Positions 1 to 64,000 of a stretch of 64,000 nucleotides of DNA are shown here, one piece after another. Below the pieces are notes generated by a model, which saw only the letters and a program-made list of their open reading frames with translations, ran no database searches and was not told the DNA's origin. Location: NCBI GenBank assembly GCA_963974925.1, contig CAXBFD010000014.1:10027-74026 (forward strand). Reading direction: 5' to 3'. This DNA is from an uncultured bacterium (GTDB taxonomy: Bacteria; Planctomycetota; Planctomycetia; Planctomycetales; Planctomycetaceae). Within the stretch, counting starts at the first letter, position 1, and each line of letters starts with the position of its first letter. A program made the translations under genes and the position numbers.

Positions 1-1538
1 TTTCGTCCCCGGGTAGAAACGATTTGACCAGAGGGGACAAACCGATTTGAGACAGAAATTGCTTCGGTTAATAAACCACCCGGATTTCCCCGCAAGTCAA
101 ATACGAGAGATTTCATTCCCTGCCGATGCAGGTTCCACAATGCCTGATCCAATTCCTGAACTGACCCCTCCCCAAACTTCTCCAACCGGATCAATCCGAT
201 TTTCTGTTGTGCATCAACCATTTTCACTTCACTGATATTCGTAATGCGTATCGATTGACGACTCAGATTGACTTTTGCATTCTGGTCTCCTCTGCGCACT
301 TCGAGAGAAATTGTTGAACCTGCAGGGCCCGTAATCAAGTTGGCAACATCATCCAGAGAAAGACCGGCTAACGTTCGTTGATTGGCCCCTACTATAATGT
401 CTCCACGCTGAAGCCCTGCTTTCTGTGCAGAACCCCCATTCAGCGTACGTAAGATGACAGCTCCTTCACGATGCGTCTTGAGCTGTACTCCCACACCCAC
501 AATATTACTGTCTCCCGCATCGACACGCGGCCCTGACACACTGGGCGTAAACTCAAATCGAGAGTGTTTATCGAGTGCATCCAGCGAACCATAAGCGAAC
601 TCGTAAATCACACCAGTCGCCGGCATTTGGAGCTGGCTGCCTGCAATATCCGCTGCCTGACGCAAAACGGTCACCGCTTCCTGGGAATTGCGAGCAGGAT
701 TCTGATCCATCAATTGCTGCCAGCGTTGCTGTACTATTCTAATTCGTTCAGGAGATGCTGAAATACGATGGGTATTCAGAAATGCCTGGTTCTCCACGGC
801 AAAAATCAGGTTTTGCAAAGACTTCTTCGTTCGCACATCATAGGAAGGTGGTTGCACATGGCGTGAGTCAATCATCCGGTTGACTTCCAGATAGAACGCA
901 TAGGCTCTTTGAGGATCAAGATTCTGCAGAGTTCCGATAACCGAAGGGCTGGCGTAACGTTGAGACAGCTTGTTTCTGACTGCCTGATTTGGATCGATCG
1001 GAGTTTGATTGGGAAATCTCGTTTCGTAGCGATCCCGATCATACTGTGGTAAAGACCTCTGACGCAGTTCCTGAATCAGTTCTCTTAATTTCTGATCGTC
1101 GTAATTGTCTTCAAAAGATCCACGCGGCTGACGCCTTGGGGAAAACTCCCGTCTGTCTCTGAGATCGCTTTCATTTCGATCACGATTACGAGGACGATCA
1201 TACTGTTGATCCCTCCCGGACAATAATCTTTTCAGTTTTAATTCAAAATCATCAGAACCGAAGCCATCATTGACAGGACGGCGACTTTGATACTGGTCAT
1301 CTCTGAAATAGGACTCTGGCAGAAGATCTTCAATCGTATGATCCGGATTATTATCGAAAATACGATTGCTATCGGGACGATAAAAATCCGGACGGTAAGC
1401 GTCATACTCGGCAGCGTGGGAAAGAGTAGTACATCCGGTCAAGAAAACGGCGGTCATCAGTATGACCATTCCCCATACCAGAAGACGAGCTGAGTTAATG
1501 GTTTCTTTTTGACTGTAATTAAATTGTGATCGGTTCAT
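1..1538 (-). CDS. S41 family C-terminal processing (tail-specific) peptidase, probable lipoprotein; C-terminal part runs off the window start
   Basis: Absent from the ORF track because the window edge truncates it. Hand translation of the minus strand from ATG 1538 (GGAGG about 5 nt upstream) gives MNRSQFNYSQ..., an LTGC lipobox, and an R/D-rich linker. It continues with a PDZ-like segment (GVGVQLKTHREGAVILRTLNGGSAQKAGLQRGDIIV) and the S41 motif FDLRGNPGGLL. Confidence 0.85.
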   Translation of the reverse strand, partial: MNRSQFNYSQKETINSARLLVWGMVILMTAVFLTGCTTLSHAAEYDAYRPDFYRPDSNRIFDNNPDHTIEDLLPESYFRDDQYQSRRPVNDGFGSDDFELKLKRLLSGRDQQYDRPRNRDRNESDLRDRREFSPRRQPRGSFEDNYDDQKLRELIQELRQRSLPQYDRDRYETRFPNQTPIDPNQAVRNKLSQRYASPSVIGTLQNLDPQRAYAFYLEVNRMIDSRHVQPPSYDVRTKKSLQNLIFAVENQAFLNTHRISASPERIRIVQQRWQQLMDQNPARNSQEAVTVLRQAADIAGSQLQMPATGVIYEFAYGSLDALDKHSRFEFTPSVSGPRVDAGDSNIVGVGVQLKTHREGAVILRTLNGGSAQKAGLQRGDIIVGANQRTLAGLSLDDVANLITGPAGSTISLEVRRGDQNAKVNLSRQSIRITNISEVKMVDAQQKIGLIRLEKFGEGSVQELDQALWNLHRQGMKSLVFDLRGNPGGLLTEAISVSNRFVPSGQIVSTRGR

Positions 1539-1668
1539 GATCCCCTCCAAGATAAGTCGCCTGGCGACTATTAAGTCCGGCCTATCAACTTCCTCTATGA
1601 TGGCTTAACGGATACTAAGAAAATACATTTAACGGCTCACATATTATGCCCCGTTCTACTTCAGCTAA

Positions 1669-1890
1669 TTAAGCACACTGCGCATTCAATGCCTGGTCAA
1701 TCAGAGTGGAAGCCTCTGAATCGATCGATTCTGGCGTGTTCTCTTCAAGCAGTTCTCCACGAATGACCCGTACGTTCTCGGGAGCATCAATGCCTATTTT
1801 GATCGCCCCTTTACCGGTTTTCAGAATCTTGATCACGATGTTGTCACCAATTTGAATTACTTCATCACGTTTTCGAGTTAAAACTAACAT
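1669..1890 (-). CDS. csrA: carbon storage regulator CsrA
   Basis: MLVLTRKRDEVIQIGDNIVIKILKTGKGAIKIGIDAPENVRVIRGEL is near-consensus CsrA over the whole RNA-binding fold. A C-terminal acidic tail follows. Confidence 0.9.
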   Translation of the reverse strand: MLVLTRKRDEVIQIGDNIVIKILKTGKGAIKIGIDAPENVRVIRGELLEENTPESIDSEASTLIDQALNAQCA

Positions 1891-2613
1891 TGCAAAATCT
1901 CCTGTTATTGCTGACCACCAATATTTTCCATAAACAGAATCATATTGATGTCATTTGGTTATTGTTTAGTGGCTAAATCAGATACATAGCATTCATTGTG
2001 CCAATCAATTTTCCAAAAACGAAACATTGAATTATATCCCTATAAAACAGCACTTTGTCGCATTGCCAAAATGGAAACTGCTCACCTACAATCGACCAGC
2101 CGTGTGTAACATTGACAACATATCTATGAACGCACCCAAAATTACAAAGGATCAAACATTCGATCGTCCATTTTATGATTACAGTTTATTAAAGCTGCAC
2201 CACCACAAAACCGCCAATCTCAACCCAATCCTTGAACTGACCGTGGCCTACCCAGTCCAACAGCTGTCGTGAAATTCGACCTGATGGAATTCCCGTCATT
2301 TTCATTTCGATAACAGGGCTGAGCGTGATGTGAGCCGCGAGGGAAGCAGGCCAAGCATGGTCTTGACGTAATTCGTAAAACCAGTAAACTTCGCCGCCTG
2401 ATATTCAGAGTTTGATGAATTCGCCATTGGAAACTACTTGCAAAGTAGAATTGAACCTTCATCATCTTTTGTCAGATCTTAAACAACGCGTTTGCTATTA
2501 AACGGGCCAAAAGTACCATTCATCGTTTGATGTTCATCCTGTTTTGACACAGTGATCGTCATGGATGACATTGGTTAATCAAGACGTAGAATTCACAAGA
2601 AAGGATTGTGTGA

Positions 2614-4263
2614 ATGTATTCCCGCTTCAGCCACACTGTTTGTCATCACAAAAATCGTAAGGGTGTATTGCCTTTTACCTCCAAAGCTTTTAGCACACTT
2701 TTGATTTTCGGGCTCGCAACTGCTTACATCAGCACAAGCGCATATGCACAATCTCCGAATGACAATAACAGCAAACTAGTGAATGATTTACTTCGCCTGT
2801 TGGAAAAATCTGATCTGGCAACCCGGGACCGTGAGTATAAGCCATCGGGCTTAGACCTGCCCCCTGCCCCTCAATTAAACACTTCGCGCATCAATATCAA
2901 CGAAGTGCGAGATCTTCTCGAAAGGTTCTCCAGTGACAGCTCTGCATTAGCGACCAGTCTTAACAGAGTGATGTATCAGGTTCCTGGCGTTCGAGAGTAT
3001 GTTGCCGACGTACTGAAAGTGAGAGCACGTTCATCGATCCTTGCAGACAAAGTTCGCCGCAGCACTGATTATACTTTACTTGCTGGAGAATACAGTGAAA
3101 TCGACCAATTATGGAGAGTCGTTTCCAATCAATTATCGCAGGTTCGAGGTCTGGATCGAGACTCCAGAAATCTCATCACAAGCATGAATGAAAGTGACCG
3201 CAAACTGGGCGACCTGCTTCAGACAGGACCTCAACTGAAGCGGACAGAACTCTTAAGAGAAACATCAGCACTGAGCAATGCATTGAGCATTTTAGTGCAA
3301 GACATTGAAATTGAACTTTCTCGCGAACCACAAAAGTATGAACTGGTGAGAGAAGGACAACAAATTGAACAAAGAATGGTTCAGGTTTCCAATCTGATTG
3401 TTGACCGCCAGAGCTATGATTCCATTAAACGCGAATATCTGGCTTATCGAGACTCGTGGAACGCTTTCGCCACCCGCCTGCGACCATATCACAATCGCAT
3501 CTTGAGTCGTGGAGTCCAGCGCGTCGTACAACAGGATCGCTCCATTCAAGAACTTCTCTGGCTGCCTCAGGATGGCGCCAATCTGCAGGAAATTGCTCAT
3601 CTCACGGAAGCTCTGAAACGCGACGTTGATGAATTCTATCGCAGAGCCACGCTTCGTCTTTTGATCAGTTTGCCTCCCGCAAATTATATCTCAACATCTG
3701 ACGAATTTTATGGAACTGTGGAAAATCTGATTGATACGGTTAATCATAATGAATCCGGCAATGAACTGATTACCTCCTTCACTTATATTGAGCATTCCTG
3801 GAAAGACTTTTCGGCACTGTTTCACACAGTCGAAAGTCCTGCAGCACTGCAATTGCTGGATAAAGTGGATGATTCTATCAACGCCTTGCGAATTTCGCTT
3901 CGGATGGAACAACCTTCAGAACAGATTGATATTTCCAAGTTAGTTGTTTCACTGGAAGCTCAAAGTGCGCAGCTTTCCATTATTGCAGAACAATGGCTGG
4001 CAACAGAGTCACCCACCTTCAGACGTTCAACACAAGATTCGATTCGTCATTTCACTACCATTGCCCATGAACTGCACCTGATCACTCTGTCCCATCCCGC
4101 TTCGATAACACTCCTCCGCTCAAAAAGTTCGGAACTTTTCGAAAGTTGGTTTAAAGTACATGAAAATATTTCTCGCTGTGAAACCCGTGAGAAATATCAA
4201 CTTCAGGAAACGGCCGTTCGCATCACACAAATGCTGATGGATTTGCGTTACGCAACAAAGTGA
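2614..4263 (+). CDS. hypothetical exported helical protein (549 aa)
   Basis: Long ORF with a signal-like N-terminus (LLIFGLATAYISTSAYAQ). No catalytic motif recognised. An intrinsic terminator follows. Confidence 0.5.
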   Translation: MYSRFSHTVCHHKNRKGVLPFTSKAFSTLLIFGLATAYISTSAYAQSPNDNNSKLVNDLLRLLEKSDLATRDREYKPSGLDLPPAPQLNTSRININEVRDLLERFSSDSSALATSLNRVMYQVPGVREYVADVLKVRARSSILADKVRRSTDYTLLAGEYSEIDQLWRVVSNQLSQVRGLDRDSRNLITSMNESDRKLGDLLQTGPQLKRTELLRETSALSNALSILVQDIEIELSREPQKYELVREGQQIEQRMVQVSNLIVDRQSYDSIKREYLAYRDSWNAFATRLRPYHNRILSRGVQRVVQQDRSIQELLWLPQDGANLQEIAHLTEALKRDVDEFYRRATLRLLISLPPANYISTSDEFYGTVENLIDTVNHNESGNELITSFTYIEHSWKDFSALFHTVESPAALQLLDKVDDSINALRISLRMEQPSEQIDISKLVVSLEAQSAQLSIIAEQWLATESPTFRRSTQDSIRHFTTIAHELHLITLSHPASITLLRSKSSELFESWFKVHENISRCETREKYQLQETAVRITQMLMDLRYATK

Positions 4264-4290
4264 GCATCTGATTCGAGTTGATACAAATTC

Positions 4291-4320
4291 AAGGCCCTCT
4301 TTTATGAGGGCCTTGTTCTT
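4291..4320 (+). terminator. rho-independent terminator
   Basis: A 9-bp GC-rich stem AAGGCCCTC (4291-4299) pairs with GAGGGCCTT (4306-4314) around a 6-nt loop. T-rich GTTCTT follows. It lies 28 nt after the stop at 4263. Confidence 0.55.
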
Positions 4321-4370
4321 GCGCCAAGCAAGTAATATTCTCAGGAAAGACCACACTTTGTATTTAAGAA

Positions 4371-5255
4371 ATGACTCATCTAAGTCGAGGACGATTTGAC
4401 CTTATGATGAATTCTTCAGAGCCTTCGGGAGATGACCCACGCTTTAACAAATCGGGTCCTGCAGATCAAAATGAAACGGACTGGGTCGACTATATCGTTG
4501 CGTATTTTGTAGCAGTGCAACGTTTTTTTCGGATACCCCTGTTACATCTTCAAGCGGATCGCAAAGAAAACATTGAAAAAAGAAGCACCTTTTTTTTACC
4601 GCTGGCGGGTATCAGTCTGGCTGCAGCATTGACTTTATTGCTGGCAGTGACGCAATTTTTCTGGCCGCTGGGAATTGCCGTTTTACTGGTTGCCTCACTG
4701 GAGTTGGTGTTTCTTCGCACTTTTGTTCCCGAATCGATCCCACAAAGTCGATCACTTCTGGTATCACAAACATCAGCGTCGTCATCGTCTGCTGGCAATA
4801 TTTTTGTACTCACCATTGTGTTCATGTTATTACGGGTGGCGCTCTTTTATCACCTGCTCTCTGACTCTAATTCGATTCTCATCCCCTGCATCCTGATTCT
4901 GATTTCCATCTCCTTAGGAACATGGATTATTCCCTTTTCAATCTGCTTTGCATCCGCACACGATACAGACGCCAGATGGGTCAATCCTGATCGTCCTCTA
5001 TCCAGGCAGCAGTTGAGCTATGGCAGCCTGTGCTTAATCCCACTGCTTTTGCTGGGAGCATGGGGTGCAATGGGTTATCTGGCCCCGGCACTCGTTGGCT
5101 CCTCAGTGCTGCTGTATTGGATTATGCGAAAACTGGAAGATCACCATGTTGAAGTAAAAGACACCCATATAGAGGGACTGGCTTCCGTCTTTCAGATCGT
5201 GTTTTTATTAATCTGCACAATCGATCTGTCTTTTCTCAAGCTCCTGTCTGAGTAA
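4371..5255 (+). CDS. polytopic membrane protein, function unknown
   Basis: 294 aa with at least six hydrophobic helices. The N-terminal FFRIPL...FFLPLAG pattern is weakly CobS-like, but no DGLAD-type motif is present. Confidence 0.5.
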   Translation: MTHLSRGRFDLMMNSSEPSGDDPRFNKSGPADQNETDWVDYIVAYFVAVQRFFRIPLLHLQADRKENIEKRSTFFLPLAGISLAAALTLLLAVTQFFWPLGIAVLLVASLELVFLRTFVPESIPQSRSLLVSQTSASSSSAGNIFVLTIVFMLLRVALFYHLLSDSNSILIPCILILISISLGTWIIPFSICFASAHDTDARWVNPDRPLSRQQLSYGSLCLIPLLLLGAWGAMGYLAPALVGSSVLLYWIMRKLEDHHVEVKDTHIEGLASVFQIVFLLICTIDLSFLKLLSE

Positions 5256-5262
5256 GCGAGGA

Positions 5263-5922
5263 TCACACCGTCAAACGCTCCTCCCGTCGCCTTAACTCTG
5301 ATCGCATCAAACCTCTTCCATACTCATTTTTCGTAACTAATTTAAATCCATGCCTTTCGAGAATCGTGGCAGGATCAATCAGGGATTGGGCCTGGATCTG
5401 AGCCACTAACCTGAAAAACAGATACATCACTTTGATCCACAGTATTGCTCTCAACTGCTGCAGCCTGCCCCCTGAGATCTGAAAATCTGCATTTAACCAG
5501 AGCGCACTCTCTTTACACGCGTCTGCAATCTTGGAAATACATTCATTGAGTGTCTGTTCGGTAAACACATCCAGAAAATAATTGGTAACAATCAAATCGT
5601 AGTCCTGGTCTGGCATCGCTTCCATTATCAAATCGCGATGATAAAATTTTACACGATTCAGCGCATGCAAAGAGGATTCCCGCAACCGTTTTTGAGCAAG
5701 ATCCAGCATGGTCTGACTCGAATCAATGTAATGGACTTGTTCACAGTCGCTGTGTTTCAGAAATTCGATTAAAAATTCCCCATCCCCCTCACCAATTAAT
5801 GCCGTTTTATTGACTGAAGGTAAATTCCCAAGCTGGGCTGTTCGACAGCGTTGCATCTGGTTATTAAAGACAATTTTTTCTAAACGCTTAAAATAAGGTG
5901 CAATTCGATCGAAATTCATCAT
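5263..5922 (-). CDS. class I SAM-dependent methyltransferase
   Basis: Glycine-rich SAM motif LIGEGDGEF, an acidic residue at the strand end (YIDSS), and DLIVTNYFLDVF. The preferred start is ATG 5922, which forms an ATGA overlap with the upstream stop (5919-5921). The track start at 6000 would overlap the upstream gene by 82 nt. Confidence 0.7.
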   Translation of the reverse strand: MMNFDRIAPYFKRLEKIVFNNQMQRCRTAQLGNLPSVNKTALIGEGDGEFLIEFLKHSDCEQVHYIDSSQTMLDLAQKRLRESSLHALNRVKFYHRDLIMEAMPDQDYDLIVTNYFLDVFTEQTLNECISKIADACKESALWLNADFQISGGRLQQLRAILWIKVMYLFFRLVAQIQAQSLIDPATILERHGFKLVTKNEYGRGLMRSELRRREERLTV

Positions 5923-6854
5923 AGGAAACTCAAAAAAACACATGGCGTGAATAACGCAAAATCTGCTAAGACCGGTTTTAAATGAGGCTGCAGTGAACAT
6001 CGATCAAGAAACAACAGCAGCAGAGTACTCGTCAGCACTGAGATCTCAAATACCGGCATCAATTGCATGAATATCAAAACACAGCAGACGAGGACCTGCA
6101 AACAGATAAATCCTCTCAGTACGTTCCGAAATCGATGAAGCTGTTCCGGGTTTGCTGTAAAAAAAGTCACCTCTCCTGCCTGCCTGTCAAATCGGTGTTC
6201 CCAACGGGAAATCGCAAGACAGTTTAAACTGCACAAACTCAAAAAACAGACAGAGGTCCAGACAGAATAGAAACTCCAATGCTCCAGTTGAATCAGAATA
6301 AAAAAGTGCGTCGCAGTGGAAAAAAATAATCCCACCAATAATTCTCTGGGGAGAAAACCTCTTGCCTGACTCGGAAAATAAAAACAGGCCAGAAAATAAA
6401 TCAGCAACATTGAAAGTAAACAAAATCCTCCACCAATTTCGGTCCTGTTTAATGTATGAAAAAGGTATAGAATTGAAAAAACAGCGACGAGTGCCCAGGT
6501 ACACATCAAGGGTTTGAAATGCATCGTGGCAAACAGATGGCGGGGAGGCTTCCCATGAGAAAGTGCTGGCATTCGAATACTATCCAGCAACCGATCACCA
6601 GAATAAGCTAACCAGGTAACACTAAATAAAATGACATAATGATGGAATTCGATATTACTTGAATATAAATACGACAAGCACCAGAGCCAGATTACTCCCA
6701 CGAAAGGCGCGTCAAGACTTAAAGAGTTCGTGAGCAGAATCCCCTTTTTCAGAAATTCTCCCAAGTTACTCACACAATGAGCGTCTGTACCTGAGCAGGA
6801 AAGTCCGACAGCGGACGTTCTTTCAACCACTCTGGTTGTAATTTTGCTTAACAT
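5919..6854 (-). CDS. polytopic membrane protein, possible degenerate UbiA-superfamily prenyltransferase
   Basis: 311 aa with about 8 TM helices. YSGDRLLD and WEHRFDRQAGEVTF resemble the two Asp-rich motifs of UbiA-type enzymes but are degenerate. Confidence 0.45.
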   Translation of the reverse strand: MLSKITTRVVERTSAVGLSCSGTDAHCVSNLGEFLKKGILLTNSLSLDAPFVGVIWLWCLSYLYSSNIEFHHYVILFSVTWLAYSGDRLLDSIRMPALSHGKPPRHLFATMHFKPLMCTWALVAVFSILYLFHTLNRTEIGGGFCLLSMLLIYFLACFYFPSQARGFLPRELLVGLFFSTATHFFILIQLEHWSFYSVWTSVCFLSLCSLNCLAISRWEHRFDRQAGEVTFFTANPEQLHRFRNVLRGFICLQVLVCCVLIFMQLMPVFEISVLTSTLLLLFLDRCSLQPHLKPVLADFALFTPCVFLSFL

Positions 6855-7138
6855 CTTAAATTTAAAGGACTTTTGACTGAGTAAATCGAACGGGTCCAGG
6901 CAATATTACAGAGTATGCACGGTAAATCGGAGTAAGGCTACTTCAAACAAACATGAAAGTCGACGGCCGCCAGACGGGATCGTGAATATAATCTACGAGA
7001 AGCCGGTCAATCGCTGTATAATATTCGCGAGTTGAAACAGATATGAAACTGCAAATACAGTATAATATCCGGCCAGGTTTCATAAACAGAACTACAGAGG
7101 TTTTTGGGGATTGTGTCAATCACATCAGGAATAGATTC

Positions 7139-7552
7139 ATGCCGTTAAAAACGGGTACCGTCGAAGAGCCAAAGCTCGATTTAACACCAATGATTGATAT
7201 TGTATTTTTGCTGATCATTTTTTTTATGGTCGGTACACAATTTACGGAGATGGAACGCCAATACGATATCAAACTGCCAACTGTGACAGACGCAAAACCA
7301 TTAACAAATCTGCCTGACGACATTATTGTGAATGTTCAGCAAGACGGAGAAATTTCTGTCAATGGTGAAAAGAAAAGTCTGCCAGAGTTGGAACAGGCTT
7401 TAGAACTGGCAAGACAAAATTTTCCAGGCCAGTCGGTTGTGATCAGAGGTGATTCCACCGGGCCTTATCAGAACGTAATGAATATCCTGGAGATTTGTCA
7501 CCGCGCCAAAATACGCTCTGTCTCTTTAGCCAATCGTTTGAGAGACGAATAA
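7139..7552 (+). CDS. exbD: biopolymer transport protein ExbD/TolR
   Basis: LDLTPMIDIVFLLIIFFMV is the canonical ExbD/TolR TM segment, followed by a periplasmic domain. ATG 7139 has AGGA upstream and gives the usual length of about 137 aa. The track start at 7043 adds 32 atypical residues. Confidence 0.8.
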   Translation: MPLKTGTVEEPKLDLTPMIDIVFLLIIFFMVGTQFTEMERQYDIKLPTVTDAKPLTNLPDDIIVNVQQDGEISVNGEKKSLPELEQALELARQNFPGQSVVIRGDSTGPYQNVMNILEICHRAKIRSVSLANRLRDE

Positions 7553-7557
7553 ACAGC

Positions 7558-9807
7558 ATGCAAAATCGAATCCACAACCTGCTCGAGCAAATCCTGGCTG
7601 GTCGCGATATTTCGTTTGACCAGATACTGTGGGGTGTATTAATCCTGGCAGCGATTTTCGCATCCATTCATCTCTTATCGATGCTGGTGACTCGCTGGGG
7701 GGATAAAAACGCCTCGTCAAAAGCACTGCTCTTTTCAATTATTGTGCACCTTTCACTCTCTTTGGGTGTCGTGACATTCTGGCCTGATTACGCACCAAAG
7801 TCGATCGCCGAAACGCACCCGGATCAAGAACAAATTGAGATTAAACAAATCCTGGCCGAGAGCACTGAGACGATTGAAAACAGGCAGACCGGAAATACGC
7901 CTGTCTGGGAAAAAATCACCAATCCTGAAAAACAGGAATTATCCCGGATTGATTTGACCAGACCGGAGTTCACCCCTTTGGTTGCCCCTCCTGAAAAAAA
8001 ACAACCTCAGGAAATCTCCGAGATGCCCATGCCGGATATCGTTTCTAAAACCGATCTCCCCGTCACTCCTGCCAAGGTGAACATTCAAAGTGTGAGTCAA
8101 AAACGAATTCCGTCACAGGCTCCACTCGAAATTACAGACACGACTGCCGAATCACGGGCTGAAGTTTCTGTGCCTTCGACATCGACCCTCCGCAGCAAAA
8201 TGATACGCACAGGGCAGACAAACCAGAACGTCGAACGGCAATCAACTCTGGGTGCCGTTGATCGAATCCAACCCACATTCAGCAACGAACAGAAAACGCT
8301 CGCGCTGAATGCTCAACCTGATCCAAAGTCGACTTTGGAACGCAATGCCCGGGACAACATGATTCAAAAAAGGACCGGCCCGGCCCCTTCTAACCTTAAA
8401 ATCGAGTCGACCGGAGTTGAGTCGGGAGCCGCGACTCCTGAAAATTCAAACGTGGCACCTGCCGAACCACGTTTTACCAGAAGAAAATCCCGCACCATGC
8501 AGTCCGCGTCGGAAGGAGTCATTCAGCGATCTTCACCAGAAACTCCTGCCGGAAAAGCAAACCCGAATTCAGAACGCTTAATGGCGGAACGCAGTACGTT
8601 ACCACTTACCATCAATCGGGGAGGGCCTCAGCCTGATGCCTTTCGACCGAATTTTGATGCCGTCTCAAATCGCGCAAAGGCAAATATCCCGGCGACCTAT
8701 CGGTTAAGAAATCTGTCAAAACGTAAAGAAATTGCCCAGCGTTTCGGTGGCACAGAAGAATCCGAAAGAGCTGTCGAATTGAGTTTGAAATGGTTGGCAA
8801 CTCACCAGGAACAGGAGGGTTTCTGGGATGCGGACCGATTTGGCGCCGGAAAAGTCAGAATTGACGAACAGGGTATTGATCGTCGCAATGCAGGTGTCCA
8901 GGCTGATGCGGGTTTGACCTCATTGGCAATCCTGGCGTTTCTGGGTGCCGGCTATACTCAGGATGAGGGACAATACTCTGATAACCTGAATCGCGCGATC
9001 CAGTGGATGATTACGCAACAAAAATCAAATGGGTTTCTCGGCGGTGAAGCAACTCATTATGCCCGCATGTATTCACATGCGATGGCAACCTACTCCCTGG
9101 CGGAAGCATATGGACTCCAAAACGATCCCAAATCAAATCCCAAACTCCGCGAAGCGATTGCCCGCGGCGTCTCGTATATCGTAGAAAATCAAAACCCCTA
9201 TGATGGCGGCTGGCGGTACGTCAAAGGTCAGAAAAGTGATATGAGTATGTTCGGCTGGCAGCTGATGGCTCTTAAAAGTGCCGAGATTGCAGGAATCCCC
9301 ATTCCATCAGATACCAAACAGTTAATGGTCAAGTTTTTAAAAGAGCGGAGTCTCGGAAAAGACAACGGCTTAGCCACCTATCGCATGGTTGAACCGGCAA
9401 CCCCTCCTACGCCTGCTATGACCGCTGAATCATTATTCTGTAAGCAAATGCTGGGCATCAGAAGAGATAATCCGTCCTGCAGGGAAGCGATTCAGTTCAT
9501 CGCAGAACGTCCTCCGCGCCTCTCAGAATATAACCTCTATTACTGGTATTATGGGACACTGGCCATGTATCAATATGGAGGCAATCCATGGAGAGAATGG
9601 AACGAAGATTTGCGTGAGTTATTGATTTCGGAACAGGTGACGCACGGCGAAAATGCAGGTAGCTGGGACCCGCGCCCGCCGTGGGGACCATATGGAGGGC
9701 GTCTGTACTCGACCACCTTAAGCACACTCTGCCTGGAGGTCTATTATCGGTTTTTACCACTCTATCAGATGGGAGGCCGATACGATGATGAATCCGCACA
9801 GGATTGA
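7558..9807 (+). CDS. membrane-anchored protein with C-terminal prenyltransferase/squalene-oxidase-like repeats
   Basis: ATG 7558 lies 6 nt after the exbD stop, whereas the track start at 7495 overlaps exbD. The protein has two N-terminal TM helices and a long P/S/T/Q-rich linker. The C-terminal ~330 aa carry repeated aromatic G-W motifs (QEQEGFWD, QQKSNGFLGG, NPYDGGWRY, GENAGSWDP) typical of terpene-cyclase-like alpha/alpha toroid repeats. Confidence 0.55.
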   Translation: MQNRIHNLLEQILAGRDISFDQILWGVLILAAIFASIHLLSMLVTRWGDKNASSKALLFSIIVHLSLSLGVVTFWPDYAPKSIAETHPDQEQIEIKQILAESTETIENRQTGNTPVWEKITNPEKQELSRIDLTRPEFTPLVAPPEKKQPQEISEMPMPDIVSKTDLPVTPAKVNIQSVSQKRIPSQAPLEITDTTAESRAEVSVPSTSTLRSKMIRTGQTNQNVERQSTLGAVDRIQPTFSNEQKTLALNAQPDPKSTLERNARDNMIQKRTGPAPSNLKIESTGVESGAATPENSNVAPAEPRFTRRKSRTMQSASEGVIQRSSPETPAGKANPNSERLMAERSTLPLTINRGGPQPDAFRPNFDAVSNRAKANIPATYRLRNLSKRKEIAQRFGGTEESERAVELSLKWLATHQEQEGFWDADRFGAGKVRIDEQGIDRRNAGVQADAGLTSLAILAFLGAGYTQDEGQYSDNLNRAIQWMITQQKSNGFLGGEATHYARMYSHAMATYSLAEAYGLQNDPKSNPKLREAIARGVSYIVENQNPYDGGWRYVKGQKSDMSMFGWQLMALKSAEIAGIPIPSDTKQLMVKFLKERSLGKDNGLATYRMVEPATPPTPAMTAESLFCKQMLGIRRDNPSCREAIQFIAERPPRLSEYNLYYWYYGTLAMYQYGGNPWREWNEDLRELLISEQVTHGENAGSWDPRPPWGPYGGRLYSTTLSTLCLEVYYRFLPLYQMGGRYDDESAQD

Positions 9808-9965
9808 AATCAAAATCAGACCCGCTCAGATGTTAAGCTGACTGATTCGATCACTCAAGAATTTTTCGCTGCTCTGCGTGACAGAGTTTCACTTCCTAAA
9901 GTTAATTCGCACCCTGGACATTACAGCACAACAATCCGTTTCCCTTCCATAGAAAGTATCCATTG

Positions 9966-11480
9966 ATGACTGCTTCAAAGAAAGCATATGAAGAGTTACT
10001 CACACGACTCAAAAAAACCGCTTTATTAGCTTCCTGCTCAGCGGTACTGGAATGGGATGAGCAGACTTATCTGCCTCCTGACGGAGCCGACCATCGCGCC
10101 AATCAGCTGGCATTGCTGGCAGGTATGGTGCATGAGCAAGCCACTAATTCTGAAATCGGAAATTTACTGCTTGAACTGGAATCAGACTCTGACTCAAATG
10201 ACGATGCGGCCCAACTGGCTAATATCAGAGAAGCCCGTCATGAATATGACCGGGCGACAAAGCTTCCACGCCGATTGGTCGAAGAACTTTCAAGAATCGG
10301 TACGCTTTCGCAACAAGCCTGGGTACAAGCAAGAAAAAATAATCGGTTTCAGGATTTTTTGCCCTGGTTAGAACAAATAATCGACCTCAAACGCGAACAG
10401 GCGTCTGCGACCGGTTATCAGGGAAACAATGCCTATGATGCGCTGCTCGATGAATATGAGCCGGGGGCAACTTCTGAAATGATTGAGCAGGCCTTTATTC
10501 CTCTGCGGAATGAGCTTGTTACTTTAGTTTCAGCGATTCAAGATTCAGGAATCACGCCTGATATCTCCCTCCTGACCAGAAGTTATCCCGTTGCTGAACA
10601 ACGCAACTTCAGTATTTCCGCCGCAGAGGCAATTGGCTTTCGATTTGACGCCGGTCGGTTGGATATTGCCGCCCACCCATTCTGCAGTGGGTTCGGACCT
10701 GGCGACTGTCGCTTAACGACGCGTTATGACGAACACCATTTCCCAGGCGCTTTCTTTGGAACCCTTCACGAAGCGGGACACGGGATCTATGAGCAAGGGC
10801 TTTGCAAAGAACATTTTGGTACTCCCCTGGGGAATTCGACTTCGCTTGGAATTCATGAATCGCAGTCAAGAATGTGGGAGAATCTGGTTGGACGAAGTCG
10901 TGCATTCTGGGATTATTTTTATCAACCTGCTCAGAAGCTGTTCCCGGAAGCACTGCGAAATGTTAATCAGGAAGACTTTTATCGGGCAATCAATGATGTC
11001 CGCCCTACATTTATTCGTGTCGAAGCAGATGAAGTTACTTATAACCTGCACATCATGTTACGTTTTGAGCTGGAAAAATCCTTGATTTCAGGAGACTTGA
11101 AACCGGCTGACCTGGAAGCTGCCTGGAACGAAAAATTCATCGAGTATTTTGGAATTACTCCTGACACTTCTGCCAATGGATGCCTGCAGGATGTCCACTG
11201 GAGTGCCGGATTGATTGGTTATTTCCCGACCTATGCTCTGGGAAATATGTATGCTGCTCAATTTTACAACGCAGCAGAAAAAGAACTGGGAGACCTCAGC
11301 CAACTCATTGCAAAGGGCGAGTTTGCACCGTTAAAAAATTGGCTGAACCAGAACATACACCAACGAGGCAAATTATATCGAGCGAACCGCCTGGTTGAAG
11401 TTGTCGCCGGTGAAGCTCTCTCCCACGAACCATTAATTGCTCAGTTACAAAACAAGTATAGTGAACTCTACAACTTGTAA
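9966..11480 (+). CDS. M32 family (Taq-type) metallocarboxypeptidase
   Basis: HEAGHGIYE (HExxH), HESQSRMWEN, DVHWS and GYFPTYALGN are hallmark M32 segments. The length of about 504 aa also fits. Confidence 0.9.
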   Translation: MTASKKAYEELLTRLKKTALLASCSAVLEWDEQTYLPPDGADHRANQLALLAGMVHEQATNSEIGNLLLELESDSDSNDDAAQLANIREARHEYDRATKLPRRLVEELSRIGTLSQQAWVQARKNNRFQDFLPWLEQIIDLKREQASATGYQGNNAYDALLDEYEPGATSEMIEQAFIPLRNELVTLVSAIQDSGITPDISLLTRSYPVAEQRNFSISAAEAIGFRFDAGRLDIAAHPFCSGFGPGDCRLTTRYDEHHFPGAFFGTLHEAGHGIYEQGLCKEHFGTPLGNSTSLGIHESQSRMWENLVGRSRAFWDYFYQPAQKLFPEALRNVNQEDFYRAINDVRPTFIRVEADEVTYNLHIMLRFELEKSLISGDLKPADLEAAWNEKFIEYFGITPDTSANGCLQDVHWSAGLIGYFPTYALGNMYAAQFYNAAEKELGDLSQLIAKGEFAPLKNWLNQNIHQRGKLYRANRLVEVVAGEALSHEPLIAQLQNKYSELYNL

Positions 11481-11520
11481 TGATTCCTCTGATATAAATC
11501 TCATTGCAGAAAGCGCGATC

Positions 11521-12084
11521 ATGGCCAATAAAAGTGTGAAGCAGGATTTTCTACTGGCTCTTGCGCTCGTCATTGCCGGAGCATTTTTATTTTCCGTATG
11601 GCTCGGCTTTGGTTTACCTGGCCCGCAACTGGCGAGCGGAAATCGTGCCTCTCTACAGGTAGGAGCGACTGCCCCTCCAATTCAGGCAGCAGGCTGGGTG
11701 AATGGCGATCCATTTCTGGAACAGGATTTAAAGGGAAAAGTGATCGTGGTTGATGCCTGGGCGACCTGGTGTGGCCCTTGCCGCCAGCAGGCTCCCCACA
11801 TTGTCAAAACGTATCAGCAATTCAAGGATCAGAATGTGGCCTTTATCGGACTCACATCAGATGGAGAAGAATTGCTCCCCGAAATTCGGCAGTGGCTGAA
11901 AGAAACGGGCATCACCTGGCCAAACGGCTATGGAGCCATCGATTCACTGATCGCTTTTAAAGCGGAAACCATTCCTCAAATCTGGGTCATCGGCACTGAT
12001 GGAAAAGTCGTCTGGAACGTGGATTCGGAATCAACAGAGTCCTTAGAGCAGGGAATCAGCCGGGCCTTGAGTCAGACTCCGTAA
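11521..12084 (+). CDS. TlpA/ResA-like thiol-disulfide oxidoreductase, membrane anchored
   Basis: WATWCGPC thioredoxin CxxC motif with an N-terminal TM helix (LLALALVIAGAFLFSVWLGF). ATG 11521 is preferred because the track start at 11437 overlaps the end of the M32 gene. Confidence 0.8.
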   Translation: MANKSVKQDFLLALALVIAGAFLFSVWLGFGLPGPQLASGNRASLQVGATAPPIQAAGWVNGDPFLEQDLKGKVIVVDAWATWCGPCRQQAPHIVKTYQQFKDQNVAFIGLTSDGEELLPEIRQWLKETGITWPNGYGAIDSLIAFKAETIPQIWVIGTDGKVVWNVDSESTESLEQGISRALSQTP

Positions 12085-12164
12085 AAAGACACTTTGAGAA
12101 GTCAGCTTCCGGCGATGGTCGATGCTCCGAAAGAAATATTTGATACGCCGAGTAAAAGGAAACC

Positions 12165-12974
12165 GTGATGAGCCAGAAGTTCATTGACCAGCCCGTGAAT
12201 GGAATCAACATGCGAGTGCACGTGGATGGTGCGGGACCTCCCCTGCTCTTTGTGCATGGATTTCCTCTGAACTCCCGAATGTGGCAGGCGCAGATCGAAC
12301 GGTTCAAAACAGAGTTTACTGTACTCACCCCGGATTTGCGCGGATTCGGCGCTTCTGATGTTTCCCCGGGGACTGTGACCATGGAACAGCACGCCGATGA
12401 TCTGAACACGCTCCTGGACGCGCTGCAGCTAGAGCAACCCGTCATTTTTTGTGGACTCTCAATGGGTGGTTATATTGCCTGGGAATTCTGGAAACAGTTT
12501 CCTCAACGTTTGCGCGCACTAATGCTGTGCGACACTCGCTCGGAAGCGGATTCAGAAGCAGGCATCAAAAATCGATTGAAAATGGTTGATCTCGTATTAA
12601 AACACGGACCGGAATCGATTTCCTCGTCCATGATTCCCAATCTCATCAGCGAAACCTCTCAACGTCATCAACCTGAAATTTCCAAAAGCCTGATTGAGAT
12701 GATCGAATCAACGGACCGTGAGGGAATTGCCGCCAGCCAGAGAGGCATGGCAGTACGAAAAGACTTCTCTGATCAATTAATGGACATCAAAGTACCCGCA
12801 CTATTGATTGTCGGCAGTGAAGATCAATTAACGCCACCAGCTGTCATGAAAAACATGTCTACTCAGTTACCTCATGCAAAATATATCGAAGTGCCGGATG
12901 CCGGCCATATGACACCCATGGAAGCGCCCGATATTGTCAATCAGGCGATGGAAGATTTTTTAGCTTCCTGCTAA
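12165..12974 (+). CDS. alpha/beta-fold hydrolase
   Basis: HGFPLNSRMW oxyanion region, GLSMGG nucleophile elbow, and a C-terminal DAGH catalytic His context. Confidence 0.8.
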   Translation: MMSQKFIDQPVNGINMRVHVDGAGPPLLFVHGFPLNSRMWQAQIERFKTEFTVLTPDLRGFGASDVSPGTVTMEQHADDLNTLLDALQLEQPVIFCGLSMGGYIAWEFWKQFPQRLRALMLCDTRSEADSEAGIKNRLKMVDLVLKHGPESISSSMIPNLISETSQRHQPEISKSLIEMIESTDREGIAASQRGMAVRKDFSDQLMDIKVPALLIVGSEDQLTPPAVMKNMSTQLPHAKYIEVPDAGHMTPMEAPDIVNQAMEDFLASC

Positions 12975-13097
12975 TATCAGAACATACAACACCCGTGTAT
13001 TCGATTCTGCCGATTCGCCGCACAGAGATATGGAATTTATTTTCCCCGCTCCTGCTGGCACAGGCACGGTAAATACTGATTACGATAAGGAACGATC

Positions 13098-13478
13098 ATG
13101 GCCAAAAATCACTCCAAACTTTTTCTGGATATTGTGGAAGATGCAAAGTCACGTGTAATTGAATGCACGGTGCATGATGTAAAAACACGAACAGAACAAG
13201 GAGAAGAATTTCACCTGATTGATGTGAGAGAGGACCACGAGTTCAGTGCGGGGAGAATTCCCGGGGCCAGACACCTCGGCAAGGGAATCATTGAACGAGA
13301 TGTAGAGGCATTGATTCCTGATACGTCTACCTTATTGATACTTTATTGTGGCGGCGGATATCGGTCAGCCCTGGCAGCAGACAATCTGCAAAAAATGGGC
13401 TACACACAAGTCATCTCGATGGACGGAGGATTCAGTGGCTGGAAGGCGGCTGGCTTCGAAATTGAAACCGGAGATTGA
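13098..13478 (+). CDS. rhodanese-domain sulfurtransferase
   Basis: Single rhodanese domain with LIDVREDHEF, IPGARHL and the active-site loop YCGGGYRSA. Confidence 0.85.
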   Translation: MAKNHSKLFLDIVEDAKSRVIECTVHDVKTRTEQGEEFHLIDVREDHEFSAGRIPGARHLGKGIIERDVEALIPDTSTLLILYCGGGYRSALAADNLQKMGYTQVISMDGGFSGWKAAGFEIETGD

Positions 13479-13541
13479 ATGATCCACACTTTCACTGACC
13501 GAAAATCACATCGGTTTGGTAACTGAGTTTTCCCTAAAAAG

Positions 13542-13577
13542 AAAAAGCACTGTGTTTGATGAAACACAGTGCTTTTT
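13542..13577. terminator. bidirectional rho-independent terminator
   Basis: A perfect 16-bp stem AAAAAGCACTGTGTTT / AAACACAGTGCTTTTT closes a GATG loop, with an A-run on one side and a T-run on the other. It sits between the convergent rhodanese gene (+) and the 54-aa ORF (-). Confidence 0.7.
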
Positions 13578-13662
13578 GAATTTTGTAACAGTTCCTGATT
13601 CGCATCCTGATTCGCCAGAGCGCTCTCACTCTGTTATTCCCGGCAAACGACCTGGATACAGG

Positions 13663-13827
13663 CTAGGCACCCAGCTCCCAGTTATAGCTGCCTAATTCCA
13701 TCACGAGGAATATGATTCCCAGGATCAAGGCCATCAAAGACACAAACAGCAGCCCTACATAAATATTCGGGCCACCCGACTCTCCTGTGGCGGCTTTTCC
13801 CTTGGTTTTAGAGCTTCGAGTTGACAT
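13663..13827 (-). CDS. small single-TM protein (54 aa), below the ORF-track length cutoff
   Basis: Hand translation gives MSTRSSKTKGKAATGESGGPNIYVGLLFVSLMALILGIIFLVMELGSYNWELGA. Its ATG lies inside the last 20 nt of the upstream coiled-coil gene. It has a basic N-terminus and one clear TM helix, and it ends 85 nt before the terminator. Confidence 0.45.
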   Translation of the reverse strand: MSTRSSKTKGKAATGESGGPNIYVGLLFVSLMALILGIIFLVMELGSYNWELGA

Positions 13828-14680
13828 GGTCACCTTTCTCAATCACACCATTCTTGGCGGCGTCTATTACAGTCCCGACAGCATTATCAGGATTTACATA
13901 TACAAGTTCAATCTTACCGAGATATTTGGGACGATTACCATTCGCTTTCGTGCCGAAGCGATAAACGAATAATTGATGACCTTTGCTGAGCCCATCGTCA
14001 CTTCCCAGTGACACTTCAACAAACTTGGTTCCGTTCCGTTTATCCTTTTTCGTATTGATAATCAAACCTTCCACAGCTGGTGGCGGTGATTGCATTCCAG
14101 CAATAGCAGGGTCTTTGGGATCAATCCCCAGATTAGCAACGATTTTATTTAAGTAGTTGAGCTCTTCCAGAACTGTATTGTGTTTGGCGACCAGATTCTT
14201 TTCACGTATCGATTGGGTGAAAACGTTATCTTCCAGATTTTTAATCTTTCCGCGTAACGTATTGACTGTATCATGCAGCGTTTTATTCACAACTCGTTGT
14301 CGACCTGATTCCTGCCGTCGAAACTTTGCTTCTTCACCAGTCGTTTCAGCCTGGGCGACTGCGGAGTCTCTTTCTGTTCGCACCGTTTCCAACTGATTCT
14401 GATTTGTCTTATACTGCACCAGCAGAGCATCATTTGCGACTTTCGCTGTTTCTGCCTGGCTCAAAGCATCCTTGATTTTCTGTTCCGATTCTATTTTAAA
14501 ATTACTGTACTCGGACTCTAATCCGTTCATGTTTTTTTGCAGACTGGCTACATTGTCCTGGAGTTTCTGACTCTTTTCGCGCCAATTGTTTTGAGCTGTG
14601 TAAACAGCTCCAGCAAAGCCCATGAAACAGACACTGAGCACTACTTGAACGACGACCAGTACTTTGCCGACAAACGACAT
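13808..14680 (-). CDS. N-terminally anchored coiled-coil protein with small C-terminal beta-rich domain
   Basis: The TM anchor is VLVVVQVVLSVCFMGFAGAV. About 170 aa of heptad-like Q/E/K/L-rich sequence follow. The C-terminus (FVEVSLGSDDGLSKGHQLFVYRF...GKIELVYVNPDNAVGTVI...IEKGDHV) looks like a small beta-barrel. Confidence 0.55.
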   Translation of the reverse strand: MSFVGKVLVVVQVVLSVCFMGFAGAVYTAQNNWREKSQKLQDNVASLQKNMNGLESEYSNFKIESEQKIKDALSQAETAKVANDALLVQYKTNQNQLETVRTERDSAVAQAETTGEEAKFRRQESGRQRVVNKTLHDTVNTLRGKIKNLEDNVFTQSIREKNLVAKHNTVLEELNYLNKIVANLGIDPKDPAIAGMQSPPPAVEGLIINTKKDKRNGTKFVEVSLGSDDGLSKGHQLFVYRFGTKANGNRPKYLGKIELVYVNPDNAVGTVIDAAKNGVIEKGDHVNSKL

Positions 14681-14760
14681 CTAATCGCTCCTGATACTTA
14701 TTTAAAGACGGGGTTTGTGTTGTTTCTTTGATTTCATCTAATCATTGAGATCAGAAAAGA

Positions 14761-15450
14761 TCATTTTTGAGAGACTGCTTTCTCTTCATAGCCATTGCCA
14801 GTTCCTTGAACCGATTTCTCCAGTGACTCTTTTTGCCTTTGGAGACGCTGTACTTTCCCTTCAATTCTGGCAATATAGTCCCGCAGAGTTTTTTGCTGTT
14901 CTTGAGCTAAATATTTCTCATTCCGAATTTCATCTATCTGATCTTGCAACCGGAAGACATCTGCCCTGCGTTCAGCCGCCTCCTGGTTCACTTCCAGTGT
15001 CTGCTGGCTGATCTTAATACCTTCATTGGCCAGCTGAGTAATCGCAACATCCAGTGCAGAAATCTTCTGTTTTAATTCCCCCGCACTCACATCCATTGCT
15101 TCACGATCCTGCTGATTGATCGTTTTCCAGTTCTTGATTGCGCTTTGCAGAGGGGAAATCGATTTTGTGATCAGGTCAATCTTTTCATTCTGCAGTTGAA
15201 GCTTGTGCTTTTGAGCGGCAACAATCACTTTTGCTAAAACAGGCGATGTCGAGATCTGCTCCCCTGCTCTCCTGGTTTTCACAGACCAGGTCGGGTTCTC
15301 GCCGGGTTGATATTCAAACAAATAGTCTGTCATTGATTCCGCTTCATTTTGCCAGTTGGGGCCCCCCACAGCATTGACTGCGGCAAATCCCATAAAAGCG
15401 ATACTAGCAAAAAGCACTAGTACTAACAGGATTTTACTGAAACGGGTCAT
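14761..15450 (-). CDS. N-terminally anchored coiled-coil protein, anchor paralogous to the downstream gene
   Basis: The TM anchor ILLVLVLFASIAFMGFAAV is followed by GGPNW, compared with AQNNW in the neighbour. A long coiled coil follows. Confidence 0.55.
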   Translation of the reverse strand: MTRFSKILLVLVLFASIAFMGFAAVNAVGGPNWQNEAESMTDYLFEYQPGENPTWSVKTRRAGEQISTSPVLAKVIVAAQKHKLQLQNEKIDLITKSISPLQSAIKNWKTINQQDREAMDVSAGELKQKISALDVAITQLANEGIKISQQTLEVNQEAAERRADVFRLQDQIDEIRNEKYLAQEQQKTLRDYIARIEGKVQRLQRQKESLEKSVQGTGNGYEEKAVSQK

Positions 15451-16164
15451 TGATGTATTCCTGAGTCTTTTAGAAAGACGCTTAACTACTTTGTGGCTGT
15501 ATTTATTATGCTTTATCTTGTCAGCATTATCTATTCACTTCCTTCCAGGTTGAGGAGATAAGAAGTGATTTGCAGAAAAAGAACCGTCAAGATCCTTTAA
15601 TTTGCACTGATGTGTTTTGTAAAATACTACAGGTAACCTGTGCGCAAAAACAACCTATTTTGTGAAATCGGTCATTTCCTAATTATAAGTACGCTTAAAA
15701 ACCATAGTCAAACTGATTTTCAGCTAACTGTTTGGTATTTAACTGTTTGACCTTTCTAACTTGGCTGGCAGACACAATCGCTATCTTCGGAAAACTCGAC
15801 GTAACATTCACGTTATACTCGTACATCAGATCAGGAATAGGCAGAGGTACTTCGCTGCGTTTGCTGTTTCCAGACTGAAAAGTGGTCATATGAATCCCAA
15901 TGACCTGCCATCACAGAAAGCAATTACTTACATTTGCACACTTAAGAGAATGCGAACTTGTTTCACTGGAAATACTTACCAAATCCAGCACTTTGGTCCG
16001 AATTGAGATAGGTAAAATCGGGCTGCGTTGGTATTTTGGACGACAGTCAGAATTTATTGCTGGCACAAAGCAATAATTACTAACCAGGAATCAATAATAA
16101 AACATTGAACTAATGCAGGGCCCTCAGATACTGTATCATCGAGATTAGTTGGAGATTGGTTTTA

Positions 16165-16815
16165 ATGGCTCCCCAAGACGTTCCTTACCAGATTTCAGCC
16201 GTCGACAATCATCTCAAGGTTCAACTTCTTCCAGCACTCAATGAATCTGCATGGAATGAATTGGAAACTTTGGGTGATTCGCTGCTGCTGGAACTTAAAG
16301 CTCAAAAAAACCCCTCAGTCATCATCGATTTAACAAAACTGACCTATATCAGCAGTTCGCTTGTGGCAGTGGTCATTCAAGTCTGGAAACTGGTCGATGA
16401 ACAAGCTGGGAACACGGCCATTCTCAATACCAGCGAGATGGTGGAAGAAGTTCTCAAAATCTCTGGACTCAAAAAAGTCTGGTGCATTGTCTCGACTGAA
16501 GAAGAAGCGAAAGCCTACTTGAATCAGACTATGAAACAGGAACGCATCGAACGTCGGCGCGTTTTCTCGATGCCAATCCTGTTGGGTATTGTCGCGCTGA
16601 TATCTGCCATCGCCTGTTTCGTGCTTTCCGTAAGTGACTCCCTCGACTTAAACCCCAAAATCACATTAGCGGCCACGATCTCATTCTCTGTAGCAGGTTT
16701 ACTTCTGGGATTAACTGCCCTGAAAGATCGTAGAAAAAATTTACGAGTGCTGGGAGGGGTGGTGATGATTGGCAGCCTCATTCTGGGGGGGCTCGGTTTA
16801 TACAAACTGATCTAA
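16165..16815 (+). CDS. STAS-domain (anti-sigma-antagonist-like) protein fused to C-terminal TM helices
   Basis: The N-terminal ~115 aa have the STAS pattern (VIIDLTKLTYISSSLVAVVIQVWKLV...VEEVLKISGLKKVW). The C-terminal part has 3 predicted TM helices. ATG 16165 has GGAGA 9 nt upstream, whereas the track start at 16156 is TTG. Confidence 0.7.
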   Translation: MAPQDVPYQISAVDNHLKVQLLPALNESAWNELETLGDSLLLELKAQKNPSVIIDLTKLTYISSSLVAVVIQVWKLVDEQAGNTAILNTSEMVEEVLKISGLKKVWCIVSTEEEAKAYLNQTMKQERIERRRVFSMPILLGIVALISAIACFVLSVSDSLDLNPKITLAATISFSVAGLLLGLTALKDRRKNLRVLGGVVMIGSLILGGLGLYKLI

Positions 16816-16892
16816 TAGATTAATCAGAACCTTCTTCCAGTTCAGACAAACTCACATTGAGAACTATCGTTAGGACAGAAAGAGTCGATTTG

Positions 16893-18134
16893 ATGTCAGA
16901 CAAACCAGCAGAAGCAGAAAACAAAAAAGAGGGTCGCCAGCAGGCACTACAGGCTGAACTGAGGGAACTGGTTGATGTCGTAGGTCCAGGCCCCCTCGTT
17001 GATTTATTGATGGAAAGAGCATTTCAGCTGCAGGCAACGGACATTCATTTAGATCCACTGGAAGACGGGCTCAGGCTGCGGTTGAGAGTGGATGGAATGC
17101 TGCATGATATCATTCAGCTTCCCAAAGAAGCGGCCTCTTCAGTCGTCTCGCGGCTCAAGTTAGCAGCCAATATGGATATCACCGAAAGACGCGTTGCGCA
17201 GGACGGCCATATCAATAATCAGACATTACAGAACCGCCGGGATATTCGAGTCGGTTCCGGGCCCACCATCCATGGCGAGCGTCTGGTCTTGCGGCTGATG
17301 CCGGATCACAGACGATTTACCGAATTCAGTGAACTGGGCCTGAGCGAACATCAGGCGGCTGAAATCATCAAATACTGTCATTCTCCCTACGGAATGATCT
17401 TGAGTGTCGGCCCCGTCGGTTCCGGAAAGAGCACAACTATTTACAGCTGCCTGGACTATCTCAATCAGCCGGAAATGAGTTTAACGACGATCGAAGACCC
17501 GGTGGAACGCCGAATCGAAGGGGTCAATCAGATACAGATCGATCCGAAGATCGGCTTCAGTTTTGCCGAAGCATTAAGGGGAGTTCTGCGACAGGACCCG
17601 AACGTGATTATGGTTGGGGAAATCCGTGATTCGGAAACGGCTCATATTGCCGTGAGAGCAGGTCTGACTGGGATCCGCGTATTGTCTACCCTGCACTCTA
17701 ATGATGCCGTCGCAGCCATCGATGTATTCCGAGAGTTCGGAATTCCCTCGATGTTTATCACCGATAGCTTACAGGGAATTATTTCTCAACGTCTCATCAG
17801 ACGCGTCTGTGAAAAGTGCCGCACTCCTTATCAACTCGATGCCGGCGCGTGTGAATATCTGGGGATCAGCGCCGACCAGGTCGCCGATTCTAAAATTACA
17901 CAAGGCGCGGGCTGTGATCACTGTTTTCAGACCGGGTACCTTGGTCGAACTGGAATATATGAAACGCTCAGCATCCAGGGTGAATTGCGAGAAGCCATAC
18001 TCAGAGGGGCACCACAGTCAGAAATTTTGAAGATGGCATCGGATGCGGGAATGACCACCATGGAAGAATCTGGTAAAACGAAAGTCCTCCAGGGGATCAC
18101 AACAGTTCAGGAACTCCATCGCGTGCTTGTTTAG
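16893..18134 (+). CDS. GspE/PilB-family secretion ATPase, short form
   Basis: Walker [10 protein letters not shown], an Asp box and Walker B region (VIMVGEIRD), a His box, and a tetracysteine Zn motif CEKC...CDHC. The long N-terminal N1E/MshEN-type domains are missing. Confidence 0.85.
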
Positions 18135-18462
18135 ACCTGATCTGCAAAACCAGACGCCGGCCGTCAATCGAAGCATTCTTTCTACAACCCAGGTGTCATT
18201 TTCGTGCCTTCTTTCCAGTTTTGATGGTGAACTTATCCATCTTCGGAAAAAAAGAATTCTATTCTGGTAGATCTATTATATAATCGTACGTAATTAACCT
18301 GTAGCCTGTGTCCAAGTTTACTGTAACGTCTCCAGGCCATTCGGATCGAGTATCCTCGAATAAGAGACGCTATGGTTAATGGGGACGCGCTCCAGTAATA
18401 CGAAATAAGACCTGTTGGGCCATCCTCATTACTCAGTATCGTCTGATGCGGGATTGTGCCTC

Positions 18463-19458
18463 ATGAATTTGAATCAAACAGAACGGTCTGGCAAAGCTTA
18501 CTCTCGCAAGCTTGAGACCGGTTCTTCCCTATCGGCGACGAGTTCCATGTCGAAGCAAACCAAGTCCGCAATTCAGATTATTACGGACTCATCTCAAGCC
18601 TTACAAACCAGGGAGCGCAATTTTTCCGCACAGGCCGAGACGCATTCCGCCGAAGATGAAGAACCTGTCCTTTCTTTCAAAGAAAAAGCGATCCTCTGGC
18701 TGGCCAGCTTTATGGTGACCGGTTACTTAGTTTCATTTCTCTTTCATACGACAATCCTCACGATCATGGCGATTGTCATTGTGGGTGGCATTCAGGGTAG
18801 TGGCGATATCTCAACACTGGTCAGCCTTGATGACAAAGACAATTTTGCCCTGAGTGGCCCCTTAGACACACGCATCGAGGAAGAGGCGGGTGGAAAAACA
18901 ACCGAGTTCAATGTCATGCAACCGGTAAAAACTGTGACCGGTGAAAATGAATCGACGCTGAAAGAGATCGAAGCAGATGTTTCTATGCATCTGGGAAAAG
19001 GTGAAGGAGAAGAGGACGGAGACGGGAAGGGGAGTGGGGGAGGAGAATTCAAACTGAAACCAATGGGGAATGCAGTTACCGTCGGCAGCTTCACCGCCTG
19101 GACCGTTCCCAAAGATCCTGACCTGAACGAAGACTATCTGATTATCATTCAGGTGAAACTGCCCTATAACTACAATTCCACCCGGTATCGCGCATCTGAT
19201 CTGTCAGGGCTTGTTCTTGGAACTGATGATCATCGTCAGGCAATCCCCTGGGATGCCAGATGGCCCAACTCCACTTTTACTCCTAATGCCAATGGTGAAA
19301 TCAGACCTGTCAGTAAAGGCGACTATCTGCCTCTGAAAAATCGAGTCGCCCAGTTGATCGTCAAGGTTCCCGGATCAAAGATCCCCGCCACACGTGACAC
19401 GATCAAGATTGAATCCAAGGTTCTTAAAGAGAAATCAACCTTAGAGATTGTTTTCTAG
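18463..19458 (+). CDS. hypothetical single-pass membrane protein
   Basis: S/T/Q-rich N-terminus, a TM segment (ILWLASFMVTGYLVSFLFHTTILTIMAIVIVGG), a G/E/D-rich spacer, and a C-terminal beta-rich domain. ATG 18463 is preferred over the TTG at 18415. Confidence 0.45.
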   Translation: MNLNQTERSGKAYSRKLETGSSLSATSSMSKQTKSAIQIITDSSQALQTRERNFSAQAETHSAEDEEPVLSFKEKAILWLASFMVTGYLVSFLFHTTILTIMAIVIVGGIQGSGDISTLVSLDDKDNFALSGPLDTRIEEEAGGKTTEFNVMQPVKTVTGENESTLKEIEADVSMHLGKGEGEEDGDGKGSGGGEFKLKPMGNAVTVGSFTAWTVPKDPDLNEDYLIIIQVKLPYNYNSTRYRASDLSGLVLGTDDHRQAIPWDARWPNSTFTPNANGEIRPVSKGDYLPLKNRVAQLIVKVPGSKIPATRDTIKIESKVLKEKSTLEIVF

Positions 19459-19567
19459 CGCATCACATTCAACCATTGCGTCTCTCGTTCTAAGCTGCTC
19501 CGACCGAACCGTCCTGCAGATGCTACAGTGAGCCTGGATACAATCTGAGCGAGGAAGAGCTGTGATA

Positions 19568-19840
19568 TCAGGCCGTTTCTCCTTTGACAGCAGCAACCCA
19601 GCCGCGCTGATAAATCTCTCCCAGGTCGGCCCAATGAGAGGGAGATTCGGTCAAATTTCCCGGACAGCAAGGGCAGGGGAGGTCCGGTTCCCGGGGAAAA
19701 AGAGGCTTCTCCGTAAGCCTGGTTGAAAGCCACAGCGCATCACATTCATCGCACAGCAGGACCACATCCCCCGCTTTGCTGCAGATACGAATTCCCAAAC
19801 TTCCTTGTTCACAAAACGGGCATGTCCCGACATAATACAT
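19568..19840 (-). CDS. small Cys-rich (putative zinc-binding) protein
   Basis: 90 aa with CPFC...C...CDEC...CPCC spacing. It lies 25 nt downstream of the toxin-like gene on the same strand. Confidence 0.45.
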   Translation of the reverse strand: MYYVGTCPFCEQGSLGIRICSKAGDVVLLCDECDALWLSTRLTEKPLFPREPDLPCPCCPGNLTESPSHWADLGEIYQRGWVAAVKGETA

Positions 19841-19865
19841 GAATTCTGATCCTGTGTTTCAAAAG

Positions 19866-20699
19866 CTACAATGGAAATGCGGTAATGACATTGGTGCCTT
19901 CCAGAACCAGGCGGATTTTGGTGGCGGATGGTTTCCCCTGCCTGTTCCCGACCTGCCCTCCGATAAATCCAACAGAGCGTCCCATATTCACTGTATAGAC
20001 GATGCGATCCCCTTCCTGTTTTGTCTCTACCCGTCTCCCGCCTTTGAGCGCCTGCAGATAGGCTTCGTCAATCATAGCCAGTATTTTTTTTCGATCACCC
20101 TCGCCTGAAAAAACGCCATGTTTACCAGGGCGCTGTGGCTGATCTTCCGCGTGACGCATAATATGGAGTAAGCGATGTTTTTCCCGGCTCCCAGGACCGT
20201 ACTTCAAACCAGCGGTTGATTCCCAGACTTTACCCCCCAGATCCCGAAGTTGCCCTAACTCCGGTTGAGACTGACTGGCTGACGGTTTCGATGTGCTGCC
20301 GGGTGGGGGGCGATTTGAATTCGCCGGTGTTGGTTTCATTTTGGCGGGTGAGGATGCCACAAGCCGTGAACTTGTCTGCGAAGCAGCCGATTCTGTCTGC
20401 TGTTGCTTCAGATCTGCCTGATGCGGGACTTTAGCATTGTCAATCTGTGATTGAGGATCTGCTTCTTTGAGAGAGGGGAGAGCCTTTTGTCCCGAGGATT
20501 CACCAGTGTTGAATATGGATTCCTCATTCTGAACCAATTCCAATGGTTGGTCTGACTGATCCTGCTGCCATTGCAGAATGAGATAGATGACCAGAAAGAC
20601 CACAATCGCAATGCTCCAACTCGACGACCTGACCTTGGATCTGGTTTGTTTATGTTCTGGCTGGTTCATGCTGAAATATTTATCCTGGTCTGAATTCAT
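19866..20699 (-). CDS. membrane-anchored protein with low-complexity linker and C-terminal toxin-like (EndoU-type-like) domain
   Basis: TM helix WSIAIVVFLVIYLILQW, then a P/S/Q-rich linker. The C-terminal ~115 aa carry HRLLHIMRH, GKHGVF, ILAMIDEAY and terminal NVITAFPL, a pattern I associate with bacterial polymorphic-toxin nuclease domains. This is unverified. The start overlaps the sulfatase stop as ATGA. Confidence 0.5.
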   Translation of the reverse strand: MNSDQDKYFSMNQPEHKQTRSKVRSSSWSIAIVVFLVIYLILQWQQDQSDQPLELVQNEESIFNTGESSGQKALPSLKEADPQSQIDNAKVPHQADLKQQQTESAASQTSSRLVASSPAKMKPTPANSNRPPPGSTSKPSASQSQPELGQLRDLGGKVWESTAGLKYGPGSREKHRLLHIMRHAEDQPQRPGKHGVFSGEGDRKKILAMIDEAYLQALKGGRRVETKQEGDRIVYTVNMGRSVGFIGGQVGNRQGKPSATKIRLVLEGTNVITAFPL

Positions 20700-22096
20700 T
20701 CTGAAAGAGATTTCTGATACCGATCATAAATCTGTTTGAGATGCGCTACTTTCTCTGGATGGCTGGCAGCGAGATTCTGTTTTTCGCTCATATCTTTCGA
20801 CAGGTCAACCAGAAACAGTTGATCCGCTTTCGTGAGTTCTCCCTGCAGACTTGTGTCACGGGGGTGACCCAGCAATTTCCAGTCCCCCTCGCGGACAGCC
20901 CAGCTTTTTCCGATCTGCCAATAGAAATCAGAATGCGGGCTTTCCGCTTGTGACGAGTCGATGACTGCTGTCAGGCTTTTCCCATCGAGCTGATGCTGGG
21001 GAAGGGTTGCCCCGGTTAATTCAGCAATGGTTGGTAACCAGTCACAGCCTGTCGCCAGCTGATGGCGTTCTGCTCCTTCTGCGATGGTACCGGGCCAGGA
21101 AATCATGGCCGGCACTCGAATCCCGCCTTCAAACAGACTGAACTTTGCGCCTCGATAAGGACCTGCGCTGCCTCCCCCTCCGAAAGTTCGCTCTTCCTGC
21201 GAGTGCCCATGATCGGATTGAAAAATGACAATTGTATTTTCGCGAAGCTTGTAATCATCAAGCGTTTTCAATACCTCGCCAATACAGTCATCCATCGTCG
21301 ATACAAATGCCGCATACTTATTGCGCGGTGCAGGCAGGTGCGCATATTTTTTTCGCCATTGATCGGTTCCCTGCAAAGGGTAATGCGGTACGTTGATGGC
21401 CCAATACAGAAAAAACGGTTTGTCGCGGTGTGTTTCAATATAATTCCGGCATTGCTGTACCATCAGATCAGGAAAAAATTCCCCGTCATGCCAGACCTCT
21501 TTTCCATTTTTCCAGAGATCGTGCCGATTAGGACCATTCCAATAAAAATAATGGGAGTAGTTATCGATACAGCCTCCCATATGTCCAAACGAAAAATCAA
21601 AGCCCTGCCCGTTTGGCATTGTTTCGGCCGTATAACCTAAGTGCCATTTTCCGACATGGGCTGTCTGATAACCTGCCTGCTTCATCATTTCAGCAATTGT
21701 GATCTGTTCCGCAGGCATACCGATTTTTCCGTGCTGTGAAGAGACATTTCCAGGGACACCGGCGCGGCGCGGAATTCTGCCCGTCAATAATCCTGCGCGA
21801 GAGGGAGAGCAAACAGGGGCTGCAGCATAAAATTGTGTGAAGCGAATTCCTCTTTTGGCAATCGAATCCATATGAGGCGTGATCAGATCCCGGGCCCCAT
21901 AACAGTTAAGATCAATCGAGCCTTGGTCATCGGTAAAAATGATAATCACATTCGGTTTTTCCGAACGTGTTGCAGCCCCTGCTTCGCCACTGAAAAGCAC
22001 AAACATGCATAAACAGCACCAGAGCAAAGGGCATCGAGTCGCCCTGAGGCGTTTGACTGTAATCGTAGACATATTGAATCCTGCCATGATTGTCAC
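20696..22096 (-). CDS. formylglycine-dependent sulfatase (arylsulfatase family), exported
   Basis: Signal peptide, a DDQG metal site, the CSPSRAGLLTGR formylglycine motif, and GKWHLG. Confidence 0.9.
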   Translation of the reverse strand: MTIMAGFNMSTITVKRLRATRCPLLWCCLCMFVLFSGEAGAATRSEKPNVIIIFTDDQGSIDLNCYGARDLITPHMDSIAKRGIRFTQFYAAAPVCSPSRAGLLTGRIPRRAGVPGNVSSQHGKIGMPAEQITIAEMMKQAGYQTAHVGKWHLGYTAETMPNGQGFDFSFGHMGGCIDNYSHYFYWNGPNRHDLWKNGKEVWHDGEFFPDLMVQQCRNYIETHRDKPFFLYWAINVPHYPLQGTDQWRKKYAHLPAPRNKYAAFVSTMDDCIGEVLKTLDDYKLRENTIVIFQSDHGHSQEERTFGGGGSAGPYRGAKFSLFEGGIRVPAMISWPGTIAEGAERHQLATGCDWLPTIAELTGATLPQHQLDGKSLTAVIDSSQAESPHSDFYWQIGKSWAVREGDWKLLGHPRDTSLQGELTKADQLFLVDLSKDMSEKQNLAASHPEKVAHLKQIYDRYQKSLSE

Positions 22097-22128
22097 AAGA
22101 AAAAGAGGGCGCCAATTTCAATCAATTG

Positions 22129-22794
22129 TCATTCACTTTTCGGCGTCGCATCCCAGGCATTCTGAAAAACTTTCTCTCCATGCACCGTGTACGGGTTTTG
22201 CATACTCTCCTGGTAGACGGAAAGTCCCGCGGTCACGCAATGCGCGCCCGCAAGGGCAACATCTGCAATCTGACGACCATTACGTATCGCCGCGGCGATG
22301 ATTTCTGAATCGTATTGGTGTCGATCCAGCATTTCGGAGACTTCCAGAATAAATGTCGTTGTTGAATCGCCATAGGTTTCCTTCCAGCCAATAAAAGGAC
22401 TGATAAAAGACGCACCGGCTCGCGCTGCATGCCATGCTTGCGCGACAGAAAATATTAATGTTGCATTCGTTCGAATCCCCAGTCGGGTCAGCTCGCGAAT
22501 CGCTTTAAAACCATTTTCACTGGCCCCCACCTTAATGACAAAGTTGGGCGACATTCTGGAAAGACTTACTCCCTGTTCCACAATCGGTTCCCAATCTGTG
22601 ATGTGTGGATCAACCTCGACACTGACAGGCTTTTCTGTACCGGCGAATAACTCGGCGATCTCTTCGATCACTTTCATAAAAGGCTTGCCGGAATTTTGAA
22701 CATGTTTGGGATTCGTGGTGAGTCCATCCAGGTCCCAATATTCGAGACTGTGCTTAATCTCATCTGTGATGGCGCTATCCAGAAACAATTTCAT
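22129..22794 (-). CDS. transaldolase family protein (fructose-6-phosphate aldolase/TalC type)
   Basis: MKLFLDSA...GLTTNP N-terminus, the short 221-aa form, and the Schiff-base lysine context FVIKVGA. Confidence 0.85.
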   Translation of the reverse strand: MKLFLDSAITDEIKHSLEYWDLDGLTTNPKHVQNSGKPFMKVIEEIAELFAGTEKPVSVEVDPHITDWEPIVEQGVSLSRMSPNFVIKVGASENGFKAIRELTRLGIRTNATLIFSVAQAWHAARAGASFISPFIGWKETYGDSTTTFILEVSEMLDRHQYDSEIIAAAIRNGRQIADVALAGAHCVTAGLSVYQESMQNPYTVHGEKVFQNAWDATPKSE

Positions 22795-23019
22795 TGTGAA
22801 TTCCTTTCGTCAGGATAAAATGGCTCAAATATCGTCGTGTCGACATTGGGAATGATTCAGTCAAAACGCCCGGATGCAGATCAATGCCTGCATTATAAGT
22901 TCATCTGTTTAGAATATTCCACGCTGGCAATTTGTATTATGTTATATTATGAATCTTCGATGACCGTCTGAATGATCTAAAATCGTATCCTGCCTTGTAG
23001 AAAAAGCACACTCTACTCT

Positions 23020-23868
23020 ATGACAACTTTATTTCCTGATTATCTTAATATCACCCGCGACCTGTTAGCCTCGGAAACTGCCGTCAAATTGTCTATCGTC
23101 AAAGAGATGCCGGATATCGCCCGGCAGATGGCATCGACGATGTTGCAGGTGATAGAATCGGCAGAACAAGCAGGGCGGCCTGCAACACTAATCGTTCCCG
23201 TCGGGCCCGTAGATCAGTATCCCATTCTGGCTGAAATGTTGAACGAGAGACGCTACTCTCTCCGTGATGTCATGCTGATCAATATGGACGAGTATCTGAC
23301 TGACGGCGATCAATGGGTTGATCTCTCTCATCCCCTCAGTTTTCGCGGTTATATGAATCGCAAATTCTATGATTTACTGGATCCGGAACTGGCGCCATTG
23401 CCGGAAAACCGTGTCTGCCCCGACCCGAACGATGTGGGCGCCATTCAACGATTGATCATGCAACGGGGAGGCATCGATGCCTGCTTTGGAGGAATTGGCA
23501 TCAACGGACATATTGCCTTTAATGAACCACCCGATTCAGGCCAGAATATTTCCGTTGAAGAATTTGCGCAGTTACCCACGAGAAATCTGGATTTGACTCG
23601 GGAAACCAGAACCATCAATTCAGTCACCGTAGGCGGCGAAATTTCTATTATTCCCTGGCGGGCCGTCACCATCGGCATGAAAGAAATTCTGGGAGCGAGG
23701 GAACAACATTTCTACTGCAATCGTCTCTGGCAAAGTTCCGTTATTCGCAGAGTCCTGCATGGTCCTGTCACCAGTGCCTGCCCGGCTTCCCTTTTACGAA
23801 CACACCCTGATGTCAAATTAACAGTGACGGAATATGTCGCTGAACCGCCCGACATTCGTCTGCGTTAG
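23020..23868 (+). CDS. glucosamine-6-phosphate deaminase/isomerase (NagB/6PGL) family protein
   Basis: GIGINGHIAFNEP is the family signature, and the overall length fits. Confidence 0.75.
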   Translation: MTTLFPDYLNITRDLLASETAVKLSIVKEMPDIARQMASTMLQVIESAEQAGRPATLIVPVGPVDQYPILAEMLNERRYSLRDVMLINMDEYLTDGDQWVDLSHPLSFRGYMNRKFYDLLDPELAPLPENRVCPDPNDVGAIQRLIMQRGGIDACFGGIGINGHIAFNEPPDSGQNISVEEFAQLPTRNLDLTRETRTINSVTVGGEISIIPWRAVTIGMKEILGAREQHFYCNRLWQSSVIRRVLHGPVTSACPASLLRTHPDVKLTVTEYVAEPPDIRLR

Positions 23869-23907
23869 TATCAACTCACTTATCTCCCTGTAGAACTCAT
23901 TCGTACC

Positions 23908-24618
23908 ATGAAATTAAACTTTCAACAAGAACGTATTCTCGCAGTGGTTGCTCATCCTGATGATGCAGAGCTATTGTGTGCGGGCACATTGGCACGCGCT
24001 TTTTCGGAAGGCGCTACGATTGGAATTTGCGTACTCTGCCAGGGGGATAAAGGGCAACCTGATCTCCCCCTTCAAAATCTGGCTGAAGTCCGCCAGCAAG
24101 AGATGCAGTCGGCGGCAAAACTCCTTGGTGCAGCGCTCTTCTTTGGTCAGAATCCGGATGGTGCCCTGTTTGACAGTCCGGAGCAGCGTCGTCAATTAAC
24201 AGAAGTCATTCGGCAGTTTTCTCCCACACTGGTACTGGCACATTCACCAACAGATTATCACGCCGACCATCGTGCTGCCTCTGTCATCACCGAAGCGGCA
24301 ACCTGGTTCAGTGCCTCAGCGGGTAACCAGACTCAGTCACCTGCGTTGTACAAACCGCCGGCACTCTGGTGGCTGGACACTGTCAACATGACACAATTCG
24401 AGCCCCATTTTTATATCGATATCAGTGAATTCGTTGATACAAAACTGGCGATGCTCAATTGTCATCAGAGCCAGTTGCAACGGGGCAAAGCTGCCAGCTT
24501 CTCTCCGCTGCAGGATCTGATGCTCCAGCAATGCACGATCCGTGGTGCCCAGTCCGGAGTCGCCTCCGCAGAAGCCTTTCGCAGCCATACTGCCTGGAAA
24601 CGTTGTGCCGCCTGGTAA
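23908..24618 (+). CDS. PIG-L/LmbE family deacetylase
   Basis: AVVAHPDDAELLCAGTLA, together with the later HADH, forms the PIG-L zinc-site pattern. Confidence 0.8.
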   Translation: MKLNFQQERILAVVAHPDDAELLCAGTLARAFSEGATIGICVLCQGDKGQPDLPLQNLAEVRQQEMQSAAKLLGAALFFGQNPDGALFDSPEQRRQLTEVIRQFSPTLVLAHSPTDYHADHRAASVITEAATWFSASAGNQTQSPALYKPPALWWLDTVNMTQFEPHFYIDISEFVDTKLAMLNCHQSQLQRGKAASFSPLQDLMLQQCTIRGAQSGVASAEAFRSHTAWKRCAAW

Positions 24619-24647
24619 CCGTTTTCGATCTGATTTCCTGATGGTGC

Positions 24648-25766
24648 TCAAATCAAACCGAATCGCTTTGCCTCGGATCTTCGTTCTGGACCTATGTAGC
24701 GAAAACTGGCGGTAATTCTTCCATGGCTGGAAAAAACACGCTGTTTTCTTTTCTGCTCAAATCCGCTCTGGCGCTGCACTGAAGAAGGTCTGCGAGTCAT
24801 TTTCCAGAACATTGATTTTGCCCGATGACGGATCATGGCGGGATGTCCGGTGATACTGACATATGGTTTTTTACAACAATACAGAGAAGCCACATATTCG
24901 CTCAGCGCATTGCCTATGCCAACTCCTTGAAAATCAGGGAGACAGACCGTTCGGTGCTCTCTGAAAGAGGATGCCGTTTTGTGTGGGAAATGAATCACGG
25001 CGGTGAAAGCAGCCGGCTGCCCATCGACTATCGCCATAAAGCAGTTTGCAGAATTCTGTAATGAAGAATCTAAATAATGATGTTTCCGGAAAAGTTCCCA
25101 CGCACTTTGATGCACGTTAACAATCTCGAGAGAGACCGGGGGCCGCGATTGCCTTTCACACCTCCATTGAAAATCATTGATTGCAGGCTGGAAAATCCAG
25201 TCGGGGTCAAGCCAGTCCAGAATATCATAATGACAGGATACAGCGACAAATTTCTGTTGTCTTTTTCGTACGGTTTTCGCAATAGCACAACTGCCAATCC
25301 GGGCGACTGTGCGGTCAACCACTGAAGTGAACTCATCAATCACTACTGACTCTGACTGTTCAGCCAAAGCTCTCGCCATGGTCACACGAAACTGCTCACC
25401 ATTCGAAAGAACATGATAAGGCTTCAACCAGCCTGGAGGCGAAGAGAAACCTACCGATGAGAGCAGGGCAGTGATCTCTTTGATTCCCATTGTTTCGGGA
25501 AAGGAATCAATAATGCTTTTCTTTTGAAACCATTCAAATCCTTCGACAAAATCAGTTCGAAACAGTTCTCTGGCGATCGTCGTTTTTCCACTTCCGGAAG
25601 GCCCCACGATCAATCCAATCTGCCACTCATGCGCATGCAGGGGCAGATCTGCCGACCATTCAACGCGACACTTTTTTTCAGCAGGAACGCCAAACATTCC
25701 TTCCAGCTGAATCACACGGGGACTGCGGATTATCTGAGATTCCCTTACGATATCCACGCGCGACAT
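24648..25766 (-). CDS. fusion protein: ABC-type ATPase domain + C-terminal GNAT-like acetyltransferase domain
   Basis: The N-terminal ~215 aa carry Walker A GPSGSGKTT, the signature-like LSNGEQFRVTMARAL, Walker B VVIDEFTSVVD and the H-loop VSCHYD. The C-terminal ~150 aa have a GNAT acetyl-CoA motif (LPDFQGVGIGNALSEYV). No TM domain is present. Confidence 0.65.
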   Translation of the reverse strand: MSRVDIVRESQIIRSPRVIQLEGMFGVPAEKKCRVEWSADLPLHAHEWQIGLIVGPSGSGKTTIARELFRTDFVEGFEWFQKKSIIDSFPETMGIKEITALLSSVGFSSPPGWLKPYHVLSNGEQFRVTMARALAEQSESVVIDEFTSVVDRTVARIGSCAIAKTVRKRQQKFVAVSCHYDILDWLDPDWIFQPAINDFQWRCERQSRPPVSLEIVNVHQSAWELFRKHHYLDSSLQNSANCFMAIVDGQPAAFTAVIHFPHKTASSFREHRTVCLPDFQGVGIGNALSEYVASLYCCKKPYVSITGHPAMIRHRAKSMFWKMTRRPSSVQRQSGFEQKRKQRVFSSHGRITASFRYIGPERRSEAKRFGLI

Positions 25767-26302
25767 TCGAACCCCTCTTTTTTCAACCGCTTCAAAAGCG
25801 CCACCTGCTCGGACTCATCTTTGCAATCAATCAGTACGCTGAAAGAATCGACCAGCAGATGCGATTCATCTTCACTCTCGATGATCTCTGTCAGCGCAGG
25901 CTCTTTAGACAGGCGAGAACTCAAAAGCTCCTGCAGATCTTTAGAATCTGTCGAAATCGATTCAATCAGATTTCCCAGAGCCAGCTGATCCGTAAGCGAC
26001 ATGGATGTAATGAAATCGAATGTCGCCAGAATTTTATCTGCCTCCATTTTCGTCACATCGAGAACCAGGCAAGGCACTTTTTCCTCTTCTGCGATATCAG
26101 CCCGCAAATGCCCGTCAATCAATTCGAATGTTCCGTCATTGCATTCTCGCACCAGACAGGCGGAAGCAAATCCCACCTCTTTCAGAACCGCCCGTAATGC
26201 AGTTTCCTGAGATTGCGTGTGGTTCCGCCAGTTCTTGCCATTGCGTTTGAGCAAGGATGCTTTGATTCTTTGAAAACTTTTGACACGGTCTTTTAATTGC
26301 AT
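25745..26302 (-). CDS. ParB/Srx-fold (ParB N-terminal nuclease-like) domain protein
   Basis: NWRNHTQSQETALRAVLKEVGF...FELIDGHLRADIA...VPCLVLD matches the ParB-N pattern (NPR.H, DGHxR box). An acidic linker and a small C-terminal domain follow. The gene overlaps the next gene by 22 nt. Confidence 0.65.
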   Translation of the reverse strand: MQLKDRVKSFQRIKASLLKRNGKNWRNHTQSQETALRAVLKEVGFASACLVRECNDGTFELIDGHLRADIAEEEKVPCLVLDVTKMEADKILATFDFITSMSLTDQLALGNLIESISTDSKDLQELLSSRLSKEPALTEIIESEDESHLLVDSFSVLIDCKDESEQVALLKRLKKEGFECRAWIS

Positions 26303-26324
26303 TTTGACTCCACTTTAAAATATG

Positions 26325-26585
26325 TCACTGGCAATCCAGGCAACGATTTGCACCATAACGTTGCCGGATCTGATCTTTGTGGTAATCCCCTTTAAAAATG
26401 GGTGCGCCACACCGGGCGCAGGCAGAAATCGGTTCGTGCTTCATCAGCACTGAGCTGACAACAAGCTCGGGATACTCGGCTTCAACCATTTTTGCCGCCA
26501 GAACATGAGTCTGTGCCACTCGATCAAGCCGTTTGACAGGGCGTTGATGTTTTCCTTGCGCCAGGTAAACAATAAACTGAGGCAT
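26325..26585 (-). CDS. small zinc-ribbon protein
   Basis: 86 aa with CARC...CLDC near the C-terminus. AAAGGAG lies upstream of the ATG. Confidence 0.45.
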   Translation of the reverse strand: MPQFIVYLAQGKHQRPVKRLDRVAQTHVLAAKMVEAEYPELVVSSVLMKHEPISACARCGAPIFKGDYHKDQIRQRYGANRCLDCQ

Positions 26586-26639
26586 GTCACACTCCTTTTC
26601 TAATCTGGAATTTTCGGTTCAACACGATATTCAAGACTC

Positions 26640-26667
26640 ATTCTAAAAAGAATTTGATGATTGTCAT
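26640..26667 (-). promoter_or_regulatory. possible internal sigma70-like promoter for the Zn-ribbon/ParB/ABC-GNAT sub-module
   Basis: The minus strand reads ATGACA, then 16 nt, then TAGAAT, inside the only sizeable gap (131 nt) of the operon. This is motif resemblance only. Confidence 0.25.
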
Positions 26668-26716
26668 GAGGTGCATCCAGGCACACGTGCTCAAGCTGAA
26701 CCAGAATCGCATGCCT

Positions 26717-27169
26717 CTATTTCACAAGCTCCAAATCAAACAGCGTGTCATTATCTGCAGGAAACACTACTTCACTGACGGGCGCAATTTTGTCGTTCTG
26801 CAATGCGTCGGCAATCAACCAGCCACCAATGGGCACGCCGACACCTGTTGCGATCATCCCTGCGCCTAATACCAGTTTTGCGAGCGTGCCCGCAGTATTC
26901 CCGCTTGCCGGCAGGTACTGGTGAATCACGCTGTTGTCGTCGCCAATGTGCATGTCCTCACCCTCTGGACGATGATGGTCCGTGATCTCTTTGCCGAGCA
27001 GCTTTTCACGCGTGGCCAGCGTGAGTGAATTCACATTATTGAACCGCGTCGCCGCCTGTCTCAATCCCTCCGCTCGTTCCCCCACTTTTATCTTCCACCA
27101 TGCTTGAGCCAGTTTCTCCTTCCAGTTCAGAGGAGTTGTCTGCTCCGCTGTCGTTGCTTCCTCCGTCAT
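26717..27169 (-). CDS. hypothetical protein with C-terminal TM helix (150 aa)
   Basis: Own GGAG (27178-27181) 8 nt upstream of ATG 27169. The N-terminus is amphipathic and helical. A G-rich TM segment LAKLVLGAGMIATGVGVPIGGWLIADAL lies near the C-terminus. Confidence 0.45.
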   Translation of the reverse strand: MTEEATTAEQTTPLNWKEKLAQAWWKIKVGERAEGLRQAATRFNNVNSLTLATREKLLGKEITDHHRPEGEDMHIGDDNSVIHQYLPASGNTAGTLAKLVLGAGMIATGVGVPIGGWLIADALQNDKIAPVSEVVFPADNDTLFDLELVK

Positions 27170-27305
27170 CTTTGTTACTCCATGAATACACGAGCTTGCC
27201 GAACGTTCCGAATTGGAACGCCCGGTCTAGCTCATTGTTGTCGGCAATCATTTGAGCATGGAATTCCGTGCTTTGCCTGATCAGCTCTTCCAATGGGTCA
27301 ACCAT
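27036..27305 (-). CDS. hypothetical 89-aa protein with G/S/D/E-rich tail, overlapping the next gene by 134 nt
   Basis: The ATG is coupled to the upstream stop as TAATG. The first ~45 aa look globular and helical. The tail is low complexity and is encoded out of frame over the start of the next ORF. Confidence 0.35.
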   Translation of the reverse strand: MVDPLEELIRQSTEFHAQMIADNNELDRAFQFGTFGKLVYSWSNKDDGGSNDSGADNSSELEGETGSSMVEDKSGGTSGGIETGGDAVQ

Positions 27306-27574
27306 TATGCTGGCGCCGGCCCGCCGGGGCTTACCTTGGCCTGGACTTCACGAATCCCGACAGCCTCATCGAGAGTCACCATGCGCTTATTTTCCAGGTA
27401 ATCGTAGTCAACGACTTTTTGAACGGTCACAAAATTGTTTTGTGCGACTGTTCCGGTCTGCATGAGTTGCGTCAGCATGTGATTCGCAACATTATCTGAT
27501 AAATCTACTGCCATCTTCTGTTCTCCTTCTCCCTCAATGGGGACTTCCACTTCTAAAATATCGCCGTCCGGCAT
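27305..27574 (-). CDS. hypothetical 89-aa protein
   Basis: Both ends are coupled as TAATG. It has an acidic N-terminus and a Q/N/V-rich core. Confidence 0.45.
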   Translation of the reverse strand: MPDGDILEVEVPIEGEGEQKMAVDLSDNVANHMLTQLMQTGTVAQNNFVTVQKVVDYDYLENKRMVTLDEAVGIREVQAKVSPGGPAPA

Positions 27575-28431
27575 TACTGAGCCTCACTTTGTTTAACGGC
27601 CTTAAACCTGAGCTTGATGGGATCACCAAGCGGATACTTCTGCTCTGCTACCACTTTTCCATCCGCCCCAATGATCTGGACCGGGATCTCCGTTTTCGAC
27701 AACTTGTCGAGCTGCTCTCTCAGTTTGGACAACTCGACCTCTAAAGCTGTAACCAGCTCGCGATTGTCTGTTCCATTCGGCCTGGCCGGTTCTTCCATGT
27801 CTACGATCACAGCGGGTTCACAACGACAGTCTGGCAGCCTGCCGTACTGTCGGATGAGTTGTTGACGAATCAATATTCCGTCTGTATAGATTGTGTTTGA
27901 AAAGTCATGCCCCTTGATGATGCCGACCAGCTGACCATTCACCAGGATCGGCCCGCCTGAGTCCCCCCTGGCGACAACCTTTGAGAAGAATCGACCACTC
28001 TGATTGACGCGGATTTTCGCCCGCAATGTTTTGAATGTTTCAATTCCGTTTGAGTAGCCGTAAGCGACTGCTTCGACACCATTTGCAGGCTGGCTCTCCG
28101 CAACAGTAAAACACCGCGTGGCACTGATTTTCTGTGTTTCAAGAATGGCATAGTCGGTTGCATTGTCGTACCGTTTATAAACGACCCGCGCGCCCCACCA
28201 TTGTCCGCTATAACCGACGTGAATGGTTTTCGCCTGAAGCACATTGTGCGCTGCAGTGAGATAAACCGATCGTTCTTTTATATTTCCAATATAGGCACAG
28301 GCCCCCGTTCCAATAATCTGACGACATCCGTCTGACGTGCATTCCGTCGCTGTGACCCTGAGAACCAATGCCTGCGCATCGACAATCGCGGTCATCAACA
28401 TGAACAGTAGAAACGTGATTGATCTCACCAT
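27574..28431 (-). CDS. secreted trypsin-like (S1 chymotrypsin-fold) serine protease with coiled-coil C-terminal extension
   Basis: Signal peptide MVRSITFLLFMLMTAIVDAQA. The catalytic triad contexts are LTAAHNV (His), TDYAIL (Asp) and GDSGGP (Ser). The C-terminal ~80 aa include LEVELSKLREQLDKL. Confidence 0.8.
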   Translation of the reverse strand: MVRSITFLLFMLMTAIVDAQALVLRVTATECTSDGCRQIIGTGACAYIGNIKERSVYLTAAHNVLQAKTIHVGYSGQWWGARVVYKRYDNATDYAILETQKISATRCFTVAESQPANGVEAVAYGYSNGIETFKTLRAKIRVNQSGRFFSKVVARGDSGGPILVNGQLVGIIKGHDFSNTIYTDGILIRQQLIRQYGRLPDCRCEPAVIVDMEEPARPNGTDNRELVTALEVELSKLREQLDKLSKTEIPVQIIGADGKVVAEQKYPLGDPIKLRFKAVKQSEAQ

Positions 28432-28799
28432 TTGATGTACCTCTCAAAAAACAGCAGAACATAATGCCAGGGATTTACTGGGACTTTCCCTTCGGCCCAG
28501 TGAAACGCCGCCACGCCAAACAGCCTGACACGGCGGTAGTAGATATTTGCCATGAATTTCCCCAGATCGCAGCGTCTCAGGTTCCGATAAAAGGCTGCGT
28601 CTGCCCGTTGTCGGTCCTGCCTGCAACCACCTTTCGCATAGGCATAATCGTGCCAATGGCAGGCAGGTCTGATATCAACGCCTCCCCATTGATCCGGGGC
28701 ATAACTGCAGCCATTCGAGACAAAATATTCGGGAGGCGCTGGCCCTTCCATGATAGCTAACAGTTTTTCAGGCAGGTCCGAGTTTTTGAATTCGTTCAT
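28425..28799 (-). CDS. HD-motif protein, DUF1353-like / phospholipase-A2-like
   Basis: SNGCSYAP...ACHWHDYAY...RQRADAAFYRNL...IYYRRVRLFG. The C-x-x-HD-x-x-Y dyad resembles prokaryotic/viral PLA2. The overall pattern resembles the phage-associated DUF1353 family as I recall it. No signal peptide. Confidence 0.55.
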   Translation of the reverse strand: MNEFKNSDLPEKLLAIMEGPAPPEYFVSNGCSYAPDQWGGVDIRPACHWHDYAYAKGGCRQDRQRADAAFYRNLRRCDLGKFMANIYYRRVRLFGVAAFHWAEGKVPVNPWHYVLLFFERYIKW

Positions 28800-29044
28800 C
28801 AGTTCCCTCCGAAGACTCTGTCCTCGATACGACTAATCCGTCTCTCATGCGAATTGACCATTTCGATGAGTAATTCCTTGTTCGCATCCAGTTTTTCATC
28901 AATTTCGATCAATTGATGACTGTGTTCGATTAACGTTTTCGCTGTCCAGGTAATGGCTCCCACGCCGCCGGCAACGATGGGAGAAAAAACACAAGCAATC
29001 ACCCACGCTGGAATGAAAATTCCTTTACGAGTTGTTTCAGGCAT
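28799..29044 (-). CDS. small membrane protein: N-terminal TM helix + C-terminal coiled coil (81 aa)
   Basis: TM segment IFIPAWVIACVFSPIVAGGVGAITW, followed by the heptad-like LIEHSHQLIEIDEKLDANKELLIEMVNSHERRISRIEDRV. It is the first gene of the packed operon. Confidence 0.5.
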   Translation of the reverse strand: MPETTRKGIFIPAWVIACVFSPIVAGGVGAITWTAKTLIEHSHQLIEIDEKLDANKELLIEMVNSHERRISRIEDRVFGGN

Positions 29045-29135
29045 TATGATCCCAGTTAAATCAGAAGAAAGAATTGCTCTCGAAGAGTCTGAATGTTCGC
29101 GAATGGCGTGAGTGGCACAATCCAGAATTGCGCAT

Positions 29136-29171
29136 AAAAAAACACCTGACGTTGCTCAGAACGACAGGTGT
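29136..29171 (-). terminator. rho-independent terminator (minus strand)
   Basis: The minus strand reads CACCTGtCGTT-ctgagc-AACGtCAGGTG followed by TTTTTTT. It lies 73 nt after the stop of the 113-aa gene and isolates that gene from the operon starting at 29044. Confidence 0.65.
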
Positions 29172-29243
29172 CAGAGATGCACTTAGAATGGGAGCAGGCT
29201 CAGACCGGCCTCAGGCCCGCCAGGCTGCTATCGGGTAATTATT

Positions 29244-29585
29244 TCATTGAAACGTTAATGGAAAATCACTGATCGCGAGTTGCCTGCTTTTCACTTCGCA
29301 TAATCGTTTCCAGCCCCTGGTGACTAATTGCTCTCTCAGCCGCACCTCGGAAGGATCCAGTTCACGCTTATCAAACGGGCCTTCCACGACCACCGGACTG
29401 AAGTGTTCATCGACGATGAATTGGGCCATTGCAGGATTACATCTGATATGGTGCTCGGGCTGTAATTGCAGTTCATCCTCGTTCACTTCGCCGATGATGT
29501 ATCGCAGATAGAGGCCGCTGTCTTCGATATTCTCGACTTCCTGACCACAGACTACGCAGAGATATCCCTGATCACATTTTGCCAT
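29244..29585 (-). CDS. hypothetical protein with N-terminal CxxC pair (113 aa)
   Basis: Clean ORF with CDQGYLCVVCG at the N-terminus. It has its own terminator. Confidence 0.5.
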   Translation of the reverse strand: MAKCDQGYLCVVCGQEVENIEDSGLYLRYIIGEVNEDELQLQPEHHIRCNPAMAQFIVDEHFSPVVVEGPFDKRELDPSEVRLREQLVTRGWKRLCEVKSRQLAISDFPLTFQ

Positions 29586-29705
29586 TGCTCTTACTTACAA
29601 ATTTAAAACCAGGGGAAATAATCAACGGGAGAATCAATCGGTTGTTAAACATCGCTGATTCATGCGAATATTTTACTCCAGGTCAGTGCAGCAGGAGAAC
29701 CTTCC

Positions 29706-30284
29706 TCAGGAAATTTTTAAGTATTTCTTCAGGTTGGCAATCTCTTCCAGTAGAATTTGCAGGAATTCAGCGGCGGCTGTCTTATTGTCTGCTTTGACAA
29801 TCTCCCTGACTGATTCTCTGACTTTCTGTGTCGGAGAATATAAATCAAGGGGTGCTTCACTGACAGAAGAGTGAATGACATTTAATGACATGTCATTCAA
29901 TTCCTGTTTCAATTCATCCTGATCGAGTGGCTTAAACATAATTTTGGAAAAGCCGATTTCACTCGCAAGTTTAATTCTTTGTATATTCCGATCCTGAGAA
30001 TTTTTTTCAGGTCTGACAGCCGTCATCAAAATAAATTGAGGAGGAGGAACGGCCCCACTATCAGAATAGCGTTCGACAAGTTGAGCCTTCTGAAACAGAT
30101 CGACTCCATCCATACCACTCATCACCAGATCCGTCAGTACGACATGGATTTCATTATCTGACTGCAGATACTTCAGAGCTTCAAATCCCGATGATGCCAT
30201 CGTGGCAGTATAGCCTATTTTCTCCACCAACCGCGCATAATAGTGACACGAATACCCGACATCATCGACGACTAGAACTTTCAT
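29706..30284 (-). CDS. response regulator, CheY-like receiver with ~65-aa C-terminal extension
   Basis: VLVVDD, LTDLVMSGMDG (phospho-acceptor Asp), LMTA and FKPL (Lys) form the receiver signature. No DNA-binding output domain was recognised. Confidence 0.8.
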   Translation of the reverse strand: MKVLVVDDVGYSCHYYARLVEKIGYTATMASSGFEALKYLQSDNEIHVVLTDLVMSGMDGVDLFQKAQLVERYSDSGAVPPPQFILMTAVRPEKNSQDRNIQRIKLASEIGFSKIMFKPLDQDELKQELNDMSLNVIHSSVSEAPLDLYSPTQKVRESVREIVKADNKTAAAEFLQILLEEIANLKKYLKIS

Positions 30285-30653
30285 TGATCAGCCTGGTTTC
30301 TTGAAGAAAAATTGCAGTACCGCGATTCAATCTCAAGCAGATGGCAGGGAAGCTAACAAATTCCATAACTTCAAAACCAATATTTAAGGAAATCAAATAT
30401 TAAGATCGGCATAATAAGGAATTCCCCTGTATCATAAATACAGACAATCCACTCATCGCGCCATTAAATAAGCTGATTTCATCGAGATTTAAAGGCTAAA
30501 TCCAGTTAATCCATTTGCGGAACTTTCCCATTTCAGATCACACTTTCTGTCGAATACTCCTCAAAACTTAAACCATACCTTTCCATCCGCTTTTGTATGG
30601 GAAGACAAAAATTCAGACCTGAACTGTGGATGCCCCAGATGTCGGGAGAAACT

Positions 30654-30908
30654 TTATACTTCATTCGGCTTCTGGCTTGTCCAGAAATCTTGTGCGTCAA
30701 CGATGACATTACTGCCAAATTTAAAATAAGGAATCCCCGACTCTTTTAAAAGTTCCTTGAAATTTTTTTCTGTCATCCCAAACAGCTGCGCCCAAATTTT
30801 ACTACTGAATTTTCCCGTTTGTGGAAATGCGCCCGGTGATCGTACCAGGTTGGCAACGAGGTCAAATGCAAATTTATCTGACTCGATGTATTTGTTTGAT
30901 TCCGTCAT
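30654..30908 (-). CDS. small excisionase/MerR-like HTH (HTH_17-like) protein
   Basis: SSKIWAQLFGMTEKNFKELLKESGIPYFKFGSNVIVDAQDFW fits the excisionase-family pattern (xxA.llG.s...v..l...g.ip..k.G....v....df..w). Confidence 0.45.
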   Translation of the reverse strand: MTESNKYIESDKFAFDLVANLVRSPGAFPQTGKFSSKIWAQLFGMTEKNFKELLKESGIPYFKFGSNVIVDAQDFWTSQKPNEV

Positions 30909-31652
30909 GAGATCAAACCTTACCAGATTTTTTCAACGTTGTCTTTCGTTTCAAAACCCAACAGGAAACGCGTACCTTTTACGCAGTTCAGTATCGTTCC
31001 GTGAAATCGAACACCTGATTCAATCGGAGCCGAAAGACTTCTGCAATCAGCTGGTTTGGGAAAGAAACAACGCGATAAAATATTCAGCGACACCTACAGC
31101 GGTCACTACGCGGCTGCCCCCAGGCAGAAATGGAATCGTGGTCTCACCACTCCAAAATAACAAAAATGATTCTAACATCCCGACGTGAACAAAGCAATAT
31201 ACGTCTTCTATTTTTTCTGAGGTGGAATCGATCAGATACTCGATAAAAATGCCTTGTTTTACAGGGTAAATTGACTCAAACCGGGGAATTAACCATGACA
31301 TTCAGAGAATCAAAATAAAACATCCTCAGATCTTGATAAAACCAGTTTAAACAGCCGCAGACGAGCCTTGTCCTCTCCTCTGAAAATATTTTTCTGAGGA
31401 CATTGCAGAACGATACTGATGAAAAAAACGACTGCTCACACAAGACAGTTGAAACGACAAATGAATCAGGAGACGCATCCATTTTTTCCTTATGGATGCT
31501 GCTGCAGTTGTCACTGTTCCAGACAATTTGTCTTCAACAAATAATTCAACACTCCCTGTTTATCTGGACCTGCGATGAGTGGCAGGCAAAATACAATCCG
31601 CTTAGAATGAAAAAGTTCTGAATTCCGCTCGCCGTTCTTGAAAGACGTTTCC

Positions 31653-33404
31653 ATGCCAGATCAAAGTCTGCCTGACCTCGAGGAAGAATTAGTCCCCGAT
31701 GAGGTCATCCCACACCAATCACTGCCTCCTCTTAAATACCGCGATCTACCACCGGCGATTTCCTGGAGAAAAATGATTGGCCCCAGCATTATGCTGGCAG
31801 GGCTCTCGCTTGGTTCGGGAGAATTTGTACTCTGGCCTTACATTACTTATAAAACCGGCTTTGTTTTCTTCTGGGCCTGTGTGCTGGGTGTGATGACTCA
31901 GTTTTTCATGAACATGGAAATCGAACGCTGGACCCTGGTTACAGGGGAAAGTGCGATTACCGGCTTTTGCCGACTGAACAAACACTGGGCCTGGATCATG
32001 CTGCTGTTGAATATTATTCCCTGGGCATGGCCGGGCTGGGCAACCGGTGCGGGAACAATGTTGAGCTGGACATTTTTTGGCCCGGAAACAATTGCCAGCG
32101 TGCAAGTGGAACCAGCGCCCTCGCAATTCTCACTGGAGGGGTTACCTGACAAAGTCGCTTACTCAGTTGAATCAGAAACACTGAAGTGGCGCGGCCCCAT
32201 GAATGAATCTGAGCGTGACGCCTTGAGCAGTACGTTCATTCGGAATCAAAGCCAGGATCAATCTCACGTACTCTTCGACAAAATCAATCAGGGGTATGAT
32301 CTGCAATACGAGGCAAAGTACAGTTCGTTTCTGGGAATCGCAGGCTTACTTCTGGTAGGCATCGTCTTAACAACCGGACCGGTGGTCTATAACACTGTTG
32401 AAAAAATTCAGATCTTCCTGGTTGGCATGATCTTTCTCATCGCAGTGATTCTCGGCATCTATCTCATCGAACCTTATGCCATTACTTCCATGCTCAAAGG
32501 TGCGGTCAATATCGGAAAGATGCCCGATGATTCCAGTGGATTATCTACGATGGCCCTGCTGGGCGCGCTGGCGTTTGCCGGTGCCGGCGGAACAATGAAT
32601 CTTGGCCAGAGCAATTTCATCAAAGACAAAGGTTACGGAATGGGCAAATACATCGGGCGTATCACCAGCCCGATCACCGGTCAGGAAGAGGCGGTCAGTG
32701 AAGCCGGTTATCATTTTAAACATACTCCTGAAAATCAAAAACGCTGGCAACAATGGTGGCGGGCTGCCAATATCGAACACTTCTTCAGTTTCTTTCTCAC
32801 CTGTCTGGCTTGTCTGATGCTGTTGTCGCTGATTTCGTATTCCCTGTTTTATGATGCAAACGGACAACTGATCGATGGAGTCGCCCAGTTTGGCTCCGGT
32901 CTCAATTTTATCTGGGGTCAGGCAACATTGCTGGAAGGCCGACTCGGCGGATCTTTCAAGCTGCTGTTTCTCCTGATGGGGGCCGCGATTCTACTCACGA
33001 CTGAACTGGGCGTTCTCGACGCTACCGCGCGGATCTCTGCGGATATTCTGAAAGTCAATTACCTGAGAGACAATGCACACTGGTCTTTGAGCAAACTTTA
33101 TTACGTGTTTCTCTGGAGCGAGATTCTGCTGGGTTCTGCAATCCTGTTATATGGCTCGATCGACCCTCAATTCAAACAACCTTTATTTCTGATTGAGACT
33201 TCTGCGGCCATGAACGGAGGCGTGATGTTTTTATATTCTTTGATATTGCTGTATATGAACTCGAAAATTCTCAGTCGGAGCATCAGCACCGGCCCTCTTC
33301 GATTTGTAGTGATGGTCTGGGCGGCTGCTTTCTTCGGTTATTTCAGCCTGCAGGCATTTCAAGTACAAATTGTCCCCTATTTTCGGTCCCTGTTCTCTAT
33401 TTGA
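31653..33404 (+). CDS. Nramp-related polytopic transporter-like protein with a large soluble insertion
   Basis: GPSIMLAGLSLGSGEFVLWPYI...VLGVMTQFFMNMEIERWTLVTGES parallels the Nramp TM1-TM3 region, but the DPGN motif is replaced. There are about 11-12 TM helices and a ~90-aa hydrophilic insert. Confidence 0.55.
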   Translation: MPDQSLPDLEEELVPDEVIPHQSLPPLKYRDLPPAISWRKMIGPSIMLAGLSLGSGEFVLWPYITYKTGFVFFWACVLGVMTQFFMNMEIERWTLVTGESAITGFCRLNKHWAWIMLLLNIIPWAWPGWATGAGTMLSWTFFGPETIASVQVEPAPSQFSLEGLPDKVAYSVESETLKWRGPMNESERDALSSTFIRNQSQDQSHVLFDKINQGYDLQYEAKYSSFLGIAGLLLVGIVLTTGPVVYNTVEKIQIFLVGMIFLIAVILGIYLIEPYAITSMLKGAVNIGKMPDDSSGLSTMALLGALAFAGAGGTMNLGQSNFIKDKGYGMGKYIGRITSPITGQEEAVSEAGYHFKHTPENQKRWQQWWRAANIEHFFSFFLTCLACLMLLSLISYSLFYDANGQLIDGVAQFGSGLNFIWGQATLLEGRLGGSFKLLFLLMGAAILLTTELGVLDATARISADILKVNYLRDNAHWSLSKLYYVFLWSEILLGSAILLYGSIDPQFKQPLFLIETSAAMNGGVMFLYSLILLYMNSKILSRSISTGPLRFVVMVWAAAFFGYFSLQAFQVQIVPYFRSLFSI

Positions 33405-33435
33405 TATCAAATGTTGTCATAGCAAGAAAAGACAC

Positions 33436-34866
33436 ATGCAAACTAATTTCGTTCCTCGAAAAGCCAGATTCCGGCCAGTTTCACCGGTCATTTCTTGCTG
33501 CGCAATCCTGTTCTGCCTGTTGTCTGAGTCCTGGGGCGCAACCTACTACGTCAACAATCGAATCGGCAGCGATGACAATGACGGTCTGTCACAAAAAACG
33601 CCGGTCGCAACCATTGCCAAAGCCATACAACTCTCTCAGACCAGCGACAGACTGGAACTCAAAAACACAGGAATTACATACAGGGAACCAATGTTATTCC
33701 GCAGACTTGGCGGACGACCTGACCGCCCTTTCCTTGTTGAAGGGAATGGCGCTGTTCTCTCTGGCTTGAAAACCATTGATCCTTCTAACTGGGAAGCCGT
33801 TAAAGACAATCTGTATGTTCTGCAGCTTGAGAAGAGCCCGTATGGAAATCCTTATCTTGTCGCTCGAGGTAAACGACTTGAGCAGGCGAAGAGTCTGGAA
33901 ACGATAAAACCGGTGCAGCATTTCTGGGACCGGAAGGAACACAAAGTTTATTTCTACTGTGAGAGTGAGAAACAACCTGCCGATTATCAGCTGGAAGCAA
34001 CTCTCACAACCAGCGGTTTTACTCTGGGCAGCGCCAGTTATATTGTCTGCCGCAATCTGATCTGCGAATACTTTTCCAATGACGGATTTAATATTCACGG
34101 TGACTGCCGGGGGATTCGGCTCGAAAATGTGATTGCGCGACATAATGGCGATGATGGTATCTCCATACACGAGTCTGGCGGCTTAATCGTGCAAAATGCT
34201 TATGTCCACGATAATTTTTATGGCATACAGGACGTTAACGCTTCCCGTTCCGTTTATAATGGTGTCCTGGCAGAAAGAAATCAGATTGGCGTCAGTCTGG
34301 TAGGTGGATATCATTCACTTGTCGACTGCCAGATTCGAAACAGTGCTCAAAAAGAGATCGATATCGCTGGCTCGAATCCCAGACATCTGATTGGTTCTGA
34401 GCTAAACCCGCTTTGTAAAACGATCCTTTTTGCCCAGAATGTGTCCCTGTTTGGAAATGGAAATCAGATAGGTCTCTGTGTGCGTAATGGTGCCTCTGCC
34501 ATCATGGAACGATCCGTAATCAGCAGTTCTGAAACTGGTCTTTTTGTCGATCAAAGCAGCCATTGTCACTTATCGCTGACAGCCATCACAGGCTGTACTA
34601 CGATTCTCAAATCTGAATCAAAAGAGGCGTTTTTTGATTTCAACATTTATGAATCTGGCCAGATCAACTGGTTGGGAACCGTTTTCCCGCCCAATCAATG
34701 GCTTGCCTACCTCACAGCCTCACAACGCGATCAGCATTCAAGAATGGGTCAAGTAACTGTCGCGCGGGACGGCATAGTCAGTATTCCCACTGGCTCGACG
34801 GCTTCTGGAATGGAGAAAAAAGTCGGCCCCACAGCACCATTTGAGCTTTCTTTTCCCCAGAACTAA
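33436..34866 (+). CDS. exported right-handed parallel beta-helix repeat protein
   Basis: Signal peptide, then YYVNNRIGSDDNDGLS, the typical beta-helix N-cap. Repeated G-x-x-I/V-x-N segments follow (NDGFNIHGD, DDGISIHES, NFYGIQD). ATG 33436 is preferred because the track start at 33370 overlaps the upstream gene. Confidence 0.6.
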   Translation: MQTNFVPRKARFRPVSPVISCCAILFCLLSESWGATYYVNNRIGSDDNDGLSQKTPVATIAKAIQLSQTSDRLELKNTGITYREPMLFRRLGGRPDRPFLVEGNGAVLSGLKTIDPSNWEAVKDNLYVLQLEKSPYGNPYLVARGKRLEQAKSLETIKPVQHFWDRKEHKVYFYCESEKQPADYQLEATLTTSGFTLGSASYIVCRNLICEYFSNDGFNIHGDCRGIRLENVIARHNGDDGISIHESGGLIVQNAYVHDNFYGIQDVNASRSVYNGVLAERNQIGVSLVGGYHSLVDCQIRNSAQKEIDIAGSNPRHLIGSELNPLCKTILFAQNVSLFGNGNQIGLCVRNGASAIMERSVISSSETGLFVDQSSHCHLSLTAITGCTTILKSESKEAFFDFNIYESGQINWLGTVFPPNQWLAYLTASQRDQHSRMGQVTVARDGIVSIPTGSTASGMEKKVGPTAPFELSFPQN

Positions 34867-35206
34867 GCGAATTGCTTCCGGAAACTGTCATCACACAGGG
34901 AATACTGTGATGTTCGTGCTCTGCGTTTTGCATCGCAGAAACACTTGTGCCCGAGTTCTGTATCGCCGATTTCAAAATGGAGTCCATGGATCGCAGCGGT
35001 TCGGCTTTGAAATCAACCGGTGATATCACATTAAATAATAATGGGATTGCCACTTTTTAAGCGATTTTACATAATACAGGCGATCTGGTGAGGACTGTCA
35101 AATTCCAGTCATATCAGTATTTATGCGATGCAAGATAATATTTCGGTCTATACAAATCCGATTTTAATGATTCGCCTCGAAGTTCCTGTCATTGAAAGAA
35201 AGAGAC

Positions 35207-36136
35207 ATGCCCATTTTTAACGACAACTCCGAAACAATCGGTAATACTCCTCTGGTTAAGATCAACCATTTAACTCAAGGGCTGAAAGCAACGGTCCTTG
35301 CCAAAATTGAAGGACGTAATCCGGCTTATAGTGTGAAGTGCCGCATCGGCGCAAATATGATCTGGGACGCAGAGAAAAACGGACTGCTAAAACCGGGGAT
35401 GCAGGTTGTCGAACCAACCAGCGGAAATACCGGAATTGCGCTCTCGTTCGTGTGCGCCGCGCGAGGCTACAAACTCACGCTTACAATGCCCGATTCCATG
35501 TCAGTTGAACGTCGCTTAATGCTGAAAGGCTTCGGTGCCAATCTGGTTCTCACGCCAGGCGCCGATGGTATGAAAGGAGCAATTCAAAAAGCAGAGGAAT
35601 TATCCGCCAGCCCGGAATTTTACATGCCTCAACAATTTAATAATCCTGCCAACCCGGAAATCCACTTTAAAACCACCGGCCCGGAAATTTTCAATGACAC
35701 GGGCGGGAACGTCGATTACTTCGTGGCGGGCGTTGGTACCGGCGGAACAATTACCGGCGTTTCACGATATTTGAAACAGTCAAAAGGCCTGAATGTGAAA
35801 TCGGTCGCCGTGGAGCCAACCAGCAGTCCCGTTCTATCCGGAGGAGAACCCGGTAAACACAAAATTCAGGGAATCGGGGCGGGATTCATCCCTGAAAACT
35901 GTGACGTATCAATGATTGATGAAGTCATTCAGGTCACAGATGACGAAGCGTTTGAGCTGGCAGGAAAGCTCGCCCGTCAAGAAGGAATTACCTGTGGCAT
36001 CAGCTGTGGTGCAGCAATGCACGCCGCACTGGAAATTGCCAAACGCCCCGAAGCAGCGGGAAAAACGATTGTCGTGGTTCTCCCTGACTCTGGTGAACGG
36101 TACTTGTCTACACCACTGTTTGATGATGCACGTTGA
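35207..36136 (+). CDS. cysK: cysteine synthase A (O-acetylserine sulfhydrylase)
   Basis: [20 protein letters not shown], the PLP-lysine context [11 protein letters not shown], and GNTGIALS and GTGGT loops. Confidence 0.9.
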
Positions 36137-36394
36137 GGATACCAGAAAGGCTTCAAGTCATTATCAGTTCATGGGTTCTGAAATCAGCATCCCCGGAGTT
36201 ATGATGCACAATCACCTTTGAGTTGAGTTCTCTGATCAGAACAGTAGTCATCAACAGTCAGTGACTGTATTCTTCACTAACACTGAAATCGAGCAGAACC
36301 CCGAATCGTGTCTGGTGTCTCATGAAATAGAGTCTCGCCAAAGACATACACCGGGTCATTCTTAAATCAATCATGAAATATTGGATCGTTTACC

Positions 36395-37540
36395 ATGCGT
36401 TTTGAAACCAAGTGCGTTCATACCGGCGTTGATAAAGACACTACCTTTAACAGCTGTACAACTCCGATTTACACAACATCGACATTCTACTGGGACAGTC
36501 TGGAAAGCCATAAGGGATTCGATTACACGCGAAGTGGAAATCCAACGCGAAGTGCCATGGAAGAAAACATCGCCGCACTGGAAGGGGGGGTCTCCTGTCG
36601 CGCAACGGCAACGGGCATGGCTGCCATCACGCTGGTCATGCACCTGTTCAAACCCGGCGATCACATTATTGCCGGAGATGACATTTATGGCGGAACATTC
36701 CGTTTGTTTGCAGATGTGTTTACAAAATGGGGCATCAAGTTTTCCTTTGTAAAAATGAGAGATATTGAAACGCTCAAGTCAGCAATCACCCCGGAGACAA
36801 AAGGCATCTGGATCGAAACTCCCAGTAATCCTCTGCTGAACCTGGTTGATATCCAGGCTGTTACCAAAGTTGCTTCGGAAGCGGGTTCTGAAATCATCAC
36901 CATTGCCGACAATACATTTTGCTCTCCCTATCTCCAACGACCGATTGAGTTCGGCGTGGATCTCGTATTGCATTCGACCACAAAATATTTAAATGGTCAC
37001 TCAGACGTTGTGGGGGGATGCGTCGTCTCGCGTAATGAAGCGCTGGCTGAACGAGTGGCTTACATCGCGAATGCACTGGGCCTGGGATGCTCTCCCTTTG
37101 ATGCCTGGCTGGTCTTACGAGGTATCAAAACTCTGGCACCACGCATGGAAGCACATCAGCGCGGGGCCATGGCTTTAGCGCGCATGCTGGAAACACATCC
37201 CAATATTGAACGTGTCTATTATCCAGGCCTGGAATCGCACCCGGATCATGAACTGGCGAAGCGGCAGCAAGATGGTTTTGGCGGGATGTTGAGTTTTGAT
37301 GTGAAGGAAGGACGATCGGCTGCTGAAAAAGTCATGCTGAATACAAAGTTGTTCCTGCTGGCCGAATCACTGGGGGGAGTAGAGTCCTTGATCGAATACC
37401 CAGAGAGCATGAGCCACGCCTCGATGACGAAAGAAGCCCGTCGTGCAGCCGGGATCACGGAAAAAACGGTCCGGGTCTCTGTCGGAATTGAAAGCCCTGA
37501 AGATCTTGTCGCTGATATGGAACAAGCGTTAGGCACCTAG
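36395..37540 (+). CDS. Cys/Met-metabolism PLP-dependent enzyme (cystathionine gamma-synthase/beta- or gamma-lyase type)
   Basis: YTRSGNPT and the PLP-lysine motif HSTTKYLNGHSDVVGG. The length of 381 aa fits. Confidence 0.85.
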   Translation: MRFETKCVHTGVDKDTTFNSCTTPIYTTSTFYWDSLESHKGFDYTRSGNPTRSAMEENIAALEGGVSCRATATGMAAITLVMHLFKPGDHIIAGDDIYGGTFRLFADVFTKWGIKFSFVKMRDIETLKSAITPETKGIWIETPSNPLLNLVDIQAVTKVASEAGSEIITIADNTFCSPYLQRPIEFGVDLVLHSTTKYLNGHSDVVGGCVVSRNEALAERVAYIANALGLGCSPFDAWLVLRGIKTLAPRMEAHQRGAMALARMLETHPNIERVYYPGLESHPDHELAKRQQDGFGGMLSFDVKEGRSAAEKVMLNTKLFLLAESLGGVESLIEYPESMSHASMTKEARRAAGITEKTVRVSVGIESPEDLVADMEQALGT

Positions 37541-37800
37541 TTTCACCGGCCCTTGCAGGCAGAATCGATAGGGTCTGACGTAGCAATTCTGGATGTTACT
37601 CATCGGGAGAAATCAATTTCTCACAGAAGAGAGCGCTGCGCGCGTGCAATCTGCGTTTCTATTATGATATGATGCCCTATTGGATTTTCATCAAATTCAG
37701 ACAAACGTAACTCTGCTTCGATCCTGTACGAGAAAACTGTTTTCATATAGAGATACAAGTCCACTAATACAACATTCTGAAAACAAAGAAGGCCGAGGTT

Positions 37801-40002
37801 ATGAGTATCGACTCTTACGATCCTTGCCCCTGCAATAGCGGAAAAAAATACAAATTTTGCTGTCATTCGATTGGCGATGAAATCAGCAAAATTTCACACC
37901 TGCATGAGACACACCAGACCGCGACTGCATTACAATTGCTGGATCGACTCAAGAAGAATCATCCCGAACAACCTTTGAGTTATATTACAGAGGCTCAGAT
38001 TCTGATGGCGGAGAGGCGGTTTGAAGATGCCCTCAAACCGCTGGAACAATGCCTGGAAGTCGACGCCGACCATCCCGCTGCCCACTCGCTGCTGGCCACC
38101 TCAACGTTTCTGGCGCTAGGCTATAAAAAAGCACAGAAAGCCATTTATACCGCATTACAAAAATGTGCTGCGGTCGACATCAGTCTGGCAACGCCTTTAG
38201 CCATCAGCGTTGCGATCGCACTTCAGATGCGCGGCTACTTTCTGGCAGCGCGTGAACATTTTGCGCTGGCCATGCGAGTCGCTTCCCAGGAATATCAACA
38301 GAATCTGTTTATGAATCTGCTGGAGTTTGACGGCGATGATCAGATCCCTTACCAGTTCCGCGGAGTACACGTCCTCGAACGATGCCCCATTGATGATGCC
38401 GAACATCAGACCATGTTTGAAAAAGCACAACGGCTTGCGAACCTGGGCTGTTATCGGATCGCCGCCGGATTGTTCAAACAAATTGCGGAAGCCACAGGAC
38501 AGGTCACATTGTGGAAAAATGCTGCGTTTTGTTATGCCTGGGCCACAGACGAAATTCAAGCGGCTGAACTTTTTCGCAAAGCCGCGAAATTAGAAAATGA
38601 ATTCGCAGAAGCGGTCGAACTGGAAACACTGGCACAACTGCTCAATTTGAATAACACCAGTGAAATCGTAAATTCGATGGAAAAGGTTTATGAAGTCGAA
38701 TCTCTTTCCAGGTTTCTGACCATACTGGAACAGCATGATCAGATCATGCGAGGAAATGTACCGCCTGAACAGGAACAGGAGCAGGATGAGAGTACTCCCG
38801 CAGCCTATTTTCAAATCGTAAATACTCCCATTGACGTGGAGTCAAAAGGGGAAAATATCACCCTCGATAATGTACCTGTTGTGATTGGCGATATCGATGT
38901 ATTTGACGCCGACCGACAACTGGCACAGCCGGCAATCGTTCGCTTGTATGCTTATGAAGGTGATCAGCTCACATTGGCGGAAAAGCTGCTGGACGAAGCC
39001 CTGGGTGAGCTGGGGAAACAAGACTGCGGTTTAAAACTTTTGGATCGAGAGAGCGCTGTCTCAAGTAATCCACTGTCTCCTATCCCGTCAGAGCAATGGC
39101 CTCTCTTTTTCCGGTGGAATTTTCCACAGAAAATGCCGATTATCAAACGCAGAGAAATGGAAGCACAAAAATGGCAGCAGCTTCTTTCTGAAACCTGGAC
39201 CAACACAAAATTAGCCGGGCTGGGTGGGAAAACTCCCCAGGAAGCTGTCGGCGATGACGATCTGAAAGTCGCTTTAACGGCTGCGGCTTACGTGCTCGAC
39301 GCACAATCTCTTGCCTTGGGTCATTTCCTGAAATTCGACGAACTTGATCCGAAACTCAACATCGCCGAGCTTCCGTCGCTTCAAATTGATGACTCGTCAC
39401 ACTTCAACACCTGCTCTTCGATGACCCAAAACAGAATCCCGGTGAAAGCGCTCAACGACCCGCAGTTAATGTATATTTTCAACCGCGCTTTGCTCATCCG
39501 TCATCCTCGCTTTCTGTATGAAGTGTTAATCGAAATTCTGGATCGTGTGGAATGTAAAAAGGAAGTCGATCTGGATCGCGTTTATTCCACATTAACGGAA
39601 ATTTGTCATAAACGGAATCAGCGGGAAGAAATGCTTACCTGGATCCGTAAAGGTCAGGAAAATGCGAGATCGCAATCGGCCAATGCATTCGAGAGCGAAC
39701 TGCAATGGAAAATGCGCGAGCTTTCATTCCGATTGGAAGATACCACAGATCCAGGGCTTTCCGATTTCATGAAACAAATCTGGGATCAATATGGCAAAAA
39801 GACCCCCCAAATCAAAGAATATCTCAAAGCATTCGCTCAGGCCTTTGAACTGGATGTACCCTGGATGAAAGAATCTGCTTTTTCAGATCCAGCAGGTATG
39901 CCGGGTAATACATCAAACGAAGGCATTTGGTCTCCAGGAGATCTCGCATCAGATACACCTTCCGATTCGGGGCAGAAGCTCTGGTTGCCAGGACAGTCAT
40001 AA
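37801..40002 (+). CDS. SEC-C motif-containing protein with TPR-like helical repeats
   Basis: The N-terminal DPCPCNSGKKYKFCC is the SEC-C metal-binding motif. The rest is helical-repeat-like. Confidence 0.7.
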   Translation: MSIDSYDPCPCNSGKKYKFCCHSIGDEISKISHLHETHQTATALQLLDRLKKNHPEQPLSYITEAQILMAERRFEDALKPLEQCLEVDADHPAAHSLLATSTFLALGYKKAQKAIYTALQKCAAVDISLATPLAISVAIALQMRGYFLAAREHFALAMRVASQEYQQNLFMNLLEFDGDDQIPYQFRGVHVLERCPIDDAEHQTMFEKAQRLANLGCYRIAAGLFKQIAEATGQVTLWKNAAFCYAWATDEIQAAELFRKAAKLENEFAEAVELETLAQLLNLNNTSEIVNSMEKVYEVESLSRFLTILEQHDQIMRGNVPPEQEQEQDESTPAAYFQIVNTPIDVESKGENITLDNVPVVIGDIDVFDADRQLAQPAIVRLYAYEGDQLTLAEKLLDEALGELGKQDCGLKLLDRESAVSSNPLSPIPSEQWPLFFRWNFPQKMPIIKRREMEAQKWQQLLSETWTNTKLAGLGGKTPQEAVGDDDLKVALTAAAYVLDAQSLALGHFLKFDELDPKLNIAELPSLQIDDSSHFNTCSSMTQNRIPVKALNDPQLMYIFNRALLIRHPRFLYEVLIEILDRVECKKEVDLDRVYSTLTEICHKRNQREEMLTWIRKGQENARSQSANAFESELQWKMRELSFRLEDTTDPGLSDFMKQIWDQYGKKTPQIKEYLKAFAQAFELDVPWMKESAFSDPAGMPGNTSNEGIWSPGDLASDTPSDSGQKLWLPGQS

Positions 40003-40090
40003 ATGGATCAATCCTGTTTTGAACGCACTCTTCCTGATTGAAGAGCGTGAAAATGTCAGATACTCATCGTGCAGAAAAGCAGATCAGTCA

Positions 40091-41221
40091 GTGAATACCA
40101 TCAGGCAGTTTTCCAGTCCCGAAGCGGTGATGCAACGCGCCCTTGAATTGGCCCGCCTGGGGACAGGGTCTGTTGAACCGAATCCTGCAGTCGGCGCGGT
40201 GATTGTTACTGAGGACCTGCAACTGATCGGCGAAGGATACCATCAACATTATGGCGGCCCCCACGCCGAGATCCATGCCTTGACAATGGCGGGAAATCGA
40301 GCACAGGGAGCCACTGTTTATGTGACCCTGGAACCCTGCTGTCACCAGGGGAAAACGGGCCCCTGCTCGCAAGCCTTAATTCAAGCCGGTGTCAAAAAAG
40401 TTGTGATTGCCATGCGGGATCCTGCACCGCACGTTGACGGAGGTGGAATAGCTGAACTGCAACAGGCGGGAATTGAAGTAGAAGTCGGACTGCTGGAATC
40501 TGCAGCACAAACACTGGTGCGGCCTTTCGTAAAACGCGTCACGCAGAGTCTTCCCTGGGTACACGCCAAGTGGGCAATGACGCTGGATGGAAAAATCGCC
40601 ACTAAAACCGGGCATTCACAGTGGATTTCAAATGAACGTTCCCGCGAGATCGTGCACCAGCTTCGTGGCCGCATGGACGCCATTATGGTCGGTCACCGGA
40701 CGGCGGAAAAAGACAACCCGCTGTTAACGGTTCGACCGGCGGGAGCGAGAACCCCGGCTCGGATCATCGTTGATTCACAGGCGGCCCTCTCCTGCCAGTC
40801 AAAACTGGTTCAATCAATCAGCGATGCGCCTGTCATTGTGATCGCACACGAATCGGCGCCTGCCCAGAACATCAAACAACTTGAACAGGCCGGCGTCGAG
40901 GTTTTGCTGTTTCAGGGTTCATCGCAAACCGAGACCAGGCACCCCGATCTTAAACAGTGCCTGCAGGAACTAAGTCGCAAAGAGATGACGAACATACTCA
41001 TCGAAGGAGGCGGCAGTTTGCTCGGGACCTGTTTTGATGAACAGTTGATTGATGAAGTCCACGTCTTCATTGCACCGAAGATCGCAGGGGGCAAAACCGC
41101 GATCACTCCCATCGCAGGGCAGGGACGGGATCTGATTCCACAATTCCAGAATCTGGCTGAGTACCAGATCCAAATTCTGGATTCGGACATTTACGTGCAA
41201 GGCGTGCTTGAATATCAGTGA
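40091..41221 (+). CDS. ribD: bifunctional riboflavin biosynthesis protein RibD (deaminase/reductase)
   Basis: HAEIHAL and LEPCCHQGKTGPC deaminase zinc motifs, followed by the reductase domain (WAMTLDGKIA, IEGGG). The start is uncertain: TTG 40019, GTG 40091 or ATG 40130. GTG 40091 retains the conserved N-terminal helix. Confidence 0.85.
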   Translation: MNTIRQFSSPEAVMQRALELARLGTGSVEPNPAVGAVIVTEDLQLIGEGYHQHYGGPHAEIHALTMAGNRAQGATVYVTLEPCCHQGKTGPCSQALIQAGVKKVVIAMRDPAPHVDGGGIAELQQAGIEVEVGLLESAAQTLVRPFVKRVTQSLPWVHAKWAMTLDGKIATKTGHSQWISNERSREIVHQLRGRMDAIMVGHRTAEKDNPLLTVRPAGARTPARIIVDSQAALSCQSKLVQSISDAPVIVIAHESAPAQNIKQLEQAGVEVLLFQGSSQTETRHPDLKQCLQELSRKEMTNILIEGGGSLLGTCFDEQLIDEVHVFIAPKIAGGKTAITPIAGQGRDLIPQFQNLAEYQIQILDSDIYVQGVLEYQ

Positions 41222-41256
41222 TCGATTGCCGCTGCCCGCAATTTCGAAAAACCGAT

Positions 41257-41751
41257 TTAATGTAATGAACGCGAAAGCGTGTTAAGCAAGGTTCGCAATT
41301 CGGGACGTTGTCTGATCACACCAACCAGTGCATATTTGCTTAAGTTGCTTCCATACATCTGCCGGTTGAGTGTCGGACGAACTTCCTGTTTGAAATAATG
41401 ATCCTGACGGAGACGAATCGCCGCATAGCTGGCAGCCATCGCGATCAGCCCCAGGCCCAGATCCAGATACCAGCCACCCCATCCCAGAACCAATGTTTTA
41501 TGAATCAATACACAAACCCAGAACCAGACAAGCGTCGCGATCCAGACAGGGCGGGCGACCAATGCATTCAGTCTCTCATTGGCATGAACCAGATGACCAT
41601 AGAATTCCGGACTCGCCATCTCATCAAGTGAACGATCTTTCTGAAAGTTTTCACAGACCAATTCACCTTGACTGCGCGAAACAAGAACCGATTCTCCTTC
41701 GTCAGGGAGAAAATCAGCTAAATATTCCAATTCTTCAAAGGGTGTACTCAT
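41257..41751 (-). CDS. hypothetical membrane protein (164 aa)
   Basis: Two central hydrophobic helices (VWIATLVWFWVCVLI, LGLGLIAMAASYAAI). Confidence 0.45.
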   Translation of the reverse strand: MSTPFEELEYLADFLPDEGESVLVSRSQGELVCENFQKDRSLDEMASPEFYGHLVHANERLNALVARPVWIATLVWFWVCVLIHKTLVLGWGGWYLDLGLGLIAMAASYAAIRLRQDHYFKQEVRPTLNRQMYGSNLSKYALVGVIRQRPELRTLLNTLSRSLH

Positions 41752-41875
41752 TCCGTTTCCCTTACCTCAATCCCTATCGCTGACTAGTTCCAACAGCATT
41801 TATTTTTCAGCCAGAAACACAGCAGAGTGTTGAGCTGTCATGATTCACTACAGAAAATCGATCTTGAGAACGTAC

Positions 41876-43279
41876 TCAAAAAGACCGAATTACATCTATT
41901 ATTTTATCTAAATCGTTCTCGACGACAATAGGTCCGTTCGAAAAAGGAGCTTTGTTAACTCCGTGGTTCGTTAATTTCTCATCCATATGTTCATCAGTTG
42001 CGGAATGATAAGCAACCGTTGCGGTGGGGTCTTTTAACTGATGCCCGGTCAGAATACAAACGACGCGATCACCGGAGGCAATCACTCCTTCACTTTTGAG
42101 CAATCTGGCTCCCGCGACACTGGCGGCACTGGCTGGTTCACAACCGAATCCTCCCGCGCCAATCTGTGCTTTTGCATCAAGAATGTCCTGATCGTTTACT
42201 TCTCGCACAACACCATCGCATACATCAAGGGCTCTCAACGATTTCGAAAAATTAACCGGTCGGTTGATTTCAATCGCACTGGCCAGGGTTGAGGCGCGTC
42301 GGTTCTCTTGATCCATCTGCGAAAAGAAGTCGGTCGAAGCAGGACGATCATAGTGACCGCCGTTCCAACGCAGACCATGCTCTTCGTAAAGCTGATAAAG
42401 CGTGTTGGCTCCCTGTGCATTGATAATCGCCAGACGGGGAATCCGGTCAATCAGCCCCAGCGCTTTCAGTTCCATAAACGCTTTGCCGAACGCGCTGGAG
42501 TTCCCCAGATTTCCGCCCGGAACCACAATCCAGTCCGGAACCTCCCAGTTCAGGCTTTCCAGGACGCGGAACATGATTGATTTCTGGCCTTCCAGCCGAA
42601 ACGGATTCACACTGTTGCACAGGTAAATCCCTTCCTGTTGACAGACTTCACGAACGCGCGCCAGGGCGTCATCAAAGTCCCCCTGAATCTGAATCGTTTT
42701 TGCGCCGTAGTCGAGTGCCTGCGATAATTTTCCAAACGCAATTTTTCCACTGCCCACAAACACAACCACTTTAAATTTTTGCGCCACGCTGGAATAGATT
42801 GCCAGCGACGCACTGGTATTGCCTGTGGAGGCACACGCAGCAACTTTGGCTCCCACCATGACCGCATGCGTGGAAGCAGCCGTCATGCCATTATCTTTAA
42901 AGCTGCCGGAGGGGTTCAGTCCCTCATACTGCAGATAGAGGCCCTCATCCTTCAGGCCGGCATACCGTGCGACGGACGGTGATGCTTTCAGCATCGTCTG
43001 CCCCTCGCCGATCGTGATGATCTGATTGTCCCGGGCGAAGGGTAACAGTTCACGGAATCGCCAGACCCCGCTGAAATCAATCGGGTTGTTCCGATTGCTC
43101 CAGCGTTTTTCAAATTCGCGTAACGACTGAGGTACTGGAACCTGATCCCACTGATAGGAAACATCCAGCAGTTCGCCACATTTCGGGCAGCCTGTTAAAA
43201 CTTCATCTAACGAATAGGTTGCCTCACAAGCAGGGGAAATGCATTTCTGGTAAGCAATTTCAGTCGATACAGTAGAAAT
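41876..43279 (-). CDS. thrC: threonine synthase, long form with N-terminal zinc ribbon; non-canonical start inferred
   Basis: PLP-lysine context [11 protein letters not shown]. The track ORF starts at Met 42994, but the same frame stays open to 43291. That upstream stretch encodes CISPAC...CPKCG and WRFRELLPF, which are conserved ThrC N-terminal elements. See the finding for the start-codon problem. Confidence 0.85.
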
Positions 43280-43552
43280 CGGAGTTACTCCTCAATTTCG
43301 GGTAAATTTTTTGATTTCGCTTCAGGATTCAAGATTCATAAAGACAGGCGTTTATTGTCCTGACAGGATCAGGTATTCGCAACTGAAAGTCCATTGATTC
43401 AGAGCGTTTTTCCGGGAAGGACAGGCGATAAGCAAGTATGTTCTGTCTCTCACTTCTTGTATTTATAATTATAACGCCTTACATTGATATGATTAACAGC
43501 GATTTTTCCGATTCCCTCCATTCCATTCCTTCATACTTCAGGCATTACAAAT

Positions 43553-44743
43553 ATGTTCGAACTTTCAAATGTACAAGCAGCATTAAAACAATTCTCGCTG
43601 GACGGCTGGTTGTTCTACGATTTTCGCGGGAGTAATGTCCTGACCAGGAGAATTCTCGATATCCCGGACGAACCAATGGGGTCTCGTCGTTTTTTCTATT
43701 TCGTCCCCCAGTCAGGACAGCCGGTGAAACTGGTCCACCGAATTGAATCAGAGGCCCTCGATCATCTGCCCGGAGAGAAAATCGTCTATTTGAAATGGCA
43801 GGAGCTGGAAGCCGGTATTGGAACAATCCTCCGCGAAGCAAAGCGGATTGCAATGGAATATTCTCCGCGGAATTCCAATCCCTCGATTTCTCGCGTTGAT
43901 GCGGGCACTGTGGAACTGGTTCGTGAATCCGTTGATTCGATCGTCTCCTCGGGCGATCTGGTCCAGCTCTTCGAAGCAGTCTGGGATGCAGAGCAATGGG
44001 AATTACATCAGAAAGCGGGTGTCGAAACGGACCAGGCATTTGAGATCGCCTGGTCGTTCATCGCGACTCAGATTCGAGAGCAGGGGAGCATTGCAGAAGC
44101 AGCCGTTTCCGATGTGATCATGCAGCACTTCAAACAGACAGGCTTGACCACCTACCATCCGCCGATTGTTGCAAGGGAAGCGCACAGCGGTGATCCTCAT
44201 TACGAAACAGGAACGGGCATTGATACCGCCATACGAGAGGGGGATTTCGTATTGATTGATCTGTGGGCCAAACTGGACCTCCCGCGGGCCGTTTACAGTG
44301 ATATGACGCGTGTTGGTTTTGTGGGGCAACAAGTGCCTGAAAGCTACTCGAAAATATTTCATATTGTCGCAGAGGCGCGGGATGCGGGAATCACTCTGGT
44401 GGAACAAGCATTCCAGTCAGGTACCTCCCTTCAAGGCTGGGAAGTCGATCAGGCTTGCAGGAATGTCATCGAGCGGGCGGGTTACGGGGCGTATTTCGTC
44501 CATCGGACCGGTCATAACATTGGTCAGGAAACGCACGGCAACGGTGCCAATATGGACAACCTCGAAACACACGAAGAACGGCTCGTCTTACCCCGAACCT
44601 GTTTCTCAATTGAACCGGGAATTTATCTGCCCGAGTTTGGAGTGCGCAGCGAAGTGAATGTTTTTGTGGATGAACAGAAAAAGGTCCACATCACAGCCGG
44701 GGAACGCCAGACAGAAATCCTGCCGATCTTGAGAGCATATTAG
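43553..44743 (+). CDS. M24 family Xaa-Pro aminopeptidase/dipeptidase
   Basis: Pita-bread fold metal ligands: VLIDLWA (Asp), HRTGHNIGQETHG, and FSIEPGIY...RSEVNV. Confidence 0.8.
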   Translation: MFELSNVQAALKQFSLDGWLFYDFRGSNVLTRRILDIPDEPMGSRRFFYFVPQSGQPVKLVHRIESEALDHLPGEKIVYLKWQELEAGIGTILREAKRIAMEYSPRNSNPSISRVDAGTVELVRESVDSIVSSGDLVQLFEAVWDAEQWELHQKAGVETDQAFEIAWSFIATQIREQGSIAEAAVSDVIMQHFKQTGLTTYHPPIVAREAHSGDPHYETGTGIDTAIREGDFVLIDLWAKLDLPRAVYSDMTRVGFVGQQVPESYSKIFHIVAEARDAGITLVEQAFQSGTSLQGWEVDQACRNVIERAGYGAYFVHRTGHNIGQETHGNGANMDNLETHEERLVLPRTCFSIEPGIYLPEFGVRSEVNVFVDEQKKVHITAGERQTEILPILRAY

Positions 44744-45289
44744 CCAGACGGCCCAACGACGGGAATTATTCCTGATCGATTCGAAGCATCTCATCTAAAA
44801 TGACAGGGTGCCAGAGACCGTCGCGCTGCGATTCCTCAGTATAGTTCCTTCTTGCCCAGGTACGCAGCTTCATCTCCTCAATCGCATCAACGGAAAGTCT
44901 GTTTGCCTCTTGTGCTGAAAAAGGAATGGTAGCTGAAATTCCCAACGGTCTTCTCCTCACTCTAAACGTTCTGAGAAAAAAATTCGGCGAACCAGCTTCC
45001 TGCAGCCGCGCGACCCTATTTGTTAAAGAACAACTCTGAATTCTCTCTCCTGGAAACGACGGAATTCCTGATCAGAATCCCCTGAGAATATGAGAGAGAA
45101 TTTCAGTCTTCCGGCAATGATCACTCCTGAAACGAATCGCCGGATTCGTCAGATATTGTACCTTTTCTACTCTAATTTCAAGTCAAAATTTGCCCCCAAA
45201 GAGCATTAATGACGGAAGGCCAGATACTGTCGGGAGTTAGAATTTCCATCCTGGCGGGAGAGAAAACAGGCTTTCCGCCTCGGAGCCCT

Positions 45290-46453
45290 TTATTTTACCA
45301 AGGAGACATCGACAGTAGTACCCATGGGCAGATCGGGCCAGAGTCGCCCTGCCGGCTCAACATAAACCAGGATCACGCTCTCATTAAAGCCTGGTTTTTG
45401 AACGGCCTGCTCTGAAATTTTATGGACCGTCCCTTTCCCTTTAATATTACCGGAAAAGACCACTTTCACTTCGGTTCCCTTATTAAACAGACACACCTTT
45501 CGAGAAGGGACCTCCACAACCAGATACGGATGCTCTTTGTCAAACAGCTCCACAATCGGAGCACCTTTCTTAACCGGATCGCCGACTTCATGTTCGAAGA
45601 TTCCCACTACCCCGTATCGGCCCGCTTTCAGCAGCAACGCCTCGCGCTGTGCTTCCAGTTGTTTGATTTCATTTTTTACCCGTTCCAGACGATTCATCAT
45701 CACTTCAACGCCCATTGCCAAACGAATCTGATTCGGGAGTTTTTTCTGAATCGCTTTCAGTTCTGCCATTTGTTCTTCACAGAGTTTGACCCGGGCAGAG
45801 AACACTTCAGCAGAATTTCGAGCTGATTCCTGGCGTAACATTGCCGTGATCCGGTTTTCATCGGGCAGGCGGCTCTCATAAACCAGAGACCGAAACACTT
45901 CTTCGCTGGACCCGTTGCTGGAAAGAGAATCGTAATCCTGAAGAAAATCCTGCCATGCCAGATTTGTAATCTGATGAATATACTGCTCTTTGAGATATTG
46001 CGAAGATTTCAACTTGGCATTAAAAACTTCCGACTCGATTTCCTTATTTCGTAACGCTAATTCTACTTCTGTTTTTGCCTTCGACTGTTCCAACTCGGCT
46101 TCCAGCGCAACCAATTCCTGCTGCTTGGCTTTCCAGTTTTTATCCAGAGCATGATCAAAAAGAGTCACCACGATTTCGCCACTGGCGACAATTTGCCCTT
46201 CTTTCACATGGATGTCCTGAATGACCGCTTCATTTTTAGAAGCAATGATCGCTTTCGGTGCCTGCAGCGTGCCAACATAGGTATCGACGCGAATCCCTTT
46301 CACCCATTGCGCACAGCTGATCCCACCCACCAGGGCGGCCATTAAAATCATAATCGCCCGCAGCCCAAATGAAGATGGGGATTCGTGCAGATTATGTTGA
46401 ACTTGATAGTCATCCAATAATTCAGAAGGCATTTCTGGCTGTCCTACAATCAT
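45290..46453 (-). CDS. HlyD-family membrane fusion (periplasmic adaptor) protein
   Basis: N-terminal TM helix, a lipoyl-like hairpin VKEGQIVASGEIVVTLFD, a long coiled coil, and a C-terminal beta-barrel (GAPIVELFD...). No cognate pump gene is adjacent. Confidence 0.7.
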   Translation of the reverse strand: MIVGQPEMPSELLDDYQVQHNLHESPSSFGLRAIMILMAALVGGISCAQWVKGIRVDTYVGTLQAPKAIIASKNEAVIQDIHVKEGQIVASGEIVVTLFDHALDKNWKAKQQELVALEAELEQSKAKTEVELALRNKEIESEVFNAKLKSSQYLKEQYIHQITNLAWQDFLQDYDSLSSNGSSEEVFRSLVYESRLPDENRITAMLRQESARNSAEVFSARVKLCEEQMAELKAIQKKLPNQIRLAMGVEVMMNRLERVKNEIKQLEAQREALLLKAGRYGVVGIFEHEVGDPVKKGAPIVELFDKEHPYLVVEVPSRKVCLFNKGTEVKVVFSGNIKGKGTVHKISEQAVQKPGFNESVILVYVEPAGRLWPDLPMGTTVDVSLVK

Positions 46454-46863
46454 CCAGATTCATTCATTGATACCGCTGACGCTCCACAGCACGTCTCTTA
46501 TCGAATCGGAATCTGAAGGACCAGAATTTACCTCAAAACCGTCAAATTCCACACCATCGCTCACATTGCTGTCAAACTTTAACGCCTGCGAAGACTACTG
46601 CCGAATCTTCCGACAGCAAAACAGACAATATATATTCATATGAACACACCGCAAGTTGTCGCAGCAAAAGCGGTTCAGCGTCAAATCCTGTCAACAATGC
46701 AAAGATCTTTTCCACCTGGTCTGTTAAATCAGCCACCGGGTAACCCACCCCCTGTGCAGTCGCAATTCTCAAAATCTTCCGCTAGGATGACTTCATACGG
46801 TTTGGCAGTGATGGACCAAATTCGGCCTCTCAAACATCCTCAAATGAAAGTGAAACAGGCTTC

Positions 46864-47571
46864 ATGAAACCGATCGTACAAATCTCTTTAGATCTGACCA
46901 ACATCGAAGAAGCGCTGGAAACAGCGGCAATGGCCATGCGAGCCGGCGTTGACTGGCTGGAAGCGGGTACGCCTCTGATTCTGGCAGAAGGTTTGAATTG
47001 CGTTCGTGCGCTTCGAAAACACTTTCCGGAAACACCGATTGTTGCCGATTTAAAAACAATGGACGGCGGTTATCTGGAAGCAGAAATGATGGCCAAAGCG
47101 GGTGCCACACATGTGGTGGTGATGTCACGTGCTCATGAGGAGACCATTCGATGTGTTGTCAAAGCAGGCAAAGATCATGGTGTAAAAGTTATGGGAGACA
47201 ACCTGGCCGATGACATGGTCTCTGCTGCCAGAAGACTGGAAGATCTGGGCTGCGACTACGTGATCCATCATATCGGCTACGACGAACGGCGGGGAATTGC
47301 CGCGCGAGGAGAGCGCATGCCCAGCCCGTTGGATCAACTGAAAGAAGTCGTGGCAGCTGTCAGTATTCCCGTTCAGGCCGTCGGAGGCCTCTCTCTGGAA
47401 CAAGCCATCCGGACGCCTGAATATGGGGCGCCGCTGGTTGTGCTGGGAGCCCCCCTCACCATCGATGCCGATTCGTTCAAAACCGCCGACGGAAATCTGG
47501 AAGACTCCTTAAGATTGATTTGCGAAAAAGTACATGCATACGGTGATGTTCCAGTAGGAGGTCAAAAATGA
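46864..47571 (+). CDS. 3-hexulose-6-phosphate synthase / 3-keto-L-gulonate-6-P decarboxylase family (OMPDC superfamily)
   Basis: The N-terminus IVQISLDLTNIEEAL...VDWLEAGTPLI and ADLKTMD are typical of the HPS/KGPDC family. Confidence 0.7.
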   Translation: MKPIVQISLDLTNIEEALETAAMAMRAGVDWLEAGTPLILAEGLNCVRALRKHFPETPIVADLKTMDGGYLEAEMMAKAGATHVVVMSRAHEETIRCVVKAGKDHGVKVMGDNLADDMVSAARRLEDLGCDYVIHHIGYDERRGIAARGERMPSPLDQLKEVVAAVSIPVQAVGGLSLEQAIRTPEYGAPLVVLGAPLTIDADSFKTADGNLEDSLRLICEKVHAYGDVPVGGQK

Positions 47572-48608
47572 GTCAGACAGAATTGACACAAACGGCTGTT
47601 GTAAATTATGCCCCTGAGGCAAAATCGGTTGAGTTACAGGAAATCCCGATACCGGAGTTCGGTGCCGACGATGTGCTGCTTGAAGTTTCTGCGGTCGGAG
47701 TTTGCGGTAGCGACCTGCATCAATGGACGGCGGACCATAGCTGGCCCGTGAATTACCCGGTTGTACTCGGCCACGAATTTGCAGGCACGATTTTTAAGAC
47801 AGGCAACCTGGTAAAAAACTGGTCTCCCGGTAATCGCGTTGTCAGCGAGACAGCGGCGATCATCGATCCTGATAACCCCATGTCACGAGAAGGTCGCTAC
47901 AATCTGGATCCCACTAGAAAAGGATTCGGATATGGCGTCAATGGCGCAATGACACGCTTCGTGCGTGTTCCAGCACGCTGCCTGCATCGTGTTCCCGACA
48001 GTTTACCACTAGAAAAAGCGGCGCTCACCGAACCTTGCTGTGTGGCTTACAATGCCGTGGTCATGAACGGCGAAATTCGACCGGGGGATCGGATCGTTGT
48101 ATTTGGCCCCGGCCCCATCGGTTTACTCTGTGCGGCAATGGCCCGACTGCAGGGAGCCGAAGTCGCAGTGGTTGGCCTCGAACGAGACAGAGGACGCCTG
48201 GAAATTGCCGAACGTCATTACGGTTGCCAGCCGATGATCGAAGGTCTGGATGAATGGGCGCGGGAGACGGATGGTCTGGGTGTGAATGGAGTGGTGGATG
48301 CAGCCGGCGTCTCAGTCACACTGAAAAAATCGCTGGAAATTGTCCGTCCGGGTGGCTGGATCAGCAAAGTAGGCTGGGGCCCTCAACCACTGGGTTTTTC
48401 TCTCGATCCTTTAGTGCAAAAAAATATTCGATTGCAAGGCAGCTTCAGTCACAACTGGACCATCTGGGAACGCGTGATTCGATTACTGACAACAGGCCAG
48501 TTGAACATCGAGCCGATCATCGGCGGAATCTGGTCGTTGAACGAATGGCATACCGCTTTTGAAACCATGCATTCCGGTGAAATTGTCAAAGCCGTACTCA
48601 CTCCGTAA
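47568..48608 (+). CDS. zinc-dependent medium-chain alcohol/polyol dehydrogenase
   Basis: GVCGSDLH, GHEFAG, and the Rossmann motif GPGPIGL. The start forms an ATGA overlap with the upstream gene. Confidence 0.8.
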   Translation: MSQTELTQTAVVNYAPEAKSVELQEIPIPEFGADDVLLEVSAVGVCGSDLHQWTADHSWPVNYPVVLGHEFAGTIFKTGNLVKNWSPGNRVVSETAAIIDPDNPMSREGRYNLDPTRKGFGYGVNGAMTRFVRVPARCLHRVPDSLPLEKAALTEPCCVAYNAVVMNGEIRPGDRIVVFGPGPIGLLCAAMARLQGAEVAVVGLERDRGRLEIAERHYGCQPMIEGLDEWARETDGLGVNGVVDAAGVSVTLKKSLEIVRPGGWISKVGWGPQPLGFSLDPLVQKNIRLQGSFSHNWTIWERVIRLLTTGQLNIEPIIGGIWSLNEWHTAFETMHSGEIVKAVLTP

Positions 48609-48696
48609 CCTTGTGAGCAACTCCCGCTACATAATTAAACTCAGTACAACTTTTTACGGTTGTGCAATACTTCAAACCTGACTCAATGGGACTTCC

Positions 48697-49578
48697 ATGC
48701 CAAAACTTGCCGCGTTCCCCAAAGCCTTTATGGATGAACTGTGTCTGTCCGGAGAAATGCCCCTGCGCCAGTGGATTGATCTGGCTTCCACTCTGGACAT
48801 CGATGGACTCGAGTTTTACGCCGGCTTCCTGGAAATGAAAGATCAGAACTTCTGGACGGAAGCAAAAAAAATGGCGACCGACCACGGGCTGGAAATCCCG
48901 ATGATGTGTTGCTCACCTGACTTTACTCACCCTGATGCATCGTTTCGGAAGGAGCAGATCGAACACGAAAAATTCTGGATGGAAATGACGGCCGCTCTGG
49001 GTGGAACATTTTGTCGGGTCCTCTCAGGCCAAAGACGCCCGGAAGTTTCCCGGGAAGAGGGCATTCAGTATGCGGTTTCCTCAATTGAAGCCTGCCTGCC
49101 GCTGGCCGAAAAACTGGGGCTCACACTGATTATTGAAAACCATTATAAAGACAACTACTGGGATTATCCGGAATTTGCACAGATGTCTGATGTCTTCTGC
49201 GAGCTTGTCTCGCGCATCGACTCGCCTTACTTCGGCGTCAATTATGATCCGAGTAATACCATTCTCGCCGGCGAAGACCCGTTAGAATTACTGGAACGGA
49301 TTAAACACCGCGTCGTCACCATGCACGCCAGCGATCGCTACCTGACTGCAGGAACCATCGAAGATTTACGAAAAGAAGAAAACAGCCTGGGATATGCAAG
49401 CCGACTGAGTCATGGTGTCATTGGTAAAGGGCTGAATAATTACGACACCATTTTTTCCCAACTCAAAGCAGTCGGCTTTGACAGCTGGATCAGTATCGAA
49501 GATGGCGTGAACGGGATGGAAGAACTAGAGGAAAGTGTGACCTTTCTCAGGGGAAAAATGGCTCAATACTGGGGATAA
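48697..49578 (+). CDS. sugar phosphate isomerase/epimerase (xylose isomerase-like TIM barrel)
   Basis: IENHY, NYDPSN and HASD segments are typical of the AP-endonuclease-2/xylose-isomerase-like barrel family. Confidence 0.7.
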   Translation: MPKLAAFPKAFMDELCLSGEMPLRQWIDLASTLDIDGLEFYAGFLEMKDQNFWTEAKKMATDHGLEIPMMCCSPDFTHPDASFRKEQIEHEKFWMEMTAALGGTFCRVLSGQRRPEVSREEGIQYAVSSIEACLPLAEKLGLTLIIENHYKDNYWDYPEFAQMSDVFCELVSRIDSPYFGVNYDPSNTILAGEDPLELLERIKHRVVTMHASDRYLTAGTIEDLRKEENSLGYASRLSHGVIGKGLNNYDTIFSQLKAVGFDSWISIEDGVNGMEELEESVTFLRGKMAQYWG

Positions 49579-49823
49579 TGCCAGTCATACCAGCGCATGT
49601 CCCAAACTGGCAAACCTCCAGAACCCGAAATGTCTTGCATCTCCTCCGGAACAGAAGTATTGTCTATACATCTGGATTCCCTACACGCTGCGACCGGGCA
49701 GCATGTCTTTTTGATCAGCAATCCTGATTTTCTTACCCCATGACCTCCACGATAGAGTACAATTGGTATTATTCCAAGAGTTGTATTTTACTGCCCCTAG
49801 AAATCAAACAGAACCGCACACCT

Positions 49824-51251
49824 ATGTTGGCTCTCATTCGCAAAATTAACGTTCTCTCATGCCTGACGACTCTGGCTTTCGTTCTCTCAGGATGTGGCGG
49901 GGCAGATACTCCCCAACAGCGCGGGGCAAAAACAAATCCCTTTGCGCCTGCGAATGATAATTTTGCGCCGTCGACTCCCCAGGCACCGCAGATGTCACAG
50001 ACCAGACAGCCATCGACAACCGCTCCTGCTGCTCCCGCCGCGGCCCCGAAACGAATGACAGAAACGAAACCCGAACCGGAACCGGTCGCAAGCGGGACTT
50101 CCAGTGAAACAGATATTATTACTGAGACAAGTAAACGAACTCTGGACAGCGAAAGCCCGGGAGTTGCCATCATCGTACGTGGTGTCAGCGGCAATGAACC
50201 AATGGCATTACCGATTCTTCAGCAGAATCTTCGCGCTTCTCTCATCAATCCACTGGCTGTCGACCTGCCAAAACAGGATCTGTCTGCAGAATCGGCGCCG
50301 GAAGATCTGGAGCACTTTGTTTTTGATAAACAACTGGTACTCGTTGTCCGTCCTGTACCCGCAGATCTGTTTGCGTTTGCGCAGAAACTCAAATGGGGTA
50401 AGATAAAAGAGATTGATCTGCAAAACCGAATTATCACCGTCGATGCCCAGTTGCAGGAACTCAACTCCCTGGCACTCCGGAATAAAGAAGCTTCTATGCA
50501 GCCGGAATCTCCTGCTGATGTCTCCGAGAATTCAGATCCTCTGAAAAGCATTCCAGAGAAGAATCCTTCAGCACCTGCCATGAAACGATCTGAAACAAAA
50601 CCTGAAAATCCGGAAAAAGAGACGAACGATCGTGACTTAAAACCACGGACAGGCGAAGAGACAATCGACTGGGCACTACGCGTGATTGCAGGGACCAGTC
50701 CTTTTGCGCATGACACGGCCTGCAAAAAATTAGCCAGCATGAAACCGGACAGCGATCAGCTTCAACGCGTCTCTTCAGTACTCGCAGCGACGTTGCCTTT
50801 AGCGAAAGAAGGTTTTCGCATGAAGGAGCATGTGAACGCGATGGCTGTCTGGTATACCGACGACGCAACACTCACATTCGCAGCATTGCTGTCTGATGAG
50901 AGGTCAGCGCTGGTCCGTGAAGAGATTATTGAACTACTCCCCAAAATCCGCTCAGAGACATCCGCTGAGGTCCTTGTGGGCCGCTTATCAAATCGGGCAG
51001 ATATGAAAGATGCCCGCAGGGCACTCAGGTTCATGGGGGAAATCGCAGAAAAACCGGTCATCGCGCTGTTGAATCATCCGGATTCTGCATTACGGATTGA
51101 AGCCTGTATTATCTTAGAATCCATCGGCACGCAAGCAGCGGTCGCCGCATTGCAACAGCAGGCGGAAATCGAAGAGTCGAGTGTCGTCAAACAACAGATG
51201 TCCAAAGCACAGACTGAAATCAAACAGAAACTGGCAACGACACAAAAATGA
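49824..51251 (+). CDS. lipoprotein with P/A/T-rich linker and C-terminal HEAT-like repeats
   Basis: ATG 49824 gives MLALIRKINVLSCLTTLAFVLSGCGG, a lipobox. C-terminal helical repeats include DSALRIEACIILESIGTQAAVAAL. Confidence 0.5.
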   Translation: MLALIRKINVLSCLTTLAFVLSGCGGADTPQQRGAKTNPFAPANDNFAPSTPQAPQMSQTRQPSTTAPAAPAAAPKRMTETKPEPEPVASGTSSETDIITETSKRTLDSESPGVAIIVRGVSGNEPMALPILQQNLRASLINPLAVDLPKQDLSAESAPEDLEHFVFDKQLVLVVRPVPADLFAFAQKLKWGKIKEIDLQNRIITVDAQLQELNSLALRNKEASMQPESPADVSENSDPLKSIPEKNPSAPAMKRSETKPENPEKETNDRDLKPRTGEETIDWALRVIAGTSPFAHDTACKKLASMKPDSDQLQRVSSVLAATLPLAKEGFRMKEHVNAMAVWYTDDATLTFAALLSDERSALVREEIIELLPKIRSETSAEVLVGRLSNRADMKDARRALRFMGEIAEKPVIALLNHPDSALRIEACIILESIGTQAAVAALQQQAEIEESSVVKQQMSKAQTEIKQKLATTQK

Positions 51252-51347
51252 CCGGTCGCTTTTTTCAATTGAGAACCTGCGAATCAAATCATCAGATACC
51301 GGGAAGGAAGCATCACACGGCGATGCTCCAGTAAACCTGGCCACGGG

Positions 51348-53123
51348 TTAGTAGCCGGCAGCCGCTCCATGTTTGCGCGAATCACTGTGGCCGCGTAAGC
51401 CATCTGGCTGTCGCGAAACCGCCTGCGTCGCGGCCAGGCTGGATCTCTTTCTGGTCGCATGCCCGAATTGCTGTAACTTCTCTCCGACTTGCTTGAACAG
51501 CTCATTTTCCAGCAGAAGTTCGTCGGGCATCCATTGATGATGAATGCGTGGCGTTTCGACGGCTTGCTCCGGGTGCATTCCAAACACGATCATGTTCAAT
51601 AAAACCTGAAGCGTGCTGGAAATAATCCGGGGGCCACCGGAAGCACCTGCAGAAAAGACCGCTTTCCCGTCTTTGACGGCGATGGTGGGTGACATACTGG
51701 AAAGTGGTTTTTTGCCGGGTTCGATTTCATTTGCTTGACTCTGAATCAAACCAAAGGCATTGGGTTTTCCTGAAATCGCCGCGAAATCATCCATTTCGTT
51801 GTTCATCACGATCCCATACTCCGGAACCACAACATAACTGCCAAACGTCAGATTAATTGTTTCGGTACAGGCGACGGCATTCCCCGCTGCATCCATAACC
51901 GACAAATGACTGGTCCCTCCGTCCTGTGGAGGAAGATAACGGCCGTAGTCTTTCAGTGATTTTGTTTTCTTCGCATCAATGCGCGAAGCCAGCTGGCTGG
52001 CGTATTTCTGGTTCGTCAGTCTCTCGATGGGTACCGGAACAAAGTCCATGTCGCCCAGATATTCTGCGCGATCTGCAAAGGCATGTTTCATGACTTCTGT
52101 CAATAAGTGGATCTGCTGCGGTGAGTGATATCCCAGTTTTGCAAAGGACTGGTTCAGCAATTGATTTTCTAACGCATGAATCATGTTAAATGATTCAATA
52201 ATGGCGATGCCTCCACTGGAAGGAGGAGGCATGGTCAAGATCGTGTAGCCGTTAAATGTGGTTGTCAGCGGTTTTCGAATGATCGGCTGAGTTTCGATTA
52301 AATCCTGATGAGTCAGGAGACCTCCATTCTGTTTCCCGCAAACGGCCACCAGGGCATCGGCGACTGGTCCTTCGTAAAAACCGGCCCGACCGTTTTCGGC
52401 GATCAATTCCAGAGCTTTCAACTGCGGGCTGAAAAACCGGTCCTGATCCTGCCAGGGTTTGCCATGATTGAGATACTCGTCAATCAATGCTGAAAACCGG
52501 TTCGGGTCCAGAGAACCTTTTTCAATTCGCTCCAACATGGATTTTTGGATGGACCGCATGTGCTCGTTGATGCGCACTCCTCTTTTGGCCATCAAAATCG
52601 CCGGTTGCATCACCGTCTTCAAATCCAGTTTTCCATATTCCTTAACAGCATAACACAACCCGGCGACAGTTCCCGGAACGGCAACCGCCAGCGGTCCCTG
52701 ACGGCTGGCAAGTTTGCGCTGTGCTTCATTGCCTGGTAATTTCGCATACATGTCCGGAGTCGCAGCGGCGGGAGCGCGCTCCCGGTAATCAATCACCACA
52801 GACTTCTGCCGCTCTGCATCCCAGATCACCATGAAACCTCCTCCGCCCAAACCACAGCTGGCCGGTCTGAGGACGGAAAGCGCAAACGAACTCGCCACGG
52901 CCGCATCCACAACATTGCCGCCTGCTTTGAGTATCACGATTCCAGCGGCACTGGCTAACGGATGATCTGCGGCAACGACTGCCCGCTCATAGACTCGATT
53001 CTTCTGATCAAGGGGAGGATCCGCCGAAAATCCCGGCTGTAAGCTCCCCAGGACGGCAGCGATAAACGTAAAGCATAACACCTTGTTGACATATGGTTTA
53101 TGACTCAACACATTGAAAAACAT
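51348..53123 (-). CDS. ggt: gamma-glutamyltransferase
   Basis: Signal peptide, the autoprocessing/nucleophile site DGGTSHLSVMD, SSMSPT, and GASGGPRII. Confidence 0.9.
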   Translation of the reverse strand: MFFNVLSHKPYVNKVLCFTFIAAVLGSLQPGFSADPPLDQKNRVYERAVVAADHPLASAAGIVILKAGGNVVDAAVASSFALSVLRPASCGLGGGGFMVIWDAERQKSVVIDYRERAPAAATPDMYAKLPGNEAQRKLASRQGPLAVAVPGTVAGLCYAVKEYGKLDLKTVMQPAILMAKRGVRINEHMRSIQKSMLERIEKGSLDPNRFSALIDEYLNHGKPWQDQDRFFSPQLKALELIAENGRAGFYEGPVADALVAVCGKQNGGLLTHQDLIETQPIIRKPLTTTFNGYTILTMPPPSSGGIAIIESFNMIHALENQLLNQSFAKLGYHSPQQIHLLTEVMKHAFADRAEYLGDMDFVPVPIERLTNQKYASQLASRIDAKKTKSLKDYGRYLPPQDGGTSHLSVMDAAGNAVACTETINLTFGSYVVVPEYGIVMNNEMDDFAAISGKPNAFGLIQSQANEIEPGKKPLSSMSPTIAVKDGKAVFSAGASGGPRIISSTLQVLLNMIVFGMHPEQAVETPRIHHQWMPDELLLENELFKQVGEKLQQFGHATRKRSSLAATQAVSRQPDGLRGHSDSRKHGAAAGY

Positions 53124-53403
53124 GTTTTATCCTTTAAGAAGATCGCTCATGGGGACTGCAATTGTCAGAATCGGATCAGACAATCTGTTTCTGCCGCTCG
53201 AAGTCTGGTTTCTCTCTGATTATACTATGCAACCTGTCTTGATTGATTTCCAGATCCAATATTGGAAATTCCAAGTCGGATCGCACATGCTGGATGAAGT
53301 CCGTTTGTGCTCCGTATCTGAACATTAACTTGTCGTTCCACCCCTCTGTACCGCAGAGCCTTAAGCAAAACAGAACACCCATTAAAACAACAGCTGTAAT
53401 ATT

Positions 53404-54714
53404 ATGACACTCAGCAGACTCAATTCCCCTGAAACCGACAAAACATGCCAACTGGTGACACTCGGTTGTAAGGTCAATCAATACGAAACGCAACTCGTGA
53501 AAGAGGCTCTGGAAAAGAATGGGTATCGGGAGGCCTCTGAAACCGAGACAGCAGATTTGTGCGTCGTAAATACCTGTACGGTCACAGCCACCGGTGATGC
53601 GAAGGGCCGCAAGCTGATTCGCCAGCTCTCGAAGAATAATCCGGGAACAAAAATTCTTGTGATGGGTTGTTATGCCACGCGAGATCCAAAAACGGTTTCA
53701 GAATTACCCGGTGTTTTTGAAGTCGTTACCGACAAGCGGGAGCTGCCTGATATCCTGGAACGACACGGAATCGTGGATATGCCAACCGGCATCTCTGAAT
53801 TCGAGGGACGCAAGCGCGCTTATGTCAAAGTCCAGGACGGATGCATCCTGCGATGCACCTACTGTATCATTCCCTCAGTCCGCCCTGGACTGCAAAGTCG
53901 TTCGCCACAGGATATCGAAGAGGAAGTCCGACGACTGGTGGGAAACGGATTCAAGGAAATTGTTCTGACCGGGATTCATGTCGGTCATTTTGGCGTCGAC
54001 ACCACGCGCGGCAAATCAGGTAAGGCTCCCTTTCGACTCTGGCATCTGTTTCGCAAACTGGATCAGATCCCCGGCGACTGGCGGATGCGGCTCTCCAGTG
54101 TGGAAACCGCAGAAATCAATGATGATTTTATTTCGGCCGCCGCCGACTGTGAACATCTTTGTCCCCAGTTTCACCCTTCGCTGCAAAGTGGATCAGATTC
54201 CGTGCTGCGACGGATGAAACGCCGCTATCATGTCAGTCGTTTTCTGGAAAAACTGCAGATGATGCGAGAACGACTGAACCACCCCGCATTCACGACGGAT
54301 GTGATCGTGGGATTTCCGGGAGAAACCGATGCCGAATTTGAAGAGACTTTGCACACCTGCCGGGAAGCAGGCTTCATGAAAATTCATATTTTCCCTTTCA
54401 GTGCCAGAAAAGGAACGCCTGCAGCGACTTATGAAAACCAGATTTCTCCTGAAATTCGCCAGGAACGTTGTCAGCAACTGGCTGAACTCGAACGTAAATT
54501 AGCACAGAATTTTTATCAGACTTTAGTAGACCGGGATCTACAGGTTTTGGTAGAACGCGAATGTACCGACCTTCCGGGATGGGTTCGCGGCACAGACCGC
54601 TGGTACGCCCCTGTCATCTGCCAGGGCACCAAAGCCGACCTGGGAAAATTTGTGAACGCCCGTGGTACCAGAGATCACCAGGACTATCTCGAAGCTGAGC
54701 GCGTCTCCCCCTAG
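53404..54714 (+). CDS. radical-SAM tRNA methylthiotransferase, MtaB/MiaB-like
   Basis: N-terminal UPF0004 domain (TLGCKVNQYET, VVNTCTVT), the radical SAM motif CILRCTYCIIP, and a C-terminal TRAM-like region. Confidence 0.8.
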   Translation: MTLSRLNSPETDKTCQLVTLGCKVNQYETQLVKEALEKNGYREASETETADLCVVNTCTVTATGDAKGRKLIRQLSKNNPGTKILVMGCYATRDPKTVSELPGVFEVVTDKRELPDILERHGIVDMPTGISEFEGRKRAYVKVQDGCILRCTYCIIPSVRPGLQSRSPQDIEEEVRRLVGNGFKEIVLTGIHVGHFGVDTTRGKSGKAPFRLWHLFRKLDQIPGDWRMRLSSVETAEINDDFISAAADCEHLCPQFHPSLQSGSDSVLRRMKRRYHVSRFLEKLQMMRERLNHPAFTTDVIVGFPGETDAEFEETLHTCREAGFMKIHIFPFSARKGTPAATYENQISPEIRQERCQQLAELERKLAQNFYQTLVDRDLQVLVERECTDLPGWVRGTDRWYAPVICQGTKADLGKFVNARGTRDHQDYLEAERVSP

Positions 54715-54788
54715 AGGTCAGTTTCCCGGCTGCGGGCTGATTCATTTTTTTAAAGTCGATCAAAGATTATTTCAAAGAAAGTTATTGC

Positions 54789-55457
54789 GTGTCACTGTTA
54801 ATTGCAATTGAAGGTATCGATGGTTCAGGCAAAGGAACACAGGCAGGCAGGCTGCATCAGAAATGCCAGGAACAGGGAATCAAATCCAGCCTGATTGGAT
54901 TTCCCCGATACGATCAGACATTATTCGGCAAGTCCATCGGAGAATTTCTGAATGGACGATTTGGACAGCTTGATGAAGTAAATCCATTTCTCGCCTCACT
55001 GCTTTATGCCGGTGATCGATTTGAATCGCGCGATCATCTTTATAAAATGCTCGAATCAAGTCAGGTCGTTATTTTTGATCGCTATATACCTTCGAATATT
55101 GCGCATCAGGGCGCAAAACTGTCTGGCGATGAACGCGCGGAATTTATTCAATGGATCGAACAGATCGAGTATGAAATTTACCGCATGCCTCGGCTGGATC
55201 TGGCGATTCTGTTAGATTTACCTGCCGACGAAGCGCAAAAACTGGTCGCTGAAAAGCAGGCACGCTCTTACACGGAGAAAGCGGCTGACCTGCAGGAAGC
55301 CGACCAGGCCTATCTGGCTAACGTCAGACAAGTTTATCTCCAACTGGCCGAAGTGAATCACCAGTGGCGAAAAATTGACAGTCTGCATGAAAACCAACTG
55401 CGGTCGATAGAAGAGATTGGAAACGAAATCTGGTCTCATGTTTCCGACTTACTCTGA
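54789..55457 (+). CDS. tmk: dTMP (thymidylate) kinase
   Basis: P-loop IAIEGIDGSGKGTQ, the DRY-type motif FDRYIPSNIAHQ, and a lid region. The start codon is GTG. Confidence 0.85.
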   Translation: MSLLIAIEGIDGSGKGTQAGRLHQKCQEQGIKSSLIGFPRYDQTLFGKSIGEFLNGRFGQLDEVNPFLASLLYAGDRFESRDHLYKMLESSQVVIFDRYIPSNIAHQGAKLSGDERAEFIQWIEQIEYEIYRMPRLDLAILLDLPADEAQKLVAEKQARSYTEKAADLQEADQAYLANVRQVYLQLAEVNHQWRKIDSLHENQLRSIEEIGNEIWSHVSDLL

Positions 55458-55613
55458 ATCCGGTCTCAGATACAGATATTTGTTCAGATCCCATATGAAC
55501 ACAGACCAGGCTCTCTCTCCCTTAATGAAAACGGAACGCAAAATTGACTTGACCTGCTGAGGGAAAAGCCTGTCTAATATCTGCATTCTTTGACCTTTGA
55601 AAGGGAGACAGGA

Positions 55614-55916
55614 ATGGTGAAACGGGCTCCGAGCCAAATGACATTGCGAGAAATGTTTTCCGATACGGAACGGCTTGCGGCTGAACTGGTGGAGCACCTG
55701 GAATTGGGATTCATCCCCACGAATGAGCAATTAATTCGCCTGGTCCGTGTCGTTCCCGATGGGATTGAGCAACGACAGGTAGAAGATATCAGTGTGCGAA
55801 ATCAAGCTGCTGAATTATTAAAATGCGATAACTTTACACAGGACCTGTTCGAGAAGCTGGATGAATATCTGAAAGCCATTGACCTGTCCGTCAATCAGAT
55901 CGTTGACGGCAAATAA
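55614..55916 (+). CDS. hypothetical small protein (100 aa)
   Basis: ATG 55614 is preceded by GGGAGA. The sequence is helical. No motif was recognised. Confidence 0.35.
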   Translation: MVKRAPSQMTLREMFSDTERLAAELVEHLELGFIPTNEQLIRLVRVVPDGIEQRQVEDISVRNQAAELLKCDNFTQDLFEKLDEYLKAIDLSVNQIVDGK

Positions 55917-55933
55917 CGCCTCTGTCTCTCAAC

Positions 55934-57544
55934 TCAGGTCGCTGCCGCCTCAAGCGGTGCGAATTCTTCGACGAGTTTTTTCGCACTCTGCAGACCATCC
56001 ACGGCTGCTGACACAATTCCTCCGGCATACCCCGCACCTTCACCCACGGGATACAAACCACGGAAGCCGGGAGCCTGATAGGAATGTCTCTCTCGATCGA
56101 TTCGAATGGGAGAGCTGCCACGCATCTCAGGACCGACCAGGACCGCATTCTCTAAAAATGCACCACGCCATTTCTGGTTCATGATCGGCAATCCGTTCTG
56201 AATTTGAGAGATGACTACGGGAGGCAGTACCTGTGTCAAATTCGAAGCGGCAACCCCCCTTTGATAGGTGCCGCTATATCGAAAACCGGCGTCCGTTTTA
56301 CGATTCTTCAGAAAATCAGCAGGACGCTGAATCGGACAGAAATAATTTTTCGCTCCCAGCTCAAAAGCAATCGCTTCGTATTTCCTCTGAAGTTCCATCC
56401 CGGCCAGGGGATGATCGCTCCCGAATTCCTCAGGATAGATCGTTGTCATGATGCCGCTATTGGCATATCCCGTGTCATGCCGCGAATTGCTCATTCCGTT
56501 TGTACAAAACATATTTGGTTCTGAAATACTGGGCATCACAATCCCGCCGGCACACATGCAAAAAGTATAGAGATCCCGTTTGCCTTTTGTGATCATGGTG
56601 TAATCTGCGGCACCCAGCAGCGAAAGGTATTCCTCCCGGCCGTACTTGTGTTCGTTTACCTGCTCCTGCGGCTGCTCGATTCTGAGGCCCAGTTGAAAAG
56701 CCTTGCGAAACATGGGAACTCCCAGATCGTATAACATTTGATACGTATCGCGGGCACTATGGCCAATCCCCAGAATCACATGCGAAGTTTTCACATAACC
56801 TGAGGATGTCATAACGCCCTGGACCTGGCCATCGGCAACATCGATCCCCTCCAGTCGGCATTCAAACCGGAATTCTCCTCCCATCGCGTCAATCTTGCGA
56901 CGAAAGTTTCGACAGATCATGGGAAGTTTATTACTGCCTAAGTGAGGACGATGCTCATAAGCAATGGAAGGCCGCGCTCCACACTCAATAAAGCGCTCCA
57001 GCACCCACTGTACATCAGGGCCACTTAAACGGCAGGTCAGTTTTCCATCACTGAAACAGCCAGCGCCTCCCTCTCCAAACAGATAATTATTTTCCGTATG
57101 AAACGCCTCCCCCTGATCAAAGCGTCTGATTTCCGGAACGCGCTCCTTAACCGGAAACCCACGCTCAATAATCAGCGGGCGGTATCCTCTTAACGTCAGA
57201 AAGTAGGCGGCTAATAACCCCGCAGGCCCCGACCCAACGATCACCGGCCGCTCTTCAAGTGGGTGAGTGCCACACTCAGGATCGATAAATGGCTCTTCGG
57301 AATAAGCTTGAACCGATAACTCTTCACGATGATTTTTCAGGATGCCTGGCTCATCCGGCACATTCACTTCTGCCGAATAGACAAATCGTAAATCCTGGCG
57401 CGAACGGGCATCCAGACTTTTTCGGAGAATTCGATAGCTCTGAATCTCTTCCGGATCGATCCCCAAATTTTGTGCAATATGATTTGCAAGTTCTTGTTCG
57501 GGAATTTCGACGGGTAATCGAATATTGGTAACTTTAAGTGACAT
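55934..57544 (-). CDS. FAD-dependent oxidoreductase (COG2509-like)
   Basis: Dinucleotide fold VIVGSGPAGLLAAYFL, with a conserved C-terminal GEGAGYAGGIVSAAVDG. ATG 57544 (MSLKVTN...) is preferred over the 57580 start. Confidence 0.75.
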   Translation of the reverse strand: MSLKVTNIRLPVEIPEQELANHIAQNLGIDPEEIQSYRILRKSLDARSRQDLRFVYSAEVNVPDEPGILKNHREELSVQAYSEEPFIDPECGTHPLEERPVIVGSGPAGLLAAYFLTLRGYRPLIIERGFPVKERVPEIRRFDQGEAFHTENNYLFGEGGAGCFSDGKLTCRLSGPDVQWVLERFIECGARPSIAYEHRPHLGSNKLPMICRNFRRKIDAMGGEFRFECRLEGIDVADGQVQGVMTSSGYVKTSHVILGIGHSARDTYQMLYDLGVPMFRKAFQLGLRIEQPQEQVNEHKYGREEYLSLLGAADYTMITKGKRDLYTFCMCAGGIVMPSISEPNMFCTNGMSNSRHDTGYANSGIMTTIYPEEFGSDHPLAGMELQRKYEAIAFELGAKNYFCPIQRPADFLKNRKTDAGFRYSGTYQRGVAASNLTQVLPPVVISQIQNGLPIMNQKWRGAFLENAVLVGPEMRGSSPIRIDRERHSYQAPGFRGLYPVGEGAGYAGGIVSAAVDGLQSAKKLVEEFAPLEAAAT

Positions 57545-57704
57545 ATAGCTTAAACCGGAATCGAACAAGCGCAGATACAAGACGTGAGATCATGTCAAGC
57601 AACTCGACATGTTATACCGATCAGGCAATCGAATGCAATTTTGACACTTCGAAACCATCAGAAAAGCAGAAAATACTTTGAAAAGCGTGCACTAAAAGTA
57701 CTGC

Positions 57705-58427
57705 TCAGGCTGCTTTCTTGAACGAAACAAGATCCTCGTTTGTCGGTTCTGAAACAAGTTGGAAGACCTCCCGTTCCAGATCTTCCATTTTCTGTTGCAC
57801 TAATTCCGTGTAGTAATTCATCTCTTCTCGAGAGATATTTTCCGGAACCTGAATCGGCTCGCCGACCAGATAATAGACTTTGGAAAATGGTTTGGGAATC
57901 CAGATACTTGTCCAGCTCCCCTGGAACTTCCAGAAACGAGTCGCCGTATAGGCGGTCGGAATCACAGGCCGCCCTGAATGTGACGCCAGAAACACAATTC
58001 CGGGCTTCATCTTATGATGTGGCCCGCGGGGGCCGTCAGGGGTAATCACGATATGTTTCCCCTCGGCCAGTGTGATTAATTTCTTGATCGCGCTGGCGCC
58101 CCCCCGACTGGTGGAACCGCGAATTGCCCCCATGCCGGCGGCTTTCAGCATCGCCTCAATCGTATCTGCATCTCGATGCTGACTGATTAATGCGACACTG
58201 TTATGTTCCACCGCGCAAAACAGTGGCGGAATGACTGAGTCATGCCAGACACTATATAAAAACCGATCGGAACCTGTATCGGCAAAAGGGCAACGTTGAA
58301 GACTGTCTCCAACGTACTCAAGACGGGTCGTCTTAAATATTAATCGAATCAAGATGACCACGAAAGAATTAAGAACGCTCAGCAAAGCTCGACTCTGTAT
58401 TTTCAACCGATTACTCCTGTACGGCAT
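57705..58427 (-). CDS. DUF374-type lysophospholipid-acyltransferase-like protein
   Basis: YSVWHDSVIPPLF...ISQHRDADTI...GSTSRGGASAIK...ITPDGPRGP matches the DUF374 pattern. ATG 58427 gives the usual ~240 aa. The track's TTG at 58589 would add 54 atypical residues. Confidence 0.6.
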   Translation of the reverse strand: MPYRSNRLKIQSRALLSVLNSFVVILIRLIFKTTRLEYVGDSLQRCPFADTGSDRFLYSVWHDSVIPPLFCAVEHNSVALISQHRDADTIEAMLKAAGMGAIRGSTSRGGASAIKKLITLAEGKHIVITPDGPRGPHHKMKPGIVFLASHSGRPVIPTAYTATRFWKFQGSWTSIWIPKPFSKVYYLVGEPIQVPENISREEMNYYTELVQQKMEDLEREVFQLVSEPTNEDLVSFKKAA

Positions 58428-58600
58428 ATGCAACGAAACCTGGTAGAACCGTGAATTGTAATGATGTTTCAATCTGCGCAAATCCCAATTTTTTTCTCGG
58501 TATCCCGAGCCGGAAATGCCGGGATACCTTACCGCTATTTGACGTAAACATCCTATTGTCTCGTCATATTTAATAATTGGGGTTGCCAAGATCGAGTAAA

Positions 58601-58636
58601 TATCAGATCCTTCGTAAATTCAAGGAGGATCTGATA
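58601..58636 (+). promoter_or_regulatory. hairpin overlapping the transposase Shine-Dalgarno and start codon
   Basis: A perfect 10-bp inverted repeat TATCAGATCC (58601-58610) / GGATCTGATA (58627-58636) has a 16-nt loop. The 3' arm covers the end of AAGGAGG and the A of ATG 58636. Confidence 0.4.
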
Positions 58637-59079
58637 TGGAAAAGAAATACATCGTACGGCTGTCGAAGAAGGAACGGGATACGCTTACGGATGTCCGCAA
58701 GCGGCTGAAAGGTTCACCGCAGAAGGTCAGGCGCGCGGAGATTCTGTTAAAGGCGGATGTGCGAGGGCCGAACTGGACTGACACAAAAATCGCTGAGGCG
58801 TTTTCGTGCCGCGTGCAAACCGTTGAAAATCTCCGGAAACGACTGGTCGTCGAAGGGTTTGAGATCGCCTTGAATGGCAAAACTCGGGCATCACCGCCGA
58901 GACAGAAAGTTCTCGACGGCAAGCAGGAGGCGCAGGTGATTGCCATGCGTCTGGGGCAGCCTCCGAAAGGCTATGCGAACTGGTCACTTCGACTGCTGGC
59001 GGAACGTGTGGTGGAACTCGGACTGGTCGAGTCGATCAGTCACGAAACAATTCGACAAACACTTAAAAAAATGGTATGA
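58636..59079 (+). CDS. IS630-family transposase, N-terminal HTH part (orfA)
   Basis: MEKKYIVRLSKKERDTL...RRAEILLKADVRGPNWTDTKIAEAFSCRVQTVENLRKR is the typical IS630/Tc1-like paired HTH. It ends just after the A7 run at 59065-59071. Confidence 0.8.
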   Translation: MEKKYIVRLSKKERDTLTDVRKRLKGSPQKVRRAEILLKADVRGPNWTDTKIAEAFSCRVQTVENLRKRLVVEGFEIALNGKTRASPPRQKVLDGKQEAQVIAMRLGQPPKGYANWSLRLLAERVVELGLVESISHETIRQTLKKMV

Positions 59080-59771
59080 CGCAGCGCAAGATTCAGTACT
59101 GGGTGATTCCACCGGAAGCTGACGCGGAATTTATTGCGTCGATGGAAGAGATTCTGGACACCTACGAAGCGCCTTACAACAGCGAATATCCGGTGTTGTG
59201 CATGGATGAGCAGCCCGTTCAGCTTCACAGGGAAATTCGCCAGCCGATACCGGCAACCAGAAAACATGCGCGTCGAGTCGACTATGAATATGAGCGGTGT
59301 GGAACCGCCAGCATTTTCATGTTCACGGAACCTTTGTCGGGCTGGCGGGAAGTCCGAGTCCGCGATCAGCGCACCAAAGTAGACTGGGCCATTGAAATGG
59401 AGCGGCTGCTGACAACACGTTATCGCTCTGCCAGAAAAGTGATCGTCGTCTGCGACAATTTGAACACGCACACCAAAGGAGCATTTTACGAGGCCTTTCC
59501 GGCTGAGAAGGCGCGTTCGCTGGTCCGGCAGATCGAATTTCGCCAGACGCCGAAGCACGGCAGTTGGCTGAACATCGCTGAAAACGAACTGAGTACAATG
59601 ACGCGGCAGTGTGTAACCGGTCGCCGCTTCGAATCCACACGACCGTTGCGAGCGGAAACCAAAGCCTGGTCAGAGGACGCCAACAAAAAGCAGCGGGGAG
59701 TGGACTGGCAATTCAAAGTTCAGGACGCCCGAGCGAAATTGAAATCACTTTATCCCAAAATCAAATCCTGA
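59076..59771 (+). CDS. IS630-family transposase, DDE catalytic part (orfB, -1 frame; probably expressed as orfAB fusion)
   Basis: LCMDEQP, VVCDNLNTH and SWLNIAENE provide the D, D, E candidates in the usual IS630 contexts. The frame is -1 relative to orfA. Confidence 0.8.
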   Translation: MTQRKIQYWVIPPEADAEFIASMEEILDTYEAPYNSEYPVLCMDEQPVQLHREIRQPIPATRKHARRVDYEYERCGTASIFMFTEPLSGWREVRVRDQRTKVDWAIEMERLLTTRYRSARKVIVVCDNLNTHTKGAFYEAFPAEKARSLVRQIEFRQTPKHGSWLNIAENELSTMTRQCVTGRRFESTRPLRAETKAWSEDANKKQRGVDWQFKVQDARAKLKSLYPKIKS

Positions 59772-59807
59772 CACAGCACTATTTTCAACACGTTTCGCGG
59801 GAATGGA

Positions 59808-61211
59808 CTACGACGGGTGTTCATCGTCCAGACCAATGTCGAGTGCTTCCATGCGGCGATACAATTTTGCTCTGGTTAACCCCAGCAGCCGGGCTGCTTC
59901 AGTCCGATTATTTTTGGATTGCTCCAGGGCGCCCAGGATCTGTTCTGCCTCAAGCTCGCGGAGCGTTTCCTCCAGAGGTCTGACGGGGGAAGACAATGAC
60001 AGGGCAGGTCCCAGTCCGCGCGCATCAATGCCTGTCTTCAGTCGCAATGGCAGCGACTCCTGTGTGATCAGCAGCTCTGACGTCGCCTGGAAAGCTGCCT
60101 GAATAATTTTCGTCAGTTCGTCCAGATTCGCAGGCCAGAAGTAATCCTGAAACAGAGAAAGGACACCCGGAGCAAATCCGCTCACCTGCTTCTCCTGATA
60201 TCGATTTTCATTTTCCAGAAAATGCTGCGCCAACAGTTCCAGATCATCCCTGCGCTCTCTTAACGGGGGAACTTCGATCTCGATCGTCGTGATCAGATAG
60301 TAAAATTCAGGGAGAATCAATTCCTGATTTAAAAGATCGGGTAAAGCGGATGAACTGGCCGTGATTAATCGGATGCTTTCTTTGGACGTTGCCAATTGAT
60401 AATTCGATAAAATCAATTCCTGGATATCACGCGAAAGGAATTCAATATGAGCAAGAAAAAGAACGCCAGGCTCGAGAGGCACCGTTTCGTCAAAATCTCT
60501 CTGAAAGATTTTTGTGACAGTCTGTTTCAATTCCCGCGCTGGCAACATCTTGCAATCAAGGGGGATAAAGATTTTCCTGCGCTGCTCACTTTCGAAATGA
60601 ATGGCTCGTGCCAGATGCTCTTTTCCCGTGCCCGGCTCGCCACAGAAATGGATTGGCTGATTCGTTTTTATGGCCAGCTCCAATTGCCGCAAGACACGTT
60701 GCATGGCGTCATTTTTCGCAACAATCGTCGAAAAGCGAAACCGGTTTCTCAAGGACAGACGCAACGCGGCCAGTTCAGCGTGCAACTGCTGAGGCGGGGA
60801 TGCGATCGGTAACGCCTGCGGCGCTTCGATTCGATCAATGATCCCCAGGACCAGTTTTGTCTGGCGCTGATCAGCCAGCAAAGGAATATAACGAATCACA
60901 CACGGTAACGTTTTTCCGCTGCGCGTCAGCAGGTAACGGGGAGCCTCGGATCGGTTTCCCTTAAAAACTTCCGGAGGAGGACATAACAGGTTGCAGACCG
61001 ATTCACACTCATCGGCGTCCGTATCCACGGCATAATCACAAGTCTGTCCTTGAATTTCCGCCGCCGGCCATTCTAATAGTTTTTCGCAGCCCTGATTGAA
61101 AAACACTACCGTTCGTGACGTATCGATCAGAAATAAAGGCGTATCGAGCGAACTCAAACGGGCTTCCAGTCGGGTGCGGCGTCCTGATCCTCGCTTCATA
61201 CTTTCCCGCAC
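59808..61211 (-). CDS. sigma54-activator-like (bEBP) AAA+ regulator with PAS-like N-terminus and Fis-type HTH; degenerate motifs
   Basis: Walker A GEPGTGKE, the PPLRERRDDLELLAQHFL region, and the C-terminal HTH NRTEAARLLGLTRAKLYRRM. No GAFTGA loop is present, and Walker B reads VLFLAHIEF. Confidence 0.75.
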   Translation of the reverse strand: MRESMKRGSGRRTRLEARLSSLDTPLFLIDTSRTVVFFNQGCEKLLEWPAAEIQGQTCDYAVDTDADECESVCNLLCPPPEVFKGNRSEAPRYLLTRSGKTLPCVIRYIPLLADQRQTKLVLGIIDRIEAPQALPIASPPQQLHAELAALRLSLRNRFRFSTIVAKNDAMQRVLRQLELAIKTNQPIHFCGEPGTGKEHLARAIHFESEQRRKIFIPLDCKMLPARELKQTVTKIFQRDFDETVPLEPGVLFLAHIEFLSRDIQELILSNYQLATSKESIRLITASSSALPDLLNQELILPEFYYLITTIEIEVPPLRERRDDLELLAQHFLENENRYQEKQVSGFAPGVLSLFQDYFWPANLDELTKIIQAAFQATSELLITQESLPLRLKTGIDARGLGPALSLSSPVRPLEETLRELEAEQILGALEQSKNNRTEAARLLGLTRAKLYRRMEALDIGLDDEHPS

Positions 61212-61295
61212 CTCCCGTAAAAATTCGATCCGTCAGCTGAACCAGATTTCATTTACTGAAATCTGGGAACTTCAATGAAAGAGAAGTGCCAACCT

Positions 61296-62387
61296 TCATC
61301 TTTGCACACGACCGGATCCGCCACCATACATCAATGCTTCAATTTCCGAACGAGTCGAATAGTTAAAATCTCCCTGAATACTGTGCTTCAAACAACTGGC
61401 GGCAACCGCATAACGTATGGCTGTCTCCAGGGAAGCCAGCTCCGGGGTGTTCAGCGCAAAAATCAAAGCTCCGGCAAAGGAATCGCCGGCCCCGACCCGG
61501 TCAACAATGTTGTGAATGGGATAACTGGAATAATTACCATCCGAATCACATGGTGCAAAACAGGCCTGCTGCTGACTCTGATCATACAACATCGCGCCCC
61601 AGTTATTATGACTGGCAGAAATACTTTCGCGCAACGTGATCGCGACCTGTTTTACATTGGGATACTGGCTGGTAATTTGTTCTGCAACCGAAAGATACCC
61701 CTGAATATTCAGCTCGCCCGCTTCGACATCAGATTCAGGCGCTCTGATTCCCAATGATAAATCCGCATCTTCCTCATTCGCGATCACAAGATCAACATAG
61801 GGAATGAGAGACTGCATCGTCTCTCTGGCTAAGTCAATCGGTTTGGTGTTTGATTTCCAGTTCCAGAGTTTTTTGCGAAAATTCAAATCGCAGGATACCA
61901 TCACATTGCGCTGACGCGCTTCCTGGAGCGCTTTGATGGTTAATTGTGCTGCCGATTCACTGATCGCCGGCGTAATCCCCGTGATATGAAACCAGGTCGC
62001 CCCTTCAAAAATCTGATCCCAGTCAAACATCTCGGAGGAAGCTGAAGCGATCGAGCTGAACTCGCGATCATAAGTGACGGTCCCTCCTCGCTGATTCGCT
62101 CCCGTTTCTACGAAATAAATGCCGAATCGTCCCTGTTTGCTGCGATAGACCAGGCTGGAATCAACGCCCGTTTTTCCCATCTCCTGAATGAGCGAGTCCG
62201 TAATCGCATTATCGGGTGATGCCGTCACAAAAGCGGAAGTACCTCCTTGAAAGGCAACAGAAACGGCTACATTCAGCTCGCCTCCGCCGAACGTTGATTC
62301 AAGCAGACCGGGAATGGATTGCCTGATTCTCAGATGATTTTGAGGGGCCAGCCTCAACATAACCTCACCAAAAGTAACAACTCTCAC
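61296..62387 (-). CDS. PfkB-family sugar kinase, 2-keto-3-deoxygluconate kinase-like
   Basis: TFGGGELNVAVS N-terminal motif and the PfkB signature VDRVGAGDSFAGALIFAL. Confidence 0.8.
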   Translation of the reverse strand: MRVVTFGEVMLRLAPQNHLRIRQSIPGLLESTFGGGELNVAVSVAFQGGTSAFVTASPDNAITDSLIQEMGKTGVDSSLVYRSKQGRFGIYFVETGANQRGGTVTYDREFSSIASASSEMFDWDQIFEGATWFHITGITPAISESAAQLTIKALQEARQRNVMVSCDLNFRKKLWNWKSNTKPIDLARETMQSLIPYVDLVIANEEDADLSLGIRAPESDVEAGELNIQGYLSVAEQITSQYPNVKQVAITLRESISASHNNWGAMLYDQSQQQACFAPCDSDGNYSSYPIHNIVDRVGAGDSFAGALIFALNTPELASLETAIRYAVAASCLKHSIQGDFNYSTRSEIEALMYGGGSGRVQR

Positions 62388-62965
62388 GATACACCTTCAT
62401 ATTAAGTTAGAAACGATTCACGGATGAAATACTGTACTCAGCTTACCTCGGTCCGGGGAATCATTCCAGCATCGCGATCGAAGTCGTCTGACCAGGGGAT
62501 TCACCAACAGGAACAGTGATCAAACATGCCCCATAATGGCTTGCCATTTCTGACCGCTGAAAACCATTTTTACAAGTCATTGGATTCTTGGTTTATTTTT
62601 TAATAAAATGAACTGGTGTGCCAAACAGTTGTCATACCCTTGCTTTAGAATCCCCGTGCTGACTTGGAATTGATTAATCAGATACGACCAAAACAGGTGG
62701 CGGCAGTTTCGTCTAGCCCGTTCAGGGACAGAGATGGAGATGGACGGGGTTGCCTGCATGGAACTGCCGCCCCGCTGTACTGACTGATTGCTTCTGAGAG
62801 CACCCTATATTAATCTGATTGAAGTGTACAATCAATAAATACTGAGAGTGATCAGATTGGAGGGCTTTGCCTGATTAAGAATGATTCTTTGATTTAAGGC
62901 AGTTAAATCATTTTGCCTTTGAAGCCAATAAAATAGATTGCGGGTCACGGTTTTAAACATGTACA

Positions 62966-63181
62966 ATGAATCAGGGAAGAATTCCTATGCTCCAAAACGA
63001 ATCAGAAGTGGTCTGCCCGGCTTGTGATAAAAAAATCACACCGAAATATGGGATCAATGAAACCCGTCAGTTAACCTCTTTGGAGTATCAATCCAAGAGG
63101 CTGGGCTGTTCTGTCGAATGCCCGTATTGTGGACATGTTTTTATCTACAAAAGCCATGACGACGATAAACAGGTCTCTTAA
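62966..63181 (+). CDS. small zinc-ribbon protein (71 aa)
   Basis: CPACDKK...CPYCGH pairs. It is convergent with the last gene, with 19 nt between the stops. Confidence 0.35.
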   Translation: MNQGRIPMLQNESEVVCPACDKKITPKYGINETRQLTSLEYQSKRLGCSVECPYCGHVFIYKSHDDDKQVS

Positions 63182-63200
63182 CCTGACCTTTGGCTTCCGC

Positions 63201-63992
63201 CTAAAAATCCACCATCATCCCCAGATTTAAAATCATTGAGCCAATCAGGCAGCAATAGCAAATCAACGCCATTCTCTTCTGTATCGGATGATGGTACCGG
63301 GCAAGAGGTTTTGCAAAGCAGATCTGTATCATTATTTTTGCGCAGACAAAAGCGACAATGGTGGAAGAAATCAGCATCACGACAGCAAGTCCAAGATAAC
63401 CTGAGTGAACCGTCGCCAGCATGCCCGCCGCTGATTCCTGATGAATTTCAAAAAGCGACTGCAATGTCTGCCACTTCATCCGAAATGCAGCGAACCCGGG
63501 AAAACAGGCCAAAGTCGCCAATAAAATCACAGCCGCGATTCCCAGGAAACGCTGATCCCCGATCAGCCCCTGTAACTGTTCCTGGTATCTGATCTCTGTG
63601 TGATGATCGCCCAGGCTGTCCAGCAGACAGGCCAACCCAAATACAGCCAGAAGAATCATGATCAGTTCCGGCGAAAACGCTTGCATCATTTCCGGAATGG
63701 AAATCGCATCTCCTCCGAATGGTTCATGACGCCATTTCCAACACGTGGCTGAAAGCTGCGCAAAGAAAACGCCGGCGATTTGCATCACGATCAAAACCAA
63801 TGTGGTTTTTAATTCTTGCGTAATCAGCAACAGGCCGGCTGTGGATGTCAGCACGATCAAAGCCATAAAAAACAAAATCTGTTCCGTGTACCCGAAATAA
63901 ATCACCGCGATCTGATGCACGAACAGAATTAAAAACACCGCTCCCGCACAGAGGGGAATCAAAGCAGATAATGCAGAGAGCCAGAAAGGCAT
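63201..63992 (-). CDS. polytopic membrane protein, function unknown
   Basis: 263 aa with about 8 hydrophobic helices. No motif recognised. Confidence 0.45.
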   Translation of the reverse strand: MPFWLSALSALIPLCAGAVFLILFVHQIAVIYFGYTEQILFFMALIVLTSTAGLLLITQELKTTLVLIVMQIAGVFFAQLSATCWKWRHEPFGGDAISIPEMMQAFSPELIMILLAVFGLACLLDSLGDHHTEIRYQEQLQGLIGDQRFLGIAAVILLATLACFPGFAAFRMKWQTLQSLFEIHQESAAGMLATVHSGYLGLAVVMLISSTIVAFVCAKIMIQICFAKPLARYHHPIQKRMALICYCCLIGSMILNLGMMVDF

Positions 63993-64000
63993 CTCTTTCA

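Follow-up and report, generated by a model that had tools for sequence, protein, structure and literature searches.

Described systems closest to the locus

In TmcA and NAT10, ATP hydrolysis drives the acetyl-CoA-dependent acetylation of a base amino group, N4 of cytidine in tRNA or rRNA. Mom of phage Mu, which is assigned to the GNAT/acyltransferase fold, modifies adenine in phage DNA and probably has an anti-restriction function; the Mu record annotates it as an adenine modification enzyme, 'just prior to packaging'. The phage thymine dioxygenases (5mYOX) have a ParB-like partner that is their obligate activator (O'Toole et al., bioRxiv 10.1101/2025.08.14.668559; PNAS 2026, PMC13229309). In the survey of the preprint, 19% of the ParB-associated DNA-modification genes share contigs with terminases (bioRxiv 10.1101/2025.08.14.668559). 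In a heterologous E. coli assay, activity was not much reduced when conserved CTP-contact residues of the 5mYOX-associated ParB were mutated singly (PMC13229309); consequently, a clamp mechanism is not established even for this analogue. ParB-DNA methyltransferase fusions (PHROG 498), enriched in phages and prophages, also join a ParB-CTPase fold to a DNA-modifying enzyme, and GA105 is an acetyltransferase-ParB fusion that binds GTP (Kaljevic et al. 2025, PMC12704722).

The locus described here lies in a window of 64,000 nucleotides, the whole stretch of planctomycete DNA that was analysed. Its core is a two-gene phage module, consisting of a ParB-CTPase-fold protein without a DNA-binding domain and an ABC ATPase::GNAT acyltransferase, and the pair in the window is a copy, retained in the planctomycete genus Gimesia, of a widespread, uncharacterised phage gene pair. 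Like the 5mYOX ParBs, the ParB-like protein starts with a nucleotide-binding domain, which a variable linker joins to a small domain at the C-terminus, and it has no DNA-binding helix-turn-helix (HTH). In both cases the gene stands beside that of a nucleic-acid-modifying enzyme (a predicted one here), often near terminase genes, and the canonical Glu of box II has changed, to His or Asp in the 5mYOX ParBs and as 'GH.R' in the protein described here. The partner enzyme of the 5mYOX ParBs is an Fe/2OG dioxygenase whereas here it is an ABC ATPase::GNAT, and dependence on ParB has been demonstrated for 5mYOX while we infer it for ABC::GNAT. Unlike the pair, the ParB-methyltransferase fusions transfer methyl from SAM, are normally one polypeptide and have no ATPase.

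Like the fusion protein, TmcA and NAT10 have a P-loop ATPase N-terminal to a GNAT domain. However, the ATPase part of TmcA is of the RecD-like helicase type and is combined with DUF1726 and a tRNA-binding tail, while the fusion has an ABC nucleotide-binding domain (NBD) with LSNGEQ; apart from the fold, no sequence homology between the two could be detected, and TmcA has no ParB partner. Since only the general layout of P-loop ATPase and GNAT is common to both, membership in the TmcA/NAT10 family was ruled out. Homology to Mom was rejected for lack of any sequence or profile similarity (hhalign probability 0.1; BLASTP E 9.7); Mom has neither an ATPase domain nor a ParB partner, in contrast to the fusion. 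GA105 indicates that a ParB-CTPase fold can couple to an acetyltransferase and bind an NTP other than CTP. Its boxes I and II lie at residues 253-296 and its ParB fold begins after about 250 residues, so we infer that its acetyltransferase domain is N-terminal, in the reverse of the order found in the fusions described here. With this order it cannot be equated with a member of the PHROG 11143-type family, and no ABC domain has been reported for it, whereas the fusion has one. With Rad50/SMC, UvrA, MutS, ABC-F and ABCE1 the fusion shares a membrane-independent ABC NBD, presumably an ATP-dimerising clamp on a macromolecule; unlike the Rad50/SMC-type ATPases, it has a single short NBD (~200 aa) fused to GNAT and no coiled coil, tandem NBDs or linker domains.

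Proteins of the module

The three ORFs of the original prediction, with their coordinates and motifs, were all recovered on the minus strand from the ORF list and by back-translation (Table 1). The predicted absence of a membrane domain also held, as none of the three proteins has a 19-residue segment whose hydropathy reaches 1.6.

Table 1. Positions of genes, domains, motifs and control elements in the window
Feature	Position	Strand	Size or residues; basis
ABC ATPase::GNAT fusion gene	24648..25766	-	372 aa; ORF; PHROG 11143 member
ABC nucleotide-binding domain	25167..25766	-	residues 1-200; Pfam ABC_tran, Foldseek, invariant motifs
Walker A GPSGSGKT	25581-25604	-	residues 55-62; back-translated
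Signature LSNGEQ	25392-25409	-	residues 120-125; back-translated
Walker B VVIDEF	25329-25346	-	residues 141-146; back-translated
H-loop	25230-25232	-	His179; back-translated
GNAT-fold domain, predicted acyltransferase	24651..25166	-	residues 201-372; domain model and PDB matches
GNAT acetyl-CoA motif Q/RxxGxG/A (QGVGIG within FQGVGIGNAL)	24912-24929	-	Q280-G285
ParB-CTPase-fold partner gene	25745..26302	-	185 aa; ParB_N, PHROG, family profile
ParB_N core	~25988-26278	-	within ParB-like ORF
ParB-like box II DGHLR	26102-26116	-	within FELIDGHLRADIA
ParB-like conserved C-terminal mini-domain	25748-25855	-	residues 150-185; conserved columns
Dual-coding overlap ParB-like/ABC::GNAT	25745..25766	-	22 nt; read from sequence
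C4 zinc-ribbon gene	26325..26585	-	86 aa; Gimesia-specific addition, co-transcribed with the pair
Promoter-like site ATGACA-16 nt-TAGAAT	26640..26667	-	10/12 consensus matches
Shine-Dalgarno AAAGGAG	26592-26598	-	inside the upstream gap
Intergenic gap upstream of zinc-ribbon gene	26586-26716		131 nt

The N-terminal half of the fusion is a complete soluble ABC ATPase. Walker A, LSNGEQ, Walker B with the catalytic Glu, the D-loop TSVVD and the H-loop are all there and invariant, with no clear Q-loop; in 39 homologues, Walker A, the signature, Walker B, the H-loop His and FQGVGIGNAL of the GNAT half did not vary. Pfam ABC_tran matched the fusion with 33.9 bits (cut-off 25). The full-length AlphaFold2 model had a pLDDT of 86.5 and ABC NBDs as its best Foldseek matches; no close solved structure was found, the PDB giving generic NBD matches only. 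Walker A and the signature motif are the exact insertion points of inteins or homing endonucleases in some homologues, which suggests that both sites are critical for catalysis.

No specific NCBIfam or PADLOC family was found for the module proteins; in PADLOC the fusion matched mad3 and mad8, and these only in part, over the P-loop and signature, and the ParB-like and zinc-ribbon proteins gave no match. Source databases name homologues 'amino-acid ABC transporter ATP-binding protein YecC' or 'iron siderophore transporter'. Such names, and the generic NBD similarity, would fit an ordinary ABC transporter ATPase or an antibiotic/microcin resistance acetyltransferase, but that is hardly credible: the fusion scores about ten times under every NCBIfam transporter cut-off, the window module has no permease or binding-protein gene, and the context of the family is consistently phage terminase, not transport. 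The public transporter names are misleading for this family.

The C-terminal half, only GNAT-like in the original prediction, is a genuine GNAT fold in which the CoA motif is intact; acyl-CoA binding and transfer are predicted activities. The model of residues 201-372 (AlphaFold2, pLDDT 88.6) had GNAT acetyltransferases for all of its best 50 PDB matches (prob 1.0, TM 0.5-0.6) and 224 matches at E<=1e-3, while the GNAT-domain profile gave nothing significant against PDB sequences. Pfam GNAT families scored the window protein under cut-off (Acetyltransf_7, 20.5 versus 27; Acetyltransf_1, 16.7 versus 20.7) and homologues P0143, P0193 and P0197 above it. Both the QGVGIG motif across the family and the E270-H271-R272 triad are invariant. 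The pI of the GNAT half is 10.4 in the window protein, with a family median of 10.7 and a minimum of 9.9 (153 of 153 sequences basic), which fits a polyanion substrate.

The closest structural neighbours of this domain are generic GNATs (RimI, Naa50/60, SpeG and PaiA), which, like most characterised GNATs, use proteins or amines. The pair could accordingly be a protein acetyltransferase regulated by the acidic ParB-like protein, acetylating host or phage proteins at the early-to-late switch in the service of host takeover or anti-defence, with nucleoid proteins, RNA polymerase, defence proteins or packaging proteins as candidate targets. GNATs in phage polyvalent proteins have been predicted to be RimI-like protein modifiers (PMC5512222), and annotators marked the feature under the match in a Porphyromonas phage as an 'acr candidate'. 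We consider a protein target unlikely, since the extreme and uniform basicity of the GNAT half and the obligate ParB-CTPase-fold partner, whose relatives act on DNA, both point to nucleic acid, and no PADLOC or known anti-defence family matched. Nor, to our knowledge, has any ABC ATPase been described that drives the acetylation of proteins.

TmcA (2zpa) was the sole multidomain PDB entry matching both halves, at rank 4 for the full model (415 aligned columns; TM-score 0.30) and rank 12 for the GNAT domain. This match, the basic GNAT half and the precedent of TmcA and NAT10 as ATPase-coupled GNATs acetylating RNA cytidine speak for a TmcA-like RNA acetyltransferase, which would use ATP to make N4-acetylcytidine, or to acylate a base in another way, in tRNA or rRNA; it might, for example, protect tRNA from anticodon nucleases or retune translation late in infection. 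That reading is unlikely, given an ABC NBD in place of the RecD-like helicase module and the lack of both DUF1726 and the tRNA-binding tail; DNA is the target suggested by the ParB partner and by the terminase-adjacent position. Moreover, genes for ASCH domains, which are N4-acylcytidine amidohydrolases, were present in only 5 of 168 loci. An ASCH gene beside the pair in Streptococcus phage 315.4 had been considered a hint of N4-acetylcytosine; it was dropped in view of this count and because the ASCH gene does not adjoin the pair in those five loci.

The ParB-like ORF carries FELIDGHLRADIA, with N24, R26 and H28 at box I (consensus N-x-R) and G64-H65-L66-R67 at box II (consensus G-x-x-R). Pfam ParB_N matched the window protein weakly, under cut-off (E 0.0039), and matched 35 of the 61 aligned partner sequences (the window protein and 60 upstream neighbours). 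The profile of the partner family matched Spo0J/ParB/Noc structures at 1e-13 to 1e-10, and PHROG ParB-methyltransferase and ParB-like families matched the window protein at 1e-10 to 1e-9, the best being PHROG 498. Judged by profiles, CTP-switch ParB/Noc proteins are nearer to it than are nucleases and sulfiredoxin. Of the roles that the original prediction listed for ParB/Srx folds (CTP-binding clamps, NTPases or nucleases), the CTP-switch type is the closest. In box III (consensus E/D-N-x-x-R) of the window protein T-F-D-F replaces A-D-N-R, and with the box III Asn and Arg missing the protein may neither hydrolyse nor even bind CTP; the variant with D at that column is a minority (40 of 133 sequences). 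Apart from the ParB_N core, the protein has only an acidic linker and, at its C-terminus, a mini-domain of 35 aa. With no HTH DNA-binding domain and no ParA gene adjoining it in the window, a canonical partition ParB (ParABS) was ruled out.

The overlap of the two genes was exactly the predicted one. Within it, the ParB-like gene ends with ...C R A W I S stop and ABC::GNAT begins with M S R V D I V; the Cys180 codon of the ParB-like gene provides the TG of the ABC::GNAT start codon ATG. An identical 22-nt overlap was present in 66 of the 143 loci with a partner; other common overlap values are mostly artefacts of over-extended ORF starts. Among loci with at least 700 nt of upstream sequence, 134 of 136 had a ParB-type partner beside the fusion gene. 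Finally, nine independent representatives of 50%-identity clusters have ParB, ABC and GNAT in one chain. The functional link between the two proteins therefore appears, from sequence comparison, much stronger than the single window behind the original prediction could reveal.

Phage family and Gimesia copy

The fusion matched the PHROG 11143 profile with an E of 5.9e-110, residues 6-363 aligning with positions 3-354 of 357. At least 7900 homologues of the fusion were found, and the GNAT profile alone matched 2013 representatives of 50%-identity clusters. ABC::GNAT relatives thus number thousands, in phages and prophages from many phyla; the hosts are Actinobacteria, Firmicutes, Bacteroidetes, Proteobacteria, Spirochaetes and Planctomycetes, and cultivable lytic and temperate phages are included. 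The architecture had been thought undescribed. It is instead that of a large phage family, annotated in GenBank as 'ATP binding cassette-like protein' and catalogued in PHROG as 'unknown function'. A common, characterised family with no link to ParB had been named as what would speak against the prediction; the family is indeed common, but its function is uncharacterised and the ParB link is present. Full-text searches of the literature gave no paper on an ABC::GNAT partner of ParB and no experimental function.

In many unrelated phages, the genes for the small and large terminase (TerS and TerL) follow immediately downstream of the pair. Neither this position nor the phage origin was part of the original prediction, and the same holds for the nature of the Gimesia copy described below. 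The TerL genes downstream belong to at least four different Pfam TerL families; in loci L055, L057 and L062, only a few bases separate the ABC::GNAT stop from the start of TerL and no small gene intervenes, and HNH genes flank the pair in some loci. The arrangement would suit a packaging accessory, in which the ParB-like protein and the ABC ATPase help terminase to recognise, organise or cut concatemeric DNA, as do pac/cos recognition or HNH accessory proteins, and the GNAT domain is regulatory or structural. We regard this as quite unlikely, because purifying selection retains the pair in seven Gimesia genomes that have no terminase within 8 kb of it and because the invariant CoA motif and EHR triad favour a catalytic GNAT. 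In addition, recognisable TerS genes follow the pair in many loci; for that reason, the idea that the pair generally replaces the small terminase was also rejected.

In Gimesia, the pair is a chromosomal remnant without terminase that is inherited vertically and maintained by selection. The pair is syntenic in 8 genomes, with pN of 0.06-0.17 against a saturated pS of 0.62-0.74. The zinc-ribbon protein, whose cysteines are C56xxC59 ... C82xxC85, has a dN/dS of 0.02. A jackhmmer search over all ORFs of 168 loci found its gene in the 7 Gimesia loci only, and elsewhere ParB is rarely preceded by a small CxxC-rich gene (9 of 114). The zinc ribbon was therefore rejected as a general third member, and the three-gene module first proposed did not stand. 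The proposal of a promoter of its own fared better. A consensus search gave 11 sites in 5.4 kb versus 4.9 ± 2.4 expected, so that matches alone are weak evidence; in eight Gimesia genomes, however, the -10 element TTAGAAT is invariant and the -35 element conserved, while flanking intergenic bases vary. Other genes of the Gimesia cluster encode an 81-aa TM protein, PLA2/DUF1353-like and trypsin-like proteins and proteins of 89 and 150 aa. They gave weak Pfam/PHROG matches only and no co-occurrence with the pair outside Gimesia.

TacT and AtaT are GNAT toxins that acetylate aminoacyl-tRNA. A toxin-antitoxin or abortive-infection pair, with a GNAT toxin restrained by the acidic ParB-like protein, could explain retention in Gimesia without phage structural genes, and acidic partners (median pI 4.6), a basic enzyme and tight translational coupling resemble such logic. 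Nevertheless, we find it very unlikely: GNAT toxins are ~170 aa, have RHH or HTH antitoxins and lack an ATPase. Single-chain fusions of the two proteins exist, no PADLOC defence or toxin-antitoxin model matched, and lytic phages also carry the module, immediately ahead of their packaging genes (LE3/LE4, PMC6078989).

A possible role in DNA acylation

NTP-driven nucleic-acid acylation (acetylation in the original prediction) appears to be the best reading, favoured by the basic GNAT half and by the published ParB-dependent phage DNA-modifying enzymes. More specifically, the pair may be a ParB-gated, ATP-driven acyl-CoA transferase that modifies DNA, with RNA and protein as the other possible targets; we hold this to be a serious possibility, though one short of an even chance. 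The ParB-like and ABC::GNAT proteins would assemble with each other, probably as ParB2:(ABC::GNAT)2. The ABC domains, driven by ATP, would dimerise head to tail and, together with the binding of an NTP to the ParB fold, load or clamp the enzyme on nucleic acid, most likely replicated phage DNA shortly before packaging. The very basic GNAT domain would then move an acyl group from acyl-CoA onto a base amino group, leaving a post-replicative mark for anti-restriction or self-marking. In Gimesia, the same chemistry may have been co-opted by the host, for example for DNA marking or the exclusion of incoming DNA.

DNA acylation is suggested by the adjacency, overlap and triple fusions of the two proteins, by the complete, invariant ABC motifs together with a GNAT fold bearing an invariant QxxGxG, and by TmcA being among the top structural matches of both the full and the domain models. 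On the partner side, the profile is closest to CTP-switch ParB/Noc, the best PHROG is that of ParB-DNA methyltransferases, and the layout of NBD, linker and C-terminal domain without a DNA-binding domain is that of the phage ParBs that activate thymine dioxygenases. The terminase-adjacent position and the synteny and purifying selection in Gimesia agree with it as well. Against DNA acylation, the nearest structural neighbours of the GNAT domain are generic, and GNATs act most often on proteins or small molecules. There is no sequence similarity to Mom, the ATPase class differs from that of TmcA, the window ParB has no box III Asn/Arg, and the Gimesia cluster showed no recognisable nuclease partner of the restriction type. 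The position beside terminase is also compatible with packaging. More tentatively still, the pair could be an unrecognised, very widespread writer of an acyl mark on double-stranded DNA, such as N4-acetyl-deoxycytidine or N6-acyl-deoxyadenosine, in which an NTP-gated ParB clamp recruits the ATP-driven ABC-GNAT to newly replicated phage DNA shortly before it is packaged. Domestication in Gimesia, with the zinc ribbon as adaptor and a promoter of its own, would have turned it into a chromosomal system for DNA marking or exclusion. This more specific proposal is doubtful.

If DNA acylation is correct, acyl-CoA-dependent base acylation by an ABC-ATPase-coupled GNAT would join the post-replicative modifications of phage DNA. 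The fusion would be the second enzyme class, after the thymine dioxygenases, to rely on a ParB-CTPase-fold partner without a DNA-binding domain, which would support ParB folds as general loaders of DNA-modifying enzymes. The family is large and occurs in cultivable phages and is therefore directly testable. In Gimesia, the locus represents a rare phage module fixed genus-wide under purifying selection. Even with an RNA or protein target, the function of a terminase-adjacent pair found in thousands of phages would be worth knowing.

Genes and domain assignments

Three ORFs, all in the same orientation, occupy 24648-26585 on the minus strand. The original prediction had described their layout, their motifs, the 22-nt overlap, a promoter-like upstream gap and the lack of a membrane domain, and every one of these details was confirmed from the ORFs, the back-translated motifs, the gap elements and a membrane check. 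No hydrophobic segment of transmembrane strength was found in the zinc-ribbon, ParB-like or ABC::GNAT protein, the last being an ABC ATPase (residues 1-200) fused to a GNAT acetyltransferase fold (residues 201-372).

Coordinates of the genes, motifs and upstream gap
Feature	Residues	Position	Strand	Detail
C4 zinc-ribbon protein, 86 aa		26325-26585	minus	C-terminal C56xxC59...C82xxC85
ParB-like protein, 185 aa		25745-26302	minus	contains FELIDGHLRADIA
ABC::GNAT protein, 372 aa		24648-25766	minus	start 22 nt ahead of ParB-like stop codon
Walker A GPSGSGKT	55-62	25581-25604		back-translated from DNA
Signature LSNGEQ	120-125	25392-25409		back-translated from DNA
Walker B VVIDEF	141-146	25329-25346		back-translated from DNA
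H-loop His179	179	25230-25232		back-translated from DNA
GNAT motif QGVGIG	280-285	24912-24929		back-translated from DNA
Upstream gap, 131 nt		26586-26716	minus	ATGACA-16-TAGAAT, 10/12 consensus matches

ABC::GNAT combines the ABC ATPase and GNAT superfamilies, and the catalytic motifs of both domains are intact. The N-terminal helix of its ABC domain is also invariant (R17, V18, Q20, G23 and F25). It passes the Pfam ABC_tran model (33.9 bits, curated cut-off 25), and ABC nucleotide-binding domains were the first matches of its full-length AlphaFold2 model (pLDDT 86.5). Since the protein scores under the cut-off of the GNAT Pfam families, residues 201-372 were modelled separately (pLDDT 88.6). 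All of the top 50 PDB matches of this model were GNAT acetyltransferases (probability 1.0, TM 0.5-0.6), with 224 PDB matches at E ≤ 1e-3 altogether, and the family invariably has both the CoA-binding motif Q/RxxGxG/A and the triad E270-H271-R272. The original prediction had staked itself on the fold of the C-terminal half; these GNAT-only top matches and invariant motifs show that this half does model as a GNAT.

The ParB-like protein of the window alone matches ParB_N weakly (E 0.0039); in PHROGs it matches a ParB-methyltransferase family and ParB-like families at 1e-10 to 1e-9. A profile of 61 aligned sequences, comprising the window protein and 60 upstream neighbours, matched the CTP-switch proteins Spo0J, ParB and Noc at 1e-13 to 1e-10, whereas the matches to ParB nucleases (6e-7) and sulfiredoxin (2e-3) were poorer. 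In its layout, a ParB_N core is followed by an acidic linker of variable sequence and, at the C terminus, by a mini-domain of about 35 residues that is strongly conserved (F154, C160, E163, Q166, G177, C180 and R181); no HTH DNA-binding domain is present. The window protein retains box I (N24, R26, H28) and box II (G64-H65-x-R67), while its box III is a minority variant without Asn and Arg. The partner is a ParB-CTPase-fold protein of the CTP-switch type that lacks a DNA-binding domain of its own.

The GNAT half is strongly basic in 153 of 153 sequences (median pI 10.7, minimum 9.9), the ABC half is mildly acidic (pI 5.7) and the ParB-type partner is acidic (pI 4.6). With a basic GNAT half and a DNA-type partner, acetylation of a protein by the pair is rather unlikely. 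The argument from pI is an indirect one.

Distribution in phages and terminase neighborhood

ABC::GNAT is a full-length member of PHROG 11143, annotated ‘unknown function’ (E 5.9e-110), and at least 7900 proteins match it in a large protein collection. A search of 1.84 billion proteins with a profile of just the GNAT domain recovered 2013 representatives of 50%-identity clusters, and 1354 of these reached E ≤ 1e-10. Matches are encoded in 88 GenBank phage records; they span most of the protein in about 54 of these, and the weakest cover the ABC half alone. Among the hosts are Gordonia, Arthrobacter, Streptococcus, Lactococcus, Oenococcus, Porphyromonas, Burkholderia, Pseudomonas, Leptospira and Pasteurella. 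Phages that carry the module and can be cultivated include Gordonia NHagos and Yago84, Arthrobacter EastWest, Leptospira LE3 and LE4, Burkholderia phiE255 and Pseudoalteromonas SL25.

We collected 166 loci (80 IMG/VR contigs, 80 GTDB genomes and a few others) and called their genes by a simple longest-ORF procedure; as the 80 best matches per collection were taken, the set is biased to relatives with at least 43% identity. A ParB-type partner lies directly upstream of ABC::GNAT in 143 of the 166 loci. When the count is restricted to the 136 loci that have 700 nt or more of sequence upstream, the partner is directly upstream in 124 and close by in 10 more (134/136). The commonest junction, in 66 loci, is the 22-nt overlap seen in the window, which is dual-coding: the Cys180-Arg-Ala codons of the partner supply the ATG and first codons of ABC::GNAT. 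Single-chain ParB+ABC+GNAT fusions were found among the 150 best cluster representatives (9 cases). Genomic coupling of the two proteins is obligate and their fusion occasional. Toxin–antitoxin logic is very improbable for the pair, given these fusions and its occurrence in lytic phages such as the Leptospira phages LE3 and LE4, both carriers of the module (PMC6078989).

Several homologues from the GNAT-profile search carry insertions in the ABC domain. P0197 has a Hint + LAGLIDADG intein directly after the Walker A motif, P0191 and P0193 have insertions of 340-425 aa at the LSGGQ-type signature motif, one of them with an AP2 domain, and smaller insertions are present in P0129, P0133 and P0149. 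Inteins or homing endonucleases inserted exactly at such motifs, as here, typically mark a catalytic site as indispensable.

In phage loci the first large ORF downstream of ABC::GNAT is the large terminase (TerL). The 53 downstream large ORFs tested gave Terminase_6N (32), Terminase_3 (14), GpA (6) and TerL_ATPase (2), and a recognizable small terminase (TerS) gene lies between ABC::GNAT and TerL in at least 13 of 45 loci. TerL was found in at least 86 of 126 loci, a lower bound because BLAST against 53 sequences is an insensitive search. The annotated order ParB, ABC::GNAT, (TerS), TerL, portal occurs in Streptococcus phage 315.4, Gordonia phage NHagos and three metagenomic prophages. The ParB-like and ABC::GNAT pair is a phage module. 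This terminase context and the lack of a permease leave next to no probability that ABC::GNAT is a genuine transporter or a resistance enzyme.

Some variants were also observed. Many Nonomuraea species carry the module (L145-L163), with TerL 0.6-3 kb downstream; at several of these loci the ParB-type gene is 1-2 kb from ABC::GNAT with other genes between and no overlap, and at others it is directly upstream. In Streptococcus prophage 315.4 (L001, 5560-5700) ABC::GNAT is split by a frameshift at a five-C run (TTCCCCCACG), and the GNAT part, which lacks a start codon, runs on in the -1 frame. The same two-piece match occurs in many Streptococcus, Oenococcus, Lactococcus P335, Enterococcus and Thomasclavelia phages, the ABC and N-acetyltransferase parts being annotated as separate genes in Thomasclavelia. 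The two-piece form may reflect a pseudogene, programmed frameshifting or a gene that is genuinely split. Phage records H91-H100 encode a stand-alone homologue of the ABC half (residues ∼4-189, 22-28% identity) without a GNAT domain; they are SSU5-like phage-plasmids of Salmonella, Klebsiella and Escherichia, and Rhizobium and Pseudomonas syringae phages.

The Gimesia copy

The zinc-ribbon gene is confined to Gimesia among the loci searched, so the general unit has two genes rather than the three originally proposed. Within the upstream gap, AAAGGAG lies six bases ahead of the zinc-ribbon ATG. In eight of eight Gimesia genomes the -10 box TTAGAAT is invariant and the -35 element conserved, with variable bases around them; this supports the prediction of a promoter belonging to the module itself. 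Upstream of the -35 element (26668-26716, minus strand), an intergenic block TTGAGCAC...TGCCTG.ATGCACC is conserved in all Gimesia genomes and could be an operator or regulator-binding site.

The nearest homologues of ABC::GNAT (70-94% identity) are from Gimesia and related Planctomycetaceae. A whole minus-strand array of nine to ten genes, from an 81-aa membrane protein to ABC::GNAT, occupies the same chromosomal site in seven other genomes, flanked by a response-regulator gene and a convergent PIG-L deacetylase gene. No terminase was found within 8 kb downstream in these seven genomes, and the other array genes never lie beside the pair outside Gimesia in the collected loci. The comparison with G. 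fumaroli shows saturation at synonymous sites (pS 0.62-0.74), while pN is 0.12 for the fusion, 0.17 for the ParB-like gene and 0.06 for the zinc-ribbon gene; dN/dS (0.02-0.15) is comparable to that of the neighboring transaldolase, NagB-like and PIG-L genes. From the site shared by eight genomes, the absence of terminase, the low pN and the conserved promoter, we conclude that the Gimesia locus is not an active prophage but a remnant or co-option of the phage module that has been inherited vertically and maintained by selection. A role of the pair as a packaging accessory is quite improbable, since it is kept here without a terminase.

Upstream of the promoter gap (26717-29044, minus strand), the array is tightly packed with start/stop overlaps and syntenic in eight Gimesia genomes. 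It encodes the 81-aa membrane protein, a 124-aa PLA2/DUF1353-like protein, a 285-aa secreted trypsin-like protein, two 89-aa ORFs, one of which shows 93% identity to G. fumaroli, and a 150-aa protein whose C-terminal part has a hydrophobic segment. This array may be a phage remnant of the lysis-cassette type. The plus strand a few kb away from the cluster (31638-34866) encodes a 588-aa protein that matches no family and a 498-aa beta-helix protein whose matches to tail-fibre PHROGs are weak. Both are conserved in Gimesia, with 90% and 77% identity to G. fumaroli, respectively.

Known systems and predicted function

TmcA couples an ATPase to a GNAT domain and acetylates cytidine; no other PDB entry matches both halves of the ABC::GNAT model. 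The enzyme logic is alike, but the ATPase class differs, which rules out membership of the TmcA family. For this reason, and because of the ParB and terminase context, TmcA-like acetylation of RNA by the pair is unlikely. Membership of the Mom family was ruled out since ABC::GNAT has no similarity to Mom; the Mu Mom record is annotated with adenine modification ‘just prior to packaging’. A canonical ParABS partition system (no HTH, no ParA) and an ABC transporter (no permease) were likewise rejected, and the module belongs to no defence system in PADLOC. The gene family is already in databases without an assigned function. In the literature searched we found no experimental study of any family member and no previous description of the ParB/ABC::GNAT pairing.

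Post-replicative DNA thymine dioxygenases (5mYOX) have an absolute need for activation by phage ParB-like proteins that share the NBD-linker-CTD layout of the partner, and the 5mYOX genes surveyed are often on one contig with genes for ParB (27%) or terminase (19%) (bioRxiv 10.1101/2025.08.14.668559; PMC13229309). The organization of these ParB-dependent systems is like that of the pair. Phage ParB-CTPase folds are able to bind CTP, ATP or GTP, and their commonest fusion partners are DNA methyltransferases (PMC12704722). We tentatively favor a function in DNA modification, as a possibility somewhat short of an even chance: the ParB-like protein and ABC::GNAT would form a complex, NTP binding by ParB together with ATP-dependent dimerization of the ABC domains would load the enzyme onto DNA, and the GNAT domain would then move an acyl group to a DNA base.
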